A stretch of DNA of 52,303 bases. Source: a virus (taxonomy: Duplodnaviria > Caudoviricetes). Numbering within the stretch: position 1 is the stretch's first letter; the number at the start of each line of letters is the position of its first letter. The position numbers and the translations under genes are program-made. A model generated the notes under the pieces. That model did not search any database and had not been told where the DNA came from. It saw nothing but the letters and a program-made list of their open reading frames with translations. Shown in pieces: positions 1 through 52,303 of the stretch. The stretch is taken from the IMG/VR virus record IMGVR_UViG_3300025669_000001, positions 1 through 52,303 of that record, one strand, 5' to 3'.

Positions 1-127
1 ACACAATTTGTATTAAGCCTAAACAGAAAAAAGGTATACAGTTTCGGAGCGTCCGCTGCATTTATCTCACACGCACTCACATTCTACAGGTCTGAATAAT
101 GGCATTTACCGCACAAATGAAAAAGGC
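1..127. repeat. Terminal overlap identical to 52177-52303 (circular assembly)
   Basis: Exact 127-bp identity; the TAATG stop/start junction of genes 51832..52275 and 99..1838 reads through it. Confidence 0.97.
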
Positions 128-1838
128 TTTAAAGTATCAATCGGGGATGAACGTTCAAGTTGAAGTTGTCGTAGATCCAGATGGTGACGCTTACAAGCTT
201 GACGGCTTTCATGATATTAAAATGATTAACCCGATTAATCAGGAATTAATAGTTGATCCGGTTGGTATGGAGCAGATAGTTCTTTACGATTTACAGATAG
301 AATTTAACGATCCTAATGAATTCTTTTGTCCATCGGCAGGATTGCAGGTTGGGTATACACCTTTCCGTTCTGAAATGGCATACCTTAAAACCACATCAAC
401 AGCAAATACGGTTACGGTTGATGAGCCTAGTTTCTATCCGTTTAAGGCTAACGACTTAGTTGATGTAACCGATGGAAATAACAAGGAAACATCTTTAGTC
501 GGTAGTGTGGATAACACGGGTGCAAATCAGATAGTCAACCTTGACACTGCATTGGCAAATACATACGCAGCAGGAAGCGTTGTAACGAATGATCCCATAT
601 ACGGAAAGCAGGTAACAGTTCAAGTTAGAGCAAGTGGTTTAGGATTGACTGAAACACAGACCATATTCAGGGGCGTTATTAGAAAGCCATTTACATGGAT
701 GAATGGCTCTGCAATTATATACGTTGACAATATACTTGCAGAGATCTTAAATGAAAACTTGTCATATCAGATAGAAGATTACAACCCTACTCCGTGGCAA
801 AAGATGGACAATGACGGAACGCTAATCAATGGTTTTGAATGGACAACACAAACAGGTAGCGGTTCATTTGCCGGTGGTCTGGTTGTTTATGCAGGCGCAA
901 AGATTGGCGGTTGGGTTTTAACGTTTACAAGTCCAACAGCTTATAACATTACTGGACCGGGTTTCAATGGCGCAACTGGTAGTACTGCATCGGATTATAC
1001 GAACGCTCAAATACAAATACTATCAGCTCAATGGTCCGGCACTCCTGCAATAGGTGACGTTTTTGAATTCTCAATACGTGTAAATTATACCGGACTAGTT
1101 CCATCGGTAGTTTTATTTAGAACGCTTTTTACTCACCTTGGAAATAGTGTAGATTTAATAGATAGTAGCGGCACATTCTCAGATGCATTCTTGGCAACGT
1201 TTACCACTGATTTAATGTCAATATCATTTGAGGAAACTATAACGGTAGGCGAGGCATTGCTTGTTATTGCCGCACATTTACCTGGATCTTTATTTCAGAA
1301 TACACAGGGTGAATTAGCGGTTGACTTGCTTAAATCAGACTTCACATATAATGAGCCTAGTTCATCATTGACAGGGCCGAACGTTAGAGCAAGAGACGTT
1401 ACGATAGGCCAAACAATTTTCTACAATGAATTTATTATAAATTATGGTTACGATTACGATTTAGGTGATAACCAATTTCAATACACTTATCCCGAAGCTG
1501 ATAATGAAAACCCATCCTTGAAAGTGTATGGTGCAAAACGATCTGTATTGATTGACGTTCCTGGAATTTACACAGAGGCAAGGGCAAAGCGGATTGCGAA
1601 ACGCCATTATTTATTCTGGGCTTTCGGTCGTAAAACGTATACAACCGAGGGGGATGCAAGGGAAGTTGATCTGTCTCTTATCAATTCAGTGTACACCATG
1701 ACAGGGTTCGATTTTGGAACTACTACATTCGCAGAGAAAGTAATGGGATTAGTTCGTACTATTTCGTCAAGCGGAATTACGGTAAAAATTACAACCATCA
1801 AACAGGATACTTCAGATCCGCAGGGAGCGTGGTCATGA
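99..1838 (+). CDS. Tail tip/hub-type structural protein
   Basis: 579 aa, T/G/S/N-rich and beta-type; two genes downstream of the tape measure across the circular junction. Confidence 0.65.
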   Translation: MAFTAQMKKALKYQSGMNVQVEVVVDPDGDAYKLDGFHDIKMINPINQELIVDPVGMEQIVLYDLQIEFNDPNEFFCPSAGLQVGYTPFRSEMAYLKTTSTANTVTVDEPSFYPFKANDLVDVTDGNNKETSLVGSVDNTGANQIVNLDTALANTYAAGSVVTNDPIYGKQVTVQVRASGLGLTETQTIFRGVIRKPFTWMNGSAIIYVDNILAEILNENLSYQIEDYNPTPWQKMDNDGTLINGFEWTTQTGSGSFAGGLVVYAGAKIGGWVLTFTSPTAYNITGPGFNGATGSTASDYTNAQIQILSAQWSGTPAIGDVFEFSIRVNYTGLVPSVVLFRTLFTHLGNSVDLIDSSGTFSDAFLATFTTDLMSISFEETITVGEALLVIAAHLPGSLFQNTQGELAVDLLKSDFTYNEPSSSLTGPNVRARDVTIGQTIFYNEFIINYGYDYDLGDNQFQYTYPEADNENPSLKVYGAKRSVLIDVPGIYTEARAKRIAKRHYLFWAFGRKTYTTEGDAREVDLSLINSVYTMTGFDFGTTTFAEKVMGLVRTISSSGITVKITTIKQDTSDPQGAWS

Positions 1839-2308
1839 GAGACAAGACAGTATTGATTTTTAATTTAGACGGAACTGAAGTAGGGTTTTACGAAGAAGAA
1901 GTAAGCCAAGTTGAATTGTTTACGGAACAGAGGGAACAGTTTTTCCTTGAATATGAAGGCGCACATTTTATCCGTAAATCGTTTGGTGTTTCTACAAGTA
2001 GATTTGTTGTTAAGTTTAACAACCTATACACGGATACACTAACAAGGATTCAGCAACTTTACGATCATAAAGATTTTGATTTTGGTGGCGGCAGTAATTC
2101 ACAAGCTGAATCAATGCAGATGTTTTACGAATACGGATTCAATACAGCAACAAACAAATGGGTACAAATGAAGCGTGATGATATGATGTGGTTTTACGAG
2201 ATGGGCAGAAAAGCGGCAGGTCAAGTTATCACAATTAATTTTATAGAAGTCAAGCCAAGTAACGTTGTGGCGGTTTATGATTTACTGGACGATGTAATAA
2301 CAATTTAA
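1835..2308 (+). CDS. Putative minor tail protein (possible paralogue of 51832..52275)
   Basis: ATG 1835 after GGGAG, ATGA overlap with upstream stop; tail-module context. Confidence 0.55.
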   Translation: MRDKTVLIFNLDGTEVGFYEEEVSQVELFTEQREQFFLEYEGAHFIRKSFGVSTSRFVVKFNNLYTDTLTRIQQLYDHKDFDFGGGSNSQAESMQMFYEYGFNTATNKWVQMKRDDMMWFYEMGRKAAGQVITINFIEVKPSNVVAVYDLLDDVITI

Positions 2309-2319
2309 AGGATTGAATT

Positions 2320-2586
2320 ATGGCATGGGGACAAAAATGGCCTAGGCCGGTTGTAACTGATGATACGACCGGATCAGATGACACGACAGCGCACACAGTT
2401 AAATTGCAACCGATAAACGCAGCATATCCAACAAGCTCAATCGCAATGGCTCAGTGTACGGTTGAAACTCAGATATGGAAACTTGCATCAGATTTATTGG
2501 CAGATGATATGCATTACGATCTGTATATAAACGGTTCAAAGATCAGACGCTATCTTGCACCAAACGCAATAGCAAATTTAGGATAG
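2320..2586 (+). CDS. Hypothetical tail-module protein
   Basis: AAGGA RBS, 88 aa. Confidence 0.6.
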   Translation: MAWGQKWPRPVVTDDTTGSDDTTAHTVKLQPINAAYPTSSIAMAQCTVETQIWKLASDLLADDMHYDLYINGSKIRRYLAPNAIANLG

Positions 2587-2596
2587 GAGTATTAAG

Positions 2597-3115
2597 ATGA
2601 AAAAGTTTATAGTACTTACAATTGTACTGACATGCGCAAACTTATTTGCACAAGGGAATTTTAAACCTATACGGGTCAGACCGTCTTCAATAGTCGAAAC
2701 TGTTGAGGCATCAATCACAACCGATTCCTGCACGTTCTGGATCTCAACATTGGGAACTGATACGTCAGCCACATTTGACGCTTGGCCTTTCAACATGAGT
2801 AACAACTTTTGGTGTGGCGATACTTCAGGAGATGATTCAGTTGACATTGATATTGAATATTGGTCATGTACAAGGGCAGACGATACCTTTCAAGACATGT
2901 TTGATAGTTGGGTGCTTGTCGAGTCGTGGACTATTACAGCGGATTCCGTAGTATCAAAACAGGCGATCACAGATAACACAATTCCACTTGATGAAAATGG
3001 AAGGTACGTTGTCAAGGGTGGTGCTGATAATAAAGTGAAGGGTTCAATAGCTGTGAGAATTAAACATCAAAACGCTACTGAAAATTACAACACCGCTGCA
3101 ATCAAAAGGAGATAA
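2597..3115 (+). CDS. Signal-peptide protein in tail module
   Basis: AGGAG RBS; N-terminus MKKFIVLTIVLTCANLFA|Q. Confidence 0.7.
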   Translation: MKKFIVLTIVLTCANLFAQGNFKPIRVRPSSIVETVEASITTDSCTFWISTLGTDTSATFDAWPFNMSNNFWCGDTSGDDSVDIDIEYWSCTRADDTFQDMFDSWVLVESWTITADSVVSKQAITDNTIPLDENGRYVVKGGADNKVKGSIAVRIKHQNATENYNTAAIKRR

Positions 3116-3116
3116 C

Positions 3117-4364
3117 GTGAAAAATAAAACATTACTTCTAGCGTTACTTGTTCCGGCTTTACTTTTCGGACAATCAAAATGGACTAAGAATTTTAACAGT
3201 CTGGGTCATGCTTATGTAAATTCTGCAATTGAAAACGCATCAACGTCAGCAGATATTTCCACCGTTGATTCCGCAGCCGTCAAATTCTGGATGGTTACCG
3301 GTGGTGATGAGTGGAATATATCAATGTATAATGCGCTTGGAGTTTTGACGTTTAATGTTGATTCAGTTGGCACTGGTTATTTTTTAACCTCAGTCTTAAC
3401 CGACAAAGTACAAGCCAATACTTCAGCAGGGTTAAGCTTATTTGAAGATGGTGGAACGGGGCTGTTTGTAGAAAATGGCGGGCAGGTTGGGATTAATGAT
3501 ATTACACCAACTTATGGATTAGATGTTAATGGTACATTTAGAGTAACGGGTAATGGAGTATTCGACGCAATGGCCGGAGTTGGGCTTGTTACTCCTGTTT
3601 TAAATTTACACGTGAGGGGAGATGTTGGCCTCCCCGCTAGTTCAGGAACAGCTCCAACAGGTGTAATGCGCCTCGGCTCTGCTGCCGGTGTCGGTGTTAT
3701 AGATTTTGGCGGTGATTTTGCATCTACGGGCAAGGGCTGGATTCAGGTATATAACAAAACAAACTTAGCAACAAACTACGCACTATTATTGAACCCTAAT
3801 GGTGGAAACGTAGGTATAAATGAAACATCCCCAGACTCAACGCTTGAAGTAAACGGTTCTGGACACTTTACAGAGAGCTTACTTGTTGATGAATATGTTA
3901 ACAGCAAAATACAAGTCGCTCAATTTCATAGAAATGTAGACCTCGCAAGTGCCGGCACTGATACTTGGTATGATGTGGCATGGGATACATTAATTGCCGT
4001 TGAATCTACAAAAGGTTTTACGTTTAATGCTGATTCAACCGGGTTCATTACAAGTGTTGACGGTATTGTTAGAGTTCAGGGTTGCGGACACTGGGAATGG
4101 AGTGGAGGCAACACTGATGCTAAGCTTTACATTAGAGTGCTAGTAAATACTGATGAGGCGAGGTGTTTACAATCTAACGATGACAGAGCGTTTAAATCTG
4201 CTGACGATGGAATGCTGTCGTTTATTGGAACTGTTTTTGTTAATTCAGGTGATGAGATTTCTATACAGTATAGAGTAAATAATGGTAATCTTGATTGGGG
4301 TGGTTCGGTAGTGTTTGATGATCCGGCTGCATTCTCTGTTAACTTTGAAAAAATATCAAATTAA
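3117..4364 (+). CDS. Tail-fibre-like protein with Sec signal peptide
   Basis: GTG start after AGGAG; MKNKTLLLALLVPALLFG|Q; repeats GQVGINDITP..LDVNG and GNVGINETSP..LEVNG; beta-rich C-terminal domain. Confidence 0.7.
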   Translation: MKNKTLLLALLVPALLFGQSKWTKNFNSLGHAYVNSAIENASTSADISTVDSAAVKFWMVTGGDEWNISMYNALGVLTFNVDSVGTGYFLTSVLTDKVQANTSAGLSLFEDGGTGLFVENGGQVGINDITPTYGLDVNGTFRVTGNGVFDAMAGVGLVTPVLNLHVRGDVGLPASSGTAPTGVMRLGSAAGVGVIDFGGDFASTGKGWIQVYNKTNLATNYALLLNPNGGNVGINETSPDSTLEVNGSGHFTESLLVDEYVNSKIQVAQFHRNVDLASAGTDTWYDVAWDTLIAVESTKGFTFNADSTGFITSVDGIVRVQGCGHWEWSGGNTDAKLYIRVLVNTDEARCLQSNDDRAFKSADDGMLSFIGTVFVNSGDEISIQYRVNNGNLDWGGSVVFDDPAAFSVNFEKISN

Positions 4365-4373
4365 GGATAAGCT

Positions 4374-4781
4374 ATGAAACTTTATGATGACAAGACGCCG
4401 ACAATAAGCACTGTAATTGCTAAAGACAAGAACGGTAAGGCCAAGACGGATGCAGACGGCAACGTTATGGGAAAGTTGTCATTTAGTTTCAATTGGAAAT
4501 CTGCATTAGCTTCATTTGCATTTCTTTTATTTGTCGGTAGGGCAGGAGCGTTTTACTTTCAAACTATAGACACCACGAAAGCCGTTAAAAGATTAAGGTC
4601 AACAGTTGACACCCTGCAAAACAAAGTCATCACTGAGCAATTGGCAAACGGTCAAAAGATGAATCTTATATTAACTTTGCTAGATCCAGAAAACGGAATG
4701 GCAAAGATAGAGAAGATCGAAGCAGACAAGGATAAACTTCTAAAGGAATTAGAGGCGAAGAAGAATGAAAAAGGATCATAA
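4374..4781 (+). CDS. Membrane protein with coiled-coil tail (lysis region)
   Basis: One TM segment (ALASFAFLLFVG) followed by a charged helical region. Confidence 0.55.
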   Translation: MKLYDDKTPTISTVIAKDKNGKAKTDADGNVMGKLSFSFNWKSALASFAFLLFVGRAGAFYFQTIDTTKAVKRLRSTVDTLQNKVITEQLANGQKMNLILTLLDPENGMAKIEKIEADKDKLLKELEAKKNEKGS

Positions 4782-5157
4782 TACTAACGGGAATTATAGG
4801 AGCTTTGTCCTGACCGAGGGCGATGGGTGCTTGCTAGATGCTGAAGAGATTCACCGCATAGAGTTTGGCGATAAGGCAAAAGTTAAATGCTTTCTAGTCC
4901 CGCCAATCGACAAAGAGTTACCAGAGCAGGAAGTTGTTCAAGATGATTTCTTTGGATTCAAATTGACAGGTATCTATTCAGATAAAGATTTAAAAGTTGT
5001 CACTGCTGAAGGTGGAAAGGAATTCCCGAAACATTCACATCCTGGCAAAGAATGGATTCAAGTTATAACCGGTTCAATCACGGTCTATTGTTATCGAGTA
5101 TTGGCAATAGGTTTTATAGTAATGGCTTTAAATGGAGCGATGTCATATTATGGATGA
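4765..5157 (+). CDS. Cupin-like protein, possibly truncated
   Basis: FPKHSHPGKEWIQVITGSITV matches cupin motif 1; motif 2 is not evident. Confidence 0.5.
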   Translation: MKKDHNTNGNYRSFVLTEGDGCLLDAEEIHRIEFGDKAKVKCFLVPPIDKELPEQEVVQDDFFGFKLTGIYSDKDLKVVTAEGGKEFPKHSHPGKEWIQVITGSITVYCYRVLAIGFIVMALNGAMSYYG

Positions 5158-5314
5158 TACAAGACCAACATGTAAACAGGTTCCAATAGTGTGGGCTTCC
5201 TGTCCAACCAACCCGCCTTATAATTGTCCAATCTGTCCACCTGGTACAAATTTCTGTGCAGGGTTCGATCAGGAAGCATACGACAAAATGAAAGAAGAAA
5301 CTGAAGAGGCTTAA
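5150..5314 (+). CDS. Small Cys/Pro-rich protein
   Basis: CPTNPPYNCPICPPGTNFC; fills the gap before the endolysin candidate. Confidence 0.45.
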   Translation: MDDTRPTCKQVPIVWASCPTNPPYNCPICPPGTNFCAGFDQEAYDKMKEETEEA

Positions 5315-5315
5315 C

Positions 5316-5708
5316 ATGCGATTGATAACATTGGCTAGAACTTCATACACAAAGTACGGAACGTATGGAATAATGCTTGACGAAACAATGACTCCAATTT
5401 GTGTTACACTTGAAAGGCCGTGGACAAATAACAAAAAGAATGATTCATGTATTCCGGTTGATACTTACAAGGTTGAACGGATGGATACAGAAAAGAGTCA
5501 TTTCATGTTAGAGCCAAAATACAACCGTGACGGAATAATGATTCACCGAGGGAATACAATCAAGGACAGTACGGGTTGTATATTGTTAGGCACTTACTTT
5601 ATCGGGACGGGAATTGGAGAAAGCCGGAAAGCATATGATAAATTTGTAGGTTACTTCCATGAAGATGAAGAGTTCAATCTCTTGATAACTGGAAGTCCTG
5701 ACGAATGA
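5316..5708 (+). CDS. DUF5675-family protein, putative endolysin
   Basis: TLERPW..SCIP..Y and IMIHRGNT..DSTGCILLG motifs; close to a holin-like gene. Confidence 0.75.
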   Translation: MRLITLARTSYTKYGTYGIMLDETMTPICVTLERPWTNNKKNDSCIPVDTYKVERMDTEKSHFMLEPKYNRDGIMIHRGNTIKDSTGCILLGTYFIGTGIGESRKAYDKFVGYFHEDEEFNLLITGSPDE

Positions 5709-5726
5709 ATACAAGGAGAAAAAAAG

Positions 5727-6098
5727 ATGGTAACAGTTGAGAAAGTAAAGAAGAATATCAAAGCGTGGTCTGATTGGTCTAAATTAACCAAGCCTGAAAA
5801 GGTTGAATTCCTAGAGGCATACAATAGAGAGTGGAAAGAAAATCTAGGAAAGTACATGCCTCCAATGGGAACTAGAAAATCAGACGCTCTCAAAATGGAA
5901 CTACCTGATTATATAATCAACAACTATAAAAAGAATCAGCTAACCGAACTGATGGTATTAGTATACGATTCTTTCAAGGGTGCAAAGACAGTAATTGATG
6001 AGAGAACGCCAAAGATCATAAGGATTTTAAAGGGGTTAAAATACTTAGCGTTATTGGTTGCGAAATTGTACCTAACATTTAAAGGTGTAAAAATCTAA
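5727..6098 (+). CDS. Hypothetical protein
   Basis: AGGAG RBS, 123 aa, hydrophobic C-terminus. Confidence 0.6.
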   Translation: MVTVEKVKKNIKAWSDWSKLTKPEKVEFLEAYNREWKENLGKYMPPMGTRKSDALKMELPDYIINNYKKNQLTELMVLVYDSFKGAKTVIDERTPKIIRILKGLKYLALLVAKLYLTFKGVKI

Positions 6099-6110
6099 GG
6101 AGAAACAAAG

Positions 6111-6311
6111 ATGAAATTCTTTACAGCAATTTGGAAATGGTTAGACGGTAACAAAACACTTATTGGAACTTTATTGATAGTACTATTGCAAGGCGGTATG
6201 TTTGGCGAGGCCGGAGTATTGTTTGATGTAATCACATGGCTATCTGGAATCATGGTTGCCGGTGGCGTTGTTCATAAGATCGCAAAGGGAACAAGTAACA
6301 CCGGTAAATAA
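6111..6311 (+). CDS. Putative holin
   Basis: 66 aa, two TM segments, WLDGNKTLIG N-terminus, basic C-terminus; last gene before terminator. Confidence 0.7.
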   Translation: MKFFTAIWKWLDGNKTLIGTLLIVLLQGGMFGEAGVLFDVITWLSGIMVAGGVVHKIAKGTSNTGK

Positions 6312-6359
6312 ATTATATCCAAATCTCAACGATAACTTACCCCTTTAGTTATCAACTTG

Positions 6360-6392
6360 AACCCTTCATATTGTTTGAGGGGTTTTTGTTTT
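6360..6392 (+). terminator. Intrinsic terminator ending the late/lysis operon
   Basis: AACCCTTCA-TATTGTT-TGAGGGGTT followed by TTTGTTTT. Confidence 0.75.
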
Positions 6393-6464
6393 ATATAAAC
6401 CATTGTAAATTATAGACGTATTACTATAACCAAATGAAGAGTAATAATTTTTATTAAATAAGAC

Positions 6465-6493
6465 TTGACATTGATGTTAAGGTTTATTATCTT
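6465..6493 (+). promoter_or_regulatory. Sigma70-type promoter
   Basis: TTGACA-17-TATCTT with AT-rich upstream region. Confidence 0.7.
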
Positions 6494-6533
6494 TATACCA
6501 GACAGAGAAACCAACTTAATTAAGGAGCTTAAA

Positions 6534-6710
6534 ATGTTAGTGTATGAAAAACTTAAAAAACAGGCTGACAAAATTATTACGGTAAAGATAAGTAAAGATA
6601 TTCCCCTACAGAGACTAGGTGTCATAGTCGCAACCGCACATCTTGAAAGATACGGTTATTATACATACACTCAATGCAATAAAAATGTATTGCTCATATT
6701 GGGGTCATAA
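6534..6710 (+). CDS. Small hypothetical protein
   Basis: AAGGAG RBS before ATG 6534; the track start at 6465 is the -35 box. Confidence 0.55.
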   Translation: MLVYEKLKKQADKIITVKISKDIPLQRLGVIVATAHLERYGYYTYTQCNKNVLLILGS

Positions 6711-6712
6711 TT

Positions 6713-7285
6713 ATGAAAGCCATTATTGCATGTGAAGAAAGCCAAGCCGTTACAATTGAGTTTCGTAAAATTGGGATTGAAGCGTTTTATTGTGATACAC
6801 TCCCTTGTTCTGGTGGTCATCCTGAATGGCATTTACAACAAGATGTTATTCCATTGCTTGAAGAGAACTGGGATATGATAATTGCATTTCCGCCCTGCAC
6901 TCATTTGGCGGTTAGTGGTGCGAGGTGGTTTGAAGAAAAAAGACAGGATGGCAGGCAACAGCAAGGCATTAATTTCTTTATGGAATTCACAAAAACAAAA
7001 TGTAATATGGTTGCCGTTGAAAATCCAATAGGAATAATGAGTACGCTTTACCGTAAACCAGACCAGATAATCCAACCGTGGCAATTTGGACATGGAGAAA
7101 CAAAGTCTACCTGTCTATGGCTCAAGGGACTACCACTGTTGATGCCTACAAATATTGTGAATGGAAGAGAGCCAAGAATACATAAAATGCCGCCAACAGA
7201 GAATAGATCAAAATTGAGAAGTAAAACATTTCCCGGAATAGCAAAAGCAATGGCTGAACAGTGGGGGAAATTACTAGAAGGTTAA
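6713..7285 (+). CDS. Short C5-cytosine DNA methyltransferase-like protein
   Basis: IIACEESQ (motif I-like), AFPPCTHL (catalytic PC), VENP, QPWQFGH, RSKTFPGIAKAMAEQWG. Confidence 0.8.
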   Translation: MKAIIACEESQAVTIEFRKIGIEAFYCDTLPCSGGHPEWHLQQDVIPLLEENWDMIIAFPPCTHLAVSGARWFEEKRQDGRQQQGINFFMEFTKTKCNMVAVENPIGIMSTLYRKPDQIIQPWQFGHGETKSTCLWLKGLPLLMPTNIVNGREPRIHKMPPTENRSKLRSKTFPGIAKAMAEQWGKLLEG

Positions 7286-7308
7286 TGTTATATGCGGAGG
7301 AGCCAGAA

Positions 7309-7605
7309 ATGATAAATCAAAAGCTAATTGAAATAGTAACCATCAAGCCATTCAATGAAGCGGCAGCACAAGCTTTGAAATCTGAAATTGAAAATCAGTG
7401 TCCGACTGTTGACGATCTGCGAAAGTTTGTAATTGAGATTGATGAGGAGATGCAAGCTTCGTCCGGTGACATACTTTTGAATTTGGGAATCATTAACCGT
7501 TGCGCAATCTACATGCTACGTGACCGCATGAAATTAGACATGCCCAAAATAGATCACATGGCATTCTTAATGCAAGAACAGCGAAGGCATATACATTTAA
7601 TATAA
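7309..7605 (+). CDS. Hypothetical protein
   Basis: GGAGGAG RBS before ATG 7309. Confidence 0.6.
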   Translation: MINQKLIEIVTIKPFNEAAAQALKSEIENQCPTVDDLRKFVIEIDEEMQASSGDILLNLGIINRCAIYMLRDRMKLDMPKIDHMAFLMQEQRRHIHLI

Positions 7606-7695
7606 TTATCAACCCCTGTCCGTAGTCGGATAGTCCGGCAAACTCGTAACTCAAAATCACTTCACACGGGCAGGGGAATTTAAAGGAGAATTAAA

Positions 7696-7872
7696 ATGTA
7701 CAAGTCAATAGACCTTTCAATAAGCGTATTCATTCCAACAGAACCGGCAACAGATCAGAAGATTGAAGAATGGGTAAAGTTTCAATTGGGTGCGATAGGT
7801 GGAATATCAATCGAGAATCCACTACATGAACATGACATGGAATGCGACATTAACAACTTAATGATTAGATGA
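7696..7872 (+). CDS. Small hypothetical protein (58 aa, not in ORF track)
   Basis: AAAGGAG RBS; MYKSIDLSISVFIPTEP...NNLMIR*. Confidence 0.65.
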   Translation: MYKSIDLSISVFIPTEPATDQKIEEWVKFQLGAIGGISIENPLHEHDMECDINNLMIR

Positions 7873-7973
7873 GGCGAATTCGACAACCCTACCGAATAGC
7901 TACGTTACATTCCCCCTTGTAAAAGAGGGGGAACACGCCATAGGTGGGTTAATTTAAATATAAGGAAACCAAA

Positions 7974-8312
7974 ATGAAAAAGCAAAAAGTACACCCTTTA
8001 ATGATCCAAGCAATGAAAGACTTGTTGCATTATTACGAGACAGGGGAAGGCGAAGAGATAAAAGATAATTGTGCGTTATGCACAGCCGCAAGTGAAATAC
8101 AAGAGGATTCATTATTCCATACTGGCATTTGTGAGACTATTTGCGATCCGTGTTCATGGAGAATATTCACAGACGAGTGTTGTCCTGATTTTGTTATTGG
8201 TCAAGTGGATATATCAGATGCAAGAGAAACACGAAATGAAGCATGGCTTAAAATCCGCATCCCCCAATTAAAACAATGGATAGAACATTCAATTCCAAGT
8301 GAGGAGACATGA
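7974..8312 (+). CDS. Cys-rich hypothetical protein
   Basis: CALC..C..ICDPCSW..CCP; AAGGA RBS. Confidence 0.65.
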   Translation: MKKQKVHPLMIQAMKDLLHYYETGEGEEIKDNCALCTAASEIQEDSLFHTGICETICDPCSWRIFTDECCPDFVIGQVDISDARETRNEAWLKIRIPQLKQWIEHSIPSEET

Positions 8313-8569
8313 AATTTTTAGAAGCTTTGAAGAAGTTGGATATACAGCAATATGCCGACAGAATATATAATAGTAATTCACGGGGAGAGTTGTTTCATTT
8401 GATGGATTACTTTTTTATGGCTGAACACATAAAGGACGGGATGGCTCCAACTTTCAAAGAATGGTTTGACAATATCGTGAAAGAAGCAGAGGAAACTTGG
8501 GATAGGCCAGAGTCTGTATTCCAACATATTCCAAGAATTTTAGCAGAGCAGGGATTGATAAAGTGGTAA
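8309..8569 (+). CDS. Hypothetical protein
   Basis: GAGGAG RBS, ATGA overlap. Confidence 0.65.
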   Translation: MKFLEALKKLDIQQYADRIYNSNSRGELFHLMDYFFMAEHIKDGMAPTFKEWFDNIVKEAEETWDRPESVFQHIPRILAEQGLIKW

Positions 8570-8586
8570 CATTTAAAAGAAAACAC

Positions 8587-8615
8587 TTGCAATTCTTATT
8601 AAAACTTATTACATT
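8587..8615 (+). promoter_or_regulatory. Sigma70-type promoter
   Basis: TTGCAA-17-TACATT; spacer resembles those at 21299, 34776 and 36858. Confidence 0.6.
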
Positions 8616-8649
8616 AGGTATACATTAATCTGATAGGAGATTTAACAGA

Positions 8650-8850
8650 ATGGGGAAACCAAAAGTAACACGACACAGAACAATCAGCCTTCGACTCGTT
8701 AACACTGAAGGTGCGGAACTTCAAGAACTCGATATAGTTGAGCGACTATTTGAACGTGAATGTACAGGCGTTGGCAAGCGTAGCCAAAGTGCAGTTATCA
8801 CAAACTTGATGCTGACGGATCAATTGGATTTTGAAAAGAATAATAAATAG
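8650..8850 (+). CDS. Small protein, possible ribbon-helix-helix regulator
   Basis: AGGAG RBS; RTISLRL..ERLFE..SQSAVITNLM pattern. Confidence 0.45.
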   Translation: MGKPKVTRHRTISLRLVNTEGAELQELDIVERLFERECTGVGKRSQSAVITNLMLTDQLDFEKNNK

Positions 8851-8858
8851 GTGATGAA

Positions 8859-9539
8859 ATGGCTGAAGTAAAATTGACTAAATATGTTGAGGGTTCAGAC
8901 GAGCAGATAGTTTTCTTAAAGAAGATTGAAAAGTTAAATTCTATCTTTGGCGGTGAACCCGATGAAAGATTTATTACAAATCTACAAAACCAGTTTAATT
9001 ATTTGCCTATCTCTCACTTGGAAACCCTGTTGGATGAATACTTTTTCGGTCACTGGTCAACTGTTAATTTTAAGTACCAACAGATAGCCAATGAGATTTG
9101 CGGTGATTTAGAATTAGTCGTAACGCATCCCATAACAGGGGAAACCCTAACGAGATCAGGCGCAGCAAGTGTTGTCATTATGCAAGACGCAAAGACAAAG
9201 CTGATAGATTTTGCTGAACACAAAAAACCGAATGCGCTTGTAATGGGGTTTCCTAAATTGAAAGCAGAGTGTATCAAAAATGCCATTTCAAGTTTGGGTA
9301 AAAAGTTCGGTAGGGATCTAAACAGAAAGATTGTTGATAACTATGCACCACTGTATAACCATGAACCAAAAGAAGAAATTGAAGTTATCCGAAAGAACAT
9401 CATTGACGAACTCGAAAATTATGCCGGTGAAGATAAGGAAATGATTAAAGAAATGTGCAGAGAGAAACATGAAGCCGGTGAATTCACAATGGTATTTGCA
9501 AAACAGATATGCCAGAAATTAAACTTGCCGGTATCGTAA
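8859..9539 (+). CDS. Single-strand annealing protein (Rad52/Sak-like)
   Basis: YLPISHLETLLDEYF..W and AECIKNAISSLGKKFGRDLNRK; adjacent to YqaJ exonuclease. Confidence 0.65.
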   Translation: MAEVKLTKYVEGSDEQIVFLKKIEKLNSIFGGEPDERFITNLQNQFNYLPISHLETLLDEYFFGHWSTVNFKYQQIANEICGDLELVVTHPITGETLTRSGAASVVIMQDAKTKLIDFAEHKKPNALVMGFPKLKAECIKNAISSLGKKFGRDLNRKIVDNYAPLYNHEPKEEIEVIRKNIIDELENYAGEDKEMIKEMCREKHEAGEFTMVFAKQICQKLNLPVS

Positions 9540-10144
9540 TGAGTGTTATAATACATGATGTTCAGCAGAACACAGACGAATGGCTAAAGTTGAGACTTGG
9601 AAAGTTTACGGGTTCACGGATTCCCAAATTGTTCATGGGCAAAAGCACAAAGGGTTACAATGAGTTAATAAACGAGATTGCCTATGAACGGTTAACCGGT
9701 AAAGTAATCGCTCACTTTTCAAACAAGTGGACAGACAGAGGGCATGAACTTGAAGCTTTAGCAATTGAAGAATATGAAAACAATACATTCAATAAGGTTA
9801 CAAGGGTTGGATTCGTTGAGTTAAATAAAGACGTAGGTGTTTCTCCTGACGGGCATATCGGAGAACACGGAATGATTCAGGTTAAGGCGTATGACTTTAC
9901 TCACATGTGCGAGTTTCATTTTTCCGGTAAGATTTCCAAGAATGAAGAGCTGCAATGTCAAGCCGAGATGTACGGATCTCAAAGACAGTGGAATATTTTA
10001 TACATCTATCATCCACAATTAAAGCCGTACCAATTTAAAATCCTGAGAAATAAAGAAACAATAACAGCGATCAAGCGAGAGATTGAACTTGCTAAAATCG
10101 AAGTTGTGAAACGTATGGAAGCATTGAAAGGTATTGTTAGGTGA
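9539..10144 (+). CDS. YqaJ/lambda-exonuclease-family nuclease
   Basis: QNTDEWLKLRLGKFTGS, RGHELE, GVSPDG..IQVK, QCQ motifs. Confidence 0.85.
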   Translation: MSVIIHDVQQNTDEWLKLRLGKFTGSRIPKLFMGKSTKGYNELINEIAYERLTGKVIAHFSNKWTDRGHELEALAIEEYENNTFNKVTRVGFVELNKDVGVSPDGHIGEHGMIQVKAYDFTHMCEFHFSGKISKNEELQCQAEMYGSQRQWNILYIYHPQLKPYQFKILRNKETITAIKREIELAKIEVVKRMEALKGIVR

Positions 10145-10292
10145 ATTCTATAATGTATATGAATTACGCTGAATTAACCACCTTAGAGCATTTAACGTCC
10201 CGATACAAGGGTTCACCGGTTATCGTTCATCTATTGGGTCAATACGGGTCAAATTTGCAATAAATTTAAATATAGTTCACATGTTTTAACGA

Positions 10293-10577
10293 TTGGGGAA
10301 TACAGTGGATTTTATAGACTACATTAAACGTGACATGCTAACAAGTCAAGATGTGAAGAGAATGCAGAGAACGGGAGCTTTGCCGTTGAATGGTGAGGCG
10401 CATTTCGGAACTATCAATCCAAGTTTTCTAAAGGGTAAACTGATCGACTTGTTAAATGAGTTTGATACTGTCCCGACCGCATCAATTGCCCGTGCTGTAA
10501 AAGTTGTTGCCGGTAGCGGAATGGATAAAGGCTATTTAATTTCATGGCGAATAAAGAATATTCAAGCAAAGAATTGA
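10293..10577 (+). CDS. Hypothetical protein (start uncertain)
   Basis: ORF in operon orientation. Confidence 0.45.
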   Translation: MGNTVDFIDYIKRDMLTSQDVKRMQRTGALPLNGEAHFGTINPSFLKGKLIDLLNEFDTVPTASIARAVKVVAGSGMDKGYLISWRIKNIQAKN

Positions 10578-10586
10578 GAGGCCAAG

Positions 10587-10904
10587 ATGGGTAAATTTCC
10601 TCAACACATAGACACATCATCAATCAAGATGAAATCAAATAAGATCGGTAAGATTGCAAAGATTGCAGTAATGTATGATCTTGAAAAGTACGGCTATGAC
10701 ATATTCATGGATTTCACAATTAATCGTTACGGTGATTTCATTGTAATGCCAGGTAAGTTAATTGTCCGTGTAAAATCTGCAAGGATGAAGGAAAACGGAA
10801 AGCCTTACTATTCCAGAATGTCTAATCACAATTATGACATACTCGCATTAGTTTTTTCAGATGGGATGATTATGTATAAGGAGAAAGCGGATGGTCGAAC
10901 TTAA
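10587..10904 (+). CDS. PD-(D/E)XK-like small nuclease, possibly degenerate
   Basis: IGKIAK..YG..DFIV..IVRVKS..YDILALV pattern. Confidence 0.5.
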   Translation: MGKFPQHIDTSSIKMKSNKIGKIAKIAVMYDLEKYGYDIFMDFTINRYGDFIVMPGKLIVRVKSARMKENGKPYYSRMSNHNYDILALVFSDGMIMYKEKADGRT

Positions 10905-11124
10905 TTACGATGATAATGGAATTGATATTGTCGAGAAGCTAAATAAAGCGTTGGTTGCATATGGCCTTGTATTTAACTTTGACGATGAAGAACATGATGG
11001 GTTCGAGGTTGTAACGCTTGATGAAATTGAAAAGCCGAAACACAAGTTCATCAAATTCCGAAACGATGACATATGCAAAGAATGCGGAAAGCATGTAACT
11101 GAAGATATTCACAGGATAGATTAA
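10891..11124 (+). CDS. Hypothetical protein with C-terminal CxxC/His motif
   Basis: HKF..CKECGKH..IH. Confidence 0.6.
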   Translation: MVELNYDDNGIDIVEKLNKALVAYGLVFNFDDEEHDGFEVVTLDEIEKPKHKFIKFRNDDICKECGKHVTEDIHRID

Positions 11125-11180
11125 CATAATATTTCGTTACCATCTGACACGTTGGTGACGGAGATATAGGAGGGAGTGAA

Positions 11181-11372
11181 ATGTATAGAGTGAAATACGG
11201 TGGACGAAATAAAACGTCAGTCCGTGAGATCGAAACACGCTCAACTGATTCACTTGAATATGACTCAGGAAGTATTGTTGATATAGTGAATGGTGGATGC
11301 GTGGTTATCTTGACTAACGATTTGATGCTGTTAGAAGATTGGATGGACGTTGACGATATTGAATTAATTTAA
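11181..11372 (+). CDS. Hypothetical protein
   Basis: AGGAGG RBS. Confidence 0.6.
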   Translation: MYRVKYGGRNKTSVREIETRSTDSLEYDSGSIVDIVNGGCVVILTNDLMLLEDWMDVDDIELI

Positions 11373-11482
11373 CCCCTTCACACCCACATGATGAAAGGAG
11401 AGAATGACCAGTTACGATAACACCTTCATTATCAGCCGATCATTCCCCGGTCTGATACATGATGAGGTTATGACAGGAGAGA

Positions 11483-11707
11483 ATGATGGATAGATTGCAA
11501 GAAATTGAAAATGGGTATAACGCATATAACGGAACTGCAAGTTCTCAAGAACATAAACACGGGTATGCAATCAGCCATTTTGAAGAGTTATTACAAGTTG
11601 CCTATAATCTGCAATGTGAACTGTACAGAGAAAAGTTATCCGTAATCACTCAGGATAAGCCGTATAAGCTAACCCTTGAAGATATTATTTTAAGCCGTGA
11701 TGATTAA
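11483..11707 (+). CDS. Hypothetical protein
   Basis: AGGAG RBS. Confidence 0.6.
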   Translation: MMDRLQEIENGYNAYNGTASSQEHKHGYAISHFEELLQVAYNLQCELYREKLSVITQDKPYKLTLEDIILSRDD

Positions 11708-11786
11708 CCATAAAGGACAACACCTTACCCATTAACCCCTACTATAAACGGTTAAGGGTCATTAATTACTTTTAAAGGAGAGGGAC

Positions 11787-12152
11787 ATGAACCAGACGGA
11801 ACGTATACTGGAAGCGATAAAAAAGGTTTTTGATGGTCAACAAATAAAGGGTATGCCGCACCCTGCGTCACTTGCCTTGAAATTTTACCGTACCGACATC
11901 GAAGCCGCCATATCCAAGATAGTGGGTGAGTGGGAAGAAATTACAGACCACAATGAATTACCGATAAATGAATTATTAATGTTAGGTCTGTATCTTCGCA
12001 GTGGTGATTTTGAAACATGGATTGTCTCGATTGATGAAGCGTTTAACGTAAAAGACCAGTTTGACGATTATGTTTCTGAATGGAATGTTGACGATTTTAC
12101 CTATTACAAACCATTACCACAATTACCAGAGAGGAAGGATAAAAGACAGTGA
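11787..12152 (+). CDS. Hypothetical protein (DUF551-like C-terminus)
   Basis: W..I...LP.. and TYYKPLPQLP patterns. Confidence 0.6.
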   Translation: MNQTERILEAIKKVFDGQQIKGMPHPASLALKFYRTDIEAAISKIVGEWEEITDHNELPINELLMLGLYLRSGDFETWIVSIDEAFNVKDQFDDYVSEWNVDDFTYYKPLPQLPERKDKRQ

Positions 12153-12346
12153 ACGTAATTTTTAATTTAAGACCAATACGAAGAGGTTGTTGTGGGGTCT
12201 GCAAGTATGGATTTTACAGTGACGCAATGTTTTGTTGTCGTAGAATAATCGGAAATGCTGATGGTGGTGCATTATTCACAGTCGGAGATTTTAAAGAGTA
12301 TGAATATATTTGTGGTGGATTTAAATTTTATCGGAGTAGACAATGA
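12149..12346 (+). CDS. Small Cys-rich protein
   Basis: CCGVCKY..CC..C; overlapping start/stop. Confidence 0.55.
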   Translation: MNVIFNLRPIRRGCCGVCKYGFYSDAMFCCRRIIGNADGGALFTVGDFKEYEYICGGFKFYRSRQ

Positions 12347-12597
12347 AAGGTAAAGAGTTAAAGCCGTGCAGTGATTGTAATCATTTACCCGTATGTAGTG
12401 AAGGTTTAAAAACAGCATTGGAAGTTATTGGGGATATTTACCCACACTATGAGCCCGAAGAAACCCGTACAGAATCCCTCCTTAAACAGATAAGGGAATA
12501 CATCGAAGCTGAGAAAGATTGGAATTTCCATGTAAATGAATATGTTAAGGTTAAGGGGTTATTGGCAAAACTTGACACATTAGAGACAGAGGAATAA
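12343..12597 (+). CDS. Hypothetical protein
   Basis: ELKPCSDC N-terminus; GGAG RBS. Confidence 0.6.
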   Translation: MKGKELKPCSDCNHLPVCSEGLKTALEVIGDIYPHYEPEETRTESLLKQIREYIEAEKDWNFHVNEYVKVKGLLAKLDTLETEE

Positions 12598-12600
12598 CCA

Positions 12601-12816
12601 TTGCATGCTACCGGCAAACAAAGCAACCAACACACAGGTAAACCGTTCAAGGTGAAGTTCAAACGTTGTCCCGGCAGGGCGCAAAAGAAATTCAGAGTGT
12701 ACTATTGGGTGCGCAACCAAAAGATTGCAAAGTTCAGTGGTTCAGGTGGCTGGCAGTTCCAAGGTGAGCGGTACATGCCAGAAGAGAAGCAAGACAGTTT
12801 TATTTTTACAATTTAA
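12601..12816 (+). CDS. Small basic hypothetical protein
   Basis: TTG start after GAGGA; fills gap. Confidence 0.45.
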   Translation: MHATGKQSNQHTGKPFKVKFKRCPGRAQKKFRVYYWVRNQKIAKFSGSGGWQFQGERYMPEEKQDSFIFTI

Positions 12817-12826
12817 AGGGGATGCC

Positions 12827-13183
12827 ATGAGAAGAGTATACGTAGCAGGGCCGTACAGTGCAGATAATGTGCTTGATGTTTTAAAGAATATTGGCAGAGG
12901 TGAGCACTATTGTGCTGAACTGTTCATGGATGGGTTTGCTCCGTTCTGCCCGTGGCACGACAAGAGCTATGTCACCGACAATTTTGAAAGAGAATTTACC
13001 GTTAAACAGTTTTATGATTTCAGCATGGCATGGCTTGAAGTTTCAGATGCAGTGTACTTACTCAAGGGTTGGGAAAAATCCAAGGGGACGTTACTTGAGA
13101 TTAAAAGAGCAAAAGAACTGAATATCCCCGTATTTGCCAACTACCATGATTTACTAAAATGGCGAGATAGTGAAACAGACTGA
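12827..13183 (+). CDS. Nucleoside 2-deoxyribosyltransferase-like protein (DUF1937/DUF4406 type)
   Basis: RVYVAGPYS..PFCPW..WLEVSDAVYLLKGWEKSKGTLLEIKRAKELNIPVF. Confidence 0.75.
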   Translation: MRRVYVAGPYSADNVLDVLKNIGRGEHYCAELFMDGFAPFCPWHDKSYVTDNFEREFTVKQFYDFSMAWLEVSDAVYLLKGWEKSKGTLLEIKRAKELNIPVFANYHDLLKWRDSETD

Positions 13184-13454
13184 TAAATTTAAACCGTACC
13201 TGAAACCTAATCGCAGAATTGAAGAGCTGAGAAGGGAACAGGGTCTTTGCTTTAGGTGTGGTGCTGAGAAAAGAAATGACAGATCAAGGTGTAACAAGTG
13301 TCTCAATGATGATAAAGTGGATCATCTCAAAAGAGTACAGAAAAGAAAGGTATCGGGATTATGTACAGTATGCGGAAAACCGCTAACTGAAATTGATAAA
13401 GGTTTTAAGAATCACAACAGAAATGATTGCGCACCTTCAAGGAGGTCAAGCTAA
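13170..13454 (+). CDS. Zn-finger protein
   Basis: GLCFRCG..RCNKC..GLCTVCG. Confidence 0.7.
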   Translation: MKQTDKFKPYLKPNRRIEELRREQGLCFRCGAEKRNDRSRCNKCLNDDKVDHLKRVQKRKVSGLCTVCGKPLTEIDKGFKNHNRNDCAPSRRSS

Positions 13455-14296
13455 TGGAATTACTAACTTCAGAAATACCCTTAAATTGCGACATAGCCTT
13501 ACATGGTGATACTCATGTGGGTGCTAGCATGTACCATCATGCAGGAGTTAACAAGCTTAAAAAGTGGCTGCTTGCTAAAAAGGATAGTAGGTTTTTCGTA
13601 CATATGGGTGATGCTATTGAAGCAATCACAGTTGATGATAAGCGTTTTGACTTTGCATCAACTGAAGAACCCGTTCCATTAAACCAGGTTAAGAAAGTTG
13701 TTGAGATTTACAAGCCCGTAGCTGGTCAATGTCTGGCATGGTTAAAGGGTAACCACGAGGACACGCTTAAAAAGTTTGGTGACCTATCGGAACTTATGGC
13801 TGAGAATCTAAATGTACCATATGGGACATGGACTTGTAAATTGAAACTGACCAATAACAAAAAGCAGATTTGTAAACTGTTCCTTTCTCACGGATTCCGT
13901 GGGCGCATAGTTTCAAACGCAAAAGACCATGAACAACAGCAAGCCAATATGAAAGCAAGTCTTAAACGTAAGCTCGAAAAGAAAGCCGCTGATTGTCTTG
14001 TCTTGGGAATGGGGCATACTCACCTTTTACTCGTATGTAATCCGGCTGAAAAACTTATCATGCTTGACGATGGTGAAAACATTGTTCAGCAATACTTAGG
14101 AGCCGGTGATGGTACTGCATCTTATATTGAACCAGACCGCAGATGGTATTTGAATACAGGTTCATTCTTAAAGCTTTATCAAGTTGGAATTGACGGTTAC
14201 GCAGAACGTGCAGGTTATGATCCCGTTGAATTAGGTTATGTAATAATTCGTATTCGTGATGGGAAAGTTGAAGGGGTTGAGAAAGTTGTACTTTAA
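13454..14296 (+). CDS. Calcineurin-like metallophosphoesterase
   Basis: GDTHVG, MGDAIE, GNHE, SHG, GHTH, NTGSF motifs. Confidence 0.85.
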   Translation: MELLTSEIPLNCDIALHGDTHVGASMYHHAGVNKLKKWLLAKKDSRFFVHMGDAIEAITVDDKRFDFASTEEPVPLNQVKKVVEIYKPVAGQCLAWLKGNHEDTLKKFGDLSELMAENLNVPYGTWTCKLKLTNNKKQICKLFLSHGFRGRIVSNAKDHEQQQANMKASLKRKLEKKAADCLVLGMGHTHLLLVCNPAEKLIMLDDGENIVQQYLGAGDGTASYIEPDRRWYLNTGSFLKLYQVGIDGYAERAGYDPVELGYVIIRIRDGKVEGVEKVVL

Positions 14297-14308
14297 CAGC
14301 GAGGTAAC

Positions 14309-14683
14309 ATGAATCGTAATTACTATTTAATGAATTTATGGCGTTGGAAATGCGGCTTGCCTGAAAAAGGAAAAGAGCAGGCAGAAAAGATGCGCTATGA
14401 AGATGTGAAGAAATCTGAATGGTCTGACGAGTTTGAGCAATTGATGCGCAATAGATTGGCGGTCGGTGCTTATCGTTATGGCCTCATTGGTGCGCCTAAT
14501 AAACCAAAGTTTAATCACGTTAAGTCAATGATTAAAAGGTTGCAGGAATTTGACAGGACCGGTAACAAAGAGTTTTTAGTTGATGTGGCAAATCTATGTT
14601 TAGTGGAGTTTGCTGAATGTCACCACCCCAATGAACATTTTAATAGTATTGACGATGGTGAACATGTACAAGAAACACCATAA
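14309..14683 (+). CDS. Hypothetical protein, possibly all-alpha NTP-pyrophosphohydrolase-like
   Basis: RLAVGAYRYG..GNKEFLVDVANLC pattern. Confidence 0.45.
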   Translation: MNRNYYLMNLWRWKCGLPEKGKEQAEKMRYEDVKKSEWSDEFEQLMRNRLAVGAYRYGLIGAPNKPKFNHVKSMIKRLQEFDRTGNKEFLVDVANLCLVEFAECHHPNEHFNSIDDGEHVQETP

Positions 14684-14736
14684 TTTGTACATGACATGTG
14701 CAACGTGTACATAAAACGGTAAAATTTGTACATGAC
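14661..14736. repeat. Two 35-bp direct repeats at 41-bp period, containing four TGTACA palindromes
   Basis: AACATGTACAAGAAACACCATAATTTGTACATGAC / AACGTGTACATAAAACGGTAAAATTTGTACATGAC. Confidence 0.8.
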
Positions 14737-14935
14737 GTTAGCGATCCTTTGCAAATACTACCGAAATTCGTTAGATTCTGCAAACAATAACTAATGATTG
14801 TAAACTGAATAACAATAGAAATGCCCTAACGCCTCTCAATGAAGCGCACCACTAGACCTGAATGCTTACAGGTATCGTCCAGTTCGCAACTGGAAATGGG
14901 GAATAAGGTGTACAGCCATTTTATTAAACTTTTGC

Positions 14936-14964
14936 TTGACATTGATAATAAATATAGTTAACGT
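14936..14964 (+). promoter_or_regulatory. Sigma70-type promoter
   Basis: TTGACA-17-TAACGT directly upstream of structured leader 1. Confidence 0.65.
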
Positions 14965-14970
14965 ATAGGT

Positions 14971-15079
14971 GTACGGCAGACAGGAGTTTAATTTGAATAA
15001 TCATTGGTCACTCGGAACACTTTACTTTCTCCTTCTATGCCTGCCGTATGGATTCTGAAATTGTTTCGGGTGACCTTTT
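14971..15079 (+). ncRNA. Structured leader RNA copy 1 (A-B-A'-B' pseudoknot/attenuator)
   Basis: GTACGGCAG/CTGCCGTAT; AGGAG/CTCCT; GGTCACTCGGAACA/TGTTTCGGGTGACC followed by TTTT. Confidence 0.65.
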
Positions 15080-15097
15080 AAATATGAGGAATTTTCC

Positions 15098-15280
15098 ATG
15101 ACTAAAGAATAACTTGGACGTGACTATGATAAAGTTAAGGCTGATACCTTCGCTGATACCTTCAAGAAAGGCTTTGTGTGCTATGACAAAGATGGTGAGA
15201 CTTGTAGCTTTTTTGATTGCGAATGTCCAGAACCAGCATCAGAAATTTGCCATACTGACGGAATAGACACCTTGAAATAA
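15098..15280 (+). pseudogene. Small gene with in-frame TAA at codon 5
   Basis: GAGGA RBS; MTKE* (TAA 15110-15112) then 55 further open codons in the same frame. Confidence 0.5.
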
Positions 15281-15460
15281 TAACGGACATAGGCACTTTA
15301 ATGGTTCCTAGTTTCATAGAAAGTAACGAGGGTGCATACGGGCGCATTTTGGATGATAGGGAAGCGTTATTAATTATTAAACGATTAACCGAAAATTTGG
15401 GAAGTGCATAGATACGCCAGTAATCCTATTTTCTGGCAAACATTTGAACGGAGGTGAAGC

Positions 15461-15637
15461 GTGCGTAAATGTAAACACCCAATAGAAAAGAGTACGCTTA
15501 AAAACAGTTTCTACATCCCAGAAAGAAGATGTGTTACCGATCCTTACAATTATCAATACATGGTAAACACTAGGCTATGTGGAAAGTGTGGAAAGTATTT
15601 CATTGATGAAGGTTTTGAATTTATAGAAAGGGGTTGA
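15461..15637 (+). CDS. Small Zn-ribbon-like protein (not in ORF track)
   Basis: GGAGGT RBS, GTG start; CKH..RC..LCGKCG. Confidence 0.65.
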   Translation: MRKCKHPIEKSTLKNSFYIPERRCVTDPYNYQYMVNTRLCGKCGKYFIDEGFEFIERG

Positions 15638-15639
15638 CT

Positions 15640-15852
15640 ATGAGAACATTTGAAAAGTTTCCTGAAGATAAGATATGTCCAGTATGCAAAACAAACGATG
15701 ACAAAGAGTGTGTGCTAATTCCAATTGACGGAACGGATGAAGGTAATAATTGTGAAGCTGAAATTTTTCATGTCGAGTGCTTGGATTTAAATAAGTTCCG
15801 GTTTAAAAAAGAATTTGACTTTGTTTATTTGAAATTTTACATGGAGTATATA
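15640..15852 (+). CDS. Small Cys/His protein reading without stop into the downstream lipoprotein
   Basis: CPVCKT..ECVLIPIDGT..FHVECL; same frame as 15853. Confidence 0.5.
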
Positions 15853-16227
15853 GTGAAAAAGCACATCCTAACATTAATAACCATAGCATTAATTGCAACA
15901 TCATGTTCACTACCTACCGATCCAAAACCTAAGCTTGCTAACATGTACGGTGAAGTCTGTACTGGCCTTATGCAAACTATCAAGTACAGTGGCAGAGTCG
16001 AGTTGCAATACAACGGGGAGATAAGTTCATCCACTTTGCACAATCTCCACTTTGACGGCCCGTATTGCTTATATGATTTCACCTTTGAGAATATAGAGAT
16101 AGCCGGAAGCAAACAAGCTACATTTATCGTCAAGCTTATGAATGGGTTCGGGGCTGAGACTGTTTACGGTGACACTACTTTTGTTTTGAGAAAAGGTGAT
16201 AGCAGCTTTAGGTTGAATATTTTTTAG
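15853..16227 (+). CDS. Putative lipoprotein
   Basis: GGAG at 15843 and GTG 15853; MKKHILTLITIALIATS|C lipobox. Confidence 0.65.
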   Translation: MKKHILTLITIALIATSCSLPTDPKPKLANMYGEVCTGLMQTIKYSGRVELQYNGEISSSTLHNLHFDGPYCLYDFTFENIEIAGSKQATFIVKLMNGFGAETVYGDTTFVLRKGDSSFRLNIF

Positions 16228-16228
16228 C

Positions 16229-16257
16229 TTGACATTGACGGTAAAAAGCCGTAACTT
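16229..16257 (+). promoter_or_regulatory. Sigma70-type promoter of the replication operon
   Basis: TTGACA-17-TAACTT upstream of structured leader 2. Confidence 0.65.
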
Positions 16258-16270
16258 TAATTTAACATTG

Positions 16271-16386
16271 GTACGGCTACCAAGGAGAAGTAACTTCATG
16301 ATTAAATTTAATCCCCATTCAATGAGCGCACACGCTTCTCCATATAGCCGTATGGTTTTCTCGTGCCTTATTGGGTGGGGGTTTTT
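16271..16386 (+). ncRNA. Structured leader RNA copy 2 (A-B-A'-B' pseudoknot/attenuator)
   Basis: GTACGGCTA/TAGCCGTAT; GGAGAAG/CTTCTCC; ~20-bp stem ATCCCCATTCAATGAGCGCAC/GTGCCTTATTGGGTGGGGGT followed by a T tract. Confidence 0.7.
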
Positions 16387-16404
16387 GTATTATGAGGTGT
16401 TAGT

Positions 16405-16968
16405 ATGGATATGATTGAATATTTAAAAGGTGTTGATAGTTTTGAGGGGTTCAAGTTTAATATTTCAGATACGGCAATGTTGCCAGTAGTTATTGAATTT
16501 TTCATGAAAGAGTCCAGGGGCAACAATCTATTAAATATTTTCCTTGAAATTTATAAGATAAAAGAAAGAATGATTAAAGACCCAGAGTGTAAAAACATGG
16601 TAATTGGGGGTGACGTGAGGATCGTAAATATAGCCGTCAATAACCTATCTATTCGGCAACAGGGAATTATAAAGCGACTATTGTCTCACGGTGTGTATTC
16701 ATTGCGTGGATATATTCTAGAGTGCATAGAAAATTATCGCGCCGACACTTCATATATCCATAGAAGAAAAACTGCAAATTCTGAACTAGCAAATCAAACA
16801 TTGAGAAGAGAAGTTTTCAAAAGGTTTAGTTATGAGTGTGCTATCTGTCAGTCAAGGCATAATCTAGCAATAGATCACATTGTATCGGTTAAGGGTGGCG
16901 GTTCTAATGATATTGAAAACCTACAAGTGTTGTGTAAGTCTTGTAATTCATCCAAGGGCGCAAAATGA
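16405..16968 (+). CDS. HNH endonuclease
   Basis: C-terminal CAIC..LAIDHIVSVKGGGSNDIENLQVLCKSCNSSKG. Confidence 0.9.
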   Translation: MDMIEYLKGVDSFEGFKFNISDTAMLPVVIEFFMKESRGNNLLNIFLEIYKIKERMIKDPECKNMVIGGDVRIVNIAVNNLSIRQQGIIKRLLSHGVYSLRGYILECIENYRADTSYIHRRKTANSELANQTLRREVFKRFSYECAICQSRHNLAIDHIVSVKGGGSNDIENLQVLCKSCNSSKGAK

Positions 16969-17687
16969 ATAAGGCTCCTGCATTCCAATTCTACGTTAAA
17001 GACTGGTTATCATCAAAGAATGTCATCTGCATGACACCTGAACAGAGGGGTGCTTATATTCAATTAATGTGCCATGCGTGGAACTCTGACAGACAAGGAA
17101 CCCTACCCAATGACGATAATATACTTGCAGTTTTATCTGGACTAAATGGACGATGGGAAAAGGTTGGAGATCCAGTAAAAAAGATGTTTAAAATATCTGG
17201 AAGTCTGTTATACCATCCAAGACTTGTTGAAGAAAGAAAAAAACAAAAGGTCCGTAGCGACCAATGCAGAAAAGCAGGTAAGGCCAGTGCTGATAAGCGT
17301 TTAGGTGTCCCAACGTCCGTTCAACATAAGGCCAACACTTCTTCTTCATCTTCTACTGCTTCTTCACCTTCTCTTTCTATTGCAACAAATAAAGAAAACG
17401 TTGAGGCGTTCGATAAGTTTTGGGAAGCATATCCACGTAAGGTAGCAAAGCAAGAGACATTCACTTATTGGAAAAAGAATGTCACAAACTATCAAGCCAT
17501 AATGGATTCGTTGAAAGTTTATAAAAAAGATTTCCCAACCAAAGATCAATTAAAATTTATGCGACATCCAAAGAGATTTATATCTAACGATTTTTGGCGT
17601 AGCTTTATGCCTGAAGAAATAGACCCATCTAAAATGCAACCAGAGGTTAGGGATGCTTACAATATGTTACTGAATAAACAAGAATGA
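16965..17687 (+). CDS. Replication initiator, DUF1376/YdaU-like
   Basis: PAFQFYVKDWL..MTPEQRGAYIQLMCHAW; Ser-rich linker; FDKFWEAYPRK..HPKRFI; upstream of DnaB. Confidence 0.8.
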   Translation: MNKAPAFQFYVKDWLSSKNVICMTPEQRGAYIQLMCHAWNSDRQGTLPNDDNILAVLSGLNGRWEKVGDPVKKMFKISGSLLYHPRLVEERKKQKVRSDQCRKAGKASADKRLGVPTSVQHKANTSSSSSTASSPSLSIATNKENVEAFDKFWEAYPRKVAKQETFTYWKKNVTNYQAIMDSLKVYKKDFPTKDQLKFMRHPKRFISNDFWRSFMPEEIDPSKMQPEVRDAYNMLLNKQE

Positions 17688-17742
17688 TTTCAGTATTACC
17701 CAAACAAGTACAAGATAATTTAGCTAATTTTGGAGGTGAGAA

Positions 17743-17931
17743 ATGAAAGTGTTAACGGACGCAGAAATTAGTATGATTATAATAAAAGCAGAATCAGCTT
17801 GGAGTGTAAATAAAATACCTGTTAAATATAAACAAAATTTCATAACAACACTTGAATCCTTTATTAGGAAAGGTGGACTTGTTGAGAATATCTGCCCACA
17901 ATGCTTAGGCACGGGGCGGAAAGAAGTATGA
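17743..17931 (+). CDS. Small hypothetical protein
   Basis: GGAGGT RBS; C-terminal CPQCLGTG. Confidence 0.65.
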   Translation: MKVLTDAEISMIIIKAESAWSVNKIPVKYKQNFITTLESFIRKGGLVENICPQCLGTGRKEV

Positions 17932-19181
17932 ACCAAAGCCAAAACATATTTGACCGAGTTCCCCCACAAAGCTTAGATGCTGAAATGTCTTTACTTGGTT
18001 CTTTAATGCTTGACAATGAAGCAATAAACATCATAAGCCTAACCGGAACTGAATTCTACAAATCTGCACACCGTAGAATATTTGAGACTATTCGGGAAAT
18101 GGTGAATGCAAATATAGCGGTTGATTTAACAACCCTATCTGATGAATTAAAAACGAAGAAGCGACTTGACGACATTGGTGGGGCTTATTATTTAACTGAG
18201 CTATGCGAGGTTGTGCCATCAAGTGCCAATATTTCAGAATACGAAACCATTATTAAAACTAAGTGGAGATTGAGGCAACTTATTAAATTAGGCCACAATG
18301 TACAAAAGCAAGCACACGAAGGGAAAGAAGAAGTAAATGATATTGTCAATAGTGCGACAAGTGAATTGATTCAAGTATCATCGGTTGAGTCAAAGGGGAA
18401 AAGTATTGCAGACTTCCTGCATGAGTTTAATGATGATGTTGATAGGCGTAAAAATGGTGAAATTGTCCACGTACACGCCCCACTGATAGGTAATATAGAA
18501 CGGGGTGAGACTTGCATACTTGCTGCCCGCCCATCGGTCGGTAAGACCTCAATGGCAACGCAGATACTATTTGAATGTGGCGTTCCTTCAGGCTTGATAA
18601 TGCTTGAAAGTCAAGGAAAGAAAATTGCCGGTCGTATGTTGGCGCAAGTATCAGATGTTGATTTTGCAAGCATAATAGGTGGCAGTTTAGATAAAAGTCA
18701 ATTGGCTAAAGTTATTCCTGCTTCAACCGTATTAGCAGGCGCACCGATTGAGATTGAAGAACATACAGAAAAGATTGCAGAGATTTTGGCAATAGCGCAC
18801 CAATGGGTAATCAGGAAGCACATCCATGTTTTAGCTATAGATTACTTGCAATTAGTAGACGGTGGGAAAGCTGAGAATAAAAACTTAGAAGTTGACAAGA
18901 TCACAAAACAGTTAGTATTATTCGGAAAGAAAAATAACGTGGCAATGTTAATACTTGCACAATTAAACCGTATGGGAACTGATGAACCAGGACTGCACCA
19001 CTTACGAGACTCAGGCGGAATTGAACAGGCAGCGGACAAGGTTATACTTTTGTCAAGATCAGAAAAAACCAGCCCCTATAGAGTGAAATGCCACGTAGCA
19101 AAAAATAGAAATGGCGCAACTGGCAGTGAGGTTTTAAATTACAAGCCATCAACAATGACATTCAGCAAGGATACACAATGA
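17928..19181 (+). CDS. dnaB: Replicative DNA helicase
   Basis: PPQSLDAEMSLLGSL; Walker A AARPSVGKT; IDYLQL; LAQLNR; LRDSGGIEQAAD; KNRNG. Confidence 0.95.
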   Translation: MNQSQNIFDRVPPQSLDAEMSLLGSLMLDNEAINIISLTGTEFYKSAHRRIFETIREMVNANIAVDLTTLSDELKTKKRLDDIGGAYYLTELCEVVPSSANISEYETIIKTKWRLRQLIKLGHNVQKQAHEGKEEVNDIVNSATSELIQVSSVESKGKSIADFLHEFNDDVDRRKNGEIVHVHAPLIGNIERGETCILAARPSVGKTSMATQILFECGVPSGLIMLESQGKKIAGRMLAQVSDVDFASIIGGSLDKSQLAKVIPASTVLAGAPIEIEEHTEKIAEILAIAHQWVIRKHIHVLAIDYLQLVDGGKAENKNLEVDKITKQLVLFGKKNNVAMLILAQLNRMGTDEPGLHHLRDSGGIEQAADKVILLSRSEKTSPYRVKCHVAKNRNGATGSEVLNYKPSTMTFSKDTQ

Positions 19182-19408
19182 GTAATTATGAAAGTTTAGG
19201 AACCGTATTAAAAACACTACAAAGAAATAACTACAAAATAAAACAAAAGAGGCAAATTATGTCAATGTATGAATGCGATAAATGTGGACAGTGGAGAGAT
19301 TCAGACGATGGTTGCGCACCTTCACCGGATGGTAGTTTGGATTTAGTTTGTCCTGAGTGCTTTGATGAACTTGAAGAAATTAAGAAAGGAGAATCAAAAT
19401 GCAAGTAA
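19178..19408 (+). CDS. Small Zn-binding protein
   Basis: YECDKCG..LVCPEC. Confidence 0.6.
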   Translation: MSNYESLGTVLKTLQRNNYKIKQKRQIMSMYECDKCGQWRDSDDGCAPSPDGSLDLVCPECFDELEEIKKGESKCK

Positions 19409-20580
19409 TATCTACAGAAAAAGTACCTATCAAGATGTGGCTACACGAAATAGAAGATGGGGCATTGCAACAGGCTAAGAATTTAGCGAACTTACCATTC
19501 ACTTTTAAACATGTGGCAATCATGCCGGACTCGCATCAAGGTTACGGAATGCCAATTGGCGGCGTACTCGCTACCGTAGGCGTGGTTATACCCAATGCGG
19601 TAGGCGTTGATATAGGGTGTGGCATGTGTGCTGTTAAAACGTCCCTAACCGATTTGACTGAATTACAGTTGAAACAAATTATGGGTGGATCTGCTGATTT
19701 TAAGGGCGGTATCAGGGGCCGTGTTCCGGTCGGGCGTAACCACAATAAGAAAGATCAAGAGTGGAGTGGATTTTTATTTGCTCCTGACATACCGATTATT
19801 CAGCAAGAGTTGAAATCTGCACGGAAACAACTTGGAACGCTTGGTGGTGGAAATCATTTCATTGAAATACAAAAAGGTGACGATGGTTTTATATGGGTGA
19901 TGGTTCATTCTGGCAGTAGGAACTTCGGATACAAGATAGCGAAGGAATATAATAAACTTGCTCAGAAACTTTGTACTAGATGGTATTCAAACGTACCTAG
20001 TTTTAAGGGTGAAGATGGTCTTGCCTTTTTACCTATCGATACTTACGAAGCAAAAGAATATATGGAAGCAATGAATTACGCCCTTGATTTTGCGTATATT
20101 AACAGGCGAATTATGCTTAGAGAAATAAAGAAAGCGTTTAATGATGTGGTTGAATGTGAGTTTGAACCAGAAATAAACATGCACCACAATTACGCTAGAT
20201 GGGAAAACCATTTCGGCAAAAACGTTATCTTACACCGTAAGGGCGCAACGTCTGCGAGACTTGGAGAGGTTGGTATTATACCCGGATCACAGGGAACATC
20301 TTCGTATATCGTTGAGGGGCTTGGCAATCCTGAATCGTTTAACTCATGCTCACACGGGGCAGGTCGCAAAATGAGCAGAACTGCAGCAAAGAACAACCTT
20401 GATTTAAACGCTCAGATTAAATTGATGGACGACATGGGTGTCATCCACGGAATACGACATGAAGGAAACCTTGACGAAGCACCGGGAGCATACAAAGATA
20501 TAGATACAGTTATGGATAATCAATCTGACTTGGTTAAAATTAAGGTTAAATTGAAACCATTAGCAGTAATAAAGGGTTAG
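19399..20580 (+). CDS. rtcB: RtcB-family RNA ligase
   Basis: MPDSHQGYGMPIGG, VGVDIGCGM, GTLGGGNHFIE, HSGSR, HHNY, HRKGAT, IPGSQG, SCSHGAGR, DEAPGAYK. Confidence 0.97.
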   Translation: MQVISTEKVPIKMWLHEIEDGALQQAKNLANLPFTFKHVAIMPDSHQGYGMPIGGVLATVGVVIPNAVGVDIGCGMCAVKTSLTDLTELQLKQIMGGSADFKGGIRGRVPVGRNHNKKDQEWSGFLFAPDIPIIQQELKSARKQLGTLGGGNHFIEIQKGDDGFIWVMVHSGSRNFGYKIAKEYNKLAQKLCTRWYSNVPSFKGEDGLAFLPIDTYEAKEYMEAMNYALDFAYINRRIMLREIKKAFNDVVECEFEPEINMHHNYARWENHFGKNVILHRKGATSARLGEVGIIPGSQGTSSYIVEGLGNPESFNSCSHGAGRKMSRTAAKNNLDLNAQIKLMDDMGVIHGIRHEGNLDEAPGAYKDIDTVMDNQSDLVKIKVKLKPLAVIKG

Positions 20581-20588
20581 GTGTTAAA

Positions 20589-20840
20589 ATGAAACTCACA
20601 AAAGATCAAGAACTATTCGATAAGTTTTTCACCGGATTGAAACTTGAAAATAGATACTGGTTTATGAAAGATTACAAAGATAAAACCGAAGAAGGATACA
20701 ACGTTAAAATCAAATCCAAAGAATGCGTTGACAATCAAAAGTTTGAAGATTTTGAAACGGATAACGTAAAGTGTTATTGCGCAACTAATTACACAGAGAA
20801 TAAATCCGTAATGGTACGGGTAACTTTTAAGAGGGATTAG
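20589..20840 (+). CDS. Hypothetical protein
   Basis: AGGTG RBS. Confidence 0.6.
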   Translation: MKLTKDQELFDKFFTGLKLENRYWFMKDYKDKTEEGYNVKIKSKECVDNQKFEDFETDNVKCYCATNYTENKSVMVRVTFKRD

Positions 20841-20842
20841 CC

Positions 20843-21289
20843 ATGAAAGAATTCCACGTACAAAAGAAAGGCAATACTATTATCCCCCATACACAAGAAG
20901 ACTTAGACATGTTAAATAACTTCTTGGAGAATCAGGTAATAAGAATCAAAGCATACGGTACGAAGAAAGAACGCTCATTAACTCAACTTGGATTACTTCA
21001 CGCCTGCATGAAAGTAATAGCCGACAACACAAATGATGAAGAATGGAATACAGTTCCGAAAGTTAAATTCCAAATCAAGATACGTTTGAAATATGTTGAC
21101 ATGGAGAAAAGCGTTTTTGTAGATGGCGCAATGCATTTCCATTATCGCAGTTTTAGCTTTAACGAATTAGAACACATGGAAGCGAACAACGTATTTTCTG
21201 AAGCCTTTCAATTGATGGCAGATAAAATTCAAGTGACAAAAGAAAAGTTAATTCAGGTTGCACAAGAGAGAATGCAGAGAAGATTTTAA
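20843..21289 (+). CDS. NinB/DUF1367-like protein
   Basis: KERSLTQLGLLHA..RSFSFNELE pattern. Confidence 0.55.
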   Translation: MKEFHVQKKGNTIIPHTQEDLDMLNNFLENQVIRIKAYGTKKERSLTQLGLLHACMKVIADNTNDEEWNTVPKVKFQIKIRLKYVDMEKSVFVDGAMHFHYRSFSFNELEHMEANNVFSEAFQLMADKIQVTKEKLIQVAQERMQRRF

Positions 21290-21298
21290 ACAAAGTAC

Positions 21299-21327
21299 TT
21301 GACTTTCTTATTAAAAGTTATTATATT
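21299..21327 (+). promoter_or_regulatory. Sigma70-type promoter
   Basis: TTGACT-17-TATATT. Confidence 0.7.
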
Positions 21328-21368
21328 TAAAGTAACGTAAAAGATGATAAATAACAGGAGAACATAAG

Positions 21369-22586
21369 ATGAAAAACGGAACCATTGATTTAGACCTTAA
21401 CGAAGGTGAAGAATTGCAGGAAATAACCGCAACCGAAATTATACCACACGAAGAAGAAACCACAGATCCATTCCTTTCACAATTAAACATTGCAAAGAAG
21501 TATAAGGATGAAGCAATGGCGATTGTCATTACAAGCCCTGACCAGATTGAAGAGATTTCCAGAGCAAGAGAATTGCGCCTTGAATTAAAAAATATTCGTT
21601 GTGATGTTGAGAAGCAAAGAAAGTCATTGAAAGAAAGCGTTCTCCGTGAAGGTAAAGCGATTGATGGATTCGCAAACATTGTGAAGTTTATGGTTGTTCC
21701 ACTTGAAGAGCATTTACAAGCACAAGAAGATTTCTCTAAGATCCAGGAAGAGAAAATAAAAGCTGAGTTAAAAGAGAAAAGAGAAGCGGAATTGTTGGCG
21801 GTCGGTCTTGAAGATGCAAGTTTCTACAACCTCGCAGAAATGCCTGAAGAACAATATGATTACCTGTTTGCAAACACGAAGCATTCGTTTGAGATCACAC
21901 AGGCAAAGGAACGTGAAGAAGAAGCCGCCAGAATTAAGCAAGAGCAGGATGATTTAATTGAACAGGAAAGAATTAAAGAGCAAAACAAGTTACTTCTCAA
22001 AGAAAAAGAAGCAGCAGACAAGAAAAAAGTAAAGGGTGAAGAGAGACAATCTACACTTTTCGCAATCAATGTCAACCTTTCATTTGACGAATGCGCAGAT
22101 ATGACTGATAAAAAGTGGTCTGAATTTTACAAGGGAAAGAAAGCTGAATTTGATACAGCCGAAAAAGAGAAAACCGAAACCGCCGCACAAGAGAAAAAAG
22201 ATCGTGATGACAAGGAAGAGTTAGAACGCCTTGAACGTGAAAAGATTGCAACCGGCAAAAGCAGAGTAAAGTTTTTATATGAAATCGGAGTACGGCATGA
22301 TTTTGACGAATGCGCAGATATGTCAAATGAACAGTGGGAAAAATTCTATACTGCTGAAAAAGCTAAATACGATGCAGAGCAATTAAGATTAGCCAACGTC
22401 AAGAAAGCTGAAAAAGCAAAGGAACTTGCACCGGATAAAGACAAACTTGAAGCCTTTGCAGTTGACATAATGCTACTCGACACGCCTGTTTTAAAGAACG
22501 CAAAAGCAAACGAGATACTTCAGAAAGCGTTAAAAATGTTATCAGACGTTAGCGGTATGATTAAACAGGAATCTATTAAATTATAG
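21369..22586 (+). CDS. Coiled-coil protein with internal repeats
   Basis: ARELRLELKNIRCDVEK..GKAIDG; repeated FDECADM..W..FY..K. Confidence 0.7.
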   Translation: MKNGTIDLDLNEGEELQEITATEIIPHEEETTDPFLSQLNIAKKYKDEAMAIVITSPDQIEEISRARELRLELKNIRCDVEKQRKSLKESVLREGKAIDGFANIVKFMVVPLEEHLQAQEDFSKIQEEKIKAELKEKREAELLAVGLEDASFYNLAEMPEEQYDYLFANTKHSFEITQAKEREEEAARIKQEQDDLIEQERIKEQNKLLLKEKEAADKKKVKGEERQSTLFAINVNLSFDECADMTDKKWSEFYKGKKAEFDTAEKEKTETAAQEKKDRDDKEELERLEREKIATGKSRVKFLYEIGVRHDFDECADMSNEQWEKFYTAEKAKYDAEQLRLANVKKAEKAKELAPDKDKLEAFAVDIMLLDTPVLKNAKANEILQKALKMLSDVSGMIKQESIKL

Positions 22587-22593
22587 GTGAACT

Positions 22594-23187
22594 ATGTCAA
22601 TTCCAAAATATAAAATATGTGGGTTGCGGTGGCTGTTGTTTGGTACTGGAATACTAATTCTTGCAGCCCTAACTTTAAAATGTGATCCTGCTTTATATGA
22701 TAGAATAGAAGCGTTAGAGAAGAACGCAACAACGACTGACTCAATATGCGAAAATCAAGAGAGTTTAATTCTGGTAACTATTGGAATTGTAGATTCTATG
22801 AGATCAATCGGCTTGACAAATGAAAGGGAATTCAACAACGTCTGGCAAGAAATAGACGCTATAAACGAGGACATGATAGACCTTGAAATATCTGTTGCTG
22901 ATTCTGGATATATAACGTTAACTCCTGTTGAATATGACATTCTAAAATGGAAGGTTGCAACCCGTGATTCAGTTACGTATGATTGGGATTCTAACGATGA
23001 ACCCGACCTTGCAGGGTATATATTCTATTATCAGAAAGACGGTTTTCCGATTCAGGATATTGGCGTAAAAGATACCACCATTACAATTGAATTTTGGAAT
23101 GGAACTTACACGGTATTTCTGAAGGCATACGATCACAGTAGAAACATTTCTGCACCATCGGACACATTGAAAACGATAGTAAAATAG
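22594..23187 (+). CDS. Membrane-anchored/lipoprotein with C-terminal fibronectin type III-like domain
   Basis: Hydrophobic leader ending LTLKC; WDSNDEPDLAGYIFYY..YTVFLKAYDHSRNISAPS. Confidence 0.7.
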   Translation: MSIPKYKICGLRWLLFGTGILILAALTLKCDPALYDRIEALEKNATTTDSICENQESLILVTIGIVDSMRSIGLTNEREFNNVWQEIDAINEDMIDLEISVADSGYITLTPVEYDILKWKVATRDSVTYDWDSNDEPDLAGYIFYYQKDGFPIQDIGVKDTTITIEFWNGTYTVFLKAYDHSRNISAPSDTLKTIVK

Positions 23188-23196
23188 GGATTAATT

Positions 23197-23499
23197 ATGA
23201 GTAACTTTTACAAAATGACAATACATCCTGATACCGGCGAATTGGAAAATGCAGAATGGTTAGATGGTTATTTTGATGGCCGTCTTTATGGAGTAAGGTT
23301 CCCAGGTGGTGAGATATGGAGCGAAGAAGATATAAGAGAAGTTCACGTTACAAAAACAGCAGTGACAATTCCTATTGATTTATATTCTGAAATACTTGAA
23401 GTACTAAAGAAGCATATGTTCTGGTCTGAAGATGGCGAAGAGGGAAACAATGACGATGTTTGTGAACTTGTTTCTAAACTTGAAGACACGGGGGATTAA
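23197..23499 (+). CDS. Hypothetical protein
   Basis: AGGGATTAATTATG start. Confidence 0.65.
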   Translation: MSNFYKMTIHPDTGELENAEWLDGYFDGRLYGVRFPGGEIWSEEDIREVHVTKTAVTIPIDLYSEILEVLKKHMFWSEDGEEGNNDDVCELVSKLEDTGD

Positions 23500-23501
23500 T
23501 T

Positions 23502-23690
23502 ATGACTCTCAAAGAAAAAGCAATGTTAATACGTTGGACTTTAATCATACTTGGATTAGGTGGATTCTGGATTGGTGTAATCGGTTTCTTTTTAAAGAAC
23601 GTAACAATGATATGGTTCTTTGCGTTACCTGTTGCAATACTAATATACGTAGCTATCGCAATTAAGGCGCAATCAAAAAGTCAGGACTAA
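23502..23690 (+). CDS. Small two-TM membrane protein
   Basis: Two hydrophobic segments. Confidence 0.6.
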   Translation: MTLKEKAMLIRWTLIILGLGGFWIGVIGFFLKNVTMIWFFALPVAILIYVAIAIKAQSKSQD

Positions 23691-23704
23691 GGGGGTGCGG
23701 AATT

Positions 23705-23881
23705 ATGCAAACATATAAAAAGATTTTCACAGAACAACAACTAGCCGAAATAATACATGAAGGATTAAGGGTTTCTGATAAAGATTACAGCTTGGTAGCT
23801 GACGATGATTCGACTGTGGGGATTGATTTCAGGGGAAGAGGTTCAGACTTTCACGTATCAATAACCGTTGAGAGTGAATAG
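23705..23881 (+). CDS. Small hypothetical protein (not in ORF track)
   Basis: GGGGG RBS; MQTYKKIFTEQQLAEII...ITVESE*. Confidence 0.6.
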   Translation: MQTYKKIFTEQQLAEIIHEGLRVSDKDYSLVADDDSTVGIDFRGRGSDFHVSITVESE

Positions 23882-24460
23882 TTGAAACTAACATTTGAGA
23901 CATTCAATCAAAAAGTAAACTGCCCTCATAAAGATTGTAAGGGTCAAAATATACTTGATGAAATTGTCTTAAAAGAAGAAGTCGAAAGAACGTGCATTCA
24001 TTGTCAAGGTTCATTCTATGTTAAATCAAAGGCAAGTGTGAAGCATAAATTAACCCGTAAAAAAGGTGGCACGAAGAATCATAAGTCAGACCACAAGAAA
24101 ACGATTGAACGTCTTGATAAACTTTGGAGTCGTGTCATAATTGCAAAGGCTGGTTTCAAAAGTGAATTCTCTTTAATGGGTGGTCAAGGTATAATTTTAC
24201 AGGCTCATCACATCGGCAGAAAGAAATCTCTTTTCATGCGGTATCATTTAGAGAATGGGGTTTGCCTTACAAGGAATGAACATTTTAAAGCACCATACAG
24301 CCCCGGTGAACATGATGTTAAGAGATTTAACGAGACATTGAAGAAAGTAAAGGGTGACGGTATTTTGGATCGAATCGAAATGTTAAAAAGATGCAACACA
24401 AAAGTAGACCTGTTTTTAGTTGAGAAAATGCTATTGCAGGAAATTAGTAAGTACGAATAG
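23882..24460 (+). CDS. NinG-like nuclease with N-terminal Zn ribbon
   Basis: CPHKDC..CIHC; LDKLWSRVI..LQAHHI.RK..MRYHLENGVCL. Confidence 0.65.
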   Translation: MKLTFETFNQKVNCPHKDCKGQNILDEIVLKEEVERTCIHCQGSFYVKSKASVKHKLTRKKGGTKNHKSDHKKTIERLDKLWSRVIIAKAGFKSEFSLMGGQGIILQAHHIGRKKSLFMRYHLENGVCLTRNEHFKAPYSPGEHDVKRFNETLKKVKGDGILDRIEMLKRCNTKVDLFLVEKMLLQEISKYE

Positions 24461-24477
24461 AAAAGGAGAAACAAGAA

Positions 24478-24666
24478 ATGATTGAGACAAAGTTTGATCG
24501 TGAAGATGTACTTGAGGATTCTGTCACTGGATTTAAGGGGACAGTAACCGGGATAGTCGTATATACCACCGGCAGTAATTCATACTGCCTTGAGGCTGAT
24601 GCAAGCGGTGACAAGCGTAGTGATAATGTGTGGGTCGATGAAGAGCGATTGATAAAAGTAGATTAA
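24478..24666 (+). CDS. Small SH3-like phage protein
   Basis: DSVTGFKGTVTG..Y.TG..WVDEERL. Confidence 0.7.
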   Translation: MIETKFDREDVLEDSVTGFKGTVTGIVVYTTGSNSYCLEADASGDKRSDNVWVDEERLIKVD

Positions 24667-24673
24667 TTAGCTA

Positions 24674-24702
24674 TTGACATTGACGTTAATTATTATTAAA
24701 TT
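24674..24702 (+). promoter_or_regulatory. Sigma70-type promoter upstream of DNA-modification genes
   Basis: TTGACA-17-TAAATT. Confidence 0.65.
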
Positions 24703-24871
24703 ATAGCTAATGCTGTTCAACTTGTGTTCTTTACATTTAATGATTCTGAAGATAGAAAGGAATTGTTTATTAACTTTCACAATAAAGAGACAACTTTAAA
24801 CCTGAATGCCAGACAGTTTCGAGCAGGGTTGGATAGCGTAAATTTAAATATTAAACAAGGGGTAATTAAGT

Positions 24872-26263
24872 ATGACTGAACAGAAAGAAATGTTTATTGA
24901 TAAGATTGAATTTATTTATGTAGAAAGTGTTATAGGCTCAGGATATGAAGTTCCGGTTGCCGACCTCGCTTTACGTGATGGCGTTGCATATAGGGCAGCA
25001 AGAAAGAACATGCAAATCCATTCAGCAATAATTTTAAAAATCAACGATGTATTTAGTGGGTTCTTTACTTTCCAGGTTAACCATGATGCGAAAGAATTTT
25101 GTCTATTGCAATCTGCAATGGAGTTGAATAAAAAGGACAAGAAAGTATACAGTCAAATGGTCAATGAGATTATAGAGCAAAACACTTTTGGCTATCCTAT
25201 GATTATGACCGTTAGCACAAAGCATGATTTAGAATGTCCGAAAGTTTTCGAGGCACTTGGATTTATTACGTATCTCAGTTTAAGCGGTTATGCATACATG
25301 GTATATGGAACCCTTGACCAAGTGAGAATGAAACGCCTCGCACATGCTACAATGACAAACGCATGGACAACAACCCGCTCTGATTGGTTGAAAATGAAAC
25401 GTGCATGGAATGCAGACATTGAAGAAATGGGCGAAAAGTATGATATACCTAATCCGAAATTTGCCTCTCGTGACGGTTGCTGGCAAGGATCAAACGGCTA
25501 TTCAAATGTTGTACTATCATCACACACAGTTGAGAACGGTGAAATAAAACATAACAAAGGGAAATCGTTTAACGGCAATGCTTCAGTCCTAGACCCGTTA
25601 GCTTGTGAAGTAATCCTTAGATTTTTCATGCCAACAGATGGCAAGAGCGTTTACAATCCGTTTGGTGGTGGCGTTCAATTCGGTTTCGTTACTGGATCTT
25701 ATGGTTATAAATATTTAGCCAGTGAGATAAGACAAAACCAATGTGATGCAAATAACGCATTATGCCAGGACTTCAAAAATGCAAAGTGGGTTAAAAGCGA
25801 TAGCTCAACCTATGAGCCTGAAGGAATGTATGATTTATGCTTCACTTGTCCACCCTACTACAAAGTTGAAAAGTATGTAGATTATGAGGGGGTTATACCT
25901 GACGGTGAATTAAACGAAATGGGAACATATGAAGAATTTCGTGATACTCTTTTTGAGGGATACAAGAAAGCCATTGCAAAGCTAAATGATAATTGTTTCT
26001 TCGTTGTAATGACAGGTGATTCAAGAGACAAGAACGGGGCCTATTATGGATGTGAAGCAGAACATGAATTGTTCTTCAAGGAACAGGGCTTGCATATTTA
26101 TAATAAAATTGTTTACCTTGAATGTGAGTTTACGAGATTAGCACACGCAAAAAGAACACTTGATTATCGAAAGTTCCCAAAGCGTGAACAAAAGATACTT
26201 GTATTTTACAAGGGCGACATGAAGAAAATTAAAGAACTATACCCACCGTTGGGCAGACTATAA
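24872..26263 (+). CDS. Amino (N6-A/N4-C) DNA methyltransferase with GNAT-like N-terminal domain
   Basis: Motif I YNPFGGGVQFG, motif IV FTCPPYY; N-terminal GFFTFQVN..EFCLLQSA..VFEALGF resembles GNAT. Confidence 0.75.
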   Translation: MTEQKEMFIDKIEFIYVESVIGSGYEVPVADLALRDGVAYRAARKNMQIHSAIILKINDVFSGFFTFQVNHDAKEFCLLQSAMELNKKDKKVYSQMVNEIIEQNTFGYPMIMTVSTKHDLECPKVFEALGFITYLSLSGYAYMVYGTLDQVRMKRLAHATMTNAWTTTRSDWLKMKRAWNADIEEMGEKYDIPNPKFASRDGCWQGSNGYSNVVLSSHTVENGEIKHNKGKSFNGNASVLDPLACEVILRFFMPTDGKSVYNPFGGGVQFGFVTGSYGYKYLASEIRQNQCDANNALCQDFKNAKWVKSDSSTYEPEGMYDLCFTCPPYYKVEKYVDYEGVIPDGELNEMGTYEEFRDTLFEGYKKAIAKLNDNCFFVVMTGDSRDKNGAYYGCEAEHELFFKEQGLHIYNKIVYLECEFTRLAHAKRTLDYRKFPKREQKILVFYKGDMKKIKELYPPLGRL

Positions 26264-27159
26264 TGAAACAGTTCGGCAACTTCTATTCAACAATAGAAAA
26301 CCGTAAGTTCAATACTTGGTGTAAATACACAACCAGGCTTGATACTTATGGTTGCGGTTGCCAACATGATTGTAGTTACTGCTATGCTAAAAGTCTATTA
26401 AATTTTAGGGGGCTGTGGGATTCGAGCAATCCTTCAGTCCCCAATATAGACCACGTTCACAGAACAATAAGAAAAATACCACGCCACAAAGTTATAAAGA
26501 TAGGCGGTATGACAGACCCTTTCCAGCCGTTAGAAAAAGAGCAGGGCATTACATACGAAACGATAAAACTATTCAACCGTTACAAGATAAATTATTTAAT
26601 AGTCACAAAGAGTTCGTTGGTTGCTGATGATAAGTATTTAGACATTTATGACAAAGAACTTGCACACTTCCAAATAACAATTACAAATACAGATGATTAT
26701 AAATGTCTGCTATACGAAAAAGCCTCAAAAGTATCTGATAGAATTAAGGCTATTGAGAAGTTGCACTCATTGGGATTCGATGTAAGTGTACGGCTAAGTC
26801 CGTTCATTTATGGCTTTATTGATTTCAAAGTATTGAATGATATTGACTGTGATAAAATCCTTGTTGAATATTTAAAGGTTAATCATTGGATTAAGAAATG
26901 GTTCAACATCGATTACGACAGCTACAGTTTAAAGTACGGCGGTTATTTACATTTACAGTTAAGTGACAAGAAAGAACAGCTTGAAAGTATTGATAATTTT
27001 GGTCAATTAAGCGTGGGTGAATATGTCAAAGACCACCATTCATATTTTAGCGAGAACGTTAATTACAATAGTGATGATTGTTGTAATCTTAGTTTTGTTA
27101 ATATGCGTAAACCTGAAGAACAAATAAATCTATTTAGCGAGGTTAATTATGAAAACTAA
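26263..27159 (+). CDS. Radical SAM protein, spore-photoproduct-lyase-like
   Basis: LDTYGCGCQHDCSYCYA (CxxxCxxC), GGMTDPFQPLE, IVTKS, VRLSP; TAATG coupling to the MTase. Confidence 0.85.
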   Translation: MKQFGNFYSTIENRKFNTWCKYTTRLDTYGCGCQHDCSYCYAKSLLNFRGLWDSSNPSVPNIDHVHRTIRKIPRHKVIKIGGMTDPFQPLEKEQGITYETIKLFNRYKINYLIVTKSSLVADDKYLDIYDKELAHFQITITNTDDYKCLLYEKASKVSDRIKAIEKLHSLGFDVSVRLSPFIYGFIDFKVLNDIDCDKILVEYLKVNHWIKKWFNIDYDSYSLKYGGYLHLQLSDKKEQLESIDNFGQLSVGEYVKDHHSYFSENVNYNSDDCCNLSFVNMRKPEEQINLFSEVNYEN

Positions 27160-27409
27160 AAAGGCTCAAATACTAGTAAGGTTCAAAGAAATAAACGATG
27201 TAGATTGCGGAGTCATAAAATACACTGGTTCAATCTTTAACGCCTACACTGAAATAGATAAGCAAGACGGTAAACATGCAGGCCAAACTCACAGAATAAG
27301 ACACATTGAAGAATCAATTTCAAAACGTGCAGTAAATGGATTGACTAAGGCAGTAGTGAGAAAACAGTTGATCGGGATAGAATGGCAATCAATACCAGAA
27401 AAGGAATAA
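27149..27409 (+). CDS. Hypothetical protein
   Basis: GAGG RBS. Confidence 0.6.
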   Translation: MKTKKAQILVRFKEINDVDCGVIKYTGSIFNAYTEIDKQDGKHAGQTHRIRHIEESISKRAVNGLTKAVVRKQLIGIEWQSIPEKE

Positions 27410-27412
27410 ACT

Positions 27413-27820
27413 ATGAACGTACATTTAATATCCGGTTTTGTCGGTCAAGACCCAGAAATAAGATACACCACTAAGGGGACGGCTTGTACTGCATTTAGTC
27501 TGGCCGAAACTAAGCACTGGAAAGACCCTGAAGGAAACAAGAAAGAAAAAACAATATGGGTTGATTGCAAAGCCTGGGGCAAAGTAGCTGAAATAATTGC
27601 AGAACATGTTAAGAAAGGTTCATACCTTGAATGTCAAGGACCCGTTGAAAAATCTACATGGGATAAAGCAGACGGTTCAAAGGGATATAGAACGGAAACG
27701 ATTGTTGAAAAGTTTAAATTTGGGCCGAAGCAAAAGAGAGAAGAAAGCGATGCTGCGGTTACGAATATTGAAACCGTTCCAGATGTTCCGGCTCCAAGTG
27801 ATGATGATTTACCGTTTTAA
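27413..27820 (+). CDS. ssb: Single-stranded DNA-binding protein
   Basis: GFVGQDPEIRYT..W..KGS; C-terminal DDDLPF. Confidence 0.95.
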   Translation: MNVHLISGFVGQDPEIRYTTKGTACTAFSLAETKHWKDPEGNKKEKTIWVDCKAWGKVAEIIAEHVKKGSYLECQGPVEKSTWDKADGSKGYRTETIVEKFKFGPKQKREESDAAVTNIETVPDVPAPSDDDLPF

Positions 27821-27835
27821 TTAAAGGGGTTAATT

Positions 27836-28033
27836 ATGGAATTAAATGAAGAGCAAAAAGCAATCATTGAACATACAATTAAGAATGACTATTACTGCGG
27901 AAGTAGTAAGGATATGCAGATTTTAGTTAAGGCGGGATTAATGCAATACGCAGGTCAGAAATCATTTGTACCTGATCCGTATTTTAAAGTAACAAGGAAA
28001 GGCCGTGAAGCTGTCAGTGAGATTGAATTATGA
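27836..28033 (+). CDS. Small hypothetical protein
   Basis: LVKAGLM..YFKVTRKG (winged-helix-like). Confidence 0.6.
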   Translation: MELNEEQKAIIEHTIKNDYYCGSSKDMQILVKAGLMQYAGQKSFVPDPYFKVTRKGREAVSEIEL

Positions 28034-28362
28034 TAGCTGAAATAGAAAACAATCAACTACACATAACGGCAACATCGAGAGAAGAGCATTCAATGATTAA
28101 TGCTTGGCAAGACTTCCACAGAATGTATGCGCCTATAGTTATTTTGGATAATGATATACTTTCAAGGGAAGCAATTGCTAGAATTTTCAAATCAAGGAAA
28201 CCAGTTGAACCACAAAAAGCAAGAATAGATTGCACCATACACCAAGACGGAACAACAGAGTTTCATGTGAATTATAAAGGCAAGGATGTATTCACAACCA
28301 AAGATGATAAAATGATAAAAATATTCCTAGATGGTTTACGTATTGGATTAGATAAGGAGTAG
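28030..28362 (+). CDS. Hypothetical protein
   Basis: ATGA overlap. Confidence 0.6.
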   Translation: MIAEIENNQLHITATSREEHSMINAWQDFHRMYAPIVILDNDILSREAIARIFKSRKPVEPQKARIDCTIHQDGTTEFHVNYKGKDVFTTKDDKMIKIFLDGLRIGLDKE

Positions 28363-28368
28363 ATAGAT

Positions 28369-28743
28369 ATGAAGAAAGAAATTGACGATTTAGGAACAAG
28401 AACGGGTGTTGCGGTCACGGTCCTCATGTGTGCAATACTATTTTCATTTTACATGATAGACAAAGATAGATTTGAAATTATAGTCGCCAATAAAAAGATA
28501 GAAGCATTACAAGCCATGTCTCACAATCACGAACTACCAGAGAAAGAAACAACCCTTGACGGTCATGTACTTTCTGAATACGTTCAATGCTCATCATGTG
28601 GATGTTTGGTTGTTGTTGATAGCGCAAGTGTTGAGAAGTCAATTAAGCAAAGACTCCATTTCCGTTGGGACGAAGAAAAAGGCGTGTGGAGTAAAGAGGA
28701 CTATATTCATAAATCATATTACTGTAAACGTTGCAAGGAATGA
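28369..28743 (+). CDS. Membrane-anchored Zn-ribbon protein
   Basis: N-terminal TM; CSSCG..YCKRC. Confidence 0.6.
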   Translation: MKKEIDDLGTRTGVAVTVLMCAILFSFYMIDKDRFEIIVANKKIEALQAMSHNHELPEKETTLDGHVLSEYVQCSSCGCLVVVDSASVEKSIKQRLHFRWDEEKGVWSKEDYIHKSYYCKRCKE

Positions 28744-28745
28744 AA

Positions 28746-29270
28746 ATGAGTAAAACAATACAAAAACCCAATGCCCTGCAAGTTGAAACAGTAAGTATTT
28801 CTGAAATCAAGCCATATATCGGGAATGCAAAACAGCATCCAGATTGGCATATAAGGCAGATAGCGTCATCCATTGAGGCGTTCGGATTTAACGATCCCAT
28901 TGCCATTGACGAGAACAATACAATTATCGAGGGTCACGGCAGGTTAATGGCTGCCGAAGTATTAAAACTTGAAACCATTCCTGTAATCAGATTAAGTCAT
29001 ATGAGCAAAGCACAAAAGCAGGCGTATATTATAGCTCATAATAAATTGACAATGAATACTGATTTCGATTCTGAAAAGTTAAGGGTTGAATTGAATGAGT
29101 TGAAAGGGATTGATTTTGATTTGACATTGACCGGGGTTGATTTAAGTGAATTTGAAACTCCTGATTTTTTTCCGGCAAGTGAAGAAGACCAAGGGAAGTT
29201 AGATCAATTGGAACCTAAATGGGTTGTATGCCCTGATTGTGGTAAGGAATTCGATGCAAGGGAAAGTTAA
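28746..29270 (+). CDS. ParB/Srx N-terminal-domain protein (modification-cluster type)
   Basis: IKPYIGNAKQH..SIEAFGFNDPIAID..IIEGHGRLMAA..IAHNKL; C-terminal CPDCG. Confidence 0.9.
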   Translation: MSKTIQKPNALQVETVSISEIKPYIGNAKQHPDWHIRQIASSIEAFGFNDPIAIDENNTIIEGHGRLMAAEVLKLETIPVIRLSHMSKAQKQAYIIAHNKLTMNTDFDSEKLRVELNELKGIDFDLTLTGVDLSEFETPDFFPASEEDQGKLDQLEPKWVVCPDCGKEFDARES

Positions 29271-29964
29271 TTTAAAAGTAGACTGGTGTAGTTATGAAGC
29301 CGCTAAATATGCTTGTTTGCATTGGCATTATTCAAAGTGTACGCCTCAATCTAAACAGGTGTGGATTGGCGTATGGGAGGACGATATTTTTATAGGTGTT
29401 GTGAGTTTTGGAAGATCATCAACTCCATATTTAGGAACGGCTTTTAATTTAGAAACAACGGAATGCGTAGAGTTAACAAGGATTGCATTAAACAAGCACA
29501 AAACGCAGGTGTCTAAGATAGTATCAATTTCATTTAAATTATTAAAAAAACAATCCCCAGGTATAAAATTGATAGTTTCTTTCGCCGATCCATTGCAAGG
29601 GCATTACGGTGGCATATATCAAGCCGGGAATTGGATATATATAGGAACTTCATCTTCAAATATTCAATACTTCTTTAGGAGTAAGTGGCGGAATGACTCT
29701 CCACTTATGCGTCACCTACAAAAGAATCCATTACAAAAAGATATATTGGAAAAAAGGAAAGTTCCGGGCAAACATAAATACTTAATGCCACTCAATAAGG
29801 AAATGAGAAAGCAAATTTTACTATTATCAAAACCATATCCGAAAGCAATTAAATGCCCCACAAGCATTGATAGTGATGCGACCAGCGACCAGCCGGGAGA
29901 AGGCGGTGTAAGTCCGACCGTGGGGCTCCATATAAAGACAGGGCAGGAAAAGATAGATGAGTAA
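29254..29964 (+). CDS. mom: Mom-like GNAT-fold DNA adenine modification enzyme
   Basis: WHYSK, GVVSFG, ELTRIAL, VSFADPLQGHYGGIYQAGNWIYIG, GKHKY, KPYPK; AAGGA RBS before ATG 29254. Confidence 0.85.
   Translation: MQGKVNLKVDWCSYEAAKYACLHWHYSKCTPQSKQVWIGVWEDDIFIGVVSFGRSSTPYLGTAFNLETTECVELTRIALNKHKTQVSKIVSISFKLLKKQSPGIKLIVSFADPLQGHYGGIYQAGNWIYIGTSSSNIQYFFRSKWRNDSPLMRHLQKNPLQKDILEKRKVPGKHKYLMPLNKEMRKQILLLSKPYPKAIKCPTSIDSDATSDQPGEGGVSPTVGLHIKTGQEKIDE
29855..29930 (+). tRNA. tRNA-Gly-like element (anticodon ACC), non-canonical, inside the mom-like CDS
   Basis: 76 nt; acceptor GCCCCAC/GTGGGGC plus T-CCA; D-stem GCAT/ATGC; anticodon arm ACCAG-CGACCAG-CCGGG (3/5 pairs); T-arm GGCGG-TGTAAGT-CCG(A)CC. 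Confidence 0.8.
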
Positions 29965-30427
29965 GAATACACCCAAAATAAACCAAACAGACCCACAAGC
30001 TAAGATCATTATTGATTGGGAAGAGTTTGAAAAGCTATGTGTAATACAAGCAACAGAGGTTGAAATAGCTGAATGGTTTGGGTGTACCGTGCAGACATTA
30101 AATGAGAAATGTAAAGAGTATTATTCTCTAACATTTCTTGAGGTCTTTAAAAAGAAATCTGCAAAAGGTAAATCTTCATTAAGGCGGGCGCAATTTGCAA
30201 CGGCTTTAGGGATTAAAGAAGACGGTAAGTTCACAATCAATCCCAATCCAACAATGCAGATATGGTTAGGCAAGCAACACCTTGGACAAAAGGATAGATC
30301 ACAGTTTTCAAATGATCCTGAACAGCCATTTAACCTGACCGCATTAGTGCGTGCTGGGGCTGAATGCAAGACGAAAGAAGAATTCGATAAAAAATATAAG
30401 AATAAGGGGAATAAAGAAAATGAGTAA
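29957..30427 (+). CDS. terS: Terminase small subunit
   Basis: IDWEEFEKLCVIQATEVEIAEWFGC..GKSSLRRAQF..NPTMQIWLGKQHLGQKD. Confidence 0.8.
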   Translation: MSKNTPKINQTDPQAKIIIDWEEFEKLCVIQATEVEIAEWFGCTVQTLNEKCKEYYSLTFLEVFKKKSAKGKSSLRRAQFATALGIKEDGKFTINPNPTMQIWLGKQHLGQKDRSQFSNDPEQPFNLTALVRAGAECKTKEEFDKKYKNKGNKENE

Positions 30428-30926
30428 AAAGCTATGTCTCAATATCGGAGCCGGTGAAAACACTTTCAAGCATTACCCTACAGATGAATACGATTGTGAG
30501 AACATAGATCAACGCAACCTACCAGGGATTGACTATATATGTACAGTTGGGAAGTTGAGTTGTTATAAACGCTTCAAGAGAAACCAGTATGATTATATTC
30601 TTGCATCTCATATTATAGAACACTTCAATATGGATAAAACCGAATACGTATTAAGGGAATGGTTCAGAGTTCTAAAGTCAGGCGGAACAATAGAATTCAG
30701 AATGCCGAACCTTAAACAAATCATGCGTGAATACCTTGAACATGGACATGCACACCTTGCGTCTAAGCTTCTTTACGGCGATCAGGACTACTCGGGTAAC
30801 TTTCACTATGTTGCATTTGATGAAAGCTGCTTCCTTAGAATCTTACGTGATTTAGATGTTGAATTAGAGGTTTTGCAAATCGAGAAAGAAGGGACTAATA
30901 TGGTAATTTTTGTGAGGAAATTGTAA
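30420..30926 (+). CDS. Class I SAM-dependent methyltransferase (type 11-like)
   Basis: LNIGAG..NID..YILASHIIEHF..EWFRVLKSGG..MPN. Confidence 0.85.
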   Translation: MSKKLCLNIGAGENTFKHYPTDEYDCENIDQRNLPGIDYICTVGKLSCYKRFKRNQYDYILASHIIEHFNMDKTEYVLREWFRVLKSGGTIEFRMPNLKQIMREYLEHGHAHLASKLLYGDQDYSGNFHYVAFDESCFLRILRDLDVELEVLQIEKEGTNMVIFVRKL

Positions 30927-31162
30927 TGAAGAAACCATTCATGCCAAGCGAAAGAACTTCGCAATCCATTGATTTAATCAAGAAAGCAACTGAAGCTGAA
31001 ACCACAGGTGACGTAATCAAAAAGGCGGTTGCAGTGTATCGTTATTTCATGGAAGCATTACAGGGCGGTGCAGTTGTTACCATCATTAAGGATGACCAAG
31101 TCAATGAGGTTGTTTTCGATAAGAAGTTAACAGTAACGGGAGTAGCGAATGACAAAAGCTGA
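30926..31162 (+). CDS. Small protein, possible ribbon-helix-helix
   Basis: ETTGDVIKKAVAVYRYF pattern. Confidence 0.5.
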   Translation: MKKPFMPSERTSQSIDLIKKATEAETTGDVIKKAVAVYRYFMEALQGGAVVTIIKDDQVNEVVFDKKLTVTGVANDKS

Positions 31163-31475
31163 AAAAGAAATCAAGATAGCGGAACTGAAGAAAGCTATTG
31201 AATCTCAAAGCGGTAAAATTAAATCTCTTGTCATCAAGAAAGAAGAACTTCAATTCGATTTAGCATGTCTGCTATGTTCATTTAGAGTCAAGGACAAAAT
31301 AGGCAACGGCAATGCAACTTACATTATTGATTCAATGTGCATGTACGATAAAGACAGAGTTGAATTAGTTGGCAGGCGTGTGCAGATGAATGATGTACCT
31401 GTCAAGAAATCGGAAATGATCTGGCAGTATTTGTCATATCCTGATAAGTTTACTTTGATTGAGAAGGGGAAATAA
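31149..31475 (+). CDS. Hypothetical protein
   Basis: GGGAG RBS. Confidence 0.6.
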   Translation: MTKAEKEIKIAELKKAIESQSGKIKSLVIKKEELQFDLACLLCSFRVKDKIGNGNATYIIDSMCMYDKDRVELVGRRVQMNDVPVKKSEMIWQYLSYPDKFTLIEKGK

Positions 31476-31642
31476 TGGAAGTAAAAGAATTAATTGAGAT
31501 GCTTGAAGATTACCCTGAAGATTCAAAAGTCTTTGTTTGGGATGGACTTGACGATTGCCCCACAAGCAAAGTACACATAAGCAAAGTAGAGGATTTGATG
31601 TCAACGGAAGACGGAATTCTGATAGCTGACGTAATGTTTTAA
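31475..31642 (+). CDS. Small hypothetical protein (not in ORF track)
   Basis: MEVKELIEMLEDYPEDSKV; TAATG coupling. Confidence 0.65.
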   Translation: MEVKELIEMLEDYPEDSKVFVWDGLDDCPTSKVHISKVEDLMSTEDGILIADVMF

Positions 31643-31657
31643 TAAGGAGAGAAAACA

Positions 31658-31849
31658 ATGATTTCAGTAACAATGAACGATGGAGAACATACACTACACA
31701 TAGATTATACAGATGAAACAATAGGCTTTACCGTTACTGGGCCAGAAAAGATGCAACTAGATTTCGGTTGCGATAAATCAGAGTGGATAGTTATAAATAA
31801 GTTTATTGATGCACAAATGAATCCACCCGCCCCCGCACATTTAAAGTAA
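31658..31849 (+). CDS. Hypothetical protein
   Basis: AAGGAG RBS. Confidence 0.6.
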   Translation: MISVTMNDGEHTLHIDYTDETIGFTVTGPEKMQLDFGCDKSEWIVINKFIDAQMNPPAPAHLK

Positions 31850-31872
31850 TACAGAATAAGGAACAACGTTCT

Positions 31873-33426
31873 TTGGAATGGGAAGATGTACAACTAGCAA
31901 AAGCACTAACAAGTGATTGGAATGTACTTGCATATGATGGGTTTGGAATAAGGCTTGACGATCAGCAACAGGAAGCCTTATATTTAATCCAACACAACAA
32001 GTATACAGAGATCCATTCAGGCCATGCGAGGGGCAAAGATTATTTAGCTGCTGCTGCTGGCCTATGCTTCCTTAATTGTTTCAGTCCTTCAAAGGTTATC
32101 TGTACAGGGCCGACTAAGTTCCAAGCTGTCAATATCAATATGGCTGAAGTGTCGAGCATTTATCGTAATTCCAAAATACCATTACCAGGAACACTTTTAG
32201 CAACCCGCCTTGATATGCCTGCCCTTGACGAATATGGGAATCTCACAGGCGAGAGAGAAACCAATCATTTCCTCACCGCATTTAAAGCAAATGACCATGC
32301 AATTGAAAACTGGACAGGCTTTCATTCCCCAAACACATTCGTAATAGCCACAGAGGCCTCAGGGCTTGACGATAGAGTGTTTAACGATGGCATAGAAGGG
32401 TTAATGACCGGAGAGAACCCTAAGTGTCTCCTAGTCCACAATCCGCACCATAGAAGCGGTGGAGCATACAAGGCATATCGCAGTAAGTTTTATGTATCAG
32501 TTGAATTATCATGTCTAGATGCGCCTAATGTATTAAGTAAAACCTATGGCATTAAAGGTCAGGTTGGTTGGGATTATGTTGCAGAGCGTGTCGAGCGTTG
32601 GTGTGATCCTGTAAAAGAAACTGAGATGTGCGAAGAGGAATACGATTTCACTTTCGAGCTTCCCGGTGTCGGTAATCATTGGAGACCTAACGATGATTTC
32701 CTTGTAAAGATTATGGGGAAATATCCCAGAGAAGATTCAGATCAAGTCATTCCTTCAGGTTGGTTAGATTTGGCACATGACCGATGGGATGAAGTAATGG
32801 AGGACTACGAACTCCACGAAGATGATGCGCATAGAACACCGTTAAAATTAGGCGTGGATGTTGCGGGTGGTGGAGTTGATAAAACGATTGCAACTTTCAG
32901 GCGTGGCAATGTCGTAGAGAAGATGGTTAACTGGCCTAAGCCTGCTGATATGAGATACATTCACCCCAACACTTTAGGTCACATAAAAAATAGCTTGACA
33001 GATTCACAAGATATAGGTTATATTGATGCGATAGGTGAAGGTGCAGGAGTTTTCCAGTTTGGCGTTGCGGACGGTCTTAATCTTGTCTGTGTCAAGGGAA
33101 GCGAGAGCGCAAAGGGTTTAACTTGTATGCATGAAGTGAAAACCTTTTTTAAGATGAGATCCTATTTGATTTGGGCGATTAGAGACGCCTTAGATCCTAA
33201 GATTGGGTACAACTTAGCACTACCAAGAAACGAAGAACTAGTTGAGGAACTAACATCATACAAGATCAAGAGACGTATGAGTGATGGTAGTATTTTGTTA
33301 GACCAAAGCGAGGATATAAAAGAGCGTATAGGAAGAAGCCCAGATTGGACTAGTTCATTGTCAATGACTTTCTTCCAAGATGCGAATACAGATCTATACA
33401 TGATAGGCGGAGGAAACAGAAAATGA
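31873..33426 (+). CDS. terL: Terminase large subunit
   Basis: SGHARGKD (Walker A variant), IATEASG (Walker B variant), HNP, LGVDVAGGGVD, IDAIGEGAG, RIGRSPD. Confidence 0.9.
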   Translation: MEWEDVQLAKALTSDWNVLAYDGFGIRLDDQQQEALYLIQHNKYTEIHSGHARGKDYLAAAAGLCFLNCFSPSKVICTGPTKFQAVNINMAEVSSIYRNSKIPLPGTLLATRLDMPALDEYGNLTGERETNHFLTAFKANDHAIENWTGFHSPNTFVIATEASGLDDRVFNDGIEGLMTGENPKCLLVHNPHHRSGGAYKAYRSKFYVSVELSCLDAPNVLSKTYGIKGQVGWDYVAERVERWCDPVKETEMCEEEYDFTFELPGVGNHWRPNDDFLVKIMGKYPREDSDQVIPSGWLDLAHDRWDEVMEDYELHEDDAHRTPLKLGVDVAGGGVDKTIATFRRGNVVEKMVNWPKPADMRYIHPNTLGHIKNSLTDSQDIGYIDAIGEGAGVFQFGVADGLNLVCVKGSESAKGLTCMHEVKTFFKMRSYLIWAIRDALDPKIGYNLALPRNEELVEELTSYKIKRRMSDGSILLDQSEDIKERIGRSPDWTSSLSMTFFQDANTDLYMIGGGNRK

Positions 33427-34772
33427 CAGGTACAATTTTAAGCAGAATGCGTGGAGTACCAGAACCTAAAGCAAAAGAAACCAACACAGCAAGAACCCAA
33501 AAGATTTCAGGACAGTCAAGGCATTCATTTCAATGTAGATTAGGCGAGGACATGAGCAAGCCTAAATACATGATTGATGTTAAGTATATTGACAAGATGA
33601 GAGCGTTACTTCCTTTCATGGATGTTATACCAAGTGCGTACAACCGACTGATAGGAAAGTTTAATTTTGAAAGCACTAATCCGCAAGTTGAAACATTCCT
33701 TAACGATCTGTACAAATCAATTCAGGTGAATGACTTTTCGCTTTCATGGCCTACATTTCAACAACAACTTGTTGACTCCTGCATTGCAAAAGGTTTCGGA
33801 GTTGGTGAAGGTGTTAGACTTGGAAAAAATGTAGCATGGGATTACCTGAAGAACATCAATGCGAACTGTATCGGATTGCACAACACTGAAGAACGGTATC
33901 ATCTTGGAATGGTTGACAATTTCAATCGGGTTGAAACATTCAAAGACATGGATCTGATATATTATTTAGCAACTGATTTAAGGGACGGTTATCCATTAGG
34001 GTATTCAATCTATCATGGTATGCCTTGGATGCTTTCGATTTTAGAACATCTATATCAGTCTATCAGCAACATGTCGTGGCGTACAGCAGATCCATCTTTT
34101 ATAATCTCAGTAACAGGCGGGAAACCTGAAGGATCAGGTGGCGACATAAACAAAATGATGAAAGCAACAAATACCGCCGCCAGTGCAATGAGAGATCAGA
34201 TAAAAGAGATTATGGAAACTAAACTTTATGGCGGTACTCGTGATGCGTTTGCCGGATTACCATATGGTGCAGAGTTAAAGATTGAAACGCTTGGAGCAGG
34301 TGGAGAGGAAATGGTCAAGGCTTTACAGTTCCCAATCGAAGAAATGATTAAGCCATGTATCGGTAAATCTGCATTACCTGATTGGCTATTCGGTTACAAC
34401 TATGGAAGGACTGAGGCGTTAAGCAATAATCAGATTATCATATTAACAGAGAACGTAAAAGCTTATCGTGATGGACTAGATCCAATCGTAGGTCGGTTCT
34501 TTGGTGATGCTTTGGTAATGGCTGGTTACATTGGTACTGATTGGTCTTTTAAGTGGGAACCCATCGGGTTACATGATAAACTTGATGAAGCACAAACGGA
34601 ACTGAGGAAAGCACAAGCCGAGAAAATCAGATGGGAAACTGCACTCTCTAAATTTGACATGGGCGTATTCAGTTTTGAACAACTTGAAATTGAATTAGGC
34701 GTGAAGTTCACAGCAGCCGAAATCCAGAAAATTCAAACTGGTTTAATCATGAAGAATGCGGGCTTGAAATAA
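33423..34772 (+). CDS. Portal protein
   Basis: 449 aa directly after terL; PLGYSIY and LPDWLFG patterns. Confidence 0.75.
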   Translation: MTGTILSRMRGVPEPKAKETNTARTQKISGQSRHSFQCRLGEDMSKPKYMIDVKYIDKMRALLPFMDVIPSAYNRLIGKFNFESTNPQVETFLNDLYKSIQVNDFSLSWPTFQQQLVDSCIAKGFGVGEGVRLGKNVAWDYLKNINANCIGLHNTEERYHLGMVDNFNRVETFKDMDLIYYLATDLRDGYPLGYSIYHGMPWMLSILEHLYQSISNMSWRTADPSFIISVTGGKPEGSGGDINKMMKATNTAASAMRDQIKEIMETKLYGGTRDAFAGLPYGAELKIETLGAGGEEMVKALQFPIEEMIKPCIGKSALPDWLFGYNYGRTEALSNNQIIILTENVKAYRDGLDPIVGRFFGDALVMAGYIGTDWSFKWEPIGLHDKLDEAQTELRKAQAEKIRWETALSKFDMGVFSFEQLEIELGVKFTAAEIQKIQTGLIMKNAGLK

Positions 34773-34775
34773 CGC

Positions 34776-34804
34776 TTGACATTCTTGTTAATAATTATTA
34801 TATT
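34776..34804 (+). promoter_or_regulatory. Sigma70-type promoter of insert 1
   Basis: TTGACA-17-TATATT; nearly identical to 36858. Confidence 0.75.
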
Positions 34805-34848
34805 GATAGGTAGATTGATAATTAATCATGAGATGAGGGATATTTAAG

Positions 34849-35166
34849 ATGGAAATATTAGAAAAATTGTTAACTCCGTGCGAAGCAGCTAAAATGTTGG
34901 GCTATCATGAAGAGTATATTCGAGCGATGTTTAGGGATGGCACCAGGTTGAAAGGATACAAAAAGGGACATGCGGTTTTTACGACCCCGGAAGACATAAA
35001 CATTTTCAAGAAAGCGAGAAAGGAAGTTTATAAAAGGAGAGGTGAAATGATGGACACCTCAGAGTACAAAGACGGCAACATAAAAACCCGCACGGCTCTT
35101 ATAGGTGGACTTTGGAAAAAGGTAATTGATGAAATTAGACAAGCCGAAGCAGAGGCTCTTTTGTAG
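34849..35166 (+). CDS. Excisionase-like HTH DNA-binding protein
   Basis: LLTPCEAAKMLGYHEEYIRAMFRDG.RLKGYK. Confidence 0.75.
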   Translation: MEILEKLLTPCEAAKMLGYHEEYIRAMFRDGTRLKGYKKGHAVFTTPEDINIFKKARKEVYKRRGEMMDTSEYKDGNIKTRTALIGGLWKKVIDEIRQAEAEALL

Positions 35167-35225
35167 TAGTCAAAGATTCTCATAACAATACGGTAGAATG
35201 TTCAAAGGGTGATTGATAATTAAAT

Positions 35226-35582
35226 ATGAAATATAATCCACACATAAGGCACAACCCAATAGACACTAATGTTTTTTACAGATTCTATAAGAACGCCATG
35301 ACTAAGAAAACAAAAGTAACAGATATTACCTTTACCTTCCCAAACGATGAAAGCATAAACATGGGTGACGGTACAATGTTTATACCAAGAGACATGAGGA
35401 CATTTAAAATGATACTCGCAATAACAATAAACTTAGTGTTGCTTTCAGGTTTAACGTTTTGTACATTGTTTGTACTGGCAATGGGTAGTTCGTTAATGAT
35501 CGGGATTGCCTTTGTTGTGGATTTAGCGTATGTCCTGAATGTGATATTGTATGTGATTCCGCATTTTAAAAAAGGTAAGTAG
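35226..35582 (+). CDS. Two-TM membrane protein (start uncertain)
   Basis: Two long C-terminal hydrophobic segments. Confidence 0.55.
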   Translation: MKYNPHIRHNPIDTNVFYRFYKNAMTKKTKVTDITFTFPNDESINMGDGTMFIPRDMRTFKMILAITINLVLLSGLTFCTLFVLAMGSSLMIGIAFVVDLAYVLNVILYVIPHFKKGK

Positions 35583-35584
35583 AA

Positions 35585-36631
35585 ATGTTCAACATGACTA
35601 ACCAAGCTTTAAAACTGTACAGCATTGAAAAGGGAATGATAGTTCCTGAATTCCATGATCCAAATTGCGGTTGCTATTCTAAATTTGTTAGCAAAGTAAT
35701 TGCACGTAACCACAGGAACAAAGCCGTTAACGATCTTGTAAAAGAATACTTCAACATCTACATGGATGAAGTTGAAATTTACGAGACTGAATTGTTAAAA
35801 GTTTTAGGCCTTCCATCACTGAATGCAGTACGTGCAGACTTTGCGAGTAAGCAGGTTGATGAAGTTTATGTTGCACCTGAAAACTGGCAGGGCAAGACGG
35901 ACGCTGTACTGAAAGGCTGGTATCAATCCATTGCACTAGATCCCGACAAGTTCCCTACAATGGCTCTCACTGGTTATTCTATAGGATTACAGAAAACGCA
36001 GGAACGCATTATAATGGCAACGCCTGCTGATAAAATAGATGAAGTTAGAATTAACGCTATATTCGCACAACCAAGCAGCGAGTCAGTTCAGAGAATAGTT
36101 ACACAGGGACAGAGTAGATTAAAGACCAAGACACTCGTTGACTTCCAGAAAATCATCAATCAAGAGATTATAACAGGTGTTGCAAACAACCAAACGCCAA
36201 TGTACATCGCAAGACAGATTCACCGCAGAGTCGGAGAGGGTCGTGCGTGGGATTGGTTAAGATTCACACGTTCGGAAATTGTTTTAGCATATGAAAGGGC
36301 TTATAACGATCAGGCAAATAAGCAAGGCATTAACTACGATAGGTGGTCAACTAGCTCTAATCCTTGTCTTATTTGCAGCCCTTTAAACAATCATGTATGG
36401 AAGCGTGGAGAAGGGCCAGAACCAGTGTCGAACACACACCCGAACTGTTATTGTATTCGCATTCCCCTATTTACATGGTCTGGCACAATTCAAAACAAAT
36501 GGAACATCGAAAGCCCCTACGGAAAAGGTATGAAGATTGAAATAGGCTACTTCCACGCAATGCATATTCAGAATGAGGTTGATAGATTGAAGGCACTTGA
36601 AAAGTTGTTTCAAATTAAGATAATGGTATAG
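35585..36631 (+). CDS. Minor head morphogenesis protein (Mu gpF/SPP1 gp7-like)
   Basis: RFTRSEIV.AY..W..CLIC..THPNCYC. Confidence 0.85.
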   Translation: MFNMTNQALKLYSIEKGMIVPEFHDPNCGCYSKFVSKVIARNHRNKAVNDLVKEYFNIYMDEVEIYETELLKVLGLPSLNAVRADFASKQVDEVYVAPENWQGKTDAVLKGWYQSIALDPDKFPTMALTGYSIGLQKTQERIIMATPADKIDEVRINAIFAQPSSESVQRIVTQGQSRLKTKTLVDFQKIINQEIITGVANNQTPMYIARQIHRRVGEGRAWDWLRFTRSEIVLAYERAYNDQANKQGINYDRWSTSSNPCLICSPLNNHVWKRGEGPEPVSNTHPNCYCIRIPLFTWSGTIQNKWNIESPYGKGMKIEIGYFHAMHIQNEVDRLKALEKLFQIKIMV

Positions 36632-36640
36632 GGGTTAATT

Positions 36641-36856
36641 ATGGATGATTATACTTTTAAAAACGGACAGAAATTTAAGGCTATGTATTTATCTGATGGG
36701 GTCAGTATTACAGTTGGCGAACATGGCTTTGAAAAAATATTGGTTGTGATGGAGTCAGGTCAAATGGCTGGCGTTCATTGGTTTGTAGTATGGAAAGATG
36801 GAAAGCTATTTGGCAAGTACAATGGCGCACTGGTTGAGACTGTTTTATTTTTATAG
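36641..36856 (+). CDS. Hypothetical protein
   Basis: AGGGGTTAATTATG start. Confidence 0.65.
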   Translation: MDDYTFKNGQKFKAMYLSDGVSITVGEHGFEKILVVMESGQMAGVHWFVVWKDGKLFGKYNGALVETVLFL

Positions 36857-36857
36857 C

Positions 36858-36886
36858 TTGACATTCTTGTTAATAATTATTACATT
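36858..36886 (+). promoter_or_regulatory. Sigma70-type promoter of insert 2
   Basis: TTGACA-17-TACATT. Confidence 0.75.
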
Positions 36887-36917
36887 GAAGGTACATGTTA
36901 ATTAAGCGAGGTGAATT

Positions 36918-37112
36918 ATGTTACTATCTATCGGTAAAGCAATTTTAATTTGTGTCACAGTGAGCAGCACATTCAGGGCTATATCTGCTATGTTTTGTTT
37001 ATCTAGTAGTAGAATCGACCCTGCTGAATTTTTGACAGATGCGATAAAGCGTACCTTATTTCTATACCCAGCCCTCTTGTGGGGATTCGTGTATTTTTTA
37101 ATTCTATCTTAA
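36918..37112 (+). CDS. Small membrane protein
   Basis: GAGGTG RBS; hydrophobic. Confidence 0.55.
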   Translation: MLLSIGKAILICVTVSSTFRAISAMFCLSSSRIDPAEFLTDAIKRTLFLYPALLWGFVYFLILS

Positions 37113-37119
37113 CGAGGGG

Positions 37120-37419
37120 TTGACCATGCATATTGACGGAAATAAATTAGCGCACATGGCAGATGTAAACTTTTTATTGGGACGATCCATGAAGTCAGGT
37201 GGAATGAGTCTTAGTAGCGAACGTGATACAGGTATTTCAAGTAATTCCATAGTTGCAATAGCGTACGGGATTGGGGAACTTTCACAACAAGAGTTGCCAT
37301 CTGATTCTAATGATTTGCAGGCTTGTAGGAATATGTGGCACAAGTTACCTGGTCACAGACAAACAGAAGATGCAATTCAGGCAATGGTGAATGCTGAAAA
37401 TTTTAAGGATAAGAAATGA
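37120..37419 (+). CDS. Hypothetical protein
   Basis: GAGGGG RBS; PSDSNDLQAC motif. Confidence 0.6.
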   Translation: MTMHIDGNKLAHMADVNFLLGRSMKSGGMSLSSERDTGISSNSIVAIAYGIGELSQQELPSDSNDLQACRNMWHKLPGHRQTEDAIQAMVNAENFKDKK

Positions 37420-37616
37420 AAATAAACATAAGTAATAAAAGTAAATTCGCAATTGCCATAATGTTATGTATCTCGATAGCTGGTGCAATTGACTACTTCA
37501 TTCCAAAGTGTACGGTATTTGTCGGGGTTGTTTTAGGTGTAATAATGGCTGTCCTATTTTTTGAAATTATAAGTATAACCACTAAGGAAGTCGGGGGGAG
37601 TGATGGAGAGAATTAG
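37416..37616 (+). CDS. Small two-TM membrane protein
   Basis: Two hydrophobic segments. Confidence 0.55.
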   Translation: MKINISNKSKFAIAIMLCISIAGAIDYFIPKCTVFVGVVLGVIMAVLFFEIISITTKEVGGSDGEN

Positions 37617-37932
37617 AACCGACAGATTTGAGCATTTGCCAACGGGTAATTTTAGGGAGGCACTGGACAAGTTAATCGGATCAGGCGAAAAGGTTGATGG
37701 TGTTGTAAGGTTTTCAAGTCAACCCGCAATATCATTTGAGATAGTCGATAGATGCAAAGATAACGATACTGAAATCCAACCTACTGTAATCCATTTCGAC
37801 AATCCAGATGTAACGATTAGATACGAGTTGGGTTTGTGGTCATGGATTAAAGTCAAGTGCAAGATGTTGAAAAACACAGTACATAATTCAATATTAAGGC
37901 TGGGACATTTGATTAAGAAAGAGGGGGAATGA
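37600..37932 (+). CDS. Hypothetical protein
   Basis: GGGGGG RBS. Confidence 0.55.
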   Translation: MMERIRTDRFEHLPTGNFREALDKLIGSGEKVDGVVRFSSQPAISFEIVDRCKDNDTEIQPTVIHFDNPDVTIRYELGLWSWIKVKCKMLKNTVHNSILRLGHLIKKEGE

Positions 37933-38022
37933 TGAATCTTAAAGACCATGCAAAAGAACTTGAACATATGAGGTATACACTATGAAAATACTGTTTTTTA
38001 TTGCTCGAATTAAAGGATTACG

Positions 38023-38937
38023 ATGCCTAAACTAAAATGCAAAATATGTAAAAATGAAGTTTCTCTTTTCAAACAAGACTATGCCAAAGTAAAAGATAAG
38101 GACAAGTATGTCTGTCTTTGCTGTTTCTCAATTATCTATTTCAAAGCATATCCTAAAGGTAAGACAACATTGTTTGCACCCATCGGAACTAAAGAGGTAG
38201 GGACTGCTTTAGGTGATCAGATTTTAACTCAGCTTGTATTTGATGAATACATAAAGGACAACCCACAAGAAAACGTTATTGTCCTTAAACCTGAAAATGA
38301 TGTATTAAAATGGATCAAAGAGTTCAACCCTGACAAGATATTCATAAGCGAATTTGATTCTGGAAATAAAGAAGAAGTAGAAAGCAATCCCAAAACAATA
38401 AAATACAGAATGATAAATGAAATATGTAACTATGCGAGAGATGGGATATATCCAGAGAACCCGTTTAAGCCAAAGTATGTATTCCATAAAGATTTCAAGT
38501 ATGCAGTAATGCACGTAAGAAACATTGATAAACGTCCTGACCAAATGCAGACAAGGGACGGCAAGATTGACATTAAAAAGAACATGCCGAAAGAAGAAGC
38601 ACGGGCAATAGCAATGGAGTTGGTAAACGAGATGCCCGTTGTTATTGTTGGTAATGACAGATCAGATGATGAATTGTATACCTTGCACAATGTATTGGAT
38701 TTTAGATACGAGCTTTCATTGAACCAGATAGCCGGAGTCCTTGAAAACTGTCAACTATTTGTAGGTCGTGATTCCGGTCTGGTTCATTTAGCTGCTGCAT
38801 GTAAAGCAAATATCATAGCGTACAATTTCACTGGAAAACAATGGTTCCCCAAAATAGAACAATCTAAATTTAAAGCCTTCCTCAGAAACGTTGAATTCTC
38901 CGAAGTACTGCAAGAAATAAAAAACTTTCCTTTTTAA
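38023..38937 (+). CDS. GT9 (heptosyltransferase-like) glycosyltransferase with N-terminal Zn ribbon
   Basis: ALGDQIL; LSLNQIAGVLENCQLFVGRDSGLVHLAAA; N-terminal CKIC..CLCC. Confidence 0.8.
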   Translation: MPKLKCKICKNEVSLFKQDYAKVKDKDKYVCLCCFSIIYFKAYPKGKTTLFAPIGTKEVGTALGDQILTQLVFDEYIKDNPQENVIVLKPENDVLKWIKEFNPDKIFISEFDSGNKEEVESNPKTIKYRMINEICNYARDGIYPENPFKPKYVFHKDFKYAVMHVRNIDKRPDQMQTRDGKIDIKKNMPKEEARAIAMELVNEMPVVIVGNDRSDDELYTLHNVLDFRYELSLNQIAGVLENCQLFVGRDSGLVHLAAACKANIIAYNFTGKQWFPKIEQSKFKAFLRNVEFSEVLQEIKNFPF

Positions 38938-38947
38938 AAAATAACAC

Positions 38948-39024
38948 TTGACATTGTCAGTAATTATCCTTATTTGAATCCCGAATGTGTAAACTTGAGT
39001 TTACAGTGTAAACCTGAATTAACA
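38948..39024 (+). promoter_or_regulatory. Probable late promoter with tandem palindromic operator-like boxes
   Basis: TTGACA overlapping the palindrome TGACATTGTCA; weak -10; GTGTAAACTTGAGTTTACA plus GTGTAAACCTGAATTAACA (38987-39024). Confidence 0.55.
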
Positions 39025-39039
39025 TAGAGGGGTTTTCCC

Positions 39040-39255
39040 ATGCCTAAATTAGAATGCAGATGCGGTGCGAAAGTTGACGTAATGGTCAGTGATTATAACC
39101 GCCTAACGAAGAATGGAACCGTACAAGCTAAGAAACTAGCCGGTTGTGGCGTTTGTCGTGCAAGTCGAGGCAAGAGCAAGATGGTTGAAGAGAAAGTAAC
39201 AAAAGAGATTAAGGAACCGGTTAACACTCCCGTCAAACATGATTATAAGAAATAG
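39040..39255 (+). CDS. Small Zn-ribbon protein
   Basis: MPKLECRCG..GCGVC; GAGGGG RBS. Confidence 0.6.
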   Translation: MPKLECRCGAKVDVMVSDYNRLTKNGTVQAKKLAGCGVCRASRGKSKMVEEKVTKEIKEPVNTPVKHDYKK

Positions 39256-39264
39256 GCGGGAACT

Positions 39265-40680
39265 ATGAAGTCTTTAAAAACCACAAGTGAGAATATAGTA
39301 TTTGAATGTCCGTCAAGTCTGAGATTTAAAAGCGCAAGTGTACGGGCAGATGGTGGAAAGCTGTTCTTTTTGAATTCAGAGTTTAAGGATGAGAAGAGTT
39401 GCCTGAATTGGATCAAGGGCGGTACACCTGATAATATCACAATACGTAAATCACCCTTTCAATCAATAGTTGAAAAATCTGTCATGTCTGAAAGCGATTG
39501 GGATTTAATTGAACCCATGCTTCCGACTAAAGGATTAAAGTCAGATCAGTTCGTTTCGTTTAACGACTATCTGGCTTTTAACGTTATTGATAGAGATATG
39601 GACAGATTCCCCAAAAAGGTATTGAGTAGACTTTCAAAGACACTTGTAGGCCGTCCTAAGTTGATAGGTCATAACTGGTCTCTCCCCGGTGTTGGCAAGT
39701 ACTATAAAACAACCCTAAAGAAAGTCACCGTTGATGAAATGATAAAGATGGCCCCGAACCCTCATAGCAAATACAGATCAATGCTTGAAGAGATTGAGGA
39801 AATAGACAAGGGCTTATTCTGGCTAGTTGGAACTTATTACATCCCTGTTCACAAAGATGAAATGATTGCAGACATAGGAACAGGTTTAACAAACTCATCC
39901 ATTGGCATGATCGGAGTAGCATATGACATGGTTGCGGATGACAAAGGTAATCTGAAGTATTGGGAATACGTTTTAACCGAACGCTTGCAAGCAACTGAGG
40001 GATCGTTTGTTGGTGTTGAATCTCAATACGGAGCACAAACAAGAAAGGAACACACGCCTACGCCCATAGGCGATGAAAGCCACTCAAATAAGGGTGGTGA
40101 TATAGAGGGAGATCATTTAGATAAAGATGATGAACCCTTGGCGATTGAAAGTACTAAAGGAGTTAATATGAAAATTGAATTAAAATCAATTGGTATTGTA
40201 AAGGAAATTACTGAGATGGTTGAGCTGCCCCATGTCCTTGAATCAATTGAAACAAAAGTTTCTGATATTGTTGATGAAAATACAAGCCTAAAAGAACAGG
40301 TCGAAACATTGACAACTGAAAGAGACGAAGCGGTTAAAGTGCAAGATGATTTTAATGCACTTAAAGATTCTGTTGGCGATTTGAAACCAGAGCAGGTTAA
40401 AGCCGCACATGAATCTATTGAGAAAACAGCCAAAGAAGCTGAAGAGTTGAAGCTTGACTTGGTGAAAAAAGTAGTAGCCGGTTACATTCTGAATAAGTCT
40501 TTAGAAGACACACCGGAGAAAGTCGAAAAACGTACTGCATCATTAATGCTATGGGATATTGACGAACTAAAAGATATTGAGAAATCCCTGGAATTAGAAA
40601 CTGCCGAACCGGGTACACCCCAGAGTGGCGGTAATGGTGAAGCTGAGAAGAAGTATGTCCCAAAATTAAGTTTAGGTTAA
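39265..40680 (+). CDS. Prohead protease/scaffold protein
   Basis: IDRDMDRF..LIGHNW..SSIG..EGSFVGVESQYGA; coiled-coil C-terminal half; upstream of capsid. Confidence 0.8.
   Translation: MKSLKTTSENIVFECPSSLRFKSASVRADGGKLFFLNSEFKDEKSCLNWIKGGTPDNITIRKSPFQSIVEKSVMSESDWDLIEPMLPTKGLKSDQFVSFNDYLAFNVIDRDMDRFPKKVLSRLSKTLVGRPKLIGHNWSLPGVGKYYKTTLKKVTVDEMIKMAPNPHSKYRSMLEEIEEIDKGLFWLVGTYYIPVHKDEMIADIGTGLTNSSIGMIGVAYDMVADDKGNLKYWEYVLTERLQATEGSFVGVESQYGAQTRKEHTPTPIGDESHSNKGGDIEGDHLDKDDEPLAIESTKGVNMKIELKSIGIVKEITEMVELPHVLESIETKVSDIVDENTSLKEQVETLTTERDEAVKVQDDFNALKDSVGDLKPEQVKAAHESIEKTAKEAEELKLDLVKKVVAGYILNKSLEDTPEKVEKRTASLMLWDIDELKDIEKSLELETAEPGTPQSGGNGEAEKKYVPKLSLG
40168..40680 (+). CDS. Nested in-frame scaffolding protein
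   Basis: AAAGGAG RBS before in-frame ATG 40168, following an acidic linker. Confidence 0.6.
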   Translation: MKIELKSIGIVKEITEMVELPHVLESIETKVSDIVDENTSLKEQVETLTTERDEAVKVQDDFNALKDSVGDLKPEQVKAAHESIEKTAKEAEELKLDLVKKVVAGYILNKSLEDTPEKVEKRTASLMLWDIDELKDIEKSLELETAEPGTPQSGGNGEAEKKYVPKLSLG

Positions 40681-40690
40681 GGAGTTAAAG

Positions 40691-41152
40691 ATGGGTGACA
40701 TTTTACAAAGAGGTGGAACAAAAGGTGGACTGATAGTAACCGGTTGTATTCCTGACGCTACCTTTCTAGCGGAACTCAAAGTTCTGATTGCAGCAGATAC
40801 AGAGATTGAAAACTTGATGGTCGGCCTTACCTTTGCCGACAATTATGAAGTGACAAGCCCCGCAGACGGTGCAGCCCCCGATGGGATCATTATTGCGCAC
40901 AGAGAAACAAGTGCCGCTGCCGGTAGTAGCTATGAATTGACAGTAAGAATGATCAATTACACAGATCAAAACGGTAACTTACATGCACCGGTAGCAGTCC
41001 AGACATTCCTATATAGTACAGTTCTTGCGTTACAGGATACGGTTGTTATTGATGGTGCTGATTACAAGTATGTAAAAGATGGGACAACGGGCGGTTTTGG
41101 TGTTGTAATTTCGGTTGACACCACTAACACAGAAGTAGACGTTTTAATCTAA
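40691..41152 (+). CDS. Head decoration/cement protein
   Basis: 153 aa beta-rich protein between scaffold and capsid. Confidence 0.65.
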   Translation: MGDILQRGGTKGGLIVTGCIPDATFLAELKVLIAADTEIENLMVGLTFADNYEVTSPADGAAPDGIIIAHRETSAAAGSSYELTVRMINYTDQNGNLHAPVAVQTFLYSTVLALQDTVVIDGADYKYVKDGTTGGFGVVISVDTTNTEVDVLI

Positions 41153-41165
41153 AGGAGAAAACCCA

Positions 41166-42278
41166 ATGGCTAACATTGTAAAAGAAAAAGGATTAAAAGG
41201 GGTTGACTTCATAGATGATAACTTTACAGTTGACATCTACAAAGAAGCCCGTGATAATGATGTAACCGTTTCAATGATGCTCGAAGAGGCAAGACAGGAT
41301 AAACGTGCCGAAGCTTCACCGTACATCGGAATGGACAAATCTGAAGTAATGAAAATGAAAGCAGGAATGAAAGCAGCCGGTCTAATTGCACCACAGACAG
41401 CACTTGAAGAGGCTCTTCAGAAATCAGGCATTCGGTTAACTGATAAAGTGGACAAGTTCTTTTCATACGGTAACACTGAATTGTTATTTCCTGAAGTTAT
41501 TTCAGATCAGGTTTATTCAGGTGAATTGAAAAACTCACAGGTTGACCAGATTGTATTTAACCGTGAAGTAATTGATTCAGACAGTTTCTCTAAACTTTAT
41601 CTTGACCAGCCTGAAAAAGATATTGATTTACGAGAGATCGTAAAGCTTGAAGATCTGCCCGAGACACAAATCAGAACAAGCGAACGTAACATTCGATTGA
41701 ATATGTACGGACGTTATCTGAAGATTTCCAAATACGACCGTAACAAAATGAGCATTAAAGCGTTGAGTCGTTTCTTGGATCTTATCGGATTACAGATTGC
41801 CGTACGGAAAACTGATCTTATGTATTACAGAGCAAGAAATGGTGACGGTAACACAGGGAGCACACCTGGTTCAACCCTGACCTGTGGTGATGGTGCTGAT
41901 GCAATCAGTTTCAAAAATACTATCGCATGGGCCGCACAACTTCCTACACCGTACAAACTTGATAAATTCGCAGTTAGAAAAACCAACTGGATTACTTGGA
42001 TTACTCGCTTGTACGATGGAACTACAACCTCAATCGGTAACGATAAATTTAACGCTTTCCCCGAAGCTTTAGAATGGGACAGATCAGTAGCGTTGACTGC
42101 AAACTATGGTATCGGTTTTGATACACGTTATGCAATCGAAGAAGTCTCAACCGGTGCGCCTCTTGTCGAAGCAGAGAATATCGTGAGACAGGTTGGTGAA
42201 GGAACAGCAATCTCAACTATGTTTGAATTCACAATTGGCGATAACGATGCAATTGCAGTTCTGGATATGAGTTCATAA
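41166..42278 (+). CDS. Major capsid protein
   Basis: 370 aa; LLFPEVI..E.EDLPE..MYGRYLKIS pattern (HK97-like); strong RBS; position. Confidence 0.85.
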   Translation: MANIVKEKGLKGVDFIDDNFTVDIYKEARDNDVTVSMMLEEARQDKRAEASPYIGMDKSEVMKMKAGMKAAGLIAPQTALEEALQKSGIRLTDKVDKFFSYGNTELLFPEVISDQVYSGELKNSQVDQIVFNREVIDSDSFSKLYLDQPEKDIDLREIVKLEDLPETQIRTSERNIRLNMYGRYLKISKYDRNKMSIKALSRFLDLIGLQIAVRKTDLMYYRARNGDGNTGSTPGSTLTCGDGADAISFKNTIAWAAQLPTPYKLDKFAVRKTNWITWITRLYDGTTTSIGNDKFNAFPEALEWDRSVALTANYGIGFDTRYAIEEVSTGAPLVEAENIVRQVGEGTAISTMFEFTIGDNDAIAVLDMSS

Positions 42279-42289
42279 GAAAAGGAGAA

Positions 42290-42583
42290 ATGAAGATGCA
42301 GGAAAAAGTTGGAAAAAACAAAAAGCAGAAAATCGAAACACTTTGGGCAACCCCTATGCTTGACAGACCGGTGCAATTAACTGATCCGTCTTATATGGTT
42401 GAAGATGAAGATGGTAACATTGAAGCTTTTGCCGTAGCATGGAATAAGGATGAACTTGAAACACCCAAAGAAGTTCCGAATACATCAACCTTTGCAGGGT
42501 ATGCAGAAATCAAACATATTCAGTTTGTGAATGCGCCAAAGTCAAAAGTGAAGGTTGAGAAAGAACCAACTGCTAAAGGATAA
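42290..42583 (+). CDS. Hypothetical protein after capsid gene
   Basis: AAGGAG RBS. Confidence 0.6.
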   Translation: MKMQEKVGKNKKQKIETLWATPMLDRPVQLTDPSYMVEDEDGNIEAFAVAWNKDELETPKEVPNTSTFAGYAEIKHIQFVNAPKSKVKVEKEPTAKG

Positions 42584-42592
42584 GGAGGAATA

Positions 42593-43552
42593 ATGAAGTT
42601 TAGAAATACATTAATAGTTCTGCTTTGCCTCTTACTTGTTGGTGTTGCATTTGGTCAGACTCCAAGACCTTCAGTGAGAACATCATGGTTTGAAACAGTA
42701 CAGTGGATTTTGACAGGTTCGGAAACGTTAACCAATAAAACGCTAACATCCCCAACTATTGACGGGTTAATGACATTGACCACAGTAGCAACTGGAATTG
42801 ATATTAACGGAACGTCTGCCGGTTTAGACATTAATCATTATTCAGTAGATACGGATTTTGATCAAGGCGCAGTCGCTGCCGGTGCTTATCTCAGTCGTGG
42901 CAATATTACTGGAGTAGGTTCTTATGTTGATTGCATTGGTAACATTGATCATGTATACGCTACTCGTGGCGGTTCTTACATGGCTATGGCCGCAGATGCT
43001 GAAGTAAACCAGTTTTATGGCGGGATGTTTAACGCTAACGCCTCAGGTGCACACACACTCACATTACATGATGGCTTGGTTGGATTAAAGTCAACTGTCA
43101 CCGTAGACGCTGGCGTGACCGATGTAACCGGTGGAATCGTTGCTGGGCTGTTTGTAAACACTCAGCCGATAGCAAAAAATCTTACCTCGGCAACTTATGG
43201 AATCTATGAAAAGATTGGTGGTTACACTGATTATGGAATGGCTGTTCAGGTTGGTGCAAACAACACGACTTCGGGGATACGGATTCAGGCAACTGATTCC
43301 GCAGTACTTCCAAATGGTCTTGAGATTAGTACAAATGTAGGAACGATACAGGCCAACATTCTAACGTCAAGTGGTGCTAAGATTTTCACAGGTACTGCCG
43401 CTAATGGCGATGCTGTTTATGCAGAGGTTGGTGCTTATGATGCAATAGGTTCTATCTATTTAAATCACACTAACGGTTATATCTATATTCAGGTTGCTAA
43501 TGCTGGATCAGAATCTGATTGGTATAAAGTAACTGCTACTAACGCAGATTAA
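42593..43552 (+). CDS. Signal-peptide-bearing fibre/decoration-like protein
   Basis: MKFRNTLIVLLCLLLVGVAFG|Q; ETLTNKTLTSPTI; G/A/T-rich; C-terminal GSIYL..IYI..W. Confidence 0.7.
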   Translation: MKFRNTLIVLLCLLLVGVAFGQTPRPSVRTSWFETVQWILTGSETLTNKTLTSPTIDGLMTLTTVATGIDINGTSAGLDINHYSVDTDFDQGAVAAGAYLSRGNITGVGSYVDCIGNIDHVYATRGGSYMAMAADAEVNQFYGGMFNANASGAHTLTLHDGLVGLKSTVTVDAGVTDVTGGIVAGLFVNTQPIAKNLTSATYGIYEKIGGYTDYGMAVQVGANNTTSGIRIQATDSAVLPNGLEISTNVGTIQANILTSSGAKIFTGTAANGDAVYAEVGAYDAIGSIYLNHTNGYIYIQVANAGSESDWYKVTATNAD

Positions 43553-43559
43553 GTAACAG

Positions 43560-43595
43560 CTTTACAGGCGACCTCTAAGCAGGTCGCCTGTAAAG
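43560..43595. repeat. Perfect 15-bp inverted repeat
   Basis: CTTTACAGGCGACCT-CTAAGC-AGGTCGCCTGTAAAG; no U tract. Confidence 0.9.
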
Positions 43596-43699
43596 GGATA
43601 CAACGGGTACGGCACTGACTTTAAGTTTAACACAGGACGGGAATTGTACCAATAAATTCAGATTAGAAGAGAGAAACAGAAAACACAAAAGGGGTTACA

Positions 43700-44059
43700 A
43701 TGAAAACTTTAACAACCATACTTTTAGTACTCGCACTAACACTTCCTTTATATTCACAAAGCAAAGTAAATTCAGATATAGTTGTCACTGAGACACTTGA
43801 ACAGGTTAAAGCGAAATGTGTTAGCCTTGAAAAGCAAGTAAAGCAGTTAGGTGAAGAGGGTCAAATCTATAAAAAGCTTTTGCTCAAAACTTTACTCGAG
43901 GGCGTAGACGTTAATAATTTTATCCTTGAAACATATCTTGGACTACAGGTTTCTAAAGAGCAGTTAAAAAATGCAAGTGAGATTATAAGTGCATTGAACA
44001 AAGCAAAGACAGATGAAGACGCAATCGAAATAATGAAACGTTACAAAATTAGGAAATAG
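43700..44059 (+). CDS. Signal-peptide helical protein
   Basis: MKTLTTILLVLALTLPLYS|Q followed by coiled coil. Confidence 0.65.
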   Translation: MKTLTTILLVLALTLPLYSQSKVNSDIVVTETLEQVKAKCVSLEKQVKQLGEEGQIYKKLLLKTLLEGVDVNNFILETYLGLQVSKEQLKNASEIISALNKAKTDEDAIEIMKRYKIRK

Positions 44060-44062
44060 AAA

Positions 44063-44497
44063 ATGGCATTACCTACAATCACAGCAGCAGAGATACGATA
44101 CAGGTTAAGCACTTTGACATCTTTGGATGTAACTGATTTGCAACTTGCTTCAGCTTCTTTTATTCCGGCAACCGATGCAGTATTTAATAAGCTTATCGCA
44201 TCCACTACAACACTTGACGCTGACCAGACCGCACTAGTTAAAGCTGCAAAGATTGCACATACTTGCTTGGCGGTTGTAAGTTCTGCTCCTGTTCAATTAA
44301 CCAAGACATCAGTTATTGATCCAAAGTATATTCCGGCTGCTCTTAAACAAGACCTACTTAACAGGTTACAAAAAGAGATGGATGATTTACTTGACAGTGC
44401 AGGATATTCTCAATTTACTTTTTATGTAGGCAATGCAAGCGTTGACGATGTAGTCAATGACGGTGATCCATTATTTCATATACATGGACTTGTTTAA
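44063..44497 (+). CDS. Putative head-tail adaptor
   Basis: Size, helical pattern (ITAAEIR), position. Confidence 0.55.
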   Translation: MALPTITAAEIRYRLSTLTSLDVTDLQLASASFIPATDAVFNKLIASTTTLDADQTALVKAAKIAHTCLAVVSSAPVQLTKTSVIDPKYIPAALKQDLLNRLQKEMDDLLDSAGYSQFTFYVGNASVDDVVNDGDPLFHIHGLV

Positions 44498-45000
44498 TGA
44501 GTGAGCAGACCAGATATTTATTAGACCTTTACAGGGAAGCAGATGCGTTTGTATTGCGCACGTATTCAGGTACGGTTTGCCCGTGTTGGGCTTGGCATGG
44601 AACGGGTTATTCTAAAGATTGGCATAGGACGGGGAATCCAGGTGCAGCAGTTGCGGATTGTGGCGGTACTGGAATTCTGGTTGCTGGCAGAGTTACGACT
44701 GATACTAATTTGAAAGCAAGATTAATACCGACAAGTAACGCAGCCACAGCATTACAGGAGAGGGATTTACCAGAAGAGTACAGGACTGCAATAGGCAACA
44801 TCAAAGAGGAAACACTTTACTTAATCGGAACAATTAATATTGCTCAATCTGAATCAACACAATTGCCAGTGTTTTACAGTTTGCTAAATGTTGTTGAGCA
44901 TCAATCCGAAATAAGATATGACAGTAAGGTTTACAAGGTAAGAAAAGTAGACCCAATTTACAATGTAGCGGAACAAGCTTTATTGGTGAGACATGAGTAA
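44497..45000 (+). CDS. Putative head closure protein
   Basis: CPCW..DCGGTG; YDSKVYKV; position. Confidence 0.55.
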   Translation: MSEQTRYLLDLYREADAFVLRTYSGTVCPCWAWHGTGYSKDWHRTGNPGAAVADCGGTGILVAGRVTTDTNLKARLIPTSNAATALQERDLPEEYRTAIGNIKEETLYLIGTINIAQSESTQLPVFYSLLNVVEHQSEIRYDSKVYKVRKVDPIYNVAEQALLVRHE

Positions 45001-45430
45001 CAAGGTGGGAATGTCATCTAAGGGATGGTCACGAAAGATGAACAGAATGATTCGTGAAGTAAGACCTGAGATATTGAGAGTTGCCAGAGAGTCAAGCGAC
45101 CTAGTTTTAACTGAGACTGTCAGGAATGTTTCCGGCCCCGGTATAGGAGAAAGGCCAAGCAGTGATAATCCAGCTATCGGGAAAATGCCAGTCCCAATAA
45201 GATCAAAGCAATTGAGGCGTTCCATAAAGAGGGTGACAATTTTCCCGTGGTTATTTGCGATACATGCAGATCCGACTATTGCACCACATGCAAAATGGGT
45301 TCACAACGGTACAAGGAAAATGAAACCCCGTAGATTCTTATGGGACACAATAAAGAAGAACTATAGGAAAATACATTCAGCCATGAATAAAGATGTATTG
45401 AAAAAGATAAGGGCAATAGGCAGAGCGTAA
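44993..45430 (+). CDS. HK97 gp10-like tail completion protein
   Basis: VPIRSKQLRRSI..APHAKWVHNGTRKMKPRRFL. Confidence 0.8.
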   Translation: MSNKVGMSSKGWSRKMNRMIREVRPEILRVARESSDLVLTETVRNVSGPGIGERPSSDNPAIGKMPVPIRSKQLRRSIKRVTIFPWLFAIHADPTIAPHAKWVHNGTRKMKPRRFLWDTIKKNYRKIHSAMNKDVLKKIRAIGRA

Positions 45431-45921
45431 TGGCAATCAGAAAAAACAATACAAGCGACATGCAGGCGGTTATCGTTGCTCTCTTAAAATCCTTGCAAAG
45501 CTCTCAGCCGTGGGATTCATGGGATGTAGTTTTTGGTTACCCAAATGAAGAAAGAATATTAGCAGCAGATAAAAATATAATATACGTAGAAACGCCAATA
45601 CAAGAAACTCTTGCTTCAGAGCAATTTGGCGGAGAACCAAGAAACGAATGGTTTTGCACAATAGGGTACTGGAATTCAATTGACGAGGGCGGTCGAGAAG
45701 AAGCTGGTACATGGAATGCAAACATGGTTACTTTGATTCAAGGGAAAAGAACCTTGTATGCATATACGTTTGATGTTGAAATAGGCGGTACAACTTTTAG
45801 CAGTACTACCCTGGGGGCGCAGGGTGTATATCTTCAGACTATTTCCTCACCAATAGAGATTGACAAAGAAACAGATGAAGACGATTACAGAATGGAAGTT
45901 CAAATTAGTATAACAGCATAG
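45430..45921 (+). CDS. Putative tail terminator
   Basis: Position before the major tail protein; size. Confidence 0.55.
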   Translation: MAIRKNNTSDMQAVIVALLKSLQSSQPWDSWDVVFGYPNEERILAADKNIIYVETPIQETLASEQFGGEPRNEWFCTIGYWNSIDEGGREEAGTWNANMVTLIQGKRTLYAYTFDVEIGGTTFSSTTLGAQGVYLQTISSPIEIDKETDEDDYRMEVQISITA

Positions 45922-45930
45922 GAGTATGAT

Positions 45931-46725
45931 ATGGGAGTAGGAGCAAATTTAGGCGCACCCGGAGCAAACGATAAAATTCTTGGTAAGTTTACAAATATGA
46001 GATTTTATTTACCAGAAGCGACTGCACCGGAGAACCCCGCAACAGCAACAAGTCTTTACGGAGTACAGGCTTTTGATTTTGGCGATCCTGACATAAAATT
46101 CACATCTGAAGTATTTCAGTTTGGTGGCGGTGATGAATTTTACAATATGGAAATCGGCAGATCATGGCCCTTCACCATTGAGTTTTTACAGGGCAAGGCA
46201 TGGGCTGAGTTAGCAAAGCTTTTAGGGATCACTCTTAGCTTATCAGGAACTACACTTGTACCACTGGTAAAGAAGAATGATTATCCTAACTTTATCCTTG
46301 AAGCAGTATGTCGGCAAACAGACAATGATACTCACGTTGGCAGCGTAATTATACCTGACATCATTTTGAGTGACATTACATTTAGTCAGGTTATTGACGA
46401 TGACACTTTCACGGTAACGGGAATGTTTAAACGAGTTCCCGCATTGCTTATGGCAGGCGCAGAATTAGTCTATGAACAGTTCGTTGGTGATGGCTCAACA
46501 ACAGATTTCACACTTGCATCAACACCGCTTGAATTGACAACTGCAACAGAGTGGGATGAATACGATCTTGATAATACGTTCTACATTAAAGAGAAAGCAT
46601 CCGCAGCAAGTACCGGAACAATTAAGAAATCAGGATATAGTATTACTACCACAACTCTGACCGCTGCAACAGCACCCGCAGTCGGAACCGTTGTACAGAT
46701 ACTTTACGCAAAAGCAACAGTATAA
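45931..46725 (+). CDS. Major tail tube protein
   Basis: Position; C-terminal add-on domain FVGDGSTTDFTL..APAVGTVVQILY. Confidence 0.7.
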   Translation: MGVGANLGAPGANDKILGKFTNMRFYLPEATAPENPATATSLYGVQAFDFGDPDIKFTSEVFQFGGGDEFYNMEIGRSWPFTIEFLQGKAWAELAKLLGITLSLSGTTLVPLVKKNDYPNFILEAVCRQTDNDTHVGSVIIPDIILSDITFSQVIDDDTFTVTGMFKRVPALLMAGAELVYEQFVGDGSTTDFTLASTPLELTTATEWDEYDLDNTFYIKEKASAASTGTIKKSGYSITTTTLTAATAPAVGTVVQILYAKATV

Positions 46726-46738
46726 AAGAGGGATAAAG

Positions 46739-47086
46739 ATGAGTAGAGAGCCAGAATCTAAAAGCAATATAGTTGAAGTTGCAGCAAACTATGCATTAAC
46801 GGGACAGCTTTACGAAGGGTTAAAAATTGTATATCCACCAAGTAACCGGAAACCCTTTGCAACTGCCGTGTATAATAAATGCGCAAAACTTATTCCTCAA
46901 GATGAATTATTCGTGGCTCAGATTGATAGTAGTGGGGCGGTCGTTATGGCTGCCCCATTATTTAAGAGTGGCGAGTCTGGACAAATGTCTTTAGAAGAAG
47001 CTGAGACAATTGTTAAGTGGGGAAAATCGGGAGTCATAAAAGGCTTCTTTGAAATCATTGGTAAAAATGGAGAAGAAAAGAAATGA
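46739..47086 (+). CDS. Hypothetical tail-module protein
   Basis: GAGGG RBS before ATG 46739. Confidence 0.6.
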   Translation: MSREPESKSNIVEVAANYALTGQLYEGLKIVYPPSNRKPFATAVYNKCAKLIPQDELFVAQIDSSGAVVMAAPLFKSGESGQMSLEEAETIVKWGKSGVIKGFFEIIGKNGEEKK

Positions 47087-47676
47087 AGAATTCATTCTTA
47101 GACAAAATCAAAGAGAAGCAAAAAGAAAGAAACCTGTATCAGGATTTTGAATTACTAAGCGTACCAGTAAGATTATCAAATGTTGATATGCAAAGTATCA
47201 TGATTGAGATTAGAGATTTCAAAGTTACACTAACTGAGAAATACGAGAGCGGTGTTTACAAGGGGAAAAAGGTTAACGAAGTTGAGTGGAATAAGTACTT
47301 GACTAAGAGACGTGAAGCATTAGAAGCACAACATAGTGATGATTCTGAAAAGATAGAAGAAGCCATGCAGGCAGAGGTTGAGAATAAACCTAAGTCTGAA
47401 GCAGAGAGATTAGCAGGGCAAGAGGCCACATCGGACGCAATGTTTTCTATACTTCCTACATTCTTTACTAATCCAGTAACGGGTGAAAGGGTATTGCCAA
47501 GAGGCTCAAAAGACCTTGAAGAGTTTACGGCAATTGTCCGTGGTAGCGTTGAAATGATTACAGCAATATCACAAAACTTTGTTGCATTGCAATCCAAGAT
47601 GGATGAATTGACTGATGAAGTAAAAAACTTGCCAGGGGAGACTGCCTCCCCGATTACGTCCTCAGATTCAAAATAG
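47083..47676 (+). CDS. Tail assembly chaperone (gpG-like)
   Basis: Upstream of tape measure; slippery site near the 3' end. Confidence 0.75.
   Translation: MKNSFLDKIKEKQKERNLYQDFELLSVPVRLSNVDMQSIMIEIRDFKVTLTEKYESGVYKGKKVNEVEWNKYLTKRREALEAQHSDDSEKIEEAMQAEVENKPKSEAERLAGQEATSDAMFSILPTFFTNPVTGERVLPRGSKDLEEFTAIVRGSVEMITAISQNFVALQSKMDELTDEVKNLPGETASPITSSDSK
47622..47651 (+). promoter_or_regulatory. -1 programmed ribosomal frameshift signal
   Basis: A-AAA-AAC (47622-47628) in the correct phase, 6-nt spacer, hairpin GGGGAG-ACTGC-CTCCCC; -1 frame open to 48011. Confidence 0.85.
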
Positions 47677-48011
47677 GTGAACGGTTCGGAGTACTGCCGA
47701 CATCTAAAGAGGTGGATGCTATAATTGAAGACGATTACATGAAGGCTTTATATATAGGAATGATGTCAACAGTGAAAACGAATGAAGATGTCATACTTGA
47801 ATTCTTGATGAAGAGATTGCCATATTTATTTGACAGAGTTGGAAACGCTGCTCTAAGGGGTGGCGTAAATGCAAGGACAGACAAGATTAAAAACATGACA
47901 AAAGACATGGATGAATTATATAAACCAAAAGAGAAAAAGAAACGTGGACTAATCGGGAGAATGTTCAACTTTCCCGGATCTAACAAGAACGTTCAAATAG
48001 TGAATGGGTAA
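47628..48011 (+). CDS. Tail assembly chaperone frameshift extension (gpT-like)
   Basis: The -1 frame LARGDCLPDYVLRFKIGERFGVLPTSKEVDAI.. joins track ORF 47712..48011. Confidence 0.8.
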   Translation, partial: LARGDCLPDYVLRFKIGERFGVLPTSKEVDAIIEDDYMKALYIGMMSTVKTNEDVILEFLMKRLPYLFDRVGNAALRGGVNARTDKIKNMTKDMDELYKPKEKKKRGLIGRMFNFPGSNKNVQIVNG

Positions 48012-48013
48012 CG

Positions 48014-51000
48014 ATGGCTAGTATTGGCGGATTAGGCGGACTTGGAGACATAGTTGCATTTGTAGGCGTGAGTGGCGATGCTCAGTTTATAGGCAAAATG
48101 CAAGCAATGGACAGTCAGGCACAGGCTACGTCTAAAAATGTAGACAAGGCCCTGAAGGTGTCTATGGTAGCTGCTGCTGCTGCAATTGGAATCGCAGCGG
48201 GTGCAGCAATCAAGTTTGAATCTAGTTTTGCCGGTGTTACAAAAACGGTTGACGGCCTTCGTGATCCTATGGGTAATCTTAACGCTGAAGGTCTTGCGCT
48301 TGCCGAAAGCTTTAGAAAACTTTCACTTGAAGTTCCAATATCAGTTAATGAATTAAACAAGATTGGTGAATTAGGCGGTCAGTTGGGAATAGCAAAGTCC
48401 GACCTAATCGGGTTTACCGACACCATTGCAAAGCTTGGAGTTACTACAGATTTAACAATTGAAGCAGCAGCGAGTTCTATGGCTAGATTTGTTAACATAA
48501 CTCAAAAAGTCGCACCCGAAGGAATGACCGCAGCCCAACAGATTGAGCGTTTAGGATCTACGGTTGTTGATCTTGGAAACAACTTCGCAACAACCGAGAG
48601 TGCGATACTCGAAATGTCTTCACGTATTGCCGGTGCTGGTTCTCAGGTTGGATTATCACAAAGTGACATCATGGCATTTAGTGCTGCATTGTCATCGGTC
48701 GGAGTTGAGGCTCAAGCTGGCGGAACATCTATAAGTAAAGCGTTTATAAAAATTGCTCAGTCGGTTGCTAATGGTGACGATAATTTGGGACTGTTTGCAA
48801 AGACCGCAGGGAAAAGCATCCCAGAGTTTTCAAAACTATTTGAAGAAGATGCAGCCGGTGCAATGGTTTCATTCTTTGAAGGACTTGACAATGTATCTGA
48901 AAGTGGCGGAAATGTATTTGGCGTATTGGAGCAATTGGGAATTACAGAAACAAGACTGAGGGACGTATTTCTACGTGCATCATCTGCAAGTGGCATATTC
49001 ACAAGTGCGTTAAAGAAAGGCAAGAAAGCTTTTGAAGATAATAACGCACTAGCGAAAGAAGCAGACCAGAGATTCGGCACTATGGAATCTCAACTTAAAC
49101 TTGTAGGGAATATCCTCAACGATGCATTTATAGACATTGGTCATAAGTTATTGCCAGTGTTTAAGTCAATAACTACTTTCTTTAAAGAAAATCCACAGGC
49201 TATTGCTGACTTTGTTAAAGGACTTGGATCGGTTGTCATCGCAGCCGGATTAGTCTCAGCAGCGATAAAGATTGTGTCGCTACGGTTAGCAACTGGGATG
49301 AAAGCCATTAATGCATCTATCGGATTATATGGATCTCTTGTAATTGCGATAATAGCTACTGTAAATGCAGCGGATCAGTGGAAGGATTCAAAGGAGCTTG
49401 AGCGCAAGGCAACCGAAGACGCAAATGAAGTAATAAAGCGTGGCACTGAAAACTATATGGATATGATTGACGCTGTTGTGGAACTCGGGAAGCATGGTGA
49501 TGATTTTATTATATTCAACGGAAAATTAATGAAAGCCAGTGAAGCATCTTATGCGCTTGGCACATCTCTTGAAGCTATGAGTAAATCAGGTTCTACTATG
49601 GGTGGAACCGTAGAATTATCATTTAATAAAGTTGATATTGCAGCAGCACAAGCAGCCAAGGCAACGGCAATCGCAGCAGCAAAGGCAGCAGAGCAAGCAA
49701 AAAAAACTGGCGAGTTAACTATCGTAACAGAAGAATTAAAAAAGCGTACTATCGAAACAGTTGATTCAATAAATAAAGAAATAGCTGCACTAGAAAAGGA
49801 CTTAAAAACAAAGGGCATAACCGCAGGGGCAACAAGAGACCTTACCAATGAAATTAAAGACCTTGAAGATAGGCTGAAACCAACGATAACCGCAGAGCAA
49901 TTAATGACGGCTGCGCTTTCTTTTAATGCCGGTATAATGGAAAACGTAAGCAAAGCAACTGATAAGGCTATAGGAAAAACAAAGACATACGAGGAGCAAT
50001 TAAAAGATACTAAAGAAGCCCAAAAGAAAATGAACGATCAGGCCATGAAAGCCGTTGGTGCATTCGGTGCAATGTATGATGCAATCGGAGGTGGCGATAG
50101 TGTTATAGATGGGTTTGTGACATCGTTTGAACAATTTGCATCAGGTAATTTTATCGGTGGGACTATATCGGCGTTAGGTGCATTGTGGGAAGCAATGGCT
50201 CCACCTGAAATGATAACAAGAACACAAGCATTTAGCGATGCCAGTATAAAAACTGAGGATTCAGTAAAGAAAGAAATAGCGGCACTGTCTGATCTTGCGG
50301 CTAATTATGAATTAACTGATTTTGAATTAGAGCAAGTATTGGAAAAGATTAGATCGCTTAATGACCAGCTAGGAAAGACAACTTATGTCAAGACTATTGA
50401 AGACTTACAAATATGGAGTGCTGCCGTTAGGGGTGTTGGCGAGGCCTATGCTGAATTGTATTTCCAATCAAGGCAGGTAGCAGACAATCTCGCACATCCA
50501 TCTCAGGCCACTAATGATGCGTTTTGGGAAATGCATACAGCAGGATTGTCAGTTGTTGAAAAGTTGGAAAAAATAAAAGAGTTAATGGCTAATCCAGATG
50601 CGAGCACCGAGTGGCTTGAATTCTTGACAGCAAAGTCAGACGAATTAACGGCCTCACTACAAGCGGCTGAAGACGCAATATTGGACGCAATGGGAGAAGC
50701 GGTACAATCTGCAATTATTGCCACGGCTGCTGAAATTGCCGCACTTGAAGGTCAAATAGCTGTCTGGGAACAACAAATGAAGGACATTGATCTTGAGACA
50801 GAAAAAAACATTGCACCATTAAACGATGAACTGGACAGACTTAGTACACTTATTGCTGATCTCCAAGAACAAAAGATAAACATTCAAATACAAGCTGATA
50901 CAGATATTGCAGAGCAACAGGCTATTATTACAGCATACACAACCTTCATTGAAAAAATGAAATCAGCCGACAATATAAACCTTGACAACTTGCATGATGA

Positions 51001-51832
51001 ATTAGAGGAAACGCTTGGACTTACCAAAGCTATAACAATAAGTTTTGGTGAAATGAACGCTGCTATGCTGCAAGATTATACACAATTTGAAAAAGACATG
51101 CAAGCTGTCAATGATGCCATAGATGATTTGACATTCTTTGAAATAGATTTTGACACAACAACCGCAGATGAACAAATAAACTCTGCCATCATTAGAATGC
51201 AGGATTATCTAGCAACACTAACACCCGGATCACCAGCATATGACGCTGCAAAGAAAGCCCTTGACGCAATGTCTGAAAAGTTTACAGATATGGGCGGTGA
51301 GATTGACAGAGACAAGGCTTATGAATTCGACATATCAGAGGCCGAGAGAAAAGCCGCAGAGGCAGAAGCGGCAATTGGTGACATATCAACAAAGGCCACT
51401 GAAGACAAAGGAATGATTGATCTTGACATTTCACAATTACACCTGAAGATTTTCCAAGCGATGCAAGCAGTCAAGGGATGGAAAACTTTTGCAGAGGGCG
51501 AGAAGGCATCTATTCAAATAAAGATTGACGATGCAAAGTTGGAGATTGATGAGTTATTAACATACATGAATAAATTAACGGACACCACAGTAACAATAAA
51601 GGTGAGGTATGAGTTATTAAATAGCCCACCAGACGGATTAACAAGTCTATCGGGTAGTGGCGTTGCGGATATCCTAGCATCGCCAGAGGTCAATACTACT
51701 GTAAACGTTCCTGCACCCGTTATCCAATTAAGCAACATTAACCCGCTTGCAGAGGTTGCGCATGTTGATAACGTTGTAGATCCAAGACAGCTTGAAACAT
51801 CACGATTCACTATAAAGAGAGGAAGCTTTTAA
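48014..51832 (+). CDS. Tape measure protein (TP901-type core)
   Basis: 1272 aa, Ala-rich helical; FESSFAGVTKTVD..LGNNFATTES..AQAGGTSIS. Confidence 0.95.
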   Translation: MASIGGLGGLGDIVAFVGVSGDAQFIGKMQAMDSQAQATSKNVDKALKVSMVAAAAAIGIAAGAAIKFESSFAGVTKTVDGLRDPMGNLNAEGLALAESFRKLSLEVPISVNELNKIGELGGQLGIAKSDLIGFTDTIAKLGVTTDLTIEAAASSMARFVNITQKVAPEGMTAAQQIERLGSTVVDLGNNFATTESAILEMSSRIAGAGSQVGLSQSDIMAFSAALSSVGVEAQAGGTSISKAFIKIAQSVANGDDNLGLFAKTAGKSIPEFSKLFEEDAAGAMVSFFEGLDNVSESGGNVFGVLEQLGITETRLRDVFLRASSASGIFTSALKKGKKAFEDNNALAKEADQRFGTMESQLKLVGNILNDAFIDIGHKLLPVFKSITTFFKENPQAIADFVKGLGSVVIAAGLVSAAIKIVSLRLATGMKAINASIGLYGSLVIAIIATVNAADQWKDSKELERKATEDANEVIKRGTENYMDMIDAVVELGKHGDDFIIFNGKLMKASEASYALGTSLEAMSKSGSTMGGTVELSFNKVDIAAAQAAKATAIAAAKAAEQAKKTGELTIVTEELKKRTIETVDSINKEIAALEKDLKTKGITAGATRDLTNEIKDLEDRLKPTITAEQLMTAALSFNAGIMENVSKATDKAIGKTKTYEEQLKDTKEAQKKMNDQAMKAVGAFGAMYDAIGGGDSVIDGFVTSFEQFASGNFIGGTISALGALWEAMAPPEMITRTQAFSDASIKTEDSVKKEIAALSDLAANYELTDFELEQVLEKIRSLNDQLGKTTYVKTIEDLQIWSAAVRGVGEAYAELYFQSRQVADNLAHPSQATNDAFWEMHTAGLSVVEKLEKIKELMANPDASTEWLEFLTAKSDELTASLQAAEDAILDAMGEAVQSAIIATAAEIAALEGQIAVWEQQMKDIDLETEKNIAPLNDELDRLSTLIADLQEQKINIQIQADTDIAEQQAIITAYTTFIEKMKSADNINLDNLHDELEETLGLTKAITISFGEMNAAMLQDYTQFEKDMQAVNDAIDDLTFFEIDFDTTTADEQINSAIIRMQDYLATLTPGSPAYDAAKKALDAMSEKFTDMGGEIDRDKAYEFDISEAERKAAEAEAAIGDISTKATEDKGMIDLDISQLHLKIFQAMQAVKGWKTFAEGEKASIQIKIDDAKLEIDELLTYMNKLTDTTVTIKVRYELLNSPPDGLTSLSGSGVADILASPEVNTTVNVPAPVIQLSNINPLAEVAHVDNVVDPRQLETSRFTIKRGSF

Positions 51833-52275
51833 TGGCAACAGCTTTAAGAATTGTACCATACACGACCGCTTGGAATGTTGGTGACGGTGAATATGAATCC
51901 ACCGCTGCAACTCCTATTGATTTTGAAGTTGAAGAAGTTGTTGGAGATAGTATAAAGTTTTTACAGAAAACGGTTATGACTCAGCTTTCACAGAAACAAC
52001 CTTCGTTTTATTATGATACCGATGTGCTAGGAGCAAGCCCAACATTGGGGCAGATTTTAAAACTTAGCCTATTGGAATATTACGGGACAACACATGCTAA
52101 AATAGTTAGCCTATTCAATAGTAACTACACGATATTTGACATCTACTTGAATTACATTGAAGACATTAACACAAAGACACAATTTGTATTAAGCCTAAAC
52201 AGAAAAAAGGTATACAGTTTCGGAGCGTCCGCTGCATTTATCTCACACGCACTCACATTCTACAGGTCTGAATAA
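51832..52275 (+). CDS. Putative distal tail protein
   Basis: Directly after tape measure; TAATG-coupled on both sides. Confidence 0.6.
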   Translation: MATALRIVPYTTAWNVGDGEYESTAATPIDFEVEEVVGDSIKFLQKTVMTQLSQKQPSFYYDTDVLGASPTLGQILKLSLLEYYGTTHAKIVSLFNSNYTIFDIYLNYIEDINTKTQFVLSLNRKKVYSFGASAAFISHALTFYRSE

Positions 52276-52303
52276 TGGCATTTACCGCACAAATGAAAAA
52301 GGC
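52177..52303. repeat. Terminal overlap identical to 1-127
   Basis: Exact identity. Confidence 0.97.

Follow-up and report, generated by a model that had tools for sequence, protein, structure and literature searches.

A candidate translation-coupled attenuator RNA in two leader copies of an uncultured salt-lake phage and its recurring architecture before DUF1376 initiator operons

Introduction

In the pyrBI, trp, phe and his attenuators, a ribosome on a short leader ORF decides whether the terminator hairpin forms, and the pyrBI leader ORF passes through the attenuator. The CI effector RNA of phage P4 is a product of the leader of its own target operon and binds to the boxes seqA and seqC in that leader, resulting in premature termination; in this system complementary boxes are located on either side of the CI RNA and no spanning ORF is known. 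Control of initiator genes by leader peptides and pseudoknots is known from the plasmids ColIb-P9 (repY/repZ with Inc RNA) and R1 (tap/repA with CopA), where an RNA from the opposite strand serves as the antisense, the pseudoknot switches on translation of the initiator and no terminator is involved. The c4 antisense RNAs (P1/P7) were compared by means of the Rfam clan CL00128, which comprises C4 (RF01695, curated cut-off 45 bits), c4-a1b1 (RF03163) and c4-2 (RF02944, 41 bits). An attenuator-derived small RNA, rnTrpL (PMC6614838), is reported to be able to act in trans.

The leader described in the following is a compact, testable RNA device that bears on how uncultured phages time and limit replication-gene expression.

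Results

Two leader copies with a common architecture

The window, i.e. the whole analysed stretch of 52,303 nucleotides, originates from an uncultured salt-lake phage. The region is carried by 24 DNA datasets, all of them salt-lake metagenomes, with 0 RNA datasets among them. Two leaders with the order A-B-A'-B' directly after promoters had been claimed in the initial annotation and were borne out at 14971-15079 and 16271-16386, both with a T tract. Their features are as follows.

Copy 1:
14936..14964, + strand: promoter predicted from sequence (TTGACA at 14936-41, 17-nt spacer, TAACGT at 14959-64)
14971..14986, + strand: A, GTACGGCAGACAGGAG (fold of the RNA cut after A')
14987-15005, + strand: AU-rich spacer (sequence)
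14993..15058, + strand: putative upstream ORF (uORF) with TTG at 14993, 21 codons and TGA 3 nt before B' (sequence)
15006..15019, + strand: B, 5' arm of the 14-bp hairpin (fold and descriptor)
15029..15051, + strand: A' in the hairpin loop, with CTCC at 15029-32 and CTGCCGTAT at 15041-49 (fold)
15062..15079, + strand: B' (15062-75) and TTTT (15076-79), the U tract having only 4 U (fold and descriptor)

Copy 2:
16229..16257, + strand: promoter predicted from sequence (TTGACA at 16229-34, 17-nt spacer, TAACTT at 16252-57)
16271..16290, + strand: A (fold of the RNA cut after A')
16298..16414, + strand: putative uORF with ATG at 16298 and 38 codons, running via B, A', B' and the T tract (sequence)
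16311..16331, + strand: B, 5' arm of a hairpin of about 17-21 bp (fold and descriptor)
16335..16355, + strand: A' in the hairpin loop, with CTTCTCC at 16335-41 and TAGCCGTAT at 16345-53 (fold)
16363..16386, + strand: B' (16363-81) and TTTTT (16382-86) (fold and descriptor)

The -35 regions of both copies constitute a 23-nt repeat with 83% identity, and an extended -35 consensus, GCTTGACATTGA, is common to the promoter of copy 1 and five further intergenic promoters (start site inferred). The predicted TTGACA promoters of both copies are phage-specific; they are called host-type in the model proposed below. Scans of the window for consensus promoters and terminators revealed no enrichment compared to shuffles, and the simple terminator scan (loops 3-8) did not list either copy. 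The predicted hairpins are followed by 4 and 5 T, respectively.

Both A elements consist of two parts, which pair with A' over 9 and 4-7 bp. The partners are GTACGGCAG/CTGCCGTAT and AGGAG/CTCCT in copy 1, and GTACGGCTA/TAGCCGTAT and GGAGAAG/CTTCTCC in copy 2. The sequence GCCGTATGG has exactly two occurrences in the 52,303 bases, one per leader copy. At positions 8-9 of the 9-bp stem, copy 1 has AG/CT where copy 2 has TA/TA, in agreement with the compensatory change reported for A/A' in the initial annotation. The B/B' arms, which had been described as unrelated in sequence yet paired, indeed share no sequence and comprise 14 bp in copy 1 and about 17-21 bp in copy 2. The full-leader folds of both copies place A' exactly where it had been proposed to be, in the loop of the terminator-like B/B' hairpin, with 9-12 nt between it and B' and 3-9 nt between it and B. 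The loop measures 42 nt in copy 1 and 40 nt in copy 2, or 31 nt in the latter if the GCAC/GUGC extension pairs. Alternatively, A' folds into a small inner hairpin, in copy 1 between 15034-40 and 15046-52 and in copy 2 between 16340-45 and 16350-55 (CCATAT/GTATGG). Copy 1 A' may resemble a CRISPR repeat; a search of 14800-16500 with the CRISPR-DR families of Rfam (E ≤ 10) gave no match.

The same motifs might also be read at the DNA level, with GTACGGC/GCCGTAT as inverted operator half-sites bound by a repressor that loops about 70 bp at the two promoters. This is hardly credible. Although the inverted 7-9-mers are exact and equally spaced in both copies and GTACGGC is over-represented in the phage (10 vs. 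1.9 expected), the pairing exceeds this core, with the compensation at positions 8-9 and a second helix, GGAG/CTCC. Moreover, relatives in other phages (see below) retain the pairing and not the sequence, and the other GTACGGC sites are intragenic and without promoters.

Folding energies and chance controls

The full leaders fold as the B/B' hairpin with -29.1 kcal/mol for copy 1 (z -2.4) and -39.2 kcal/mol for copy 2 (z -3.7), and RNAs that end after A' fold as the A/A' helix with -18.5 kcal/mol (z -1.5) and -25.2 kcal/mol (z -4.6), A/A' being the best fold of the nascent RNA until B' is made. For the A:A' duplex, -19.9 kcal/mol (copy 1) and -25.3 kcal/mol (copy 2) were calculated. The hairpin with A and A' held single-stranded and the A:A' duplex sum up to -40.2 kcal/mol in copy 1 and -54.0 kcal/mol in copy 2, compared to the above -29.1 and -39.2 kcal/mol of the best nested folds.

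As MAFFT did not align the two copies in register, the search for the architecture was based on a script descriptor. This sequence-blind descriptor asked for a B/B' stem of 12 bp or more around an 18-55-nt loop, a T4 tract, and 8 bp or more of pairing between the loop and the 70 nt upstream. It matched only the two leader sites on both strands of the window, and twenty block shuffles resulted in 2 matches in total. The A..A' sequence pair had 239 chance matches in the other DNA examined; among the 239 matches listed, 0 combined an interleaved helix of 14 bp or more with a downstream stretch in which 5 or more of 8 bases are T.

The initial annotation had considered the leader as an attenuator/antiterminator or a small RNA. 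The attenuator and the small RNA fit best, and a simple antiterminator role of A/A' is doubtful since, in the window, A' has no bases in common with the terminator arms. If A/A' and B/B' were mutually exclusive, A/A' would be an antiterminator and the switch logic would change. Such a translation-independent two-state switch, in which A/A' would exclude B/B' sterically or topologically and a phage or host factor on GUACGGC or GCCGUAUGG would decide, is improbable. It is consistent with A/A' being first to form in the nascent RNA and with a terminator state that is stabler than the forced A/A' state by about 5.5 kcal/mol in both copies (-29.1 vs. -23.3 and -39.2 vs. -33.8); the conserved A/A' sequence together with the free B/B' has the look of a factor-binding site, and in the relative L057 A' overlaps B' by 4 nt, the only such overlap seen. 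However, apart from the missing overlap in the window, the linkers on both sides of A' allow a pseudoknot by our estimate, and A' abuts B' in several relatives, which favours stacking over exclusion. In addition, there was no candidate RNA-binding regulator among the proteins scanned, and the switch leaves the uORF unexplained.

Homologue and Rfam searches

Sequence homologues of the leaders were found in none of the viral, metagenome or genome collections searched. The pattern GTACGGC-N4-7-GGAG-N40-70-GCCGTATGG occurred in 6 stretches of viral_contigs, all of which are chance matches in high-GC coding DNA. A looser pattern, GTACGGC-N50-80-GCCGTATGG, gave at least 116 stretches, and the strict pattern at least 120 stretches in genome_contigs, in both cases with the hairpin in none among the matches listed. 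No match was obtained by blastn of 14800-17000 against cultured phages or for the terminase-size ORF at 99-1838 against phages; DnaB had only matches below 33% identity, and the viral_contigs search gave no relative for it. The contigs of four sequencing runs are identical to the window and thus offer no natural variants for a test of the pairing; some bins of the region are without cover in these runs.

The initial annotation could not assign the leader to a known family, which is in accordance with 0 matches at the gathering thresholds of Rfam for the whole window. Within 14800-16500, a search at E ≤ 10 gave only three chance-level matches (E 3.6-8.7), and no curated model of the Rfam riboswitch, ribozyme, leader or CRISPR-repeat families matched the leaders. 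Self-cleavage, which had been suggested as well, lacks support, as no ribozyme family matched in 14800-16500 (Rfam, E ≤ 10). C4 and c4-2 were sought singly in the whole phage at E ≤ 10 without a match, and c4-a1b1 had no match in the window; P1 as positive control reached 68.8 bits on C4 (RF01695).

Relatives in other phages

Outside this phage, the architecture recurs with unrelated sequence before DUF1376 initiator operons, on at least 10 phage contigs (L024, L088/L101, L065-67, L057/60, L090, L338/339, L362, L367 and L010/98). There, it is located after a TTGACA promoter and before the DUF1376 initiator gene, directly or with one inserted gene. The relation is putative: the window copies share no sequence with these relatives, and the argument is based on common architecture and gene context. 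A survey of 102 non-identical initiator loci (113,745 nt per strand) with a relaxed descriptor resulted in 16 matches on the gene strand versus 9 on the other strand, and 5 of those on the gene strand stop 22-28 nt short of the initiator start.

L088 and L101 are 84% identical, and 4 of 22 pairs are double-changed between them, two in A/A' and two in B/B'. The paired cells amount to 95.5%, whereas slid controls are 36-48% paired with 0 double changes. L072 and L356 have the right position, but were set aside as they are without promoter or uORF, and the descriptor matches in L351, L075, L039, L069 and L355 as well as a second match in L367 were unconvincing and likewise excluded. L335, the closest initiator relative (53% identity), has coding DNA immediately upstream. 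Among relatives in MAG genomes, no such leader was found.

Downstream operon and upstream ORF

The HNH-initiator-DnaB-RtcB operon that copy 2 had been said to lead was confirmed at 16405..20580 (+) by Pfam and PHROGs, on which all four assignments are based:
16405-16968, + strand: HNH endonuclease
16965-17687, + strand: DUF1376 initiator/primosomal protein
17901-19181, + strand: DnaB helicase
19399-20580, + strand: RtcB ligase

The main genes possess exposed SDs of their own, so that coupling is not obviously needed for their translation. The gene start downstream of copy 1 is odd.

The short upstream ORF is a feature absent from the initial annotation. The GGAG in A, which had been called SD-like there, is very probably a genuine ribosome-binding site, namely that of the short ORF through the hairpin, and this shifts the likely mechanism to translation-coupled attenuation. 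In copy 1, the SD is AGGAG and the TTG start follows 6 nt on; in copy 2, the SD is GGAG and the TGA stop is reached 5-7 nt into the HNH gene (ATG at 16405). The copy 1 uORF is weaker than that of copy 2, due to the TTG start and because B' is not spanned.

A spanning ORF that crosses B, A', B' and the T tract is present in 9 of 11 tested elements; L362 and copy 1 failed this test, and L010, checked later and outside the 11, likewise has one. The spanning ORFs begin between -7 and +27 nt relative to the first nucleotide of A and stop -12 to +15 nt from the start of the next gene, with ATGA, TGATG or GTGA overlaps as junctions. Shuffles pass the same criterion in 6-16% of cases per element, which results in a Poisson-binomial P of 8e-8 for the 9 of 11 and 5e-9 for 8 of 11 with an ATG start, the elements having been picked by us on RNA architecture and promoter context (L057, L338 and L367 by eye) and including L088 and L101, which are not independent.

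The peptide encoded by the uORF is not conserved. The substitutions between the uORFs of L088 and L101 are distributed over the codon positions as 9/10/7; of the codon changes, 3 are synonymous and 18 non-synonymous. The conserved GCCGTATGG falls in different reading frames in copy 1 and copy 2. It is very unlikely that the short ORFs are functional micro-proteins, the hairpins ordinary terminators or stabilisers and the A/A' pairing fortuitous. Most elements do contain ORFs 21-50 codons in length that have SDs or promoter-proximal ATGs, which would suit this reading; against it, the L088/L101 comparison gives no purifying selection on the peptide, the frames of the conserved nucleotides differ, A/A' covaries and recurs in unrelated sequences, and an intragenic terminator would defeat the gene.

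Discussion

What the data directly support is the existence of the helices, which recur and covary in relatives, and of the spanning uORF. We propose that the leader is a translation-coupled attenuator in which the ribosome-binding site of the uORF docks into the terminator loop, with the released leader perhaps acting as a c4/CI-like antisense RNA, a reading that could equally well be right or wrong. Each copy would represent the leader of about 105-115 nt of a transcript from a host-type promoter. A, at the 5' end, would be the ribosome-binding region of the uORF, with the SD GGAG and a TTG or ATG 6-10 nt later, and the AU-rich spacer its unstructured beginning. B/B' and the U tract would form a hairpin of the intrinsic-terminator type, inside the uORF in copy 2 and just past it in copy 1, and A' would be antisense to A and displayed by the hairpin loop.

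A ribosome loaded on A and trailing the polymerase would keep A' and B/B' unfolded, allowing read-through into the operon, and the uORF would end at the start of the next gene. If no ribosome arrives before A' is made, A would dock on A' and B/B' would form as a pseudoknot or stacked helix; in this docked state, transcription would halt at the U tract and the ribosome site would be locked. We infer termination, ribosome coupling and any action in trans. Copy 1 fits the model less well, with its TTG start, the stop before B', only 4 U and the odd downstream start.

As A/A' is the same in both copies while B/B' differ wholly, the short RNA, once released, probably binds to A of both leaders in trans as well, which would provide negative feedback and tie the two operons together, as in P1 c4 and P4 CI. 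The calculated cross duplexes have -17.4 kcal/mol (A'1:A2) and -16.2 kcal/mol (A'2:A1), each being 6th of 85 translation starts. A more far-reaching version, which we put forward tentatively and consider somewhat doubtful, is a so far undescribed class of phage leader, a start-site-sensing terminator, in which termination would require docking of the uORF ribosome site into the terminator loop as a pseudoknot and aborted leaders would accumulate as antisense RNAs and silence both operons in trans. If true, the replication operon would be launched only when ribosomes load fast enough, and leader-peptide attenuation, a plasmid copy-control pseudoknot and c4/CI logic would be combined in one 110-nt RNA that is widespread before DUF1376 initiators of uncultured phages. 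No description of a link of this type between termination and translation initiation was found in open-access text.

The device recurs before one family of initiator genes with fixed architecture and free sequence. It would make a new Rfam-type family defined by a pseudoknot and a non-conserved spanning ORF, a kind of feature that is missed by ordinary covariance-model scans.

Comparison with known systems

The likeness to P1 C4 pointed out in the initial annotation is apt: the P1 order is promoter, a1/b1 and C4, and the relative L090 reaches 39.6 bits on c4-2 (E 3e-5, cut-off 41), with its A' in the loop of the second inner hairpin of the model; the other relatives gave no match with c4-2. 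As in P1/P7 c4, a promoter-proximal leader has a long outer stem, the antisense is located in internal loops with the anti-SD part 5' of the specificity part, and the transcript itself carries a complementary copy further upstream (a1/b1, at 48255-76 in P1). The bipartite A' follows the b'/a' logic of c4, and B of copy 1 starts with GGT, like the GGW site reported for c4, whose 5' end is made by RNase P at the foot of the outer stem (PMC5320573); B of copy 2 does not start in this way.

The P1 order, the L090 score and the bipartite A' would suit a leader that is antisense only, with B-A'-B' as a stable small RNA of the c4/CI type with a U-tract end, maybe 5'-trimmed. A' would repress targets in trans through the anti-SD CUCC and the specificity part GCCGUAU, A would be an a1/b1-like site and the spanning ORF incidental. 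We consider this rather unlikely. Further points in its favour are the identical A/A' sequence of both copies, the P1 order continuing with a2/b2 at the icd ribosome site, and A of L088, which is identical over 12 nt to the start region of the initiator, so that A' of L088 is antisense to that start. On its + strand, the window contains the motif ACGG-N6-7-GGAG 4 times versus 1.15 expected (2.7% of shuffles), once as the SD of ORF 11181; the site at 9849 was rejected as a target as it is inside the YqaJ exonuclease gene.

On the other side, A' of L101 does not match the initiator start, C4, c4-2 and c4-a1b1 do not match in the window, and c4 has two inner hairpins in its outer stem, whereas the window copies have one. 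In the window, A' takes in the 5' junction as well as the inner hairpin with its loop, compared to a b' hairpin loop and an a' 3' junction strand in C4. The window lacks a counterpart of a2/b2 at the ribosome sites of the next genes: background windows pair as well at a fraction of 0.91 (15098) for copy 1 and 0.23 (16405) and 0.72 (16965) for copy 2, versus 0.034 in P1. Whole-genome duplex folding for targets was too noisy, and none could be named. Furthermore, the spanning uORF (P ~1e-7) is left unexplained; the window hairpin has a U tract after it and is embedded in a uORF, whereas P1 has no such ORF and stops in all three frames across c4. Finally, c4 controls an antirepressor operon and the operon in the window is for replication.

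The proposed attenuator shares its feedback step with P4 CI; no sequence or Rfam link between P4 CI and the window leaders was found. With ColIb-P9 and R1 it has in common a short ORF before the initiator gene whose stop overlaps the initiator start, a long-range pairing of a loop with a single strand (pseudoknot) in the leader, and antisense feedback. In contrast to these plasmids, promoter scans gave no evident opposite-strand promoter in the window, and the window hairpin has a U tract.

Like the ribosome-coupled attenuators, both window copies have a short, predicted translatable leader ORF ahead of or through the putative terminator. They differ in that casual inspection of the window uORFs noticed no runs of regulatory codons, that the classical antiterminator sharing bases with the terminator is absent, and that the context is a phage replication operon. 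The pairing of the uORF's own ribosome-binding site with the terminator loop is a new feature compared to these attenuators, and the leader device may connect the c4/CI antisense RNAs with the classical attenuators.

Two leader copies in the phage genome

The virus record is complete at 52,303 bp, with direct terminal repeats, long ORFs exclusively on the plus strand and a G + C content of 0.36–0.42; no tRNA genes were found in it. No close relative of the phage, cultured or uncultured, was found. The region is present in 24 public runs, all of them salt-lake metagenomes, and contigs from four further runs are identical to the window, so that zero natural variants were available for comparison. 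An extended promoter consensus (GCTTGACATTGA..., 17-nt spacer, TAnnTT), which can also be written gcTTGACATTgayGTTAA... with a TAnnTT −10 element, is common to the six intergenic sites listed here, of which only two have a long structured leader behind them:

6465, promoter leading straight to a ribosome-binding motif (SD)
14936, promoter of leader copy 1 (14971–15079)
16229, promoter of leader copy 2 (16271–16386)
24674, promoter leading straight to an SD
34776, promoter leading straight to an SD
36858, promoter leading straight to an SD

A strong terminator-like hairpin (6359–6385) lies 5′ of the promoter at 6465.

In both leaders, segment A pairs with A′ and segment B with B′, A′ being located in the loop of the B/B′ hairpin. 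The initial annotation had described this arrangement and had claimed that the B/B′ stems are unrelated in sequence while their pairing is kept; both statements were borne out by reading the sequence, and the stems span 14 bp (copy 1) and about 17–21 bp (copy 2). The −35 block of the promoter is common to the copies, as is a TATGAGG SD block 3′ of the T tract. Segment A carries GTACGGC and GGAG in both, and A′ carries CTCC and GCCGTATGG. When the whole leader is folded, B pairs with B′ and A′ is left in the loop (z −2.4 for copy 1, −3.7 for copy 2), and RNAs ended just past A′ adopt the A/A′ fold (z −1.5 and −4.6, respectively). An alternative small inner hairpin can form within A′; in its 5′ arm, three positions differ between the copies and pairing is kept at each. 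A sequence-blind descriptor (B/B′ stem, loop, T tract and loop-to-upstream pairing), applied to both strands of the phage, found exactly these two copies, compared with 2 matches in total from twenty shuffled genomes. The leader is very probably a real element.

Several further features of the window were observed. The heptamer GTACGGC occurs 10 times in the window (10024, 10688, 12850, 14971, 16271, 22290, 26788, 26934, 41799 and 43607) against 1.9 expected, a count reached in 0 of 100 shuffles; apart from the leader sites (14971 and 16271) and 43607, every occurrence is located within an ORF. The site at 43607 lies in a 147-nt intergenic gap, 12 nt downstream of a 15-bp hairpin that follows a 319-aa ORF (42593–43552); hairpin and heptamer together occupy 43560–43613. 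A sequence nearly identical to the start of A, AGGTGTACAGC (repeat D16), is present in a 250-nt non-coding stretch 5′ of the copy 1 promoter (14684–14935), together with a chance-level match to abiF RNA (E 3.6). The ORF 5′ of copy 2 (15842–16227) shows a lipoprotein-like signal (..LITIALIATSC..) when its translation is read by eye.

The same architecture in other phages

The DNA upstream of relatives of the DUF1376 initiator was examined in phage loci (L numbers) with the descriptor and by eye. All of these relatives are distant: identity is at most 53% and covers only part of the protein. A recurring order was found, consisting of a TTGACA promoter, A near the predicted start site, an A-rich spacer, B, a loop bearing A′, B′, a T tract, an SD and a gene; it carries no sequence similarity to the window. 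The 10-mer TGAATAATCA is shared by the A-rich spacers of copy 1 (14995–15004) and L367 (about 2373–2382), two otherwise unrelated leaders.

Loci with the same leader order and position of the initiator gene
L101, L065-67, L057/60, L338, L362, L367: initiator directly after the leader
L024, L088, L090, L010, window: one or two genes between leader and initiator
L338/339, L010/98: same leader order in each pair

Inserted genes
Window, 16405–16968: HNH endonuclease
L090, 562–1050: T5orf172/MUG113 nuclease-like
L088, 287–952: 221-aa gene, absent from the 84%-identical relative L101

The intervening genes look like mobile, homing-type insertions at one preferred spot, and the leader looks like a part of the initiator operon behind which they were inserted. 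Among 102 non-identical loci, the descriptor gave 16 matches on the gene strand vs 9 on the opposite strand, and 5 of the 16 end 22–28 nt 5′ of the initiator start.

L088 and L101 provide the sole usable covariation. Four of the 22 pairs, two per helix, are changed on both sides, one U.G pair is replaced by C-G and two helix-end pairs are lost, leaving 95.5% of cells paired. When the 3′ partners were slid by 1–3 columns, 36–48% were paired with 0 double changes; a shuffle control (38/500) is weak, since it involves two sequences only. The A box of L088 (157–168) and the region around the start codon of the L088 initiator gene (943–954) are identical over 12 nt, so that A′ of L088 is antisense to both. 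In L362, a 7-bp pairing between A′ and the initiator start is possible; in L101 it is not.

An upstream reading frame through the hairpin

A feature missed in the initial annotation is a short upstream ORF (uORF) that spans the hairpin. In copy 2, an ATG (16298) lies 10 nt past the GGAG of A, and the 38 codons that it opens run through both arms of the B/B′ hairpin, A′ in its loop and the T tract to a stop at 16412–14, just within the HNH gene (ATG 16405). Spanning uORFs also occur in L024, L088, L101, L065-67, L057, L090, L338, L367 and L010; they start in or adjoining A, and their stop codon either overlaps the start of the next gene or directly adjoins it (ATGA, TGATG or GTGA). By a fixed definition, such a frame was present in 9 of 11 tested elements and in 6–16% of shuffles (P 8e-8), the two elements lacking it being copy 1 and L362. 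In copy 1, AGGAG is followed after 6 nt by TTG and a 21-codon frame ending 3 nt 5′ of B′.

No conservation of the peptide was found between L088 and L101: substitutions are distributed 9/10/7 over the codon positions, and the residue is altered in 18 of 21 changed codons. The nucleotides common to copies 1 and 2 are read in different frames. A is therefore best interpreted as the probable site of ribosome binding for a leader frame that is translated yet non-coding, and the A-rich spacer as the presumably unstructured start of that frame.

The first ORF after copy 1 (15098–15280) has an ATG and three codons before an in-frame TAA (15110–12), past which a plausible Cys-rich frame of 55 residues extends to 15278 without an ordinary start codon. 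Its product read with TAA=Q gave zero Pfam matches. This could reflect an error in the sequencing, a mini-ORF or recoding. Within the same ORF, the 12-mer GCTGATACCTTC is present as two exact copies in tandem (15140–15163).

Proposed mechanism

In this architecture, two interleaved helices are conserved, the hairpin has a T tract on its 3′ side, and a spanning frame with its ribosome site in A ends at the next gene start. From this arrangement, we give about an even chance to the leader being a translation-coupled attenuator. A ribosome on A that trails the polymerase would block the hairpin and allow transcriptional read-through; with no ribosome, A would dock on A′, the hairpin would form and the transcript would end at the U tract. 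The summed energies of both helices are −40.2 (copy 1) and −54.0 kcal/mol (copy 2) vs −29.1 and −39.2 kcal/mol for the best nested folds. Pseudoknot penalties are about 7–10 kcal/mol, which would be insufficient to cancel the calculated gain of the two-helix state. In several relatives, A′ directly adjoins B′ and the helices could therefore stack. If the helices are instead mutually exclusive, A/A′ would be an antiterminator.

The released leaders may, in addition to such attenuation, affect both operons in trans, in the manner of c4 and CI, the antisense RNAs of P1 and P4. The main argument is that A/A′ is the same in both copies while B/B′ drifts, which a pure cis device would not need. The motif TGACGG-NN-ATAT-N-GGAG, three blocks of which (4 + 4 + 6 bp) could pair with the A′ segment of copy 2, occurs twice in the window:

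9847–9863 (site at 9849), inside the YqaJ-like exonuclease gene 9509–10144
11156–11172 (site at 11158), SD of the 63-aa ORF 11181–11372

These sites are only a lead, because the one at 9849 falls within the YqaJ gene.

Comparison with known RNA families and systems

A search of the whole window against Rfam at curated thresholds, as proposed in the initial annotation, gave 0 matches; three matches in the leader region are all at chance level (E 3.6–8.7). The C4 and c4-2 models run singly on the whole phage found nothing at E≤10. Scans of viral and genome collections for the A..A′ pattern found only coding-sequence coincidences among the matches listed, and an interleaved hairpin with a T tract occurred in 0 of 239 chance matches to the motif pair listed elsewhere. 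No description of such a leader before phage initiators was found in searches of open-access literature.

Among the relatives, the L090 hairpin reached 39.6 bits with c4-2 (cut-off 41; E 3e-5 in 33 kb); the agreement is close in the first inner hairpin, and the loop of the second carries A′. The c4 models gave zero matches to the other architectural relatives. In P1, used as a positive control, the C4 model scored 68.8 bits and the c4-a1b1 model 51 bits. The c4-a1b1 and c4-2 RNAs are described in the supplements of PMC2864571 and PMC5737381. According to its record, P1 has the order promoter P1c4, a1 and b1, C4, and then, at the ribosome site of icd, a2 and b2.

The suggested likeness to P1 C4 therefore holds for the layout, and fails in the family tests. 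The comparison is apt because in a1/b1-C4, too, an upstream box in the leader is complementary to a loop sequence of the long-stemmed RNA that follows in it. However, C4 has two inner hairpins and the window copies one, the latter match none of the c4 models, and a2/b2 at the icd ribosome site have no counterpart, as no complementary site is located at the ribosome site of the next gene in the window. Stop codons occur in every frame across P1 c4. In P4, CI exerts feedback as a leader-derived RNA; in pyrBI-type ribosome-coupled attenuation, the ORF runs through the terminator; and plasmid initiators are controlled by a leader peptide and a pseudoknot. With c4/a1b1, these three (P4 CI, pyrBI-type attenuation and the leader control of plasmid initiators) are the nearest described systems.

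What the first reader, a model, noticed from the sequence alone, without database searches (positions are those of the whole stretch)
29855..29930. tRNA-Gly-like RNA embedded in the mom-like gene: candidate self-supplied glycyl donor for DNA hypermodification
Seen: exactly 76 nt, GCCCCAC AA GCAT TGATAGTG ATGC G ACCAG CGACCAG CCGGG AGAA GGCGG TGTAAGT CCGACC GTGGGGC T CCA. It has a perfect 7-bp acceptor stem, a perfect D-stem and encoded CCA, and starts 10 nt after the KPYPK codons that appear to end the Mom core. It retains bacterial GlyRS identity elements (G1:C72, C2:G71, U73, C35, C36). It lacks features used in translation: no U8, no D-loop GG, TGT instead of TTC in the T-loop, a bulged A in the T-stem (EF-Tu contact region), G33, and only 3/5 anticodon-stem pairs. 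Established: staphylococcal non-proteinogenic tRNA-Gly species used by GNAT-fold Fem ligases lose similar features. From recollection (verify): Mu Mom has been reported to use Gly-tRNA-Gly as co-substrate. Inference: a two-component enzyme plus ncRNA system in which the phage encodes a dedicated, EF-Tu-evading glycine carrier within the modifier's own mRNA. Standard tRNA scanners would probably miss it. The weak anticodon stem means this copy could be decaying.
Basis: partly seen in the sequence, partly recalled or inferred. Interest (0 to 1): 0.95.

Follow-up and report, generated by a model that had tools for sequence, protein, structure and literature searches.

The report
tRNA-Gly-like RNA fused to mom
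The end of this phage's DNA-modification gene (mom) carries a conserved, tRNA-shaped RNA with the marks of a glycine tRNA, and because Mom takes glycine from charged glycine tRNA, the phage probably brings its own private glycine carrier.

Summary
Window 29855-29930 is the quoted 76 nt, inside the 3' tail of a Mom gene (PF25680, E 1.2e-46). ARAGORN and Rfam miss it.

Comparative evidence shows a real RNA:
- A covariance model built from 20 distinct copies finds one full-length copy at the mom 3' end in 80 of 80 related viral contigs and in 21 of 33 prophage loci.
- Across 59 distinct copies, 97% of cells are paired (30-44% in slid controls) and 18 of 21 pairs show compensatory changes.
- U73 is invariant, CCA is present in 49 of 59, NCC is in the anticodon loop in 56 of 58, and a bulged A in the T stem is present in 56 of 59.
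- The T arm is read in all three codon phases. Some ORFs stop inside the element, and one cultured phage has two tandem non-coding copies.
- A search with a T-arm/acceptor motif alone returned 120 contigs. In 112 the element lies in or next to mom, either at its 3' end or at its 5' start.

Mom is published to use Gly-tRNAGly, but no paper found mentions this RNA. Charging, EF-Tu evasion and use by Mom are inferred, not shown. Mu itself lacks the element.

The parts
29855..29930 (+). tRNA-Gly-like RNA element, 76 nt, class I cloverleaf
   Evidence: The sequence was read. Model R1 scores it 80.3 bits, E 1.5e-18, and it is the only match in the window at E<=10. It aligns without gaps to 19 other distinct copies.
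29855..29861 (+). Acceptor stem, 5' strand (G1 C2 C3 ...)
   Evidence: It pairs 7 of 7 with 29920-29926. Across 59 distinct copies this helix is 99.8% paired and 5 of its 7 pairs show changes on both sides.
29864..29879 (+). D arm: GCAT stem, 8-nt loop without GG
   Evidence: Seen. The D stem covaries (GCAT/ATGC, ACAT/ATGT, GTG./.CAC). The arm is absent in the 68-71-nt class II copies.
29881..29897 (+). Anticodon arm: loop CGACCAG, anticodon positions 29888-29890 = ACC
   Evidence: Only 3 of 5 stem pairs form in this copy. NCC is in the loop in 56 of 58 distinct relatives: UCC 29, ACC 26, GCC 1.
29902..29919 (+). T arm: GGCGG / CCG-A-CC with bulged A at 29917, loop TGTAAGT
   Evidence: The bulged A is present in 56 of 59 distinct copies. 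T54-56 is TTC in only 10 of 59. The stem covaries GGCGG/CCGACC with GGCAG/CTGACC.
29920..29926 (+). Acceptor stem, 3' strand
   Evidence: Seen.
29927..29930 (+). Discriminator U73 and encoded CCA
   Evidence: U73 is present in 59 of 59 and CCA in 49 of 59 distinct mom-anchored copies.
29254..29964 (+). Mom-like DNA modification gene (236 aa from ATG 29254). Its last 39 codons after PYPK read through the element.
   Evidence: It matches Pfam PF25680 at E 1.2e-46 and phrog_1384 at E 1.4e-51. Mu Mom ends at PYPK, and R101 and S114 (Mu numbering in A5) are invariant.
28731..29270 (+). ParB-like nuclease-domain gene, overlapping the start of mom
   Evidence: It matches phrog_620 at E 3.2e-50. The same ParB-mom pair is annotated in phiEf11, Shade, Warren and Y8A.
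29957..30427 (+). Terminase small subunit-like gene. Its ATG overlaps the mom stop codon.
   Evidence: It matches phrog_309 at E 1.5e-09. The overlap is seen.

Best explanation
The 76 nt are a real, conserved RNA gene derived from tRNA-Gly, carried inside the 3' end of the mom reading frame.

Proposed working (inferred):
1. The RNA is transcribed with mom in the late ParB-mom-terminase transcript.
2. It is released, or at least given a free CCA 3' end, by the host's tRNA-processing enzymes.
3. It is charged with glycine by the host GlyRS, whose known determinants it keeps.
4. It is poorly held by EF-Tu and the ribosome, because it has a bulged A within the first three T-stem pairs and lacks U8, the GG/T-Psi-C elbow and U33.
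5. It serves Mom as a private donor of activated glycine for the N6-adenine carbamoylmethyl modification.

Shown here: the RNA structure, its conservation, its glycine-type identity marks, the loss of translation marks, and its tight linkage to mom.

Shown by others: Mu Mom uses Gly-tRNAGly.

Inferred only: expression, processing, charging, EF-Tu evasion and use by Mom.
For: Structure
- In 20 distinct 76-nt copies, 96% of cells are paired against 35-44% when partners are slid. 13 of 21 pairs change on both sides, and 0 of 500 shuffles reach the observed covariation score.
- RNAalifold finds the same cloverleaf, with the bulge, on its own.
- With 59 distinct copies, 97% of cells are paired and 18 of 21 pairs are compensated.

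Linkage to mom
- R1 hits exactly once in each of 80 of 80 viral mom loci, always on the + strand at the mom 3' end.
- It hits 21 of 33 prophage loci from many phyla.
- A search with only GGCGG-N7-CCGACC-N5-GCTCCA returned 120 contigs. My Mom HMM places the element in or at the 3' end of the Mom frame in 83 and just downstream in 3. It lies at the 5' start of the Mom frame in 26.

RNA-level, not protein-level, conservation
- The T arm lies in all three codon phases (38, 15 and 4 of 57).
- In 8 of 58 distinct copies the mom stop falls inside the element, as early as position 11, yet the rest of the element is kept.
- Psychrobacter phage vB_PmaS_Y8A has two tandem copies in the non-coding gap after mom. 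Tandem pairs also occur in L159 and L211.
- Microbacterium phage Warren has a canonical tRNA-Gly(CCC) 33 nt from mom.

Glycine identity
- G1:C72 and C2:G71 are present in 59 of 59, U73 in 59 of 59 and NCC in 56 of 58. These are the published bacterial GlyRS determinants (PMC10464925).

Not under translation constraint
- Position 8 is A in 55 of 59. T54-56 is TTC in 10 of 59, with TGC in 22. Position 33 is variable and the anticodon is ACC in 26.
- ARAGORN reads 9 of the 19 5'-start copies given to it (of 26) as having a 2-base anticodon.

Published precedents
- Mom needs Gly-tRNAGly (PMC13219725).
- EF-Tu sequesters Gly-tRNA away from a Fem transferase. EF-Tu affinity for the tRNA body is set by the first three T-stem pairs. 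Staphylococcal non-proteogenic tRNAGly carry UGC in the T loop (PMC7826273).
- U73 protects Gly-tRNAGly from DTD (PMC6097841, abstract).
Against: - There is no expression, processing or charging evidence of any kind.
- Mu, the only Mom studied biochemically, has no such element and works with all three host tRNAGly isoacceptors (PMC13219725, section 10). The RNA is therefore not needed for Mom chemistry as such.
- 18 of 21 sampled cultured-phage mom loci have neither the element nor a tRNA-Gly within 1.2-1.5 kb.
- In 50 of 58 copies the mom frame runs through the element. Cutting the RNA out would therefore leave a mom mRNA without a stop codon.
- The mom frame is kept open (52 of 57, against 44 of 114 for the other forward frames), so the translated tail may matter too.
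- L. plantarum GlyRS prefers a purine at position 4 and a pyrimidine at 69, and needs the whole L shape (PMC10464925). Most copies have the opposite at 4:69, and class II has no D arm.
- The window copy has a weak anticodon stem.
- 10 of 59 copies lack an encoded CCA.
Confidence: 0.6

Rival explanations
1. The element is a cis-acting tRNA mimic. It stays in the mom mRNA and acts as a binding site for Mom (feedback on a toxic enzyme) or for GlyRS. Alternatively it is an RNase P/Z cutting site that separates mom from the terminase genes or sets mRNA life-time. No glycine is carried.
For: The element lies within the mom frame in most copies, at the 3' end or the 5' start. The mom frame is kept open through it. 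In the window, the mom stop overlaps the next gene's ATG. Mom is a tRNA-binding protein (PMC13219725).
Against: A binding or cutting site would not need C35, C36, U73 and an encoded CCA, all of which are kept. The Mom authors suspect recognition of the acceptor end only (PMC13219725, section 14). Free-standing tandem copies and a tRNA-Gly on the opposite strand point to a product that acts in trans.
Confidence: 0.2
2. It is an ordinary phage tRNA-Gly used in translation to match phage codon usage, and it merely sits beside mom.
For: Phages often carry tRNAs. Some linked copies are near-canonical: Rfam tRNA hits reach the gathering score in 4 of 11 loci tested, and ARAGORN calls tRNA-Gly in some.
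Against: The window copy and most relatives lack U8, G18G19, T-Psi-C and U33. They carry A34 and a bulged T stem. It is the only tRNA-like gene in this 52-kb genome. The linkage to mom holds in at least 112 of 120 motif hits, which a codon-usage tRNA would not show.
Confidence: 0.07
3. It is a remnant of a phage attachment site or of a captured host tRNA gene, with no present function.
For: Temperate phages integrate into tRNA genes. In Methanobacterium (L261) the RNA beside mom looks like a normal tRNA, which ARAGORN calls Val (UAC).
Against: A remnant would decay. Instead the four helices are kept by compensatory changes, and family-specific features (bulged A, A8) are conserved across contigs whose Mom proteins are only 44-56% identical to the window's. 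Full-length copies stay at a fixed place relative to mom, not to an integrase.
Confidence: 0.03
4. It is only a conserved C-terminal peptide of Mom, and the RNA fold is a by-product or chance.
For: The tail peptides look conserved (..GEGGxTPTxAL..), and the frame is open in 52 of 57.
Against: The same nucleotides are read in three phases and give unrelated peptides. Some stop codons fall inside the element. Non-coding copies exist. Covariation is strong. Mu Mom ends at PYPK.
Confidence: 0.02

Closest known systems
Non-proteogenic tRNAGly (NP1-NP3) of Staphylococcus aureus/epidermidis, used by the FmhB/FemA/FemB transferases
   Same: Both are extra glycine tRNAs dedicated to an aminoacyl-tRNA-dependent GNAT-fold transferase outside translation. 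The staphylococcal ones are charged by the normal GlyRS, have a weakened EF-Tu-binding T stem, carry UGC instead of UUC in the T loop, and bind the ribosome poorly (PMC7826273, passages read). Here T54-56 is TGC in 22 of 59 copies and the T stem carries a bulge.
   Different: The staphylococcal tRNAs are cellular, free-standing tRNA genes of one genus, and their target is peptidoglycan. This element is phage-borne and usually sits inside the reading frame of the enzyme's own gene. The target is DNA. The T stem is altered by a bulged A rather than by A-U pairs. Many copies lack the D arm. Function is untested.
Mu Mom with host Gly-tRNAGly (Silva et al., Nat Commun 2026, PMC13219725)
   Same: The enzyme family is the same (PF25680), and both residues that are probably the published catalytic ones are conserved (the 10-residue numbering offset is my inference). 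The co-substrate class is the same.
   Different: Mu has no element and scavenges host tRNA. The paper's main text contains none of the words tRNA-like, embedded, neighbor, adjacent or genomic context.
Phage-encoded tRNA genes
   Same: The element is of tRNA descent, and intermediate forms are recognised by Rfam RF00005.
   Different: Most copies are not recognised as tRNA, are not built for decoding, and are tied to one gene rather than to codon usage.
tRNA-like structures within mRNAs or viral RNAs (plant-virus 3' TLS; tRNA-like pieces cut from longer transcripts). This comparison is recalled, not looked up here.
   Same: Both are tRNA mimics carried on a coding RNA, and some are aminoacylated by host synthetases.
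   Different: Those are found in RNA viruses or eukaryotic transcripts and serve replication, translation or processing. None is known to feed an enzyme encoded by the same mRNA. Here the acceptor stem is a plain helix and the element is internal to a DNA-phage operon.

Membership tests
tRNA (cloverleaf; Rfam RF00005) | Four-helix cloverleaf with a 7-bp acceptor stem, supported by covariation | tested here: met
   Supported. In the window copy the acceptor, D and T stems are complete and the anticodon stem has 3 of 5 pairs.
tRNA (cloverleaf; Rfam RF00005) | Score at or above the Rfam gathering score, or detection by a tRNA scanner | tested here: not met
   The window gives no tRNA match at E<=10 and ARAGORN finds 0 genes. 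Among relatives, 4 of 11 loci reach the gathering score. ARAGORN calls the element in 2 of the 58 viral loci given to it, out of 80.
tRNA (cloverleaf; Rfam RF00005) | Universal elbow and core bases: U8, G18G19, T54-Psi55-C56, U33 | tested here: not met
   The window has A8, no GG in the D loop, TGT at 54-56 and G33. In the family, A8 is present in 55 of 59 and TTC in 10 of 59.
Bacterial tRNA-Gly identity set (substrate of GlyRS) | G1:C72, C2:G71, C35, C36, U73 (PMC10464925) | tested here: met
   All five are present in the window. In the family, G1:C72 and C2:G71 are in 59 of 59, U73 in 59 of 59 and NCC in 56 of 58.
Bacterial tRNA-Gly identity set (substrate of GlyRS) | Actual glycylation by GlyRS | not testable with these tools
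   This needs an aminoacylation assay.
Non-proteogenic tRNAGly (staphylococcal type) | Low affinity for EF-Tu and the ribosome, and preferred use by the transferase | not testable with these tools
   Only sequence proxies exist: the bulged A lies within the first three T-stem pairs, which set EF-Tu affinity (PMC7826273), and TGC is in the T loop.
Non-proteogenic tRNAGly (staphylococcal type) | Membership of the staphylococcal tRNAGly lineage | not tested
   No tree with staphylococcal tRNAs was built. The different way of weakening the T stem suggests independent origin (inference).
Mom family (Pfam PF25680), for the carrier gene | Full-length domain match above the cut-off, with the catalytic Arg and Ser | tested here: met
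   The match scores 159.4 bits against a cut-off of 27.1. R101 and S114 in Mu's 231-aa numbering are invariant. They are probably the paper's R111 and S124, with a 10-residue offset that I inferred.
Viral 3' tRNA-like structure (TLS) | Lies at the 3' terminus of the viral RNA | tested here: not met
   The element is followed at once by the terminase gene on the same strand. Whether processing makes it a 3' end is unknown.

The most novel reading that the evidence does not exclude
A widespread class of phages and prophages in many bacterial phyla encodes a non-translational glycine tRNA written into the reading frame of mom itself. The same nucleotides code for a peptide tail and for the RNA. 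Host enzymes cut the RNA out of the mom transcript, GlyRS charges it and EF-Tu ignores it. Mom then uses it as its dedicated glycyl donor, so enzyme and co-substrate travel as one gene. A bolder variant is that the mom mRNA, trimmed to the CCA, is itself glycylated and feeds the Mom protein made from it.
Probability: 0.55. Interest if true: 0.92.

Novelty: new variant of a known kind. Interest (0 to 1): 0.87.

Why it matters
In 2023-2026 Mom was shown to take glycine from charged tRNA to hypermodify DNA. How such an enzyme competes with EF-Tu for a scarce substrate was left open.

If this reading is right:
- A conserved private tRNA-Gly fused to mom would be the phage's answer to that problem.
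- It would be only the second known case of a non-proteinogenic tRNA dedicated to a transferase, after staphylococcal cell-wall synthesis, and the first in a virus.
- It would be a clear case of one DNA stretch serving both as coding sequence and as a tRNA-like gene.

It also has practical consequences:
- Mom homologues cloned as bare or codon-optimised ORFs may lose their co-substrate.
- tRNA scanners and annotation pipelines miss this RNA class. In the three cultured phages with a linked copy, the derived copies (Shade, Y8A) are unannotated, and only Warren's canonical tRNA-Gly is annotated.
- The element offers a minimal natural scaffold that keeps GlyRS identity while shedding translation features.

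Tried and rejected
**Expression data.** No RNA holder is listed for window 29300-30100. All 24 listed runs are DNA contigs of salt-lake metagenomes under coded ids. Contigs cannot show RNA ends.

**Mu relatives.** Mu-like relatives in viral contigs (44 loci at 85-99% identity to Mu Mom) were too close to Mu to add anything. They were not searched with the model. Mu itself has no hit.

**DNA-level search.** The search of cultured phages with the window's mom region gave only three short matches.

**Archaeal locus L261 (Methanobacterium).** R1 scores 30.2 bits at the mom 3' end. ARAGORN calls it tRNA-Val (UAC) with A73 and no CCA. A genome-wide R1 search gave no match at E<=0.001. It may be an ordinary or integration-site tRNA. 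I count it among the 21 of 33 loci only as a model hit, not as a glycine-type copy.

**Discriminator against GlyRS type.** I considered using the discriminator base against the host's GlyRS type as a test. Too few hosts are known.

**Mom tree.** The tree (FastTree, 217 rows, core columns only) shows that the 3', 5' and no-element architectures are clustered, with at least 11 changes. Support is weak and long branches meet, so I draw no order of events from it.

**Extra R1 hits in one deltaproteobacterial MAG.** L303, L306, L308 and L310 are not beside an intact mom. L306 follows a decayed mom C-terminus. The others are unexplained.

**Anticodon loop size.** I rejected counting the 5-nt anticodon loop (32:38 pairing) as an anti-translation feature, because PMC7826273 describes extended anticodon stems in normal tRNAGly too.

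**Supplements.** Supplementary files of PMC13219725 were closed. They may show whether the tested Mom Homologs A and B carried the element.

**Not-in-print claim.** This rests on searches, and on in-paper word searches. Subscription journals are not covered.
Full report
**What is at the coordinates**

Its features are:
- a 7-bp acceptor stem and A8 A9;
- a perfect 4-bp D stem with an 8-nt loop that has no GG;
- an anticodon arm with loop CGACCAG, in which only 3 of 5 stem pairs form;
- a 4-nt variable region;
- a T arm GGCGG / TGTAAGT / CCG-A-CC with a bulged A at 29917;
- U73 and CCA.

The element lies inside an ORF that Pfam assigns to the Mom family (PF25680, E 1.2e-46). The domain match ends at residue 207, the PYPK motif. 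PHROGs agrees (phrog_1384). Mu Mom ends exactly at ...QPYPK. The window's last 39 codons are therefore an add-on, and the element starts 10 nt into it.

The neighbouring genes are a ParB-like gene upstream that overlaps the mom start, and a terminase-small-subunit-like gene whose ATG overlaps the mom stop.

ARAGORN finds no tRNA in the whole 52,303-base record. Rfam at E<=10 finds no tRNA in 29500-30300. Taken alone, the copy folds only a little better than shuffles (z -2.2, 3 of 200). The cloverleaf-type fold is 1.1 kcal/mol above the MFE.

**Relatives show a real RNA**

A scan of viral contigs with the window's Mom found 300 relatives. The best 80 were kept; their Mom proteins are 44-56% identical to the window's. 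The 140 nt after their PYPK codons carry the same element at the DNA level.

Twenty distinct 76-nt copies align without a gap.
- 96.0% of 420 cells are standard pairs, against 34.8-44.0% when the 3' partners are slid by 1-3 columns;
- 13 of 21 pairs show changes on both sides;
- 0 of 500 shuffles reach the observed covariation score.

RNAalifold, given no structure, returns the same cloverleaf including the bulged A. It adds a covarying 32:38 pair.

A covariance model (R1) built from these 20 copies finds exactly one full-length match in the window and in each of the 80 loci. All matches are on the mom strand at the mom 3' end, and nothing else is hit in 373 kb at E<=1. On the resulting 59 distinct sequences, 97.0% of cells are paired and 18 of 21 pairs have compensatory changes. 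That alignment is fitted to the model, so it leans towards the structure. The ungapped A1 result does not have this weakness.

A second class of 68-71 nt has the same acceptor, anticodon and T arms but no D arm.

**The conservation is on the RNA, not the peptide**

Among 58 distinct ORF-linked copies:
- the mom frame reads through the element in 50;
- its stop codon starts inside the element in 8, at element positions 11, 19, 35, 35, 39, 54, 75 and 75. The remainder of the element is kept beyond the stop.

The first T-stem base lies at codon position 1, 2 or 3 in 38, 15 and 4 of 57 copies. The translated peptides are accordingly unrelated (..GGATPT....QGSTDPHAP....AQHRPLRSN..).

Psychrobacter phage vB_PmaS_Y8A has two tandem copies in the 165-nt non-coding gap between mom and terS. 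Contigs L159 and L211 also have tandem pairs.

The mom frame is nevertheless open through the element more often than the other forward frames (52 of 57 against 44 of 114). The copies are related, so this is descriptive. A simple reason (inference) is that reading through keeps the stop/start overlap with the next gene.

**Linkage to mom, tested in reverse**

I scanned viral contigs with only a T-arm/acceptor motif (GGCGG-N7-CCGACC-N5-GCTCCA). Some are the same contigs as, for example L029/L198 and L051/L194.

| Position of the element | Loci |
|---|---|
| In or at the 3' end of the Mom frame | 83 |
| Just after the mom stop (L148, L220) | 2 |
| About 180 nt downstream of mom (L213) | 1 |
| 1.3 kb downstream of mom (L157) | 1 |
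| At the 5' start of the Mom frame (25 inside the stop-to-stop frame, 1 lying 13 nt upstream) | 26 |
| Only a weak opposite-strand hit | 1 |
| No Mom hit | 6 |

Of the 6 loci with no Mom hit, 5 have fewer than 300 nt of contig upstream. One of these still shows ..KPYPK.. in its 73 nt. The sixth (L197) shows a truncated mom start.

R1 gives a full-length match at the motif in 100 of the 100 loci given to it. L229-L248 were not given.

The 5'-start copies are closer to normal tRNA, with GG in the D loop and TTCAAT in the T loop. ARAGORN reads 9 of the 19 given to it (of the 26) as having a 2-base anticodon, that is, a 6-nt loop.

Rfam's tRNA model reaches its gathering score in 4 of 11 selected loci (L258, L204, L084, L255) and falls just below it in L143. 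It does not match in L002, L054, L179, L274, L290 or L083. There is thus a series from recognisable tRNA to very derived forms, all beside mom.

**Spread**

In genome contigs, 21 of 33 mom loci have an R1 match at the mom 3' end (E<=4e-4), and one more is cut by the contig end. The hosts named in the records include Tolumonas, Paraburkholderia, Blastocatellia, Saccharibacteria, Bacteroidetes, Planctomycetota, Calditrichaeota and Oceanicaulis. The 11 loci without a match are mostly actinomycete prophages.

Among 21 cultured-phage mom loci sampled across the hit list, three have a linked copy:
- Arthrobacter phage Shade has an unannotated copy that overlaps the mom stop and has no bulge and no CCA.
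- Psychrobacter phage Y8A has two unannotated copies.
- Microbacterium phage Warren has an annotated canonical tRNA-Gly(CCC) 33 nt away on the other strand.

The other eighteen have none. These include Mu, phiEf11 and Listeria A511.

In four host genomes searched whole, the best R1 hit in three (G002-G004) is the mom-linked copy. In G001 a host tRNA scores marginally higher (41.0 against 40.5 bits). The other hits are host tRNAs, apart from the extra copies in one MAG noted below.

**Which positions are kept**

In the 59 distinct mom-anchored copies:

| Feature | Count |
|---|---|
| G1:C72 and C2:G71 | 59 of 59 |
| G3:C70 | 55 of 59 |
| U73 | 59 of 59 |
| CCA | 49 of 59 |
| NCC in the anticodon loop | 56 of 58 (UCC 29, ACC 26, GCC 1) |
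| Bulged A in the T stem | 56 of 59 |
| A at position 8 | 55 of 59 |
| T54-56 | TTC 10, TGC 22, GGC 11 |

For NCC, the 2 misses are failures of my hairpin finder, one of them the window's weak stem. Position 33 is G, A, C or U.

The kept set equals the published determinants of bacterial GlyRS: G1:C72, C2:G71, C35, C36 and U73 (PMC10464925, passages read). The features needed for decoding and for the elbow are not kept.

**What is known**

- Silva et al. (PMC13219725; abstract and sections 10, 14 and 38 read) show that Mu Mom transfers glycine from Gly-tRNAGly to N6 of adenine in dsDNA. All three E. coli isoacceptors work, but Gly-tRNAAla does not. The authors suspect recognition near the acceptor end.
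- Neither that paper nor its preprint contains the words tRNA-like or embedded. Five library searches found no report of a mom-linked tRNA-like RNA.
- Rietmeyer et al. (PMC7826273, passages read) show that EF-Tu sequesters proteogenic Gly-tRNA away from FmhB. They state that EF-Tu affinity for the tRNA body is set almost wholly by the first three T-stem pairs. Staphylococcal non-proteogenic tRNAGly weaken these pairs and have UGC in the T loop.
- Kuncha et al. (PMC6097841, abstract read) show that U73 protects Gly-tRNAGly from DTD, and that EF-Tu augments this protection.

**Most likely working**

The element is a phage-borne, non-translational glycine tRNA that supplies Mom. The bulged A sits between the partners of T-stem pairs 2 and 3, exactly in the EF-Tu-sensitive region (inference from PMC7826273). 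An RNA that escapes EF-Tu would depend fully on U73 against DTD, which fits its invariance (inference).

Co-transcription with mom would deliver enzyme and donor together, late in infection. Because the mom frame usually runs through the element, one transcript can give either full-length Mom or the RNA, but not both. This could also limit the amount of a toxic enzyme (speculation).

I put this reading at 0.6. A purely cis-acting mimic gets 0.2. The remainder goes to an ordinary decoding tRNA, an integration remnant, or a peptide-only tail.

**Against this reading**

- There are no expression or charging data.
- Mu needs no such RNA.
- Most sampled cultured-phage mom genes lack it.
- The 4:69 pair is mostly pyrimidine:purine, the opposite of what one GlyRS prefers.
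- Class II lacks the D arm, although that GlyRS is reported to need the L shape (PMC10464925).
- The window copy has a weak anticodon stem.

**Verdict**

The functional model is well motivated but untested. It is a new variant of a known kind (a dedicated non-proteinogenic tRNA for an aminoacyl-tRNA-dependent transferase). What is new is the viral origin, the fusion into the enzyme's own reading frame, and the DNA target.

Noticed in passing
L129-L248, e.g. L179 7035-7110, L143 6087-6162 (-), L133 6023-6101 (-): There is a second architecture. In 26 of 120 motif-hit contigs the tRNA-Gly-like element sits at the 5' start of mom, mostly inside the open frame as an N-terminal extension. In L133 the mom ATG follows the CCA by one base. 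ARAGORN reads 9 of the 19 of these copies given to it as having a 6-nt anticodon loop.
   Followed up: partly
L290 1817-1884 and 1889-1957 (Psychrobacter phage vB_PmaS_Y8A); L159 4375-4444 and 4451-4519 (-); L211 335-402 and 404-472 (-): Tandem duplicate copies of the element occur. In the cultured phage they lie in the unannotated gap between mom and terS.
   Followed up: partly
L303, L306, L308, L310 (genome G004, a deltaproteobacterial MAG): Four or more class-I-like elements are not beside an intact mom. L306 follows a decayed mom C-terminus (..KYLLPLDEKVTERI..). L303 and L308 follow a small unknown ORF ending RLDGYV.IPGASIFKVS, which has no Pfam match. Three hits lie within 5 kb on one contig.
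   Followed up: partly
L261 2097-2176 (Methanobacterium ferruginis chromosome): A Mom homologue in an archaeal genome is followed by a tRNA with A73 and no CCA. ARAGORN calls it tRNA-Val (UAC). It is unclear whether this is a linked glycine-type RNA or an integration-site tRNA.
   Followed up: partly
window 28731-29270 with 29254-29964; L082, L083, L084, L290: A ParB-like nuclease-domain gene directly precedes and overlaps mom in the window and in phiEf11, Shade, Warren and Y8A. This conserved ParB-mom pair marks the mom clade in which the element occurs.
   Followed up: no
L253 2062-2137 and 2152-2225: In one prophage the mom-embedded element is followed 14 nt later by a normal tRNA-Met (CAU), called by ARAGORN.
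   Followed up: no
L197 9843-9919 (-): The element is preceded by what looks like only the first codons of mom (..IDWATHESTKYA..) fused to its 3' half. This is probably a deletion derivative.
   Followed up: no
window 30351-30926: A SAM-methyltransferase-like ORF (Pfam Methyltransf_11, E 2e-06) overlaps the end of the terS-like gene. A second DNA-modification function may therefore lie next to mom.
   Followed up: no
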